IMG/VR virus record: IMGVR_UViG_2548876695_000014 | Length of the DNA: 4,733 nucleotides | Origin: a virus | Lineage: Duplodnaviria > Heunggongvirae > Uroviricota > Caudoviricetes | Direction: 5' to 3' (one strand) | In this document: piece after piece, positions 1 through 4,733 of the stretch | How positions within the stretch are numbered: the first letter of the stretch is position 1 | How the letters are laid out: every line of letters begins with the position of its first letter | The notes under the pieces: model-generated | Seen by the model: only the letters and a program-made list of their open reading frames with translations | Databases searched by the model: none | What the model was told of the DNA's origin: nothing | Position numbers and translations under genes: made by a program

Positions 1-167
1 CAGGTAGGCAGCATTAATAACCGCCTGTGCCAGATCGCGTTTCTCAAACTTTCCTTTTTCCGGTTAACGTGACATACCAATAACTCTTGTCGAAAAAGCC
101 AGCAAGTTGAAAGACCGGTATTAATAACCACCAGCGAATTTATTGCGCTGCTGTATATTACGGACAC

Positions 168-190
168 AAAAAAACCACCTTCCGGTGGCT
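168..190 (-). terminator. Intrinsic terminator about 100 nt downstream of the antirepressor-like gene
   Basis: On the minus-strand RNA: stem CCACC / GGUGG (plus 175-179 and 184-188) with loop GGAA, extendable by two flanking pairs, followed directly by a 7-U tract (plus A-run 168-174). Confidence 0.45.
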
Positions 191-287
191 TCCTTGTGCG
201 AAAAAAACTTGCGTTTCGCCTCGCGATACAGCTTTGCGAAGCATACAGGAATTGAAGCAGTTTATGTGCAAAAATGCAAGAACTTTT

Positions 288-869
288 TTAAAGCTGCATC
301 AACCTTTCCACCAGTTTATCTCTGCGAACAACAAACCAACCATTGGCTCTCGCCAGTTCCAGCCATGACTCAAGGGAAATAACAATATCATCATCCCGTA
401 ACTGAATTGTGGAAACAGTGACACCGCCTCTCTGATAACAGAGAACTCGCGTGTCGTAACTTTTCTGGCATGAAACTGGCGCTGACGGATCCTTTTGTCT
501 GAAATAGCAGTCTTCCAGCTTTTCGAACACATCCCACGCCTGATCGGTTTCCAGCATTTTGGCATGACGGGCTGCTCCGCGTTCTGTCCAGAGGATGAGG
601 GAGCGGGCTTTCGGGGAAATTTGTAACCCTCTTAAAGATGGTTGCAAATTTTGTGAGTAGTTTAAAGCTACCCGCAAATTTTTCAGGGCATCGCCAGCCA
701 CTTTGAAAAAATGCTTTCCTTCAATAAAGCGCTCAGCATTTCTGGCGTAGTTATTTTGAATGTTCTTAACTCCAGCACCGTACAACTGCGCCAAAAGTTC
801 GGTGGTAATAACAGGAATCTGGTTATGGGTGATCGGGGAGAGAGTTTCAATAGAAATTTGAGTTGTCAT
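288..869 (-). CDS. Antirepressor-like DNA-binding protein, 193 aa (ORF6N/Rha-type N-terminal domain suspected)
   Basis: Full ORF from ATG 869..867 to TAA 290..288; AGGG Shine-Dalgarno 7 nt upstream. N-terminal region (...VITTELLAQLYG...NAERFIEGKHFFKV...LILWTERGAARHAKMLETDQAWDVFEKLEDCYF) matches my memory of phage antirepressor N-terminal domains. Family assignment not verified by search. Confidence 0.6.
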   Translation of the reverse strand: MTTQISIETLSPITHNQIPVITTELLAQLYGAGVKNIQNNYARNAERFIEGKHFFKVAGDALKNLRVALNYSQNLQPSLRGLQISPKARSLILWTERGAARHAKMLETDQAWDVFEKLEDCYFRQKDPSAPVSCQKSYDTRVLCYQRGGVTVSTIQLRDDDIVISLESWLELARANGWFVVRRDKLVERLMQL

Positions 870-910
870 AATGACGCCCTCTGGTGGTTTCTAAACCATC
901 ACCACCGTCA

Positions 911-921
911 GGTTCCTAATC
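911..921 (+). repeat. GGTTCCTAATC motif, copy 1
   Basis: Exact 11-mer, identical to the copy at 1077-1087; sits in the loop of a CACCACC/GGTGGTG hairpin. Confidence 0.6.
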
Positions 922-942
922 ATCGGGTGGTGAGACGTACAG

Positions 943-952
943 GGTTAGGAAC
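943..952 (-). repeat. Inverted copy of the same motif (GTTCCTAACC read on the minus strand)
   Basis: Plus 943-952 is GGTTAGGAAC, the reverse complement of GTTCCTAACC; differs from the direct copies at one position (T to C). Confidence 0.55.
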
Positions 953-1030
953 TACCGGGAAACCAACCGGCGAGCTTTTCAGCTCCCCCATACGCCCCAC
1001 CATAATTCAGATGTGCGCGTGCATACGACA

Positions 1031-1054
1031 ATAAAAAACACGCTCGCGGCGTGT
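1031..1054 (-). terminator. tR'-like intrinsic terminator downstream of the Q-like gene
   Basis: On the minus-strand RNA: stem ACACGC / GCGUGU (plus 1038-1043 and 1049-1054), 5-nt loop, then a U tract (plus A-run 1033-1038). About 80 nt downstream of the predicted start site of the 1117-1146 promoter. Confidence 0.5.
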
Positions 1055-1076
1055 GTCTGTCGCGGTCTCTATCCGG

Positions 1077-1087
1077 GGTTCCTAATC
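1077..1087 (+). repeat. GGTTCCTAATC motif, copy 2
   Basis: Exact 11-mer, flanked by CCGGG and CCCG; lies inside the short leader between the late-type promoter and its terminator. Confidence 0.6.
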
Positions 1088-1116
1088 CCGACGCCAGATT
1101 TTGCTGGCGCGTGAGG

Positions 1117-1146
1117 AATATAGCCCCGGATAACAGATTGAGTCAA
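1117..1146 (-). promoter_or_regulatory. Strong sigma70-type promoter directly after the Q-like stop codon (pR'-like late promoter candidate)
   Basis: On the minus strand: -35 TTGACT (plus 1141-1146, overlapping the TGA stop), 18-nt spacer, -10 TATATT (plus 1117-1122); predicted start near plus 1110-1112. The first 20 nt of the transcript can form a CGCCAG/CUGGCG hairpin (plus 1092-1109). Confidence 0.5.
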
Positions 1147-1697
1147 CAGACAGTTTTTAAATACCCGGAAGAGAATGCATCACGCATCGGCAGATAGAGC
1201 ATATATTCAGCAAGATTTAGCCATACATCTACCCGACTGCAGCACGTCCGAAAACACCACTCAGGGTGTGCATCATTTAGCAATTCAGCCATTTTGCGCT
1301 TACTCATCCCCCGCCCTTCATATCTTTGCCGGAGGATACAAATCAATCCTGGGTGTTCTGCCAGCACTTCACTAATCACCCGATCAATGCATAACGCCTC
1401 TGCATCAGTACAATGCACCAGCCAGCTTTTTTGCTTGCCGTTGATCATATCCCGCAAAAAAGCCTCAAGTTCAGGTTTGTCCAAACCTGCTTTTTTCATC
1501 CTCCGGAGCGCCTCGTTAATTGCCGTTTTTGTCAGCTTTTTAGAGGTCAGCAACTGGTTGAACATATTTCCCGTCTTACCGCCGCCAATATACGACCAGC
1601 GCCCCCACATGCGCAGTTTTCCCTGAATCCAGACACTTTCCAGCGTGGTGAGACGAAGGTGCTCTCCGCTTTTTCCTGTGTTCGTTGGGTAAATCAT
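1143..1697 (-). CDS. Q-like late-gene antiterminator candidate, 184 aa (positional call; family unverified)
   Basis: ATG at 1697..1695 overlaps the upstream TGA in an ATGA junction; GGAG/AGGA Shine-Dalgarno 9 nt upstream. The 224-aa track ORF is an in-frame extension back into the upstream gene. It is the last gene of the nin-like module and is followed at once by a promoter and terminator, as Q is in lambdoid phages. It contains a Cys/His cluster (HC-x6-C ... HPEWC-x3-CC). It does not resemble the lambda Q sequence as I recall it. Confidence 0.5.
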   Translation of the reverse strand: MIYPTNTGKSGEHLRLTTLESVWIQGKLRMWGRWSYIGGGKTGNMFNQLLTSKKLTKTAINEALRRMKKAGLDKPELEAFLRDMINGKQKSWLVHCTDAEALCIDRVISEVLAEHPGLICILRQRYEGRGMSKRKMAELLNDAHPEWCFRTCCSRVDVWLNLAEYMLYLPMRDAFSSGYLKTVC

Positions 1698-1984
1698 AAA
1701 TAACCGTCCTTTCTCCAGATCTCTTGTGTGCGAAAAACACCTTCTGCATGCATCAGGCGCAATTCTTCTTTGGTGTAATCGCTGGTTTTTACTCTCCCGT
1801 CGATTAAATCGTGGCATGAGTTACAGGCAATCGCCGCCTGCATATCGTGTGGTTTTGTCGCTGTTCCGCACGTCCCCGCCAGCCTGTAATGCGCCAGCAC
1901 AGAAGTTTCGGGATTGTGATTGCAGTAGCCAGGAATTCTGACTGTGCACATCTGCCCCCGCGCCGCTTTACGTAAATCCACCAT
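1694..1984 (-). CDS. ybcO: YbcO-like prophage protein (DUF1364 family, Cys-rich putative zinc-binding nuclease), 96 aa
   Basis: Full ORF; ATG 1984..1982 overlaps the upstream TAA in a TAATG junction. Sequence LRKAARGQMCTVRIPGYCNHNPETSVLAHYRL...ACNSCHD closely matches my memory of E. coli DLP12 YbcO, including the C-x7-C and C-x2-C spacing. Confidence 0.75.
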   Translation of the reverse strand: MVDLRKAARGQMCTVRIPGYCNHNPETSVLAHYRLAGTCGTATKPHDMQAAIACNSCHDLIDGRVKTSDYTKEELRLMHAEGVFRTQEIWRKDGYL

Positions 1985-2583
1985 TACGCAAACTCCAGTA
2001 ACTGCGCGGCCACATTTTCGACTTCCTCCGGAGAGGAAAATTTACGGAACAGGATCCAGTTCCACAGCACATTCAGTACAGATTTATAAACCTGCTGAAA
2101 CTCGGTTTCGTCCATGTTCGCAAATGCGATAGATTTTGCCCTGCGCCCACGACTACCGTCCGGATAAAAATGTTCGGTGTAAAATCCGGCCTGAATGGTT
2201 ACCCATTCGCGAAAAGCGTCAAAGGACTTGAGTAAGGCCGTATCCCGGGTTCTGCAAGTCGTAACGGTGTTAAGGTATTGCTCTGCGGCATCACTCAGGG
2301 CTGGCGTATGTTCCCGACCTACTGATTCGCACAGGAAATCAACGAAACCGGACACCAGTTCTCGTTCGCGAGGCGTGATCGCCCCACCGTTCGGAGTCCA
2401 GTAATCGAATCCCAGTTGCAGGAGTTTGAAAAAACGCTTGTGGAACGCGTAGTTACGCACTCGCTTAAAGTCCGCGTGTATCCACTCACCTATTTTGATT
2501 TGATGCAAAAAATCGCAACTCTCCGGCGTCGCCGGGAGAAGTAATCCGGAAGAGGTTTGTTTGACCAGTTGTATATGCGCCAT
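1984..2583 (-). CDS. nin-region protein, DUF1367-like, 199 aa
   Basis: ATG at 2583..2581 with GGAG 7 nt upstream; the track start at 2595 is a TTG four codons further up. The stop overlaps the YbcO-like start. Family call rests on my recollection that DUF1367 proteins sit next to DUF1364 in prophage nin regions; unverified. Confidence 0.55.
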   Translation of the reverse strand: MAHIQLVKQTSSGLLLPATPESCDFLHQIKIGEWIHADFKRVRNYAFHKRFFKLLQLGFDYWTPNGGAITPRERELVSGFVDFLCESVGREHTPALSDAAEQYLNTVTTCRTRDTALLKSFDAFREWVTIQAGFYTEHFYPDGSRGRRAKSIAFANMDETEFQQVYKSVLNVLWNWILFRKFSSPEEVENVAAQLLEFA

Positions 2584-2642
2584 TGCTGTCTCCAATGGCG
2601 CTGTAGGTTGCCAGTTGTTCAGGCTGGCTTACGAATTATAAC

Positions 2643-2816
2643 TCATTCCCGAATCACCTTGAAACCGAGCCTTTCAAGATATTCAATGAATGCCTCGATA
2701 GATAAAATTACATGATTATCAGGGATTAACGTTGCGTAGATAACTTCCCCATTCTCAACGCGCACAGCATAGAGGCCATTTTCACTAAAAATTTCACGCA
2801 ATTCTTCGATTTTCAT
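2643..2816 (-). CDS. Small hypothetical protein, 57 aa (below the ORF-track length cutoff)
   Basis: ATG 2816..2814 to TGA 2645..2643, hand-translated: MKIEELREIFSENGLYAVRVENGEVIYATLIPDNHVILSIEAFIEYLERLGFKVIRE. GGAAGGA Shine-Dalgarno 8 nt upstream. First gene after the 2898-2925 promoter, same strand as its neighbours. No family recognised. Confidence 0.5.
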   Translation of the reverse strand: MKIEELREIFSENGLYAVRVENGEVIYATLIPDNHVILSIEAFIEYLERLGFKVIRE

Positions 2817-2897
2817 CAACAGAATCCTTCCAGATAAATAGCACTCCCCTGCTCGGGGTCCATCCCTCTTCTCCCTGCGCGCTACTTAAGTGCATCG

Positions 2898-2925
2898 ATT
2901 CTAGTCAGGCATACCCGCTTATCAA
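2898..2925 (-). promoter_or_regulatory. sigma70-type promoter for the nin-like module
   Basis: On the minus strand: -35 TTGATA (plus 2920-2925), 16-nt spacer, -10 TAGAAT (plus 2898-2903). Predicted start near 2891, giving a leader of about 75 nt with a small CCCC/GGGG hairpin (plus 2846-2858) before the 57-aa ORF. Confidence 0.45.
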
Positions 2926-2978
2926 CAAACGAAGGTCGGTTTAGTGGAGGAATCGGCTAAAACTTGATCTGTTAAAGT

Positions 2979-3004
2979 AAAAAACCCGCCGAAGCGGGTT
3001 TTTT
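2979..3004. terminator. Bidirectional intrinsic terminator ending the AT-rich operon
   Basis: GC stem CCCGC / GCGGG (2985-2989 and 2994-2998) with loop CGAA, flanked by a 6-A run (2979-2984) and a 6-T run (2999-3004), so it is followed by a U tract on either strand. It lies 6 nt past the stop of the 130-aa gene. Confidence 0.7.
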
Positions 3005-3009
3005 GTATA

Positions 3010-3402
3010 TTACATACTCTCAATGTCATTTTTTAGTGAGTGCTTGTGTAACTCCATGGAGTAATCAACATCACGAAGAGTTTTTTCAATCTGCTTGCTT
3101 CTCAGGGTGGCAAGCGCATTATCAATTGACACTTTTTCTTCATCTGAAGCATCAGCTCTCATTTTCGTAAGAGTCTTACGAGCCCTTGCCACATCCACCT
3201 TGAAACGTACGTCCTCTATGCTAGGTACGTTAACAAACGTAAGAAGTAGCAAAAAGAAGTGAGCAATAACAACAGCAACCCCAGGGAGAAATGCGTTGAT
3301 ATCAGCAGGTAACCCAATATATGCGCTAGCCTTGACCAATAGGTAATTTGCCACCGGTGTGCACCACGCTTGGCTTGCAACATACTTAGATTGTTGAATC
3401 AT
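3010..3402 (-). CDS. Small membrane protein, 130 aa: hydrophobic N-terminal segment(s), charged helical C-terminal half
   Basis: ATG 3402..3400 overlaps the upstream stop (ATGA); GAGG 6 nt upstream. Strongly hydrophobic stretch LPGVAVVIAHFFLLLLTFVNV, then a Lys/Arg/Glu/Asp-rich tail. AT-rich codons. No family recognised. Confidence 0.65.
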   Translation of the reverse strand: MIQQSKYVASQAWCTPVANYLLVKASAYIGLPADINAFLPGVAVVIAHFFLLLLTFVNVPSIEDVRFKVDVARARKTLTKMRADASDEEKVSIDNALATLRSKQIEKTLRDVDYSMELHKHSLKNDIESM

Positions 3403-3638
3403 GAAGTGCCTCGCGTTAAATCACGCTGAACCTCACTCAACGTGGACGCGAGCTCACGTGCATCCTTTGCATCCAACTGAACTTCGCAATAATGCCTAAC
3501 TCCACATCGATCTATATAAGTAAATTTGAGTGTCTTACTTGGTTTAAGCCAAACCAAAAAATGATATACAGCAAAACGAGCCAACATAAAGGCGGCAACA
3601 AAAACCGTAATCATCAACATGACACTTAAATAAGGCAT
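3399..3638 (-). CDS. Small membrane protein, 79 aa: single N-terminal transmembrane helix
   Basis: ATG 3638..3636, only 8 nt after the stop of the upstream gene. Hydrophobic residues 3-31 (YLSVMLMITVFVAAFMLARFAVYHFLVWL) followed by a polar C-terminus. No family recognised. Confidence 0.65.
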   Translation of the reverse strand: MPYLSVMLMITVFVAAFMLARFAVYHFLVWLKPSKTLKFTYIDRCGVRHYCEVQLDAKDARELASTLSEVQRDLTRGTS

Positions 3639-3646
3639 ATTATTAC

Positions 3647-4516
3647 CTATACGATTCGACGTTCAGCTGCGGCGCGATGCCGTACAACCTGCGTGATAAT
3701 GTATGCTGGATTCCCCAATACACCATTAGTTTCTTTGACTCTTTTTGTCACATTCACTACAAAAAGATCATCTTTACTGAATGACGCTTCGTTTAAATTT
3801 ACTCGCTCAAGAAAACCAGCATCCGCCATCTTAACCTTTACATCCTCGCCGTCTGGCAATACCATCCTCCAATCTGTATCGGAAGTAAAGCTCAGCTTAG
3901 AAAACTTGACGTTTAAGGTCAATGAGTCTTCATGTGTATGTTGTACAACCGTATTATTCACTTTTTTAAAAGAAACAGATTGCTCTTGCGAAATAGAGAC
4001 AATCTCCTCCCCACTTGAGTTTTTTACTCTAAACGACGAGTTTTTTTCAGTTTGCAGAGGAGTGTGTACCAATTTACTCATTTCATTGCGGATCGTAGAG
4101 TTTGTAACGAGCTTTTGTACGTCATTTGAACACTCAAATCGCTCATTATCAACAACAAAAGTCGCTCGGTTATTGGCTTCATCTATAACAACCTCATGTG
4201 GCTTTCGCCCTCGCAACCATTCTACAACCCCAACCAAACTCCCAGCACTTGCGCCGGTGGCAACAGAAAGCCCCAAGAGTTGCAAAGTAGATAAACTACC
4301 CAAAACAGAGACAAGAACAGTAAAAGATCCTTCCTGAATTGCCTTAATACTAACCCTAGTTGTTGCAGTCTCACCGTGGATAATTTTCTCTGCATTATCA
4401 ATCAAATTACTTAATGAAGACAGAGCATCACCAAGCATTTTAGCATCGATCTCATTATTCGCATATGCATCCCCAGCATATGCAATCTCAAGCTCTGTTA
4501 CCTGTTGGTCGGTCAT
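3647..4516 (-). CDS. Hypothetical protein, about 289 aa, with an internal hydrophobic hairpin carrying a G-x3-G-x3-G motif; first gene of the AT-rich operon
   Basis: Long minus-strand ORF, stop TAG 3649..3647. Two in-frame ATGs: 4534 has no Shine-Dalgarno, 4516 has GGTGGAG 9 nt upstream, so I prefer 4516. Hydrophobic stretch encoded near 4220-4327 includes TGASAGSLVG. No Walker or other enzymatic motif seen. No family recognised. Confidence 0.7.
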   Translation of the reverse strand: MTDQQVTELEIAYAGDAYANNEIDAKMLGDALSSLSNLIDNAEKIIHGETATTRVSIKAIQEGSFTVLVSVLGSLSTLQLLGLSVATGASAGSLVGVVEWLRGRKPHEVVIDEANNRATFVVDNERFECSNDVQKLVTNSTIRNEMSKLVHTPLQTEKNSSFRVKNSSGEEIVSISQEQSVSFKKVNNTVVQHTHEDSLTLNVKFSKLSFTSDTDWRMVLPDGEDVKVKMADAGFLERVNLNEASFSKDDLFVVNVTKRVKETNGVLGNPAYIITQVVRHRAAAERRIV

Positions 4517-4609
4517 GAAGTTCAACTCCACCATAAAAAATATGCAAAATAATTAACAGTATTTTCACTTTATGGCGGGTGCGTTGAGGATGCCTGACAC
4601 ATCAGAGGT

Positions 4610-4628
4610 GGCGGGGGTTTACCCCGCC
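4610..4628. other. GC-rich hairpin between the upstream gene end and the AT-rich operon
   Basis: GGCGGGG / CCCCGCC stem (4610-4616 and 4622-4628) with loop GTTTA. Not followed by a clean U tract on either strand, so not called a terminator. Confidence 0.4.
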
Positions 4629-4635
4629 TGGTCTC

Positions 4636-4733
4636 TTACTCCTCAGGTTCGTAGGCTACGAAGACAGCGACCTCCGTCTGGCCGGTTCGGATTCGTACCT
4701 CGCAGAGGTCTTTCCTCGTTACCAGTGCCGTCA
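4636..4733 (-). CDS. 3' end of a gene entering from the right edge (C-terminal 31 codons only); product unknown
   Basis: Minus-strand frame open to the window edge, ending TAA 4638..4636; hand translation ...TALVTRKDLCEVRIRTGQTEVAVFVAYEPEE. Composition is more protein-like than the other open frames here. Too short for the ORF track. Confidence 0.3.
   Translation of the reverse strand, partial: TALVTRKDLCEVRIRTGQTEVAVFVAYEPEE

Follow-up and report, generated by a model that had tools for sequence, protein, structure and literature searches.

The segment at 1146-288 of the window (the whole 4,733-nt stretch of viral DNA analysed here) is, with high probability, an autonomous immI-type antirepressor cassette, homologous to the isrK-(orf45)-anrP module of Gifsy-1. 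The ORF6N gene that this cassette carries is probably not a late gene, even though it follows a Q-like gene and a short, terminator-bearing RNA. The locus has its own C4 specificity and lacks orf45 coupling, and it falls within an already characterized kind of cassette; since the module has been characterized in Salmonella and in P1, the gain lies in its placement and in the comparison rather than in a new mechanism. All genes of the window are on the minus strand, and the features on which the argument draws are given here in the direction of transcription.

1143-1697, minus strand: Q-like antiterminator gene of the DUF1133 family, 184 aa (Pfam and PHROG)
1117-1146, minus strand: predicted cassette promoter, equivalent to PisrK and P1 Pc4 (consensus scan, 10/12 matches)
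1123-1070, minus strand: c4-a1b1 RNA (Rfam RF03163, 47.8 bits against a gathering score of 46.7)
1110-1033, minus strand: isrK RNA (Rfam RF01394, 69.4 bits against 50; model positions 1-77)
1085-1078, minus strand: target site a1, UUAGGAAC, in IsrK (exact 8-nt complement of a')
1069-1063, minus strand: target site b1, GAGACCG, in IsrK (7 nt to b', G.U pairs included)
1054-1038, U-run to 1033, minus strand: stem of the intrinsic terminator of IsrK (terminator scan)
1007-923, minus strand: C4 antisense RNA, equivalent to STnc1160 (Rfam RF01695, 67 bits against 45; full-length, model 1-87)
965-959, minus strand: C4 recognition sequence b', UGGUUUC, in the loop of hairpin 2
952-945, minus strand: C4 recognition sequence a', GUUCCUAA, in a single-stranded stretch
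870-922, minus strand: ant mRNA leader (Shine-Dalgarno GAGGG at 881-877, start codon at 869-867)
919-912, minus strand: target site a2, UUAGGAAC, in the ant leader (exact 8-nt complement of a')
891-885, minus strand: target site b2, GAAACCA, in the ant leader (exact 7-nt complement of b')
288-869, minus strand: AnrP-type antirepressor gene, 193 aa, with an ORF6N N-terminal domain and a small C-terminal domain (~aa 125-193)
215-289, minus strand: block that adjoins the Q stop in cassette-less relatives, candidate pR' (blastn against L006, L007 and L008)
165-198, minus strand: intrinsic terminator, candidate tR' (fold of 246-165)

The ORF6N gene and its prophage surroundings

The initial annotation had described the gene at 288-869 as antirepressor-like, of the ORF6N or Rha type, and the type assignment is borne out. 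The gene is an intact ORF, and residues 12-105 of its 193-aa product match Pfam ORF6N (E 4e-19; 69 bits, cut-off 27.8). The entire protein matches PHROG 2379 'anti-repressor' (E 3e-90) and shows 53% full-length identity to AnrP (STM2616) of Gifsy-1 (E 5e-67). Of the domains that had been named for checking, ORF6N was found; the Pfam search of the 193-aa protein gave no Rha, KilAC/ANT, Bro-N or P22_AR, leaving ORF6N alone, and the NCBIfam search of the same protein gave no match. Further, comparison with alleles at 89-90% identity yielded a dN/dS of 0.15-0.21, and the ORF6N gene is therefore real and under purifying selection. By type, as judged from its sequence relatives, it is a phage antirepressor. 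The window also encodes a 58-aa paralogue (2643-2819), which may be a competitor.

The protein could instead be some other DNA-binding factor of the ORF6N/KilA-N type, acting in transcription, superinfection exclusion or defence and carried as moron cargo. The ORF6N fold is one that binds DNA, the name 'anti-repressor' is for the most part a label from annotation, weak PADLOC matches link the protein to the candidate defence family PDC-S05 (E 2e-6), and its C-terminal domain is unlike the P22_AR_C and KilAC domains of proven antirepressors. However, the full-length identity is to AnrP, which raises early-operon transcripts and induces Gifsy-1; the gene lies behind an RNA switch of the immI type, and the P1 switch of this kind acts on a proven antirepressor; and loss of Ant in phi24B has been reported to affect induction from pR' (PMC3064807). 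We regard a role other than that of an antirepressor as unlikely.

A prophage in the chromosome of E. coli 2000-3039 matches the window with 100% identity, and the gene order there runs from hokD through three unnamed ORFs, DUF1367, DUF1364/YbcO and DUF1133 to ORF6N, and continues with a TerB pseudogene, DUF3927, a SASA esterase, holin, lysozyme, Rz and terminase. Two of the three unnamed ORFs after hokD are annotated there as hypothetical, and one is without annotation. Within the window, DUF1367, YbcO and the DUF1133 gene lie upstream of the ORF6N gene. Lysis genes, which the initial annotation had proposed to seek beyond the window, are present downstream of the ORF6N gene in this chromosome, and its suggestion of cargo in the Q-to-lysis slot agrees with that order, the ORF6N gene lying downstream of the Q-like gene and upstream of the lysis genes.

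The product of the Q-like gene matches Pfam DUF1133 (E 1e-106), Phage_antitermQ at 27.5 bits, and PHROG 753 'anti-termination protein Q-like' (E 2e-80), and by homology it is a putative Q antiterminator. DUF1133 proteins have been named Q only via HHpred, in comparative work (PMC8136144), and our literature search on DUF1133 Q proteins found no experiments.

RNA elements and complementarities ahead of the antirepressor gene

The gap between Q and ant measures 273 nt and contains three Rfam elements, all of which score above their gathering scores. The promoter predicted for the cassette is sigma-70-like, with a -35 of TTGACT at 1146-1141, an 18-nt spacer and a -10 of TATATT at 1122-1117, and the stop codon of the DUF1133 gene (TGA, 1145-1143) falls within its -35 hexamer. 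The IsrK match begins at 1110, 7 nt past this promoter, in agreement with the predicted start; in a by-eye check, no LexA box was seen at the promoter. Because the Rfam isrK match spans 1110-1033, the terminator at 1054-1038 is read as the IsrK terminator of the cassette's own promoter. The initial annotation had called this hairpin tR'-like and had placed the ORF6N gene directly behind it. The label is not supported by the comparison with related prophages described below, the hairpin being the 3' end of the IsrK/c4-a1b1 RNA, and the adjacency does not hold either, given that about 168 nt, containing the C4 gene and its target sites, separate the two.

The minimum-energy fold of the C4 RNA (-42.9 kcal/mol) has a long stem that encloses two hairpins, and its recognition stretch is single-stranded. 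Of its targets in the ant leader, b2 ends 3 nt upstream of the ant Shine-Dalgarno sequence. An icd-like or orf45-like ORF coupled to ant is absent, and the distance from C4 to the ant start codon is 53 nt. Specifically, the frames upstream of ant are one of 27 codons (1003-920), which ends 50 nt short, and one of 10 codons without a Shine-Dalgarno sequence.

Whether these complementarities recur was read from a survey of cassettes, for which IMG/VR was scanned with an invariant 25-mer of IsrK, yielding at least 120 loci. From the matches listed, 123 cassettes could be parsed; 58 are unique, and they show 9 a' types and 17 b' types in 24 combinations. Among these listed matches, a cognate a1 is present in all of the unique cassettes (58/58, against 6% for non-cognate pairs) and a cognate a2 in 55/58 (against 5%). 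A cognate b1 is present in 57/58 when G.U pairs are allowed (against 21%) and in 38/58 when at least 6 nt of Watson-Crick pairing are required (against 3%), and a cognate b2 meets the latter requirement in 52/58 (against 16%), again among the matches listed. For b2, the Watson-Crick test was used in place of the G.U-allowed test over the whole leader, which passed 74% of non-cognate pairs. Because of this coordinated change at three places, the comparison of sequences strongly supports pairing of C4 both with IsrK and with the ant leader beside the ribosome-binding site.

The same cassettes bear on the role of the upstream frame. Among the matches listed, the frame that opens at a conserved ATG inside C4 varies from 8 to more than 64 codons, and orf45 is therefore not a conserved coding frame; its overlap with the ant start is found in six unique cassettes among those matches, of the Gifsy-1 type only.

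From these elements we propose the following sequence of events. The constitutive sigma-70 promoter over the Q stop would give rise mostly to a 77-nt terminated IsrK carrying a1 and b1, and read-through transcripts would supply the C4-type antisense RNA and then the ant mRNA. The b' loop and the a' single strand of C4 would pair with b2 and a2 of the ant leader, and since b2 ends so close to the Shine-Dalgarno sequence, this pairing should leave ant untranslated. IsrK, with the same two targets, would titrate C4 or refold the leader, thereby turning on the synthesis of Ant. Ant would then inactivate a RacR-like prophage repressor, its presumed target, and with the repressor inactivated, the early operon ending in Q would open. 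The E. coli 2000-3039 prophage encodes a RacR-type repressor of 154 aa (HTH_3) next to YdaS and YdaT, and no S24 peptidase domain was recognised in this repressor; given a repressor without a recognisable self-cleavage domain, an RNA-gated antirepressor is a plausible trigger of induction.

For the window, we propose that C4 directly covers the ribosome-binding site of ant, because the orf45 frame is not conserved and stops 50 nt short here; for that last reason the details of Gifsy-1 activation cannot simply be transferred to this locus. Transcription and regulation at the E. coli locus, as well as the repressor as the target of Ant, are what we infer, and direct evidence for promoter activity, for IsrK activation of anrP translation and for AnrP-driven induction comes from Gifsy-1 only.

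It might be argued that the prophage is decaying and the cassette an inactive relic that no longer serves any function, given that the neighbouring TerB pseudogene has an internal stop, several partial genes are near, and the orf45 frame is truncated relative to that of Gifsy-1. Such decay does not extend to the cassette itself: the ORF6N gene is intact and under purifying selection, and all RNA elements and complementarities are intact, with the elements over their Rfam thresholds. Further, the prophage retains lysis, terminase, portal and capsid genes, and the arrangement is found in 125-129 complete E. coli genomes, at a coverage of at least 80% both for window 1-1200, which includes the ORF6N gene (125 genomes), and for the Q-plus-cassette stretch, window 1700-900 (129 genomes). 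We consider it most improbable that the cassette is a relic.

Placement of the cassette between Q and a candidate late promoter

The initial annotation took the ORF6N gene to occupy the position of the first late gene, behind pR'/tR' and under the control of Q. On that reading, the promoter at 1146-1117 would be a Q-dependent pR', the 77-nt RNA a 6S-like leader, the hairpin at 1054-1038 the tR', and the ORF6N gene the first late gene to be expressed after Q acts. Several observations are in its favour. The promoter lies over the Q stop, a position that pR' likewise takes in VT2-Sakai and Q82-type phages; a short terminated RNA is expected from it; the cassette directly follows the stop of three Q families, with a gap of 34-42 nt throughout among the matches listed; and the spacer between -35 and -10 varies among genomic contexts. 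Nevertheless, an identical promoter, leader and terminator occur without Q upstream, namely in the nin region of VT2-Sakai, beside an integrase, and in P1. Q-utilisation sites are family-specific, and the initially transcribed region of the cassette is invariant over three unrelated Q families. In addition, a DUF1133-linked block with a terminator is kept downstream of the cassette in 23/24 loci among the matches listed, and PisrK is active in Gifsy-1 lysogens without antQ induction (PMC4825925). Taken together, a Q-dependent pR' at 1146-1117 appears very unlikely.

The neighbours of the cassette vary. Among the matches listed, the gene upstream is a DUF1133 Q (PF06576) in 27 cases, a Q82-type Q (PF06323) in 16 and a PF06530 Q in 11; a nin-region gene is found there in about 30, and another gene or none in about 41. 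The promoter elements TTGAC and GGGGCTATATTC are kept in every context among these matches, with or without Q. In VT2-Sakai, the same promoter and RNAs and an ORF6N-type ant are found in the nin60-roi interval, about 2.3 kb upstream of Q, and Q itself has a separate promoter-terminator region ahead of the tRNA and stx genes. Some IMG/VR contigs have the cassette next to an integrase and other genes, with no Q upstream, and in P1, which has no Q, the immI region combines a homologous promoter-RNA arrangement with an unrelated Ant. The promoter and terminator are thus portable and are found without Q, which speaks against the first-late-gene claim.

Evidence as to where the late promoter of this prophage may lie comes from three relatives (L006, L007 and L008) that carry a DUF1133 Q, with about 90% DNA identity over most of the gene and 78-87% protein identity, and no cassette. 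In these, the Q stop is followed by a conserved block, an intrinsic terminator, and then tRNAs, TerB, DUF3927, esterase and holin. In the window, blastn puts the block at 289-215, beginning exactly at the ORF6N stop codon, and some 20 nt of the block correspond to the final Q codons of L007. The fold of 246-165 (-34.3 kcal/mol, z -4.4) ends in a hairpin followed by U7. Among the matches listed, the block is located about 50 nt past the ant stop in the 23 of 24 DUF1133-Q cassette loci that keep it, and it is missing from all loci whose Q is of the Q82 type or of PF06530 and from all those in a nin region. It is also present in one listed cassette locus with an unclassified upstream gene. Across complete E. 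coli genomes, the block is found in 1837/5426; in 40 sampled E. coli matches, the feature under it is DUF1133 in 26, ORF6N in 2 and none in 12, the last being mostly shorter matches.

Within the block, the proposed promoter comprises a -35 of TTGCAT (279-274), a TG at 259-258 and a -10 of TTCAAT (256-251), and the block further contains TATGCT (245-240), a repeat resembling a -10, and an initially transcribed region that is conserved. When 22 unique versions of the block are aligned, they show a conserved TTGC(A/T)T, 17 nt, and an invariant AAACTGCTTCAAT (TG-n plus -10), then a conserved GTAnGCTTCGCAAAGCTGTAyCGCGAGGCGAA, about 25 variable nt and, at the 3' end, three or four unrelated terminator sequences at one position. 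A conserved promoter-proximal region joined to an interchangeable terminator is how a pR'/qut/tR' unit should look. The chosen layout, TTGC(A/T)T, 17 nt, TG-n-TTCAAT, also matches that of Q82-type phages and VT2-Sakai, where the -35 is in the last Q codons and the stop in the spacer. Two other assignments were dropped: TAnGCT as the -10 of pR', which has no usable -35, and TTGACG (in L007) as its -35, which is 21 nt apart. The proposed -10, TTCAAT, is without the usual A at position 2 and is credible only as an extended -10.

Read in this manner, the block at 289-215 is a candidate late promoter pR'. Since the block begins at the ORF6N stop, the terminator at 198-165 appears to be a better tR' candidate than the one at 1054-1038, and the cassette would lie upstream of the probable late promoter. 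The terminator that had been credited to the ORF6N gene as its own exists and is included in the post-Q block; the late-gene position assigned to the gene is at odds with the location, downstream of it at 289-165, of the block that adjoins Q in the relatives. We conclude that a mosaic segment from ~1250 to 289, made up of a variant Q C-terminus and the cassette, probably lies between Q and the late-promoter unit of Q. In mechanistic terms, the cassette would have been inserted between the Q stop and the promoter/qut/terminator block of Q (289-165), and Ant would therefore be the last gene of the early-right transcription unit, with an extra promoter of its own.

The same geometry is seen in Gifsy-1, where the promoter and the 5' part of isrJ follow anrP. 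The isrJ promoter/5' sequence overlaps the 3' end of a Q82-type Q in cassette-less Klebsiella and Enterobacter phages, and in these phages the isrJ-like sequence is followed by tRNA and lysis genes. Because the post-Q geometry recurs in this second Q family, the comparison suggests that the Gifsy-1 late operon has IsrJ as its leader RNA. More broadly, RNA-gated antirepressor cassettes could have docked repeatedly at the junction of the Q stop and pR', in at least three Q families that are unrelated (PF06576, PF06323 and PF06530), with the final Q codons and the -35 of pR' that they contain staying on the far side of the cassette each time. This reading as a whole is a plausible one that we put forward tentatively. 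If it is true, Ant would be a feed-forward element that ends the early operon, IsrJ and the element at 289-165 would be 6S-like leaders of late operons rather than free-standing sRNA genes, and the 9 x 17 a'/b' combinations would serve as immunity 'barcodes' for cross-induction between co-resident prophages.

For annotation, the consequence is that a promoter and a short terminated RNA right after Q are not necessarily pR' and tR'; the rule that the first terminator after Q is tR' would misplace the late-operon boundaries in ~125-129 complete E. coli genomes. STEC O145 and O157 strains are among the E. coli genomes with the arrangement. An RNA-gated antirepressor offers a possible route of cross-talk among the lambdoid prophages of STEC strains. 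Some STEC lambdoid prophages carry Shiga toxin genes behind Q.

Comparison with characterized antirepressor and C4-type systems

The closest known counterpart is Gifsy-1, with the gene order antQ, isrK, orf45 (STnc1160), anrP, isrJ (PMC4825925, Hershko-Shalev et al. 2016). As in the window, Q is followed by a promoter over its stop, IsrK with its terminator, a C4-like RNA (STnc1160) and an ORF6N antirepressor, and a short terminated RNA or block precedes the lysis genes. The same three Rfam families occur in the same order and spacing, and the noncoding region aligns along its length. AnrP, like the window protein, has ORF6N as its sole Pfam domain and a C-terminal domain of ~65 aa. The two loci differ in the family of Q (DUF1133 in the window, PF06323 in Gifsy-1) and in the specificity of C4, where a' GUUCCUAA and b' UGGUUUC of the window stand against ACGCCAA and CGGUGAU. 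They differ also in that orf45 overlaps the anrP start in Gifsy-1 (AUGA), whereas the 27-codon frame of the window stops ahead of the gene. After the ORF6N gene, no Rfam match to an isrJ homologue was found up to E 1; the position of isrJ in Gifsy-1 is held in the window by the DUF1133-linked block.

In Gifsy-1, lacZ fusions have shown that the isrK promoter drives anrP, with 280 Miller units when the promoter is present and 3 when it is not (PMC4825925, Table 1A). The initial annotation had set late control against transcription of the gene from a constitutive promoter of its own, and it is through homology to Gifsy-1 only, where PisrK drives anrP, that the latter is favoured here. Translation of anrP rises more than 100-fold when IsrK is provided in trans, and AnrP raises antQ-operon transcription and induces the prophage (PMC4825925); an antirepressor route to induction in Gifsy phages is attributed there to earlier work (PMC3121763, as cited in PMC4825925). 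Activation by IsrK relies on translational coupling via orf45, and constitutive STnc1160 strengthened the toxicity of IsrK and did not weaken it (PMC4825925). A simple scheme with C4 as repressor and IsrK as decoy is at odds with this stronger toxicity.

The RNA layout of the window is also homologous to that of the immI region (c4-icd-ant) of P1 and P7, which runs through promoter, a1, b1, a terminator-like hairpin, C4, a2 and b2 to an antirepressor; the P1 record annotates the promoter, a1, b1, C4, a2, b2, icd and ant. The immI-type module is characterized by a C4 that RNase P frees from its precursor and that represses ant in vivo. In contrast to P1 and P7, the window has no icd, and b2 therefore lies beside the Shine-Dalgarno sequence of ant itself. 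The window further lacks a C1 operator, and its host is a lambdoid prophage, as opposed to the plasmid prophage of P1. P1 Ant was considered as a homologue of the window protein and rejected (BLASTP E 8.5), P1 Ant1 having an ANT/KilAC domain.

Among lambdoid phages, phi24B Ant was taken to be of the ORF6N plus P22_AR_C type of VT2-Sakai from its description as having a P22-like C-terminal domain (PMC3064807). The RNA cassette of VT2-Sakai is 84% identical to that of the window over 287 nt. Its Ant shares the ORF6N N-terminal domain with the window protein (78% identity, aa 1-125), whereas its C-terminal domain is P22_AR_C, unlike that of the window protein, and its C4 specificity is of the Gifsy-1 a' type, again unlike that of the window.

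Finally, the same logic is seen in the CI RNA of satellite phage P4 (seqA, seqB, seqC), a processed antisense RNA with targets up- and downstream in its own transcript. The outcome of P4 immunity is premature transcription termination of the replication genes, with no antirepressor involved. IsrK was termed a structural homologue of SeqA by the Gifsy-1 authors (PMC4825925), and C4 and P4 CI are placed in one Rfam clan, CL00128.

Mosaic structure of the antirepressor gene and the tail of Q

The antirepressor gene of the window (288-869, minus strand) was compared with its alleles in L002 and L046, to which it is 89-90% identical. This identity is distributed very unevenly: across the N-terminal 125 codons, dS against the two alleles is 0.5-0.7, whereas it is 0.02-0.05 over the last 68 codons, which hardly differ. 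The antirepressor gene is thus itself mosaic, and the contrast between its two parts points to recombination inside the gene.

At the other side of the cassette, the DNA homology of the window Q to the many DUF1133 Q genes without a cassette ends ~100 nt upstream of its stop codon, and the last ~33 residues of Q therefore move along with the cassette. Relative to those cassette-less Q genes, this tail is a diverged yet alignable variant.

~1242-1252: homology breakpoint inside Q, near aa 148

Between these two genes, the frame termed orf45 in Gifsy-1 opens with an ATG that is conserved and lies within the C4 RNA (window 920-1003, minus strand). Among the matches listed, the 58 unique scorable cassettes (IMG/VR loci L009-L128) have frames ranging from 8 to >64 codons, and those of the Gifsy-1 type are the only ones in which the frame extends into the start codon of ant. 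The ATG is probably kept as a piece of the RNA stem, rather than for its role as a start codon.

A possible relative of the antirepressor C-terminal domain and the hokD-DUF1367 interval

Elsewhere in the window lies a short ORF that resembles the C-terminal domain of the antirepressor (288-515); a pairwise comparison gives E 3e-5, with 29% of residues identical across 45 aa.

2643-2819, minus strand: 58-aa ORF, phrog_340 (E 1e-18)

The antirepressor C-terminus also matches phrog_340, albeit weakly, and the 58-aa ORF may represent a stand-alone copy of this domain within the same prophage. Part of the ORF is annotated in RefSeq as a partial pseudogene.

The window additionally carries an insert of three minus-strand genes between hokD and DUF1367, in the following order.

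3647-4534, minus strand: 295-aa protein gene, PADLOC candidate defence family PDC-S42 (E 1e-46)
3399-3638, minus strand: 79-aa ORF, matching only PHROG families of unknown function
3010-3402, minus strand: 130-aa ORF, matching only PHROG families of unknown function

In the related prophage L006, the equivalent position, directly upstream of DUF1367, is occupied by the anti-phage genes IteA/IteS. The window itself ends within genes on both sides.

1-33: left end, within a TerB-family pseudogene carrying an internal stop
4636-4733: right end, inside the type I toxin gene hokD

IsrJ of Gifsy-1 and Q82-type Q genes

Among phages of Klebsiella and Enterobacter without the isrK-anrP cassette, the 3' end of the Q82-type Q gene overlaps sequence corresponding to the isrJ promoter and 5' part of Salmonella Gifsy-1, and is followed by a tRNA and then by the lysis genes.

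L005 (Gifsy-1) 33512-33400: isrJ promoter and 5' part
L129 2501-2589 and L130 2501-2610: counterparts in the cassette-less phages

IsrJ therefore looks like the leader RNA, 6S-like in kind, with which the late operon of Gifsy-1 begins, rather than the product of an independent sRNA gene.

Follow-up and report, generated by a model that had tools for sequence, protein, structure and literature searches.

The window analysed here, a stretch of phage DNA of 4,733 nucleotides in which all genes lie on the minus strand, raises the question of what the short, repetitive sequence in front of the gene at 288-869 contributes to the control of that gene. On the plus strand, GGTGGT is found at 883-888 and 926-931 and ACCACC at 901-906, and in the sense of the RNA the leader runs CACCACC (932-926), GGUGGUG (907-901) and ACCACC (888-883), followed by AGAGGG and the AUG at 869. 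GGTGGT is frequent in the window as a whole (six copies against 1.65 expected; 1 of 200 shuffles reached six). The motif GGTTCCTAA occurs on the plus strand at 911-919 and 1077-1085, and as AGTTCCTAA on the minus strand at 945-953.

A sequence-only reading had proposed that ACCACC at 901-906 pairs with either of two GGTGGT partners, giving an attenuator-like leader that couples translation or termination to a bound factor. The hexamers are present and the two stems are mutually exclusive, the GGTGGTG placed at 927-933 actually lying at 926-932, an offset of one nucleotide, and the motif GGTTCCTAA(T) at 911-920 does fall within the loop of the 901-932 hairpin, as had been described. The strongest partner of CACCACC was omitted, namely the 5' arm of a C4-type RNA, with which it forms part of a closing stem of 17 bp. 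Here, we argue that the segment is very likely the place where a C4-type antisense RNA gene meets the leader of the gene repressed by this RNA, control probably being exerted by translational occlusion and by decoy sites. The view of a regulatory leader, with a trans-acting factor binding beside the Shine-Dalgarno sequence of the 288-869 gene, is upheld. The stretch 883-933 consists of four parts, being the last 8 nt of C4 (933-926), the target site a2 (920-911), a G-rich spacer (906-899) and the target site b2 (892-884), and the RNA from 933 to 867 reads UCACCACC-CGAUG-AUUAGGAACC-UGAC-GGUGGUGA-UGGUUU-AGAAACCACC-AGAGGGCGUCAUU-AUG. The features are collected in Table 1.

Table 1. Features of the cassette and of the gene behind it (positions in the window).
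Feature	Position	Strand	Basis and details
Sigma-70-type cassette promoter	1117..1146	-	-35 TTGACT 1146-1141, 18-nt spacer, -10 TATATT 1122-1117; 10/12 hexamer matches
IsrK-like short RNA (a1b1 decoy and intrinsic terminator)	1033..1110	-	Rfam isrK RF01394, c4-a1b1 RF03163, terminator scan
C4-type antisense RNA gene	926..1003	-	Rfam C4 RF01695, MFE fold, covariation; ends inferred from annotated P1 C4
UCACCACC, last 8 nt of the C4 3' strand, also 5' arm of hairpin A	926..933	-	
a2 target site AUUAGGAACC ('motif copy 1' of the sequence-only reading)	911..920	-	Complementarity to a', covariation, same position as annotated P1 a2
Spacer GGUGGUGA between a2 and b2	899..906	-	Pairs with 933-926 (hairpin A) or, via 906-901, with 888-883 (hairpin B)
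b2 target site AGAAACCAC	884..892	-	Core complementary to b' loop; 3' half also 3' arm of hairpin B
Shine-Dalgarno GAGGG (881-877) and start codon AUG (869-867) of the ORF6N gene	867..881	-	
Regulated gene, ORF6N-domain protein of 193 aa	288..869	-	Pfam ORF6N; orthologue of Gifsy-1 AnrP

An unannotated C4 and IsrK cassette

The Rfam scan of the window returned three RNA families on the minus strand, all above their gathering thresholds and in the correct order and strand: c4-a1b1 (RF03163) at 1123-1070, which passes narrowly with 47.8 bits against 46.7, isrK (RF01394) at 1110-1033 with 69.4 bits against 50, and C4 (RF01695) at 1007-923, a full-length match with 67.0 bits against 45. The same scan gave no riboswitch or leader family at threshold. 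ARAGORN found no tRNA or tmRNA, and a remnant of either was rejected as the source of the GGTTCCTAATC motif. The cassette is an unannotated member of the known P1 C4 and Salmonella IsrK-type system with a specificity of its own (UUAGGAAC / GAAACCA); on the identical E. coli chromosome, the PGAP annotation contains no RNA gene between the Q gene and the ORF6N gene.

The IsrK-like RNA has, besides its score, two 5' hairpins, a Rho-independent terminator (stem 1054-1038 followed by a U-run, at the end of the isrK match) and a position downstream of a prophage Q gene, the stop codon of which overlaps the cassette promoter. It carries the site a1 (AUUAGGAACC, 1086-1077) in the loop of its second hairpin and the site b1 (AGAGACCGC) at 1070-1062. 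The fold of the C4 domain comprises a closing stem (1002-986 with 944-928, 17 bp), a second hairpin (985-972) and a third hairpin (971-954), which presents the b' loop UUGGUUUC at 966-959, and a single-stranded joint contains a' (AGUUCCUAA, 953-945). The G at 1001 is the position aligned with the 5' end of P1 C4, and the 3' end A928-C927-C926, resembling the ACC of a tRNA 3' end, is the same A-C-C in P1. This canonical fold has a minimum free energy (MFE) of -42.9 kcal/mol and is the MFE structure in 34 of 34 relatives; the isrK-C4 tandem is present in all 20 relatives scanned. In a 26-sequence alignment the C4 stems are 97-100% paired overall, with 12 compensatory pairs in the closing stem (99.5% paired, seven compensatory pairs) and the second hairpin (100% paired, five of five).

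The product of the regulated gene matches Pfam ORF6N (E = 4e-19) and is 53% identical over its full length to STM2616/AnrP of the Salmonella prophage Gifsy-1 (E = 5e-67); as an orthologue of AnrP it is a putative antirepressor-like protein. Its upstream neighbour is a DUF1133/antiterminator-Q gene (1697-1143, minus strand). A lambdoid prophage of E. coli 99E2750 and 2000-3039 matches the window with 100% identity; in it, Q and the cassette are followed by ORF6N and then by esterase, holin, lysozyme and terminase. Two sites elsewhere in the window resemble terminators: GGAAGCCACCGGAAGGTGGTTTTTTTGTG (160-195, minus strand), as judged from the letters themselves, has the look of an intrinsic terminator for the ORF6N gene, although the scan listed this site on the plus strand only, and AAAAAACCCGCCGAAGCGGGTTTTTT (2975-3005) is a symmetric, bidirectional terminator-like hairpin between gene blocks, with several sub-threshold Rfam matches. 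The end of the window (4636-4733) falls inside the toxin gene hokD according to the RefSeq annotation of the identical chromosome, and a related locus (L079) has a sok RNA match.

The setting of the cassette varies among phages. It follows two unrelated Q proteins with no detectable similarity (window 1143-1697 and L001 827-1504), the Q protein of Gifsy-1 being unrelated to that of the window, and in VT2-Sakai (L002 1484-1775) it lies in the nin region before ant-roi. Thus, the cassette behaves as a mobile module with its own promoter, which aligns with P1c4. The same isrK-C4-ORF6N cassette is found in a record named 'Actinobacillus phage vB_Apl-pPE4' (L003, PP818812.1), which shares 85.8% identity over 869 nt with the prophage segment of E. 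coli, an unexpected finding for the stated host. Tandem C4 modules about 656 nt apart occur in L171 (9712-11104, three copies) and L132 (4679-5418, two copies), each module with its own a/b specificity and followed by a short gene starting MATVPT or similar.

Predicted target and decoy sites of the C4 RNA

The three motif copies seen in the sequence belong to a C4-type antisense system, as its sites a1 (1086-1077), a' (953-945, inverted) and a2 (920-911), and are not protein sites. The a2 core UUAGGAAC (919-912) is complementary to a' GUUCCUAA (952-945) over 8 bp (-9.8 kcal/mol), and the b2 core GAAACCA (891-885) to the b' loop UGGUUUC (965-959) over 7 bp (-8.1 kcal/mol), so that both target duplexes are short. 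A pattern search for further C4 targets nearby, over 16.7 kb of the host prophage, returned only a1, a' and a2 of the cassette itself.

Relatives were gathered in three ways, through the ORF6N protein, through phage records and with a loose C4 pattern. In the 26-sequence alignment the a'/a2 helix is 98.9% paired and five of its eight pairs have changed on both sides; for the structure of C4 together with a'/a2, none of 500 shuffles reached the observed values and slid controls gave 33-48%. The b'/b2 helix was judged by duplex analysis of each sequence in place of column counts on the MAFFT alignment, where it is about 51% paired because b-types of unequal length are not alignable. In each of 34 distinct sequences, a' is complementary to a site that lies 6-9 nt behind the end of C4 and b' to one at 32-39 nt, with the start codon at 51-58; complementarity of a1 and b1 to a' and b', at fixed offsets, holds for all relatives and for every type. 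The a and b specificities differ among phages and reassort freely. A first set of relatives yielded 8 a-types and 11 or more b-types; the 66 distinct junctions had 23 a-types and 46 b-types, all of them cognate. The mean duplex energy for cognate pairs is -9.0 kcal/mol (a) and -11.1 kcal/mol (b), and for non-cognate ones -2.4 and -4.2 kcal/mol.

Three GGTTCCTAA-like copies within 175 bp, two direct and one inverted, could also be read as DNA operators for a sequence-specific protein, with the hairpins being incidental, and the copies of a protein operator would likewise change together between phages. This reading is hardly tenable, since two independent sets of motifs (a and b) reassort freely and the targets always run 5'-a-b-3' and C4 always 5'-b'-a'-3', as is required by antiparallel RNA pairing. 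The inverted copies, moreover, coincide exactly with the joint and the loop that a covarying RNA fold leaves unpaired. Differences between the b copies preserve G-U pairs, b1 (GAGACCG) and b2 (GAAACCA) both pairing with the same b' by means of G-U wobbles, which favours RNA pairing over a DNA motif. RNA-level compensatory mutants, furthermore, work in Gifsy-1, where the mutant pairs G28/C162 and G31/C159 (Hershko-Shalev et al., 2016; PMC4825925) map exactly onto the a1:a' duplex.

Competing helices at the junction

The helix between the end of C4 and the spacer, here called hairpin A, pairs UCACCACC at 933-926 with GGUGGUGA at 906-899 and holds a2 in a loop of 19 nt; it competes with the C4 closing stem for the same 3' strand. 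In the alignment 99.5% of its cells are paired and three of its eight pairs have changed on both sides (13 cells), values reached by none of 500 shuffles, while slid controls gave 26-74%; the compensatory changes trace to few independent events per alignment. Two of the compensatory columns have a G-U wobble in the C4 closing stem and true double changes in hairpin A, which indicates that the spacer is more than a copy of the C4 5' arm. Essentially every one of the 66 distinct junctions, which comprise 17 arm sequences, has hairpin A, with a mean of 8.4 bp and -13.8 kcal/mol (z = -3.3 against shuffled spacers); taken singly, 59 of the 66 reach p <= 0.05 in this comparison. Of the seven that do not, at least three (L097, L120 and L198) are parsing errors. 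P1 has the hairpin as well, formed by CCUGCCACC with GGUAGCAGG.

The other helix, hairpin B, pairs GGUGGU (906-901) with ACCACC (888-883) and is followed by AGAGGGCG. It was rejected as a family-wide helix, as it has no covariation and is 69.9% paired in the family alignment, equal to shuffles. It is found where b2 is GAAACCACC, and in a shifted register in Gifsy-1, while in other b-types the spacer pairs with different downstream partners. Covariation, the check suggested along with the sequence-only reading, is seen in hairpin A, with its conservation and three compensatory pairs, and not in hairpin B.

It could be asked whether the arrangement is a chance complementarity of a G/C-rich hexamer repeat without function. 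When 935-860 is folded alone, the hairpin with the motif in its loop forms with z = -1.30 (21 of 200 shuffles), a single-sequence value that was set aside as uninformative by itself. The segment from the spacer to the AUG is more structured than shuffles across b-types (mean z about -1.5), and in the window's own type it reaches z of about -0.8 to -1.1. These values and the lack of covariation in hairpin B would fit with chance, but a helix that has compensatory changes and recurs with so many arm sequences makes this explanation highly improbable for the junction. Chance is excluded for hairpin A and may account for hairpin B. The original observation is confirmed as real, though not significant on a single sequence, and the relatives support one hairpin of the two.

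Which helix is favoured depends in the predictions on how much of the transcript is included. With 75 more upstream bases, the 17-bp stem takes CACCACC and the spacer shifts to the ACCACC by the Shine-Dalgarno sequence (z = -3.43). In the predicted MFE structure of the full transcript (1110-850), a1/b1 are paired in cis with a'/b', C4 is open and hairpin A is formed, and the partition function gives 0.90 for hairpin A and 0.01 for the C4 stem. When the IsrK part is removed, these predictions become 0.98 for the C4 stem and 0.95 for hairpin B, and in a leader cut after C4 hairpin B has a predicted probability of 0.97. When either fold is forced, the two energies differ by no more than about 7 kcal/mol in 29 of the 31 full-length relatives (largest gap 11 kcal/mol), and these small gaps match the two alternative conformers of the long Gifsy-1 transcript seen on native gels (PMC4825925). 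The predicted accessibility of the Shine-Dalgarno sequence is 0.39-0.42 whichever hairpin forms, and that of a2 and b2 is likewise nearly unchanged. Since accessibility is predicted to be equal in all folds, the hairpins may be read as reporters of the state of C4 and not as a translation gate; on the modelled folds, the choice of hairpin is not predicted to gate translation itself.

An alternative is a cis-acting transcription attenuator, in which hairpin A would be the terminator, the C4 closing stem (or hairpin B) the anti-terminator, and the nascent fold would decide on readthrough to ORF6N. The stems exclude each other, as such a device needs, nine of 63 junctions have at least 5 U in the 8 nt after hairpin A (e.g., GUUUUU in L085 and L132), and Weinberg et al. 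noted such overlaps in some C4 loci, so that attenuation may hold in a minority of lineages. In the window, however, no terminator U-tract follows either stem (behind hairpin A the tail is UGGUUUAG, with 4 U of 8), the loop has 19 nt and a terminator scan of 870-935 was negative; 54 of the 63 relatives, Gifsy-1 included, are also without a U-tract. In addition, a transcriptional fusion of Gifsy-1 anrP is active while the translational fusion is silent, which points to translational control. Hairpin A was consequently discarded as a terminator, and this alternative is unlikely. The sequence-only reading thus falls short as a self-contained attenuator; the coupling to a bound factor survives in the form of a factor that is most likely an RNA, the C4 encoded 3-80 nt upstream on the same transcript, and the coupling to termination does not. 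If the bound factor is a C4-type RNA, control would be by translational occlusion and not by classical attenuation. Attenuators of the trp type share mutually exclusive leader helices with the window, but have a terminator hairpin with a U-tract and a leader peptide, neither of which is present here as a U-tract or as a conserved peptide, and the signal in the window would be a trans-acting RNA.

A more far-reaching interpretation, which we put forward as tentative, is that three conserved partners (the C4 5' arm, the spacer and, indirectly through the spacer, the b2 flank) exclude one another in pairing with the 3' strand of the C4 closing stem and that, together with the pairing of a1/b1 in cis, this may make the read-through transcript a bistable switch. 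One fold would be the processing substrate that yields the repressor RNA, and the other would silence C4 in cis and display a2 in a loop, so that the ratio of the folds could set the threshold between immunity and induction; in lineages with a U-tract, hairpin A might double as an attenuator. Only one point is modestly new and worth following up, namely the three-way competition for the 3' strand of C4 and its conservation. No description of hairpin A was found in the literature covered, which did not extend to the P1 papers of 1990-95, and it may already be described.

Proposed control of the ORF6N gene and known systems

The immI regions of P1 and P7, with the c4 antisense RNA and the genes icd and ant, are reportedly the subject of work by Citron and Schuster in 1990. 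In P1, C4 is cut from a precursor and RNase P makes its 5' end, giving an RNA of 77 nt. The record NC_005856 has a1, b1, the 77-nt C4 RNA, a2 and b2 annotated in immI. As in the window, the order is promoter, a1, b1, C4, a2, b2 at the ribosome binding site and gene; a2 lies a few nucleotides after the C4 3' end, at a position equivalent to that of the window's a2, the same Rfam families are matched, and the promoter hexamers (annotated P1c4) and the C4 ends align. In both systems specificity resides in short complementary sites that differ between phages, those of the window (UUAGGAAC / GAAACCA) being different from those of P1. The window further differs from P1 in that it has no icd-like first gene, that the first regulated gene encodes an ORF6N protein in place of Ant1/Ant2, that an intrinsic terminator between a1b1 and C4 would produce a free short RNA, and that the cassette belongs to a lambdoid prophage, directly after the Q gene and with no C1 operator evident.

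By analogy with P1 and with the Gifsy-1 experiments, a constitutive promoter (1146-1117) would give mostly a short IsrK-like RNA that is stopped at the terminator (1054-1038), while read-through transcripts would include the C4 domain (1003-926) and the ORF6N mRNA. The C4 domain is expected to fold into a tRNA-acceptor-like structure and to be excised, after which the freed C4 would pair a' with a2 (920-911) and b' with b2 (892-884). The resulting b'/b2 duplex, which would end 2 nt before the Shine-Dalgarno sequence GAGGG, may block the 30S subunit, and no ORF6N protein, the AnrP-like antirepressor, would be made. The decoys a1/b1 on the short upstream RNA could titrate C4 and so lift the block. 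When the closing stem of C4 is open, for instance through pairing of a1/b1 with a'/b' in cis, the spacer GGUGGUGA would pair with the C4 3' strand as hairpin A, and when C4 is folded or removed it would pair with the 3' half of b2 as hairpin B. Both hairpins would thus arise as side effects of the way in which the parts are laid out. The cassette thus probably controls an antirepressor-like protein and hence prophage induction.

The isrK - orf45/STnc1160 - anrP locus of Gifsy-1 in Salmonella (Hershko-Shalev et al., 2016; PMC4825925) is the orthologous cassette, with 80.7% DNA identity over 291 nt and again located after a Q gene, and the cassettes of Gifsy-1 isrK-anrP, of the VT2-Sakai segment upstream of ant and of P1 immI are collinear with that of the window, promoter hexamers included. 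The 5' end of Gifsy-1 IsrK corresponds to position 1110 of the window, and the Gifsy-1 specificities (UUGGCGU / AUCACCG) differ from those of the window. A stable processed RNA, STnc1160, was found downstream of IsrK, and AnrP induces Gifsy-1 and antQ expression (PMC4825925). The predicted fold of the window with a1/b1 paired in cis with a'/b' resembles 'structure A' of that study. The folding there covered nt 1-180, a stretch that excludes a2, the spacer and b2, and the paper makes no mention of C4 or P1 (PMC4825925).

In the model of the Gifsy-1 authors, translation of the upstream orf45 is coupled to that of anrP, and a tagged orf45 product was detected (PMC4825925). Applied to the window, an ORF from the AUG at 1003 would be translated through the segment and its ribosomes would open the ORF6N start. 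The stop codon of Gifsy-1 orf45 overlaps the anrP start (AUGA) and start-codon mutations reduce anrP induction, both of which are in line with coupling. The ORF of the window, however, comprises 27 codons and its stop (922-920) lies 51 nt short of the ORF6N AUG, the corresponding ORFs of 26 relatives have 10-36 codons or are open, and loop indels of 1-4 nt break the frame. An orf45-like coding reading was not retained, given an ORF conserved neither in length nor in frame; compensatory pairs run through the whole sequence, which evolves in the manner of a structured RNA. The mutations made in Gifsy-1 also affect the 5' arm of C4 and the equivalent of the P1 RNase P cut, and taken together we consider coupling to be very unlikely in the window, where translational occlusion by C4 is the preferred reading.

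The published Gifsy-1 'orf45' coincides with the C4 RNA, STnc1160 (L001 1643-1780, corresponding to window 1003-867). The start-codon mutations A107C and UG120-121AA sit at the equivalent of the P1 RNase P cut and in the C4 5' arm, so that their effects could be RNA-structural rather than translational.

The CI RNA of phage P4 acts by premature transcription termination and presumably belongs to a sequence family other than that of C4. It resembles C4 in being an immunity RNA derived from the transcript under its own control, with complementary sites up- and downstream. The P4 CI RNA with seqA/seqC was named as a structural analogue of the Gifsy-1 locus (PMC4825925). In two viral contigs (L065 1071-1154 and L067 1068-1151), sRNA-Xcc1 (RF02221) and not C4 is found directly before the ORF6N gene, with a C4 copy further upstream. 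Because its loop and the leader by the Shine-Dalgarno sequence change together (CUACUG/CAGUAG in L065, UUUCGA/UCGAAA in L067), the comparison suggests that sRNA-Xcc1 may be a C4-like cis-encoded antisense regulator.

The conceptual gain is modest, and lies in tying the Salmonella IsrK locus to the C4 paradigm of P1 and in indicating a conserved alternative helix at the junction of C4 and its target; if the bistable reading were true, the Gifsy-1 'orf45' results would be recast as C4 biology. For annotation the gain is practical, as PGAP leaves three RNA elements unmarked. In pathogenic E. coli the cassette occupies a prophage, with the late-gene antiterminator Q on one side and the lysis genes on the other, and it is also common in Shiga-toxin phages. 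A further practical gain is that its many a/b types provide a catalogue of RNA immunity specificities that are mutually orthogonal.

What the first reader, a model, noticed from the sequence alone, without database searches (positions are those of the whole stretch)
911..1087. Three copies of GGTTCCTAAYC (two direct, one inverted) in the late leader region
An exact 11-mer occurs at 911-921 and 1077-1087, and a one-mismatch inverted copy at 943-952, each near a CCGG element. Three copies of a 10-11-mer within 180 bp of non-coding sequence are very unlikely by chance. Copy 2 lies inside the short leader RNA; copy 1 and the inverted copy lie between the terminator and the antirepressor-like gene. 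They may be operator or binding sites (for the Q-like protein, the ORF6N-type protein or a host factor) or conserved RNA elements. The motif resembles a tRNA T-arm but does not fit one.
Basis: seen in the sequence. Interest (0 to 1): 0.55.

Follow-up and report, generated by a model that had tools for sequence, protein, structure and literature searches.

The report
C4 antisense RNA switch for antirepressor
The three repeated 11-mers are the matching recognition sites (a1, a′, a2) of a well-known phage RNA switch, the P1-type C4 antisense RNA with its IsrK-like leader, which keeps a prophage antirepressor gene silent; the repeat is real and functional, but the system is already known.

Summary
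GGTTCCTAAYC occurs three times, against 0.10 expected by chance.

All genes here lie on the minus strand, and the repeats make sense only as RNA. Three curated Rfam models match above their thresholds: isrK (1110..1033), c4-a1b1 (1123..1070) and C4 antisense RNA (1007..923).

- Copy 2 is site a1, in a hairpin loop of the short terminated leader.
- The inverted copy is a′, the single-stranded junction of the C4 RNA.
- Copy 1 is a2, in a hairpin loop upstream of the ORF6N antirepressor gene.
- A second matched set is present: b1 1069..1063, b′ 966..959 and b2 891..885, which abuts the Shine-Dalgarno sequence.

The layout is collinear with the annotated immI region of phage P1.

In 28 distinct homologous modules, a1:a′ and a′:a2 pair in 100% of sequences. 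Five of the eight pairs show compensatory changes. Five a-types and four b-types reassort independently. The type does not track either neighbouring protein.

The most likely mechanism is that C4 blocks translation of the antirepressor at a2/b2, while the leader's a1/b1 act as decoys, as in Gifsy-1 IsrK.

Its "conserved RNA element" alternative is right. Verdict: already known, low interest.

The parts
1117..1146 (-). Sigma-70-type promoter of the module: -35 TTGACT at 1146..1141, an 18-nt spacer, and -10 TATATT at 1122..1117.
   Evidence: Found by the consensus scan and located exactly. TTGAC plus TATATT is retained in modules with at least six different upstream contexts. It is collinear with the P1c4 (P51b) promoter annotated in phage P1. 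Promoter activity was not tested.
1033..1110 (-). IsrK-like short leader RNA: hairpin 1 (1110..1092), hairpin 2 (1090..1074), and an intrinsic terminator with U-run (1054..1033).
   Evidence: Rfam isrK RF01394 scores 69.4 bits against a gathering score of 50. c4-a1b1 RF03163 scores 47.8 against 46.7 at 1123..1070. The predicted fold is and the terminator scan. Hairpin 1 has three compensatory pairs among homologues.
1077..1087 (-). The RNA reads GAUUAGGAACC, with core UUAGGAAC at 1085..1078, in the 9-nt loop of leader hairpin 2.
   Evidence: Searches give the position. Its mean unpaired probability is 0.89. It pairs with a' in 28 of 28 homologues, with 5 of 8 pairs compensatory. It occupies the same position as the a1 site annotated in P1.
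1063..1069 (-). Site b1 (GAGACCG), just 3' of hairpin 2. It is complementary to the b' loop, with two G-U pairs.
   Evidence: Position. Cognate duplex energies are more favourable than non-cognate ones. It occupies the same position as b1 in P1.
926..1001 (-). Predicted mature C4-type antisense RNA, about 76 nt. The Rfam match spans 1007..923. It has a long closing stem, hairpin 1, hairpin 2 and a single-stranded junction.
   Evidence: Rfam C4 RF01695 scores 67 bits against a gathering score of 45. The MFE fold is -42.9 kcal/mol, z = -4.5, and matches the family structure. Ten compensatory pairs occur in the closing stem and hairpin 1. The ends are inferred by homology to the annotated 77-nt C4 RNA of P1 and were not measured.
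959..966 (-). Recognition element b': the loop UUGGUUUC of C4 hairpin 2.
   Evidence: Unpaired probability is 0.99. The loop changes in step with b1 and b2 across four types.
943..953 (-). The RNA reads AGUUCCUAACC, with core GUUCCUAA at 952..945, in the single-stranded junction of C4.
   Evidence: Unpaired probability is 0.97. Covariation with a1 and a2 is shown.
911..921 (-). The RNA reads GAUUAGGAACC, with core at 919..912. It lies in the loop of a hairpin whose arms are 933..926 (the 3' end of C4) and 906..899.
   Evidence: (inverted repeat I9). a':a2 is paired in 28 of 28 homologues, with 5 of 8 pairs compensatory. The hairpin is 100% paired with one compensatory pair. It occupies the same position as a2 in P1.
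885..891 (-). Site b2 (GAAACCA), 3 nt upstream of the Shine-Dalgarno sequence GAGGG (881..877) of the ORF6N gene.
   Evidence: In other types b2 includes the SD itself, for example GUACGGAG. In P1, b2 overlaps the SD of icd.
288..869 (-). The regulated gene: a 193-aa ORF6N-domain protein, a predicted antirepressor equivalent to Gifsy-1 AnrP.
   Evidence: Pfam ORF6N, E = 4e-19. PHROG anti-repressor families, best E = 2.8e-90. A homologue occupies the same position in Salmonella locus L085. Function is taken from annotation and was not tested.
1143..1700 (-). Upstream context gene: a DUF1133, Q-like protein equivalent to Gifsy-1 AntQ. It is not an obligatory part of the cassette.
   Evidence: Pfam DUF1133, E = 1e-106, with a weak Phage_antitermQ match. 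PHROG 'anti-termination protein Q-like'. It is found upstream of the ORF6N gene in 56 of the 78 loci examined, and in 11 of the 15 loci that carry the window's own a'/b' type.

Best explanation
The three copies are the a1, a' and a2 elements of a P1 immI-type C4 antisense-RNA switch. All are read on the minus strand. The switch controls translation of the downstream ORF6N antirepressor gene.

A constitutive-looking promoter (1146..1117) makes a leader with two hairpins and an intrinsic terminator. Terminated transcripts form a short IsrK-like RNA (1110..1033). Read-through transcripts continue through the C4 RNA (about 1001..926) into the antirepressor mRNA.

C4 folds into a long stem that presents two single-stranded recognition elements. 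These are a' (GUUCCUAA, 952..945) and b' (UUGGUUUC, 966..959). They pair with a2 (919..912) and with b2 (891..885, abutting the Shine-Dalgarno sequence at 881..877). This pairing would block ribosome binding and keep the antirepressor off in the lysogen.

The leader carries a second copy of both targets, a1 in a hairpin loop and b1. These can pair with the same a'/b'. In cis this locks the read-through transcript. In trans the short leader acts as a decoy that titrates C4 and de-represses the antirepressor.

The exact a and b sequences define the specificity (immunity) type of the module.

Shown here: the family matches, the structures, the positions and the three-way covariation. Inferred from the P1 and Gifsy-1 homologues: repression of translation, the decoy role, and processing of C4.
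For: - **Curated model matches.** Three Rfam models match above their gathering scores at collinear positions: isrK 69.4 vs 50, C4 67 vs 45, c4-a1b1 47.8 vs 46.7.
- **Collinearity with P1.** The same three models hit the immI region of phage P1 in the same order; C4 and c4-a1b1 pass their gathering scores there, while isrK scores 35.1 against 50. The P1 record annotates promoter, a1, b1, c4 RNA, a2, b2/SD and then the regulated ORF, in the same order as in the window.
- **Presentation of the sites.** The C4 fold leaves a' and b' unpaired (unpaired probabilities 0.97 and 0.99). a1 lies in a hairpin loop.
- **Covariation of the a set.** In 28 distinct modules (alignment A1), a1:a' is paired in 100% of sequences, with 5 of 8 pairs changed on both sides. 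A 1-nt insertion is present in all three sites only in the window type. a':a2 gives the same result. Controls with the partner slid by 1-3 columns pair only 34-44%.
- **Covariation of the b set.** It switches independently among four types. Cognate duplex energies average about -8.5 kcal/mol, against about -3.5 for different types.
- **More distant modules.** P1 and a Salmonella module (L085) each have their own matched triples.
- **Independence from neighbouring proteins.** The motif type does not follow either one.
- **Literature.** Weinberg et al. 2010, Additional file 1, describes the a'/b', a1/b1, a2/b2 scheme and the decoy proposal of Citron & Schuster 1990. In Gifsy-1, compensatory mutations G28/G31 with C162/C159 proved that the middle hairpin of IsrK pairs with the downstream region. 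IsrK supplied in trans raised anrP translation more than 100-fold (PMC4825925). IsrK and the downstream stable RNA STnc1160 are highly expressed in lysogens (PMC7067206).
Against: - No expression, processing or binding data exist for this locus. The C4 ends are set only by homology.
- There is no icd-like leader ORF in the window. The P1 route, in which translational repression of icd causes transcriptional polarity on ant, cannot apply as such.
- b2 abuts the SD in the window type but does not cover it.
- In Gifsy-1, the authors explained activation by a cis structural switch and translational coupling through 'orf45', not by a processed trans-acting C4. Constitutive expression of the orf45/STnc1160 region did not relieve IsrK toxicity and in fact enhanced it. 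This does not fit a simple picture of C4 as repressor.
- Thermodynamic cofolding without pseudoknots shows no net gain for C4 plus target. Such programs cannot model loop-loop contacts.
Confidence: 0.85

Rival explanations
1. IsrK-only cis/trans structural switch, as proposed for Gifsy-1. The repeats are arms of alternative helices within one long transcript. The short leader RNA opens the inactive fold so that a small upstream ORF ('orf45', starting at the AUG in UUAUGG) is translated. The antirepressor is then expressed by translational coupling. No separate processed C4 repressor RNA is needed.
For: The MFE fold of the whole window transcript pairs a1 with a', like 'structure A' in PMC4825925. 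The mutational and gel data in that paper support a1:a' pairing in cis and in trans. The window has an ORF starting at the same AUG (1003..920, 27 aa).
Against: - The equivalent small ORF is 14 to 36 aa long or open, with a different stop position in different modules. In the window it ends 50 nt before the antirepressor ATG, so coupling by overlap is impossible.
- This model does not explain why a2 and b2 covary with a' and b'.
- It does not explain why the region is a covarying C4 fold.
- It does not explain why a stable RNA (STnc1160) accumulates from it.
- It is best seen as one facet of the C4 switch rather than as an alternative.
Confidence: 0.1
2. Termination control of the phage P4 CI / seqA-seqC type. 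The C4-like RNA pairs with a1/b1 on the nascent leader and with a2/b2 downstream to change transcription termination. This could act at the leader terminator or by Rho, rather than blocking translation.
For: a1/b1 lie directly upstream of the leader terminator. Hershko-Shalev et al. point to P4 SeqA as a structural homologue of IsrK and raise this possibility. IsrK in trans raised a transcriptional fusion 8-fold.
Against: - b2 consistently abuts or includes the SD of the regulated gene in every type, and in P1. That points to control of translation.
- The translational fusion responded far more strongly than the transcriptional one, 139-fold against 8-fold.
- No alternative antiterminator pairing was seen in the folds.
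Confidence: 0.04
3. The three copies are DNA operator sites for a sequence-specific protein, such as the Q-like DUF1133 protein, the ORF6N protein or a host factor. Their co-variation would reflect co-evolution of protein and operator.
For: Two direct copies and one inverted copy that change together could in principle be operators. The promoter spacer is conserved.
Against: - The motif type is uncoupled from both neighbouring proteins.
- The sites lie in loops and junctions of covarying RNA structures and match three RNA family models.
- G-U pairs are tolerated: one a1:a' pair is G-U in L068, and the window's b1:b' pairing needs two G-U pairs.
- None of the three copies overlaps the promoter.
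- The homologous sites in P1 and Gifsy-1 were shown genetically to act as RNA.
Confidence: 0.01

Closest known systems
Phage P1/P7 immI operon: c4 antisense RNA - icd - ant (Citron & Schuster 1990; Rfam RF01695 and RF03163)
   Same: The order of parts is the same: promoter, hairpin 1, hairpin 2 with a1 in its loop, b1, leader terminator, C4 RNA (b' in the hairpin-2 loop, a' in the junction), a2 in a hairpin loop, b2 at the SD, then the regulated ORF. The RNA fold is the same, as is the 5'-GGUGGGG...CCACC-3' end pattern. The target is an antirepressor. Specificity is set by the a and b sequences.
   Different: There is no icd gene; b2 and the SD directly precede the antirepressor gene. The antirepressor is an ORF6N-domain protein; I did not compare it directly with P1 Ant1/2. 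The host element is a lambdoid prophage, not a P1 plasmid prophage. No C1 operator is annotated or evident. The a and b sequences differ (a: UUAGGAAC against UUGACAG).
Salmonella Gifsy-1 antQ - isrK - orf45 - anrP locus (Hershko-Shalev et al. 2016, PMC4825925; Rfam RF01394; STnc1160)
   Same: The gene order is the same: Q-like DUF1133 gene, leader sRNA with terminator, structured RNA, ORF6N antirepressor. Rfam finds isrK and C4 above threshold in a Salmonella homologue. The a1:a' helix corresponds to their experimentally proven helix b-I. This equivalence is my inference, based on its position in the middle hairpin.
   Different: The window's small ORF inside C4 is 27 aa and does not reach the antirepressor start, so the orf45 coupling step is not conserved. 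The specificity type differs. None of the held papers that I found by text search names the Gifsy-1 downstream RNA as a C4 homologue.
Phage P4 CI RNA with seqA/seqC
   Same: It is a processed immunity RNA cut from the same transcript that it controls, with one complementary target upstream and one downstream. Hershko-Shalev et al. name it as a structural analogue.
   Different: According to the Gifsy-1 paper, P4 CI acts by causing premature transcription termination. Here the targets sit at a ribosome-binding site. No Rfam P4 CI-type match was found in the window.
Lambda-type PR' late leader (6S RNA / StxS) terminated at tR'
   Same: It is a short, constitutively made, terminated leader RNA downstream of a Q-like gene. 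Sy et al. 2020 group IsrK with such RNAs.
   Different: This module precedes an antirepressor in the nin region, not the lysis and late genes. It also occurs without a Q-like gene upstream. It contains an antisense RNA and two sets of target repeats, which PR' leaders lack.

Membership tests
C4 antisense RNA (Rfam RF01695) / P1 immI-type switch | Covariance-model score at or above the curated gathering score | tested here: met
   67.0 bits against 45, E = 5.8e-12, full-length match at 1007..923 on the minus strand.
C4 antisense RNA (Rfam RF01695) / P1 immI-type switch | Long closing stem enclosing two hairpins and a single-stranded junction, supported by covariation | tested here: met
   The MFE fold equals the family structure, z = -4.5. 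The closing stem has 5 compensatory pairs and hairpin 1 has 5 of 5, with 100% of cells paired in 28 sequences.
C4 antisense RNA (Rfam RF01695) / P1 immI-type switch | Two recognition elements (a', b') complementary to a2/b2 downstream and to a1/b1 upstream on the same transcript | tested here: met
   a1:a' and a':a2 are paired in 28 of 28 sequences, with 5 of 8 pairs compensatory. The b set matches in a type-specific way. The order is the same as in the P1 annotation.
C4 antisense RNA (Rfam RF01695) / P1 immI-type switch | Target b2 at the ribosome-binding site of the first downstream ORF | tested here: met
   b2 at 891..885 lies 3 nt from the SD at 881..877, within a 30S footprint. In other types b2 contains the SD itself.
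C4 antisense RNA (Rfam RF01695) / P1 immI-type switch | The regulated operon encodes an antirepressor | tested here: met
   Pfam ORF6N and PHROG anti-repressor families. This rests on annotation only; activity was not tested.
C4 antisense RNA (Rfam RF01695) / P1 immI-type switch | icd-like leader ORF whose translation is needed for ant expression | tested here: not met
   No ORF lies between b2 and the antirepressor ATG. The only small ORF (1003..920) lies inside C4 and is not conserved in length. This is a feature of P1 itself, not of the RNA family.
C4 antisense RNA (Rfam RF01695) / P1 immI-type switch | Mature ~77-nt RNA produced by processing (RNase P at the 5' end) from the co-transcript | not testable with these tools
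   The 5'-GGUGGGG and ...CCACC-3' ends are conserved with P1. Processing itself needs RNA data. The RNase P substrate status of C4 comes from Hartmann et al. 1995, as cited in PMC11143913.
isrK Hfq-binding RNA (Rfam RF01394) | Covariance-model score at or above the gathering score; two 5' hairpins plus an intrinsic terminator | tested here: met
   69.4 bits against 50.
isrK Hfq-binding RNA (Rfam RF01394) | Genomic context antQ-like gene - isrK - antirepressor | tested here: met
   A DUF1133/Q-like gene lies upstream and an ORF6N gene downstream. The order is the same in Salmonella locus L085.
isrK Hfq-binding RNA (Rfam RF01394) | Activation through translation of orf45 coupled to the antirepressor gene | tested here: not met
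   The window's equivalent ORF is 27 aa and stops 50 nt upstream of the ATG. Its length varies from 14 to 36 aa or more among homologues.
isrK Hfq-binding RNA (Rfam RF01394) | Hfq binding | not testable with these tools
   This needs co-immunoprecipitation or CLIP data.
Q-dependent late promoter leader (lambda PR'-6S-tR' type) | Lies between the late antiterminator gene and the lysis/late operon | tested here: not met
   In a Stx2a phage the module lies between ninE and an antirepressor, four genes upstream of the annotated Q. In the O145 prophage the tRNA and lysis genes lie about 3 kb downstream, behind other genes.
tRNA or tRNA-derived element | Cloverleaf or T-arm recognised by tRNA models | tested here: not met
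   ARAGORN found no genes. There is no Rfam tRNA match in the window at E <= 10.

The most novel reading that the evidence does not exclude
IsrK and C4 have been treated separately in the literature that I could search. They may be two halves of one switch: the IsrK leader would be the a1/b1 decoy and STnc1160/'orf45' would be the C4 repressor RNA. The two recognition sets come in at least 7 a-types and about 6 b-types that reassort independently among lambdoid and Stx prophages. They could form a combinatorial RNA 'immunity code'. This code would decide which co-resident prophages can silence, or fail to silence, each other's antirepressors, and so which prophages are cross-induced in strains carrying several of them, such as EHEC.
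Probability: 0.45. Interest if true: 0.45.

Novelty: already known. Interest (0 to 1): 0.2.

Why it matters
It explains a striking repeat without any new biology. The copies are the specificity determinants of an RNA-based immunity switch that guards an antirepressor, and so guards prophage induction.

The practical value is for annotation. RefSeq leaves this 270-bp stretch unannotated, yet related sequence at megablast level is found in 774 of 5,426 complete E. coli genomes, with up to 4 places per genome, and in many Stx-converting phages.

The comparative data also link three things that are described separately: the Gifsy-1 IsrK locus, the P1 c4 system and the Stx-phage antirepressor region. 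They show a clean, modular a/b type system. That system could be used to predict cross-talk between prophages or to build orthogonal RNA regulators.

Tried and rejected
- **tRNA or T-arm remnant.** ARAGORN and Rfam found nothing.
- **Protein operator sites.** Rejected because the motif type is uncoupled from the ORF6N and DUF1133 proteins, and on the RNA evidence.
- **Late-promoter (PR') leader.** Rejected on genomic context.
- **The 'fourth copy' at 886-896.** It is the b2 region, not an a-type site.
- **The small ORF inside C4 as a conserved coding gene.** Its length and stop position are not conserved.
- **Whole-molecule RNAduplex and RNAcofold of C4 with leader or target.** Uninformative. 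duplexfold ignores intramolecular structure, and cofold cannot model loop-loop contacts (ddG 0).
- **My own naming error.** My first labels had a and b swapped. I corrected them against the P1 GenBank annotation.
- **Original P1 papers.** PMC312442, PMC41593 and PMC196329 are not held. Details of the P1 mechanism therefore rest on secondary descriptions and on general knowledge.
- **Genome-contig scan with the DUF1133 protein.** It gave only 11 loci, of which only L085 was used.

Full report
**Observation.** The window has GGTTCCTAATC at 911-921 and 1077-1087 on the plus strand. An inverted copy, AGTTCCTAACC, lies at 943-953. With one mismatch allowed there are 3 matches, against 0.10 expected, and none of 200 shuffles reached 3. 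Copy 2 lies in a short leader that ends at an intrinsic terminator (1054..1033). The other two copies lie between that terminator and the ORF6N gene, whose ATG is at 869. The remark that each copy is near a CCGG holds for copy 2 and the inverted copy only.

**Strand and context.** Every sizeable ORF in the window is on the minus strand.
- DUF1367 gene: 2595..1984.
- YbcO/DUF1364 gene: 1984..1694.
- DUF1133 gene: about 1700..1143. It gives a weak Phage_antitermQ match in Pfam and matches 'Q-like' families in PHROGs.
- ORF6N gene: 869..288. PHROGs calls it an anti-repressor.

The 270-bp gap that holds the repeats must therefore be read as minus-strand RNA. A promoter-like site lies at 1146..1117 (TTGACT, 18 nt, TATATT).

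**What it is.** Rfam gives three matches above the curated thresholds, all on the minus strand:
- isrK, 1110..1033, 69.4 bits against 50.
- c4-a1b1, 1123..1070, 47.8 bits against 46.7.
- C4 antisense RNA, 1007..923, 67 bits against 45.

The C4 segment folds at -42.9 kcal/mol (z = -4.5). The fold is a 17-bp closing stem, a GAAA-capped hairpin, a second hairpin with loop UUGGUUUC, and a 9-nt single-stranded junction, AGUUCCUAA. The leader folds into two hairpins plus the terminator. The loop of the second hairpin, AUUAGGAAC, is copy 2. Copy 1 lies in the loop of a hairpin formed by the 3' end of C4 (933..926) and 906..899.

**Comparison with P1.** The GenBank record of phage P1 annotates this series: promoter P1c4, a1 (TTGACAG), b1 (GTTAGTGC), the 77-nt c4 RNA, a2 (TTGACAG), b2 (GTTAGTGA, overlapping the icd SD), icd and ant1/2. 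Rfam finds C4, c4-a1b1 and a sub-threshold isrK match there in the same order. By position:
- A second set is present in the window: b1 GAGACCG (1069..1063), b' UUGGUUUC (966..959) and b2 GAAACCA (891..885). b2 lies 3 nt from the SD GAGGG (881..877).
- The predicted mature C4 is 1001..926, by homology with the P1 ends.

**Comparative test.** I fetched 80 IMG/VR loci that encode ORF6N homologues. They gave 28 distinct promoter-to-ATG modules.
- Helix a1:a' (8 bp) is paired in 28 of 28 sequences, and 5 of the 8 pairs change on both sides.
- Helix a':a2 gives the same result.
- A 1-nt insertion occurs at all three sites only in the window type.
- Controls with the partner slid by 1-3 columns pair only 34-44%.
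- There are five a-types: UUAGGAAC, UUAGCAC, UUGGCGU, UUGGAAC and UUGAGAC.
- There are four b-types, and they reassort with the a-types.
- Cognate a and b duplexes are 3-7 kcal/mol more stable than duplexes between different types.
- The internal helices of C4 and leader hairpin 1 also covary.
- P1 and a Salmonella module (L085) each add their own matched triples.

The motif type does not follow the neighbouring proteins. The window type occurs with ORF6N proteins that are 60-99% identical, and with DUF1133 upstream in 11 of 15 loci. The promoter hexamers are kept behind at least six unrelated upstream sequences. The mobile unit is therefore promoter, leader, C4, targets and antirepressor.

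**Genomic position.** The identical 291 bp occurs in E. coli O145 and O157 prophages, and RefSeq annotates nothing between the DUF1133 and ORF6N genes. In Stx2a phage F349 the module is confirmed by Rfam. There it lies between ninE and an antirepressor gene, and roi, ninG, a phosphatase gene and the late antiterminator Q follow. So this is a nin-region antirepressor control cassette. It is not the PR' late leader.

**Mechanism.** The literature gives these points.
- Weinberg et al. 2010 (Additional file 1) summarise the P1 model. The a' and b' elements of C4 pair with a2/b2 upstream of ant, and one of these sites overlaps the ribosome-binding site. a1/b1 upstream of c4 were proposed to compete for C4 and so free a2/b2.
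- c4 RNA represses Ant synthesis and underlies P1/P7 heteroimmunity.
- The C4 precursor is an RNase P substrate (reference listed).
- In Gifsy-1, the locus antQ-isrK-orf45-anrP has the same gene order. Compensatory mutations G28/G31 with C162/C159 proved that the middle hairpin of IsrK pairs with a downstream segment. IsrK in trans raised anrP translation 114- to 171-fold. A stable RNA, STnc1160, is processed from the read-through transcript.
- IsrK and STnc1160 are abundant in lysogens.

I infer that the Gifsy-1 helix b-I is a1:a' and that STnc1160 is the C4 homologue. Rfam finds both isrK and C4 in the Salmonella homologue L085.

The most likely mechanism in the window has three steps. C4 is cut from read-through transcripts. 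It then binds a2 and b2 by loop and junction contacts and occludes the SD of the ORF6N gene. The leader's a1/b1, in cis or as the short terminated RNA in trans, sequester a'/b' and relieve the block. Structure, position and covariation are shown here. Repression, the decoy action and processing are inferred.

**Differences from the models.**
- There is no icd gene.
- The small ORF that starts at the AUG in the 5' strand of C4 (Gifsy-1 'orf45') is 27 aa in the window and ends 50 nt before the antirepressor ATG.
- Among homologues this ORF is 14-36 aa long or open. Translational coupling through it is therefore not a conserved feature.

**Rivals.**
- The Gifsy-type cis-only switch is a facet of the same system. 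It does not explain the covariation of a2/b2.
- P4-type termination control is possible as an added layer. The SD-adjacent b2 argues against it as the main mode, as does the much larger translational than transcriptional response in Gifsy-1.
- DNA operator sites are disfavoured.
- A tRNA origin is excluded.

**Novelty.** The element is a member of curated families that were described in 1990 (P1/P7), 2008-2016 (IsrK) and 2010 (C4 and c4-a1b1 in prophages). Its sequence is common in E. coli. I rate it already known.

One modestly new point concerns the link between the two systems. No held paper that I found by searching for papers naming both IsrK and C4 antisense equates them, and a 2025 review lists them as separate systems. 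The modular reassortment of a and b types among lambdoid and Stx prophages has not, to my knowledge, been laid out before.

Noticed in passing
window 3647-4534 (-), with 3399-3638 (-) and 3010-3402 (-): The 295-aa ORF matches the PADLOC candidate defence family PDC-S42 (E = 1.2e-46) and PHROG 3243, whose function is unknown. Two small ORFs follow it (79 and 130 aa, hydrophobic stretches), and their only database matches are PHROGs of unknown function. This could be an anti-phage defence cargo inserted in the nin region.
   Followed up: partly
window 1124-1132 and 1070-1078: A perfect 9-nt inverted repeat, UAUCCGGGG / CCCCGGAUA on the minus strand. It links the promoter spacer with the 3' arm of leader hairpin 2. 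It matches the optional 'third stem' that Weinberg et al. 2010 noted for c4-a1b1. It could form only in transcripts that read in from the upstream gene. The spacer sequence CCGGGGC is conserved across unrelated upstream contexts.
   Followed up: partly
L064 1371-1454 and L066 1368-1451: In two viral contigs a second small-RNA module (Rfam sRNA-Xcc1, 76-79 bits), with what looks like its own promoter, sits between the isrK/C4 module and the ORF6N gene. In L064 the C4 module looks recombined: a2 is of a different type from a', and b2 is missing.
   Followed up: partly
window 920-1003 (-): A 27-aa ORF starts at the AUG inside the 5' strand of C4. It is the positional equivalent of Gifsy-1 'orf45'. 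Its length ranges from 14 to 36 aa among homologues, and in L035/L036 it stays open up to the antirepressor ATG. It is probably a by-product of the RNA sequence rather than a conserved gene.
   Followed up: yes
window 2974-3085: A strong bidirectional terminator-like hairpin (AAAAAACCCGCCGAAGCGGGTTTTTT, about 2978-3003) separates the 58-aa ORF from the 130-aa ORF. Around a dozen weak, sub-threshold Rfam matches pile up here. They look like terminator look-alikes.
   Followed up: no
E. coli complete genomes and phage records: Sequence related to this 291-bp region at megablast level is found in 774 of 5,426 complete E. coli genomes, with up to 4 places per genome. It is also found in 248 phage records, mostly Stx-converting phages. 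I could not examine whether co-resident copies carry different a/b types, because only one place per record is listed.
   Followed up: no
window 1143-1817 (-): The longest DUF1133 ORF (224 aa, from 1817) overlaps the preceding YbcO gene. RefSeq annotates a 184-aa product that starts at MIYPTN, near 1697, and this matches the Pfam model from its first position.
   Followed up: partly

Follow-up and report, generated by a model that had tools for sequence, protein, structure and literature searches.

The described system closest to the locus analysed here is the IsrK locus of the Salmonella prophage Gifsy-1, with the gene order antQ-isrK-orf45/STnc1160-anrP-isrJ. In Salmonella the IsrK RNA has been mapped at 77 nt (PMC2330248). 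Experiments on Gifsy-1 showed that the IsrK promoter is active (280 versus 3 Miller units when driving lacZ), that part of the transcription reads through and that IsrK supplied in trans activates translation of the antirepressor; they also documented induction and reported STnc1160 as a stable, processed RNA (PMC4825925). Another relative is the immI operon of P1/P7 (a1/b1, c4, a2/b2, icd, ant1/2), where an RNA with two recognition sites (a' and b') comes from the same transcript as its targets. Of these targets, a1/b1 lie upstream and the other two sites fall within the ribosome-binding region of the gene that precedes or encodes the antirepressor, and the specificity alleles co-vary between P1 and P7. 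Two further systems share parts of this layout. Lambda 6S RNA and StxS are abundant lysogen RNAs with a possible regulatory role, made from a constitutive promoter beside a Q gene and ended by a terminator about 70-190 nt further on, in units that are Q-specific and carry binding and pause elements. The CI RNA of P4 is a processed small RNA that pairs with sites (seqA/seqC) up- and downstream on the same transcript, a comparison already made by the Gifsy-1 authors (PMC4825925).

The window, that is, the whole stretch of 4,733 nucleotides that was analysed, comes from a prophage of E. coli (STEC) that occupies a Rac-type site and has the same order as Gifsy-1: DUF1367, YbcO, DUF1133 Q, IsrK, a C4-type RNA, an ORF6N antirepressor and a second terminator. 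Both loci also have equal RNA length, the three-hairpin layout and a promoter that abuts the Q stop. Apart from host and site, the window differs from Gifsy-1 in its specificity allele (b1 AGGAAC, one nucleotide longer) and in the small ORF over the C4 RNA, which here has 27 codons and no overlap with the antirepressor start. The two-site RNA and the placing of its targets are as in immI, and by analogy with immI, where RNase P processing frees the C4 RNA, it may be cut from its precursor here as well. Unlike immI, the locus has a terminator after a1/b1, which makes these sites part of a separate small RNA. There is also no icd gene (between the C4 RNA and the antirepressor the only reading frame is the 27-codon ORF inside the C4 RNA), the antirepressor is an ORF6N protein rather than Ant1/Ant2, and the element is a lambdoid prophage rather than a P1 plasmid prophage. 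In its proposed working the cassette resembles immI, without being the P1 operon itself. It differs from the 6S and StxS units in that the IsrK unit travels with an antirepressor cassette, and from P4, whose CI RNA terminates transcription of replication genes; neither sequence nor Rfam comparison linked the locus to the P4 CI RNA.

The IsrK promoter and small RNA

All features of the window described here are on the minus strand. The gene at 1143-1697, which encodes a protein of 184 aa and lies outside the cassette as its context, had been called Q-like in the initial annotation. Database comparisons agree, with matches to Pfam DUF1133 (1.2e-106), Phage_antitermQ (PF06530, 27.5 bits) and PHROG 753 'anti-termination protein Q-like', and with Q21 as the best PDB match (E = 0.018); the protein is a homologue of Gifsy-1 AntQ. 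The stop codon of this gene, TGA at 1145-1143, falls inside the -35 hexamer of a sigma-70 promoter, P(isrK), at 1117-1146 (-35 TTGACT at 1146-1141, an 18-nt spacer, -10 TATATT at 1122-1117). A consensus scan recovered this promoter with 10 of 12 consensus matches, exactly where it had first been noticed.

The single sequence provides weak evidence for the promoter, the 5' hairpin and the terminator, because promoter-like sites in the whole window are not above shuffles (five found, against 6.4 +/- 2.5 expected) and the fold energy of IsrK alone is unexceptional and uninformative (z = -1.4). Support for the three elements comes from comparison across homologues. The pattern TTGACN, exactly 18 nt and TATATT or TATAGT is present in 61 of 68 distinct homologous cassettes at a fixed distance to the RNA start, and in five further cassettes this promoter is displaced by 2 nt, so that the promoter is kept in 61-66 of the 68. 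The spacers between the hexamers comprise 24 different sequences among the conserved cassettes.

Downstream of the promoter, the Rfam isrK model (RF01394) matches end to end at 1110-1033, with 69.4 bits against a gathering threshold of 50 and covering model positions 1-77. The Rfam model c4-a1b1 (RF03163) overlaps this match at 1123-1070 with a marginal pass (47.8 against 46.7 bits) and reaches 47-53 bits on homologues. The start of the RNA is placed at 1110 from the alignment to the Rfam model, assuming that model position 1 is the mapped Salmonella 5' end, and its end is likewise placed at 1032 by homology. The predicted RNA of about 78 nt agrees both with the length of about 80 nt expected from the initial annotation and with the RNA mapped in Salmonella. 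By sequence comparison, then, the segment 1146-1031 is the promoter and gene of IsrK, an already known element and a typical representative of a small-RNA family that has been described before. Of 5,426 complete E. coli genomes, 612 contain similar sequence, which is unannotated in the examples listed.

The fold of 1110-1031 consists of hairpin 1, hairpin 2 and the terminator hairpin. Hairpin 1 at 1091-1110 (GCGCCAG, loop CAAAAU, CUGGCGU), whose CGCCAG/CUGGCG stem had been pointed out before, is supported by the minimum free energy fold and by compensatory changes. In an alignment of 46 sequences, 95% of its cells are paired, where slid partners give 27-51%, and changes on both sides occur at three of the seven pairs. 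Hairpin 2 (1074-1090) exposes the loop b1, AUUAGGAAC, at 1086-1078, which is complementary to b' of the C4 RNA, and the single-stranded linker that follows contains the a1 site GAGACCG (1063-1069), complementary to the a' loop of the C4 RNA. The intrinsic terminator at 1032-1054 was found by the scan and by folding: its stem, ACACGCCGCGAGCGTGT at 1054-1038, is followed by TTTTTT (the U run at 1037-1032), and it lies 57-79 nt past the presumed start. This terminator, also part of the first description, is kept in the homologous cassettes, folded singly: their stems comprise six or more unrelated sequences, all with T5-8 behind them. It is out of register between alleles in the structural alignment, and the pair counts were therefore limited to hairpins 1 and 2.

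C4-type RNA, leader and antirepressor

The region after the IsrK terminator encodes a C4-type antisense RNA at 923-1007, equivalent to STnc1160 or 'orf45' of Gifsy-1. It scores 67 bits with Rfam RF01695 (gathering threshold 45) and folds with -42.9 kcal/mol (z = -4.5). Its recognition sites are the a' loop at 966-959 and the single-stranded b' at 953-945. The antirepressor leader (867-921) follows, with b2 at 921-912, a2 at 891-885, the Shine-Dalgarno sequence AGAGGG at 882-877 and the ATG at 869-867. As a2 ends 2 nt 5' of the Shine-Dalgarno sequence, this target site is in the ribosome-binding region. The gene that it precedes (288-869) encodes an ORF6N-domain antirepressor of 193 aa, the counterpart of Gifsy-1 AnrP, with matches to Pfam ORF6N (4e-19) and PHROG 2379 'anti-repressor' (3e-90).

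The three sets of sites co-vary across the 68 cassette variants. Of the 59 variants that could be read fully, 56 have a b1 sequence identical to b2 and to the reverse complement of b', with eight alleles among them; in nine more variants b2 was unreadable, and these keep b1 as the reverse complement of b'. The a' loop is complementary to a1 over 6-9 nt in all variants and is complementary to a2 as well; the co-varying alleles of these sites number at least 12. The compensatory pairs G28-C162 and G31-C159 of Gifsy-1 (PMC4825925) map to the b1 and b' positions. Computed duplex energies (RNAduplex) were no better than shuffles for the C4 RNA with the leader (148 of 500 shuffles as good) and marginal for the C4 RNA with IsrK (10 of 500). 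RNAduplex favours stem sequences, and covariation was therefore relied on for the C4 pairing. The conserved features of IsrK, namely the b1 loop and the a1 linker, would be explained by pairing with the C4 RNA and not by a qut function.

Cassette insertion and the unit downstream

Comparison with cassette-free relatives shows positions 1173-290 to be an insertion, a mobile cassette of about 885 bp, between the DUF1133 Q gene and a further unit at 279-168. Homology to three related loci (L032, L008 and L009) runs from 2626 to 1242 or 1174 and then jumps to 289, continuing to 215, as expected of a filled compared with an empty site. In the Q region, homology to L008 ends at 1174, and the last nine or so Q codons differ from those of cassette-free relatives. 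The homology to VT2-Sakai is limited to 1146-496.

Among the 68 variants, the 5' neighbour of the cassette is a DUF1133 Q gene in 18, a Q933/Q21-type gene (PF06530) in 11 and a Q82-type gene (PF06323) in two, while about 18 of the remaining variants lie after NinE and others after integrase or other genes. An adjacent Q gene, from one of three families, is thus present in 31 of 68 variants and absent from 37. In a four-way alignment, the promoter, RNAs and leader of the cassette recur after Q (window and pPE4), after ninE (VT2-Sakai) and near integrase (phi349). The enrichment next to Q could reflect functional coupling to Q or to transcription through Q. The spacer between the -35 and -10 hexamers is unconserved even among the copies next to DUF1133 genes (TCAATCTGTTAT, TCTGTTTGTTAT and AATAATCAGCAT). 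A resemblance of 'CTCAATCTGTTAT' to 'TTCAATTCCTGTAT' had raised the idea that the P(isrK) spacer is a remnant of the cognate unit or a Q-binding element; it was dropped, as the spacer is unconserved among these copies. No tRNA genes of the Stx-phage style were found between Q and the next gene.

The unit beyond the cassette (168-289) is a candidate for the cognate late-control unit of the DUF1133 Q protein, on the basis of its conservation after DUF1133 Q genes and of the filled and empty sites. It comprises a 14-nt remnant of the Q 3' end (289-276), TTGCAT (279-274), a 17-nt spacer, TTCAAT (256-251), TATGCT (245-240), a conserved 24-mer (242-219) and a terminator, CCACCGGAAGGTGG plus T7, at 188-168. 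A unit of this type directly follows the Q stop in 19 cassette-free loci from other species, and follows a hok/sok insert in one more, giving a total of 20 species. The exact 24-mer occurs once in the window, with 0 occurrences expected by chance; the hexamers of the unit are no strong match to a consensus promoter. A parallel arrangement is seen in eight Q933-type loci, where the antirepressor stop is followed by a homologue of the VT2-Sakai segment with the Q 3' end, pR', StxS and tR'; the pR'/StxS/tR' of Q933-type prophages has been established experimentally (PMC7547250). Judged by these comparisons, the late-control unit of the DUF1133 Q protein is most likely the one at 279-168, about 900 bases downstream, rather than P(isrK).

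The same unit type may correspond to Salmonella IsrJ, the sole indication being the published spacing (837 and 910 nt). The Rfam isrJ model had no match on the window or on locus L007, and on locus L033 it matched the terminator only (18.6 bits, E = 0.18). A scan of IMG/VR with the isrJ terminator pattern returned unrelated loci only, and a scan of 12 Q-adjacent loci at gathering thresholds found isrI and not isrJ.

A lambdoid Q late cassette has been defined by a Q gene, pR', a Q-binding element, a sigma-dependent pause element, tR' and late genes (bioRxiv 10.1101/651190). The IsrK unit has a promoter right after Q and a nearby terminator; it does not co-occur with a Q family of its own, and its terminator is followed not by late genes but by the C4 RNA, the antirepressor and the second promoter-like/terminator unit, with the holin gene about 3.8 kb further on. 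Genes for holin, lysozyme and terminase lie about 3-4 kb downstream in the prophage, the lysis genes on the same strand as P(isrK).

Proposed switch and alternative explanations

Taken as a whole, the locus is probably an IsrK/C4/antirepressor cassette (about 1173-290) that forms a switch like the immI of P1/P7 and was inserted between Q and its own unit. P(isrK) would fire constitutively, with most transcripts stopping at the IsrK terminator to give the RNA of about 78 nt and a fraction reading through to give the C4-type RNA and the antirepressor mRNA. The a' and b' sites of the C4 RNA would pair with a2/b2 upstream of the Shine-Dalgarno sequence and keep the antirepressor untranslated. They could also pair with a1/b1 of IsrK, which would then compete with the leader for the C4 RNA, both in cis, as part of the read-through transcript, and in trans, as the released small RNA. 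With IsrK in excess, the leader would be freed, the antirepressor would be made and would inactivate the prophage repressor, and the early operon, the Q gene included, would be turned on. Q-dependent antitermination ahead of the lysis genes would then take place at 279-168 and not at P(isrK). For this account the present analysis shows that the elements belong to the known families, that the three sets of sites co-vary, that the cassette is an insertion and that the unit beyond it is conserved, and the activities are taken from the Gifsy-1 experiments. Repression of translation by the C4 RNA, IsrK as its decoy and the action of Q at 279-168 are what we infer. Two published points stand against the decoy account. 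The Gifsy-1 authors attribute activation by IsrK to an opened ribosome-binding site of 'orf45' with coupled translation, and not to repression by C4, and constitutive STnc1160 strengthened the toxicity of IsrK, a misfit with a simple picture of repressor and decoy (PMC4825925).

The initial annotation had read P(isrK), the 5' hairpin and the terminator as the pR'-qut-tR' of the adjacent Q-like protein. IsrK would then be a by-product of the 6S/StxS type, and Q would carry the polymerase through 1054-1032, the antirepressor and later terminators into the lysis genes. The layout behind this reading stands: the -35 overlaps the Q stop, as in the cognate units of the DUF1133 Q family, a terminator follows the promoter after about 80 nt, and the lysis genes are encoded further downstream in the same orientation. 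In nearly half of its variants the cassette directly adjoins a Q gene, IsrK has been termed the product of 'an antitermination-regulated phage promoter' in one paper (PMC7547250), and overexpressed AntQ lowers termination generally (PMC4825925). The sequence CAAAAT at +8 to +13 carries A2 and T6 of a -10-like pause element; it is also the loop of hairpin 1 and is conserved in cassette copies that lack an adjacent Q and in the Rfam c4-a1b1 consensus, with GAGUUG in its place in phi349-type copies. What lacks support is the assignment to this Q. Three unrelated Q families, which cannot all share one site, are found beside this promoter and RNA, and most variants have no adjacent Q. The lambda Q-binding element lies between -35 and -10, exactly the part that varies here even next to DUF1133 genes. 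Moreover, the unit found together with DUF1133 Q in 20 species differs in sequence and is intact at 279-168, and in the Q933 context the experimentally defined pR'/tR' follows the cassette. We therefore consider a pR' role for P(isrK) unlikely: the element that had been observed is a known one, seen correctly and assigned to the wrong regulator.

A literal transfer of the Gifsy-1 model is similarly improbable. In it, IsrK opens the 'orf45' ribosome-binding site on its own read-through mRNA and translation is coupled to the antirepressor start, so that 1007-923 matters as coding and structured mRNA and not as a separate antisense regulator. The model has direct genetics and probing in Salmonella behind it, although its authors note that the orf45 peptide sequence is unconserved (PMC4825925). 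Both AUGs of orf45 (1003-1001 and 991-989) and the AUGA at the antirepressor start are present in the window, but the ORF from 1003 ends after 27 codons with UGA at 922-920, about 50 nt before the antirepressor AUG, and only 10 codons are open in the frame that leads into the AUGA overlap; translational coupling in the Gifsy-1 style therefore cannot operate here. Against the model also stand the score and fold of 1007-923 as a C4 RNA and the co-variation of a2/b2 with a'/b', which coupling does not require. It is very unlikely that IsrK acts mainly in trans on host mRNAs, as StxS does, with the link to the antirepressor being secondary. The Rfam label 'Hfq binding RNA', the expression of IsrK in lysogens under many conditions (PMC7067206) and the precedent of StxS (PMC7547250) would fit such a role, but the effect of IsrK is Hfq-independent (PMC4825925). 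Furthermore, the parts of IsrK that vary and co-vary are solely those that match the C4 RNA next to it. We know of no host target of IsrK.

The preferred reading, an immI-like cassette between Q and its own unit, means that, in Gifsy-type and many STEC prophages, the promoter and terminator that come first after Q need not be the late-control unit. A mobile antirepressor cassette can separate Q from pR', which bears on which promoter controls the genes of the lysis and toxin region, on the reading of RNA-seq peaks beside Q genes and on RecA-independent prophage induction via antirepressors. The comparison also joins two literatures that have been treated separately, Salmonella IsrK/STnc1160 and the C4/a1b1 of P1, and it offers the 279-168 unit as a testable candidate binding and pause site for the uncharacterised DUF1133 Q family. 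A more far-reaching form of the proposal, advanced tentatively, is that a self-contained, two-RNA, allele-specific switch with IsrK as the C4 decoy has come to lie, on repeated occasions, precisely between a Q gene and its cognate pR' in unrelated Q families, replacing the last Q codons. If so, IsrK, treated in the literature as the pR' by-product of Gifsy-type prophages, would not be that by-product. The pR'-tR' RNA of the DUF1133 type would instead be a transcript of about 74 nt downstream of the antirepressor, probably the IsrJ of Salmonella, and the invariant TAnGCT of that unit would be a lambda-like sigma-dependent pause element at +1 to +6.

Gene content of the prophage region

All genes of the window lie on the minus strand, on which every window feature below is read. 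The sequence matches a lambdoid prophage of E. coli 2000-3039 at 100% identity; the genes there are, in order, hokD ... DUF1367, YbcO, DUF1133, ORF6N, TerB pseudogene, DUF3927, esterase, holin, lysozyme, Rz and terminase. The window ends cut annotated prophage genes, namely the 3' part of hokD (4636-4733) and the start of the TerB-family pseudogene (1-33), as placed by the L001 coordinates. Downstream of three consecutive ORFs of 295, 79 and 130 aa (3010-4534), none with a Pfam match, stands a strong bidirectional terminator (AAAAAACCCGCCGAAGCGGGTTTTTT, 2976-3005), which also explains weak Rfam matches at that place (istR, RsmY, Leu leader); together they look like an independent accessory unit. 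A 58-aa ORF without family match (2643-2819) has a promoter-like TTGATA-16-TAGAAT upstream (2898-2925); in this region the RefSeq annotation shows a truncated pseudogene only.

The Q-like ORF (1697-1143, 184 aa) belongs to DUF1133 (1.2e-106) and matches PHROG 753 'anti-termination protein Q-like'. It passes Pfam Phage_antitermQ weakly, with 27.5 against 26 bits, and the nearest solved structure to its product is Q21 (E = 0.018). The antirepressor gene (869-288) has an ORF6N domain and matches the PHROG 'anti-repressor' families.

The IsrK-C4 cassette

The initial annotation had read 1031-1146 as the late-control module of the Q-like protein, in a pR'-qut-tR' layout. Consensus scans and folding found each of its coordinates accurate and gave a -35 TTGACT (1146-1141) with the Q stop codon TGA (1145-1143) inside the hexamer, a -10 TATATT 18 nt further on (1122-1117), hairpins at 1110-1091 and 1090-1074, and a terminator hairpin (stem 1054-1038) followed by U6. 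The promoter, the adjacent Q gene and a predicted terminated RNA of about 78 nt are borne out, but the unit had been assigned to the wrong regulatory circuit. It belongs to a family already known from experimental work: Rfam isrK (RF01394) matches at full length at 1110-1033 (69.4 bits, threshold 50), with c4-a1b1 (RF03163; 1123-1070; 47.8 against 46.7) and C4 antisense RNA (RF01695; 1007-923; 67 against 45 bits, fold z-score -4.5) in succession. Judged from the window sequence alone, the promoter-hairpin-terminator arrangement is not significant, because promoter-like sites show no excess over shuffled sequence and the fold z-score of IsrK is -1.4. The cassette comprises P(isrK), IsrK, the C4-type RNA and the antirepressor gene. 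Its homologues in IMG/VR, in phage records and in the genomes of species representatives make up 68 distinct variants. Among them hairpin 1 shows compensatory changes, the terminator is retained with at least six unrelated stems, and the P(isrK) hexamers with their exact 18-nt spacing are conserved across 24 different spacer sequences.

The cassette carries two sets of covarying sites, which follow the logic of immI of P1/P7, where C4 RNA blocks icd-ant expression (PMC8198154). In hairpin 2 of IsrK the variable loop (b1, 1086-1078) is the reverse complement of a single-stranded C4 segment (b', 953-945) and identical to b2 in the antirepressor leader (921-912) in 56 of the 59 variants with all three sites readable; b2 is unreadable in the other nine, all of which keep the match of b1 to b'. 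Eight b-site alleles were found (GGCGT, AGCAC, GGAAC, AGGAAC, TGCAC, GAGAC, CGAAC and GACAG). Likewise a', the loop of the second C4 hairpin (966-959), is complementary over 6-10 nt to a1, in the IsrK linker just past hairpin 2 (1069-1063), and to a2 (891-885), beside the antirepressor Shine-Dalgarno sequence (882-877; ATG at 869), with at least 12 co-varying alleles. Some prophages have a pair of IsrK-C4 cassettes, in the nin region and after Q, that differ in their a/b alleles (L007, 290-476 and 3588-3768; L046, 3959-4147 and 7221-7406; L065). In some cassettes the C4 RNA is followed, about 140 nt further on, by a match to the sRNA-Xcc1 family (75-80 bits; L149, 8278-8361; L144, 823-906).

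The window has the same layout as the antQ-isrK-orf45-anrP-isrJ locus of Salmonella Gifsy-1 (PMC4825925), and the Gifsy-1 compensatory pairs G28-C162 and G31-C159 map by position to b1 and b', so that published genetics already support this pairing, originally presented as IsrK with 'orf45' (PMC4825925). The counterpart of 'orf45' has 27 codons (920-1003), lies wholly inside the C4 RNA and ends about 50 nt upstream of the antirepressor AUG; translational coupling as described for Gifsy-1 therefore cannot apply here. An AUGA overlap at 869-866 ends a frame open for just 10 codons.

Insertion between Q and its probable late unit

With cassette-free relatives (phage vB_EcoS-666R9, S. flexneri and E. 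ruysiae) the window shares homology over 2626 to 1242/1174 and again at 289-215, which identifies approximately 1173-290 as an insertion. The last nine codons of the window Q are unlike those of cassette-free relatives. Just past the antirepressor stop codon lies a conserved unit with promoter-like hexamers and a terminator (279-168), preceded by 14 nt left over from the Q 3' end (289-276). This comparison of filled and empty sites speaks against the proposal that P(isrK) and its terminator are the late-control unit of the Q protein itself, as do the contexts of the cassette. It often directly follows a Q gene, which is of the DUF1133 family in 18 of the 68 variants, PF06530 (Q933/Q21-type) in 11 and PF06323 (Q82-type) in two; about 18 follow NinE, and the rest an integrase, a bPH_2 protein or unidentified sequence. 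VT2-Sakai has its cassette after NinE, 2.3 kb ahead of the Q, pR' and stx2 of the phage itself. Homology among differing contexts starts at about -15 of P(isrK), whose spacer varies even between DUF1133-adjacent copies. The Q933-type loci provide a parallel: in eight of them TTTACGATCGTAAAAAGTTGAATATCCTGTTAAGAGTGGTTAC...AACCCGCCGATGAGCGGGTTTTTTT comes after the antirepressor stop codon and is homologous to the VT2-Sakai segment with the Q 3' end, pR', StxS and tR' (PMC7547250), so these loci demonstrably carry their cognate late unit past the cassette. The Q/pR' junction is repeatedly the insertion point, and the native last Q codons are replaced in each Q933/Q21- and Q82-type cassette locus.

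Cassettes adjoining a Q933/Q21-type Q, with the StxS-type pR'/tR' kept past the antirepressor gene, or a Q82-type Q were seen in IMG/VR loci L042, L067, L077, L086, L100, L106, L126 and L137, and also in L038 and L055. In a Pantoea prophage (L015, 3699-3847 and 4168) a hok/sok module, not the antirepressor cassette, separates the DUF1133 Q gene from the conserved unit after it, which is another insertion at this junction. Locus L004 (PP818812.1), named 'Actinobacillus phage vB_Apl-pPE4', shares 90-98% identity with the E. coli prophage region across Q, IsrK, C4, antirepressor and downstream unit, and Actinobacillus as its host looks doubtful.

The downstream unit and the proposed circuit

In 19 other DUF1133 loci a unit of the 279-168 type comes directly after the Q stop codon, and in a further locus it comes after a hok/sok insert. 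Its pattern is TTG[ACG]nn, 17 nt, TT[CGA]AAT, 5 nt and TAnGCT, and then 20-25 conserved nt and an intrinsic terminator. The window has TTGCAT (279-274), TTCAAT (256-251), TATGCT (245-240), the exact 24-mer GCTTCGCAAAGCTGTATCGCGAGG (242-219) and the terminator CCACCGGAAGGTGG with T7 (188-168). Its position directly after Q in about 20 other species makes the unit the likely cognate pR'/tR' of the uncharacterised DUF1133 Q family. T1, A2 and T6 of TAnGCT are invariant. With TTGCAT as -35 and TTCAAT as -10, TAnGCT would fall at about +1 to +6, possibly as a lambda-like sigma-dependent pause element; TAnGCT may also be read as the -10, and many homologues have a TGn extended -10. By published coordinates Salmonella IsrJ, 74 nt long, begins 837 nt past the point where IsrK starts, and the longer isrK transcript measures about 910 nt (PMC2330248, PMC4825925). 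In the Gifsy-1-like contig L101, +837 is 3 nt upstream of TATGCT and +910 is the end of the terminator stem, which fits the first of these two readings. IsrJ may thus be the short RNA of such a unit, the pR'-tR' RNA of Gifsy-type prophages (L101, 3692-3765, minus strand; L033, 3941-4017; window, 168-245); we infer this identity tentatively, as the Rfam isrJ model matches the terminator part only (18.6 bits).

In Gifsy-1, anrP is transcribed from P(isrK), some of the RNA polymerase passes the IsrK terminator, IsrK in trans raises anrP translation 140-fold, and AnrP increases antQ-operon transcription and induces the prophage (PMC4825925). A stable processed RNA, STnc1160, lies at the Rfam C4 position; its constitutive expression strengthened IsrK toxicity (PMC4825925), a misfit with a simple decoy picture. 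By analogy with these experiments, P(isrK) of the window would be active and its terminator partially read through, IsrK would activate the antirepressor in trans, and the antirepressor would promote Q-operon expression and induction.

Sequence similar to the IsrK element is present in 612 of 5,426 complete E. coli genomes. In APSE phages the co-occurrence of isrK and c4 was noted without a functional link (PMC7313666), and the literature searched describes neither IsrK as the a1/b1 partner of a C4 RNA nor an insertion of the cassette between Q and pR'. Both points refine known systems and do not amount to a new kind. In the circuit that we propose, the C4-type RNA would pair at a2/b2 and repress antirepressor translation, IsrK, in cis and as free RNA, would titrate C4, and the DUF1133 Q would act at 279-168, where late transcription would begin.

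Follow-up and report, generated by a model that had tools for sequence, protein, structure and literature searches.

A prophage cargo insert of Shiga-toxigenic E. coli encoding a MichelleMyBell gp29-like protein and two predicted small membrane proteins is a candidate anti-phage defence cassette

The window analyzed here, a 4,733-nt stretch of viral DNA, contains a cargo insert with three minus-strand genes, A, B and C, which is probably a prophage-carried anti-phage defence cassette and a Gram-negative variant, with three components, of the MichelleMyBell gp29-gp30 family. A defence role of the cassette is likely by analogy, and defence is the best reading because the product of A is, by sequence comparison, a full-length homologue of gp29, which has been published as part of an abortive-infection-type prophage defence. 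A first-pass annotation made from the letters of the window had proposed the three genes as a defence candidate with a soluble-plus-membrane-component logic. The candidate has gained ground through the homology of A to gp29 and to the PADLOC candidate PDC-S42, and the proposed logic matches that of gp29 plus gp30. The label "undescribed" that came with it had to be dropped, as A falls into the curated family NF053583 with an experimentally studied member, labelled MMB_gp29_gp30__gp29.

Results

The insert lies in a variable slot between hokD and a resident terminator

According to the RefSeq annotation of an identical region, the source element is a Rac-like lambdoid prophage of Shiga-toxigenic E. 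coli. Pairwise alignment with an empty slot and with a Doc-carrying slot placed the insert junctions at 3001/3002 and 4574/4575, and the sequence between them is a short AT-rich leader followed by the three genes (Table 1). The insert is missing from the empty slot of related prophages that are otherwise 94–95% identical. At these junctions, one relative carries nothing and another a Doc toxin module; since this is so in sister prophages, we read the insert as variable-slot cargo. The insert alone is carried by 4 of the 5,426 complete E. coli genomes. Together with the junctions, this count supports the earlier suggestion of horizontally acquired cargo, here in a slot whose content varies between prophages. 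The slot is positioned between hokD and an intrinsic terminator, and the upstream neighbour is thus a type I toxin gene and not the replication-side gene named in the first-pass annotation. The holin, lysozyme and lysis genes of the same prophage are located ~6 kb from the cassette.

The low G+C content noted earlier was reproduced when the same 60-nt blocks were recounted (31.7, 40.0, 33.3 and 38.3% in the operon versus 45.0 and 56.7% outside). Over whole genes, the G+C content is 41.5% in the cassette versus 49.4% in the nin-like genes, and GC3 is 36–40% versus 51–54%; the difference in composition between the cassette and its neighbours is genuine and moderate.

Table 1 Features of the insert and its surroundings in the window
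Feature	Coordinates	Strand	Size	Basis or detail
Cargo insert	3002..4574	-	1,573 bp	A, B and C behind a short AT-rich leader
Gene A	4516..3647	-	289 aa	Start ATG 4516
Gene B	3638..3399	-	79 aa	ORF and hydropathy
Gene C	3402..3010	-	130 aa	ORF and hydropathy
AT-rich insert leader	4574..4517	-		Shine-Dalgarno GGTGGAG 4532-4526
Intrinsic terminator hairpin, operon end	3004..2979	-		AAAAAACCCGCUUCGGCGGGUUUUUU; -15.7 kcal/mol
hokD 3' part (type I toxin)	4636..4733	-	Truncated by window end	RefSeq annotation, identical region

The terminator at the end of the operon proved as strong as first described (fold z = -4.55; 0 of 200 shuffles equally stable). A simple terminator scanner did not call this hairpin, probably because the U-run is able to pair with an upstream A-run. 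The same hairpin is kept in the window, empty-slot and Doc-slot versions, and directly follows hokD where the slot is empty; the terminator is therefore resident in the slot and lies outside the insert.

At the other end of the insert, a consensus promoter scan upstream of A with a 9-of-12 threshold gave no site. The leader contains a weak promoter-like pair, GTGAAA and CATATT separated by 18 nt, with 8 of 12 consensus matches, and several non-E. coli copies have a partly conserved promoter-like element at the aligned position; the pair may serve as a promoter. The region 4517-4640 has a hairpin that lacks a U-run. Transcripts of hokD could continue into the cassette, as the sequence between hokD and A has no terminator.

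A, B and C form a conserved and selected unit

The three minus-strand ORFs are arranged as the first-pass annotation had them, with a gap of 8 nt between A and B and with the start of C overlapping the stop of B (ATGA). The longest ORF of A (4534..3647) would encode 295 aa; we assigned the start to the internal ATG because the Shine-Dalgarno sequence GGTGGAG is located 9 nt upstream of it, all homologues begin with MT.QQ, and RefSeq uses the same start. A 214-aa plus-strand ORF antisense to A (3693..4337) was set aside as a mechanical ORF without support.

Both B and C are, judged by hydropathy, small membrane proteins. B has a predicted N-terminal transmembrane helix at approximately residues 4–31 (hydrophobic from 1 to 31), a KP motif and a predicted soluble tail of ~45 aa, which the positive-inside rule would place in the cytoplasm. 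C has a strong predicted transmembrane helix at ~38–58 (hydrophobic from 29 to 63), possibly preceded by a weaker one at ~9–30, and a charged tail of ~70 aa that we infer to be helical. These features agree with the earlier description of two small proteins with N-terminal transmembrane helices and charged tails as far as the helices of both proteins and the tail of C are concerned. B matched phrog_27630 (E = 5.8e-13) and C matched phrog_26468 (E = 2.1e-9). The Pfam search gave no match for B and only a sub-threshold match to DUF1659 for C (E = 0.034), and the PADLOC and NCBIfam searches with B and C gave none.

The order, spacing and sizes of A, B and C are the same in 17 of the 18 distinct viral contigs and likewise in 10 genomic loci; in the 18th contig, the trio is truncated by the end of the sequence. 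B is kept whole in every locus examined at a distance of -11 to +12 nt from A, mostly 8 nt, and C is kept downstream of B in all complete loci. Compared with an E. coli variant, dN/dS is 0.085 for A, 0.215 for B (a further comparison gave 0.148) and 0.037 for C. The conserved order, spacing and sizes, together with dN/dS values of 0.04–0.2, indicate that A, B and C are not chance ORFs. The complete trio was found in lambdoid prophages with differing nin regions, in an integrative island that also encodes a serine recombinase and VapE, in a Mu-like prophage of Orbaceae, where it lies directly before the genes for holin and transglycosylase, and in a P2-like prophage, at the gpD end. The three genes thus behave as one unit, conserved and under selection, that travels among unrelated mobile elements and resides in their cargo slots.

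A PM2-like prophage of Vibrio and megaplasmids of Pseudomonas carry a trio of the same shape. The small partners from these loci could not be linked to B and C by sequence (hhalign probabilities of 9%, 9%, 0.4% and 31%); only the architecture is common. The genome-collection scan returned 3 loci, a number that reflects its narrow search patterns.

A is a homologue of MichelleMyBell gp29

A matched NCBIfam NF053583 (208.6 bits, cutoff 60; profile positions 2–291 of 292), PADLOC PDC-S42 (PDLC05015) with E = 1.2e-46 (residues 13–291 of the 295-residue ORF, profile 4–294 of 302) and phrog_3243 with E = 1.3e-67, while no family was matched in the Pfam search with E up to 0.1. MichelleMyBell gp29 (310 aa) is recognized at full length by the same equivalog model, NF053583 (181.4 bits, cutoff 60), and also matched PDC-S42 (E = 1.6e-16). 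In direct comparisons, the A-family profile aligned with gp29 over 271 columns (hhalign, 98.85%, E = 4e-17), and BLASTP aligned A and gp29 end-to-end (E = 1e-6; 23% identity); overall, the two proteins share about 19–23% identity. The conserved W, D..F, DD and HR positions of the A family, whose invariant residues are W216, D232, F235, D250 and H280/R281, are aligned with those of gp29, and a Vibrio prophage record annotates its A homologue with the note 'MMB_gp29_gp30__gp29'. These matches identify A as a gp29 homologue at the level of sequence; at such low identity, the function could have drifted.

Dedrick et al. 2017 reportedly described the gp29-gp30 prophage defence of mycobacteriophages. 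According to later citing papers, the MichelleMyBell prophage cuts the plating of phage Tweety by 4–5 logs (PMC8549241), the defence is described as typical abortive infection (PMC6426606), and gp29 is toxic, as reported for gp29 without its partner, gp30 being a putative membrane protein (PMC11856565). Adsorption and DNA injection reportedly go ahead with no phage made.

The arrangement of the two loci is alike in that a small membrane protein gene is located immediately downstream of the gene for the large protein: gp30 (67 aa, two predicted transmembrane helices) is encoded after gp29, which parallels A then B, and both loci occupy a variable region of a temperate phage. The two loci differ in that the host here is Gram-negative and the large protein has two membrane partners instead of one. 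Furthermore, gp30 is a bare two-helix hairpin, whereas a soluble tail follows the single predicted helix of B and a charged tail the one or two of C. The B and C profiles gave hhalign probabilities of 0.2% and 0.4% against gp30. We also considered gp28 as a relative of C, as it has the C-like shape of a transmembrane helix with a charged tail, but rejected it at an hhalign probability of 0.1%. B and C have no recognizable sequence relationship to gp30 or gp28, and the insert therefore does not demonstrably contain the second component that defines the named system.

A residues from 65 to 98 form a moderately hydrophobic, Gly/Ala-rich stretch (Kyte-Doolittle maximum 1.85). The first-pass annotation had described A as a protein of ~289 aa with an internal hydrophobic hairpin; the size and the hydrophobic stretch hold, but the AlphaFold models, one of them with a pLDDT of 88.3, do not place the stretch as a membrane hairpin. 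The C-terminal domain is modeled with an OB-barrel-like topology. Fold searches against solved structures found none resembling A, and the family profile had a single chance match among PDB chain sequences (E = 0.03).

The wider family is known under several names

The A family has 2,851 clusters at 50% identity (E at most 1e-3), and A matches PDC-S42, NF053583 and phrog_3243 strongly and at full length; these resources differ from the present picture in treating the family as a single gene without an assigned function. NF053583 is titled 'LAPAL motif-containing putative phage structural protein', and PDC-S42 is one of 145 untested candidates, which were chosen on account of members located within loci of BREX, DISARM or type I RM (10.1101/2024.01.29.577857). 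Literature searches for PDC-S42, the LAPAL motif and two RefSeq protein accessions gave no matches. Distant members read D(L/V)R(D/E)LAPALLA in the N-terminal helix, and A carries DAKMLGDALSSL in the columns aligned to this stretch, with MLGDAL in place of the literal LAPAL motif. Unlike the window protein, which has MLGDAL and always occurs with B and C, the typical members examined (from alpha- and beta-proteobacteria) are solitary and have the literal LAPAL motif. Many distant members are solitary without membrane partners and one is inside a type IV secretion operon, so the family may lack a single role.

RexA/RexB, Sbash gp30/gp31 and CarolAnn gp43/gp44 also pair a cytoplasmic protein of ~280–300 aa with a small membrane protein, a likeness in how such systems may work and nothing further. 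RexAB-like systems are prophage-expressed and act by abortive infection, with membrane depolarisation proposed, and a DUF4747 domain has been reported in RexA and Sbash gp30 (PMC6426596). A has no Pfam match at all and hence none to DUF4747, RexB has four transmembrane helices versus one in B and one or two in C, and no Rex protein was among the matches listed in the PDB fold searches. RexA/RexB-type membership was rejected on these three points, in line with the first-pass annotation, which had claimed no similarity to Rex.

Discussion

In the mechanism that we favour, A, with its alpha+beta domains and C-terminal beta-barrel, is presumed to be the cytoplasmic sensor or toxic component. In an uninfected lysogen, the cassette would be transcribed at a low level, through read-through from hokD or from its own weak promoter, and the cytoplasmic tails of B and C would restrain A at the inner membrane. 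A phage-made trigger might then release or activate the complex, after which the growth or the membrane integrity of the infected cell would be shut down before progeny appear. The effector could be any of the partners. More tentatively, and with the odds somewhat against it, the three proteins might constitute a distinct membrane-associated abortive-infection machine of Gram-negatives, in which B and C would act as membrane effectors or anchors of a new kind and the gp29-like protein, a domain combination without a solved relative, would be the phage sensor.

The same components might instead exclude superinfecting phages, with membrane-anchored B and C acting together with A to block genome injection at the inner membrane without killing or arresting the cell. 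Genes for injection blockers, such as HK97 gp15, P22 SieA and T4 Imm, are frequent among the prophage morons of such slots; moreover, two of the three products are predicted small inner-membrane proteins and the OB-barrel-like topology modeled for A could bind nucleic acid. We consider this explanation unlikely. Rather improbable is an addiction or stabilisation module, in which a toxin and a membrane antidote would aid the persistence of the element without a direct anti-phage role. The reported toxicity of gp29 without its partner, the adjoining hokD, the Doc toxin module in the same slot of sister prophages and the copies on Pseudomonas megaplasmids would fit such a module. However, the MichelleMyBell prophage gives strong phage defence, and most copies of the module reside in prophages, a setting that gives post-segregational killing little to act on. 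Since toxin-antitoxin and abortive-infection roles often coincide, addiction is partly the same explanation as defence.

The NCBI curators' family name, 'putative phage structural protein', counts against the defence reading and raises the idea that A is a virion or assembly protein, or that B and C are holin-, antiholin- or spanin-like lysis regulators. The position of the Orbaceae trio just before the holin gene and that of MichelleMyBell genes 29-30 after the lysis cassette point the same way, as do weak PHROG matches of A (E = 0.15) and C (E = 0.16) to Rz-like spanins; these spanin matches, however, are not significant. Near-identical prophages lack the cassette, which is therefore dispensable, and copies are located on megaplasmids and on an island without virion genes, with a distant A homologue in a type IV secretion operon. 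The placement relative to lysis and structural genes also differs in every element. An identity as phage lysis proteins (holin or spanin) was rejected, with no significant family match and a cassette position that varies between elements, and homology to conserved structural, lysis or replication proteins, which the first-pass annotation had named as the counter-case, was not found. A structural or lysis-associated role is thus very improbable, and the NCBI family name is probably misleading.

The analysis joins three labels as one family, namely the validated MichelleMyBell gp29-gp30, the candidate PDC-S42 and the NCBI 'putative phage structural protein'. Under these three unrelated names, members occur on prophages, plasmids and islands in both Proteobacteria and Actinobacteria, and in Gammaproteobacteria the family travels with two small membrane proteins that were previously unlinked to it. 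If the reading as a three-component machine is true, working it out would explain for the first time how a very large family (~2,850 clusters at 50% identity) acts. An E. coli version would be far more tractable than that of mycobacteria. In Rac-like prophages of Shiga-toxigenic E. coli, the analysis also documents a precise cargo slot, from hokD to the terminator, in which the toxin or defence module differs by strain. As a practical point, gene B has been overlooked by the RefSeq annotation of the source genome.

Organization of the three-gene cassette

Two E. coli strains, 2000-3039 and 99E2750, carry the window unchanged (100% identity) within a chromosomal Rac-like lambdoid prophage, and the Rac-like lambdoid prophage of the O157:H7 strain F3113 is 97.6% identical to the window. 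All genes of the window are on the minus strand, and the neighbour upstream of the three-gene operon, which the first-pass annotation took for a replication-side gene, is the type I toxin gene hokD.

Features of the window; numbers give the order of transcription
Order	Feature	Coordinates	Strand	Remarks
1	hokD		-	truncated by window end
2	gene A	4516..3647	-	289 aa
3	gene B	3638..3399	-	79 aa
4	gene C	3402..3010	-	130 aa
5	hairpin terminator		-	
6	58-aa ORF	2643-2819	-	TTG start
7	DUF1367, YbcO, DUF1133/Q-like genes		-	
8	ORF6N antirepressor-like gene		-	
	isrK Hfq-binding sRNA	1033-1110	-	Rfam, 69.4 bits
	C4 antisense RNA	923-1007	-	Rfam, 67 bits
	a1/b1 target of C4 antisense RNA	1070-1123	-	Rfam

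The tight packing reported earlier was borne out, with an 8-nt gap between A and B, an ATGA overlap between B and C, and a terminator hairpin, AAAAAACCCGCUUCGGCGGGUUUUUU, that folds with -15.7 kcal/mol (z = -4.55). A simple terminator scanner did not detect this hairpin; the likely reason is that its U-run and the A-run before it can base-pair. The low G+C content of the operon, originally counted by hand in 60-nt blocks, was correct on recount; over whole genes it is 41.5% in the cassette vs 49.4% in the nin-like genes (GC3, 36–40% vs 51–54%). For A, the longest ORF begins at 4534, and the start at 4516, which is preceded by a GGTGGAG ribosome-binding site (9 nt), is that of RefSeq and agrees with the N-termini of all homologues. 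B has no RefSeq annotation in this genome; it is a real gene, intact at every locus examined. The trio is under purifying selection, as shown by dN/dS values of 0.085 for A, 0.037 for C and, for B, 0.215 against an E. coli variant and 0.148 against a Raoultella copy.

In hydropathy profiles, B has an N-terminal transmembrane helix with lysines directly after it, so its 45-aa tail should be cytoplasmic, and C has a strong helix at ~38–58, preceded by a weaker helix and followed by a charged tail of ~70 residues. A was modeled from a 24-sequence alignment (pLDDT 76) and again from a 62-sequence alignment (pLDDT 88.3, pTM 0.72), with unchanged secondary structure. The predicted fold begins with a strand, a long helix and strands, followed by a Gly/Ala-rich segment, a middle alpha/beta domain, and a C-terminal unit of five strands that follows the order of an OB-fold, its helix being placed between strands 3 and 4. 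The internal membrane hairpin proposed for A is doubtful, since the Gly/Ala-rich stretch 65–98 is only moderately hydrophobic and is modeled as a strand and two short helices.

A variable slot and a mobile trio

Alignment of the window with a sister prophage without the genes revealed a clean 1,573-bp insert (3002-4574), both flanks of which are 94–95% identical. The terminator belongs to the slot and not to the insert, because it directly follows hokD in the empty slot. In a third prophage, a Doc-family toxin gene and a small upstream ORF occupy the same two junctions, with an IS3 element nearby. Cargo at this position varies between related prophages, and the segment from hokD to the terminator acts as a hotspot for modules of the toxin or defence type. 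In the strain with the Doc module, E. coli UTME-3 (L003 8107-8952), the upstream ORF encodes 59 aa and the IS3 element lies just beyond; Doc cargo with identical junctions is present in this slot in many Shiga-toxigenic E. coli prophages. The insert is carried by only 4 of 5,426 complete E. coli genomes, in one of which (84% identity) A is broken into two ORFs, and the identical A protein occurs on 524 contigs of a wider collection.

Clustering at 90% identity gives only 26 clusters of close relatives of A, which come from Enterobacterales and Orbaceae, and B-like and C-like genes lie 3' of A in every close relative inspected. The elements that carry it differ greatly. The trio is located between the replication genes and ninB in Raoultella lambdoid prophages, once more behind hokD but with another nin region following it in an E. 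coli variant, beside a serine recombinase and a VapE-like primase in an Enterobacter hormaechei integrative island, in a Mu-like prophage of Orbaceae, and at the gpD end of a P2-like prophage of Serratia. Among 18 distinct viral contigs of IMG/VR (35–100% identity in A), the trio is complete in 17 and truncated by a contig end in the 18th. The A-to-B spacing at all loci examined ranges from -11 to +12 nt (a short gap or small overlap) and is mostly 8 nt. These loci show that the trio has a unit character and behaves as cargo. A trio of the same shape (~285–310 aa; ~83 aa with an N-terminal helix; 140–160 aa with helices and a charged tail) follows A homologues of ~25–27% identity in a PM2-like temperate Vibrio phage and large Pseudomonas megaplasmids, where homology of the small partners to B and C was not detectable by sequence.

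Several non-E. coli copies in different elements (L004, L007, L027-L029, L034) share a partly conserved promoter-like element ~40–75 nt 5' of A, consisting of GAATAAATACCC and, after it, a -35-like (A/G)TGA(C/T)T and a -10-like TATC(T)T, which suggests that the cassette has a promoter or operator of its own at this place. The version in the window is degenerate.

Protein A belongs to the family of MichelleMyBell gp29

No Pfam domain was found in A, and three other models match it strongly from end to end: the PADLOC candidate PDC-S42 (1.2e-46), NCBIfam NF053583 (208.6 bits; cutoff 60), named 'LAPAL motif-containing putative phage structural protein', and phrog_3243. PDC-S42 is one of 145 candidates, proposed on the grounds that its members occur within BREX, DISARM or type I restriction loci (10.1101/2024.01.29.577857). 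The family is large, as a search of 1.84 billion representative proteins with its profile returned 2,851 clusters at E <= 1e-3, with lengths of 280–320 aa in nearly all of the best 150 matches.

The A homologue of the Vibrio phage carries the note 'MMB_gp29_gp30__gp29', which names the prophage defence pair of mycobacteriophage MichelleMyBell (KF986246). Its gp29 (310 aa) matches NF053583 with 181.4 bits and PDC-S42 with 1.6e-16, aligns with the A-family profile over 271 columns (hhalign probability 98.85%, E = 4e-17), and aligns with A of the window end to end in plain BLASTP at 23% identity. The most conserved family positions coincide (a tryptophan, D..F, a DD pair and a C-terminal HR), and A is thus shown by sequence comparison to be homologous to gp29. 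Gene 30 of MichelleMyBell overlaps the end of gene 29 and encodes a 67-aa product with two hydrophobic helices. With hhalign, neither B nor C showed similarity to gp30; therefore, just one of the two defining components is demonstrably common. The membrane partner is analogous only, and the cassette has two such partners. Just 5' of gp29, gene 28 (L024 5729-6109) encodes a 126-aa protein whose single transmembrane helix and long charged tail give it the shape of C; hhalign found no similarity between them (probability 0.1%), and gp28 may simply be a lysis-cassette member.

Distant 'LAPAL'-type members (Polynucleobacter, Mesorhizobium and a metagenomic genome) lack membrane partners altogether. 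In two of the three standalone members examined (L019, L020; columns ~95–150 of the family alignment), the central segment is longer and, with a Kyte-Doolittle value of ~2.0, more hydrophobic than that of A and lies just before a conserved KWLRGRK motif, which hints that these two may anchor themselves in the membrane while trio members rely on B and C. The homologue of Polynucleobacter sp. 86C-FISCH (L020 7001-7915) is flanked by trbL and virB8 in a type IV secretion/conjugation operon, an unusual position for a defence gene, and might have a different role there, such as entry exclusion.

Function of the cassette

[quoted passage not shown] This phenotype, together with the homology of A, the unit character and cargo behaviour of the trio, and purifying selection, leads us to favour, with moderate confidence, a prophage-borne defence of the abortive-infection type. 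A would be a cytoplasmic sensor or toxic component. The cytoplasmic tails of B and C would hold it in check at the membrane until a phage-made product frees or activates it. In the lysogen, the cassette would be transcribed by read-through from hokD, since no terminator separates hokD from A, or from a weak promoter of the AT-rich leader, although no consensus site was found by a promoter scan upstream of A in the window.

An exclusion system that blocks injection is possible, but it does not fit the abortive phenotype and toxicity reported for the mycobacterial pair. An addiction module with no direct anti-phage role overlaps with the interpretation as abortive infection. The structural role in the name of NF053583, or a role in lysis, is contradicted by the dispensability of the cassette, its occurrence on plasmids and islands and its changing position between elements; given these contexts and the published defence role of gp29, the name is probably misleading.

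The cassette is best classed with the MichelleMyBell gp29-gp30 system, as a variant with three components. It resembles RexAB in layout but lies outside that family. The first-pass proposal of an undescribed defence cargo was largely right as to defence, but 'undescribed' was wrong. A defence module in a prophage slot will not surprise a specialist; the value lies in merging three labels into one large family of blank mechanism, and in an E. coli representative that is tractable and brings two new partners.

Other features of the window

The 58-aa ORF, at which RefSeq annotates just a 78-nt pseudogene fragment, matches phrog_340 (E = 1.4e-18) and has a promoter-like site immediately 5' of it (2925..2898, 10/12 matches); it is part of the conserved flank common with empty-slot prophages, outside the insert. 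The isrK, C4 and a1/b1 elements (923-1123) are flanked by the Q-like DUF1133 gene on one side and the ORF6N antirepressor-like gene on the other, and this region looks like a P1/P7-type c4-ant immunity module within a lambdoid prophage.
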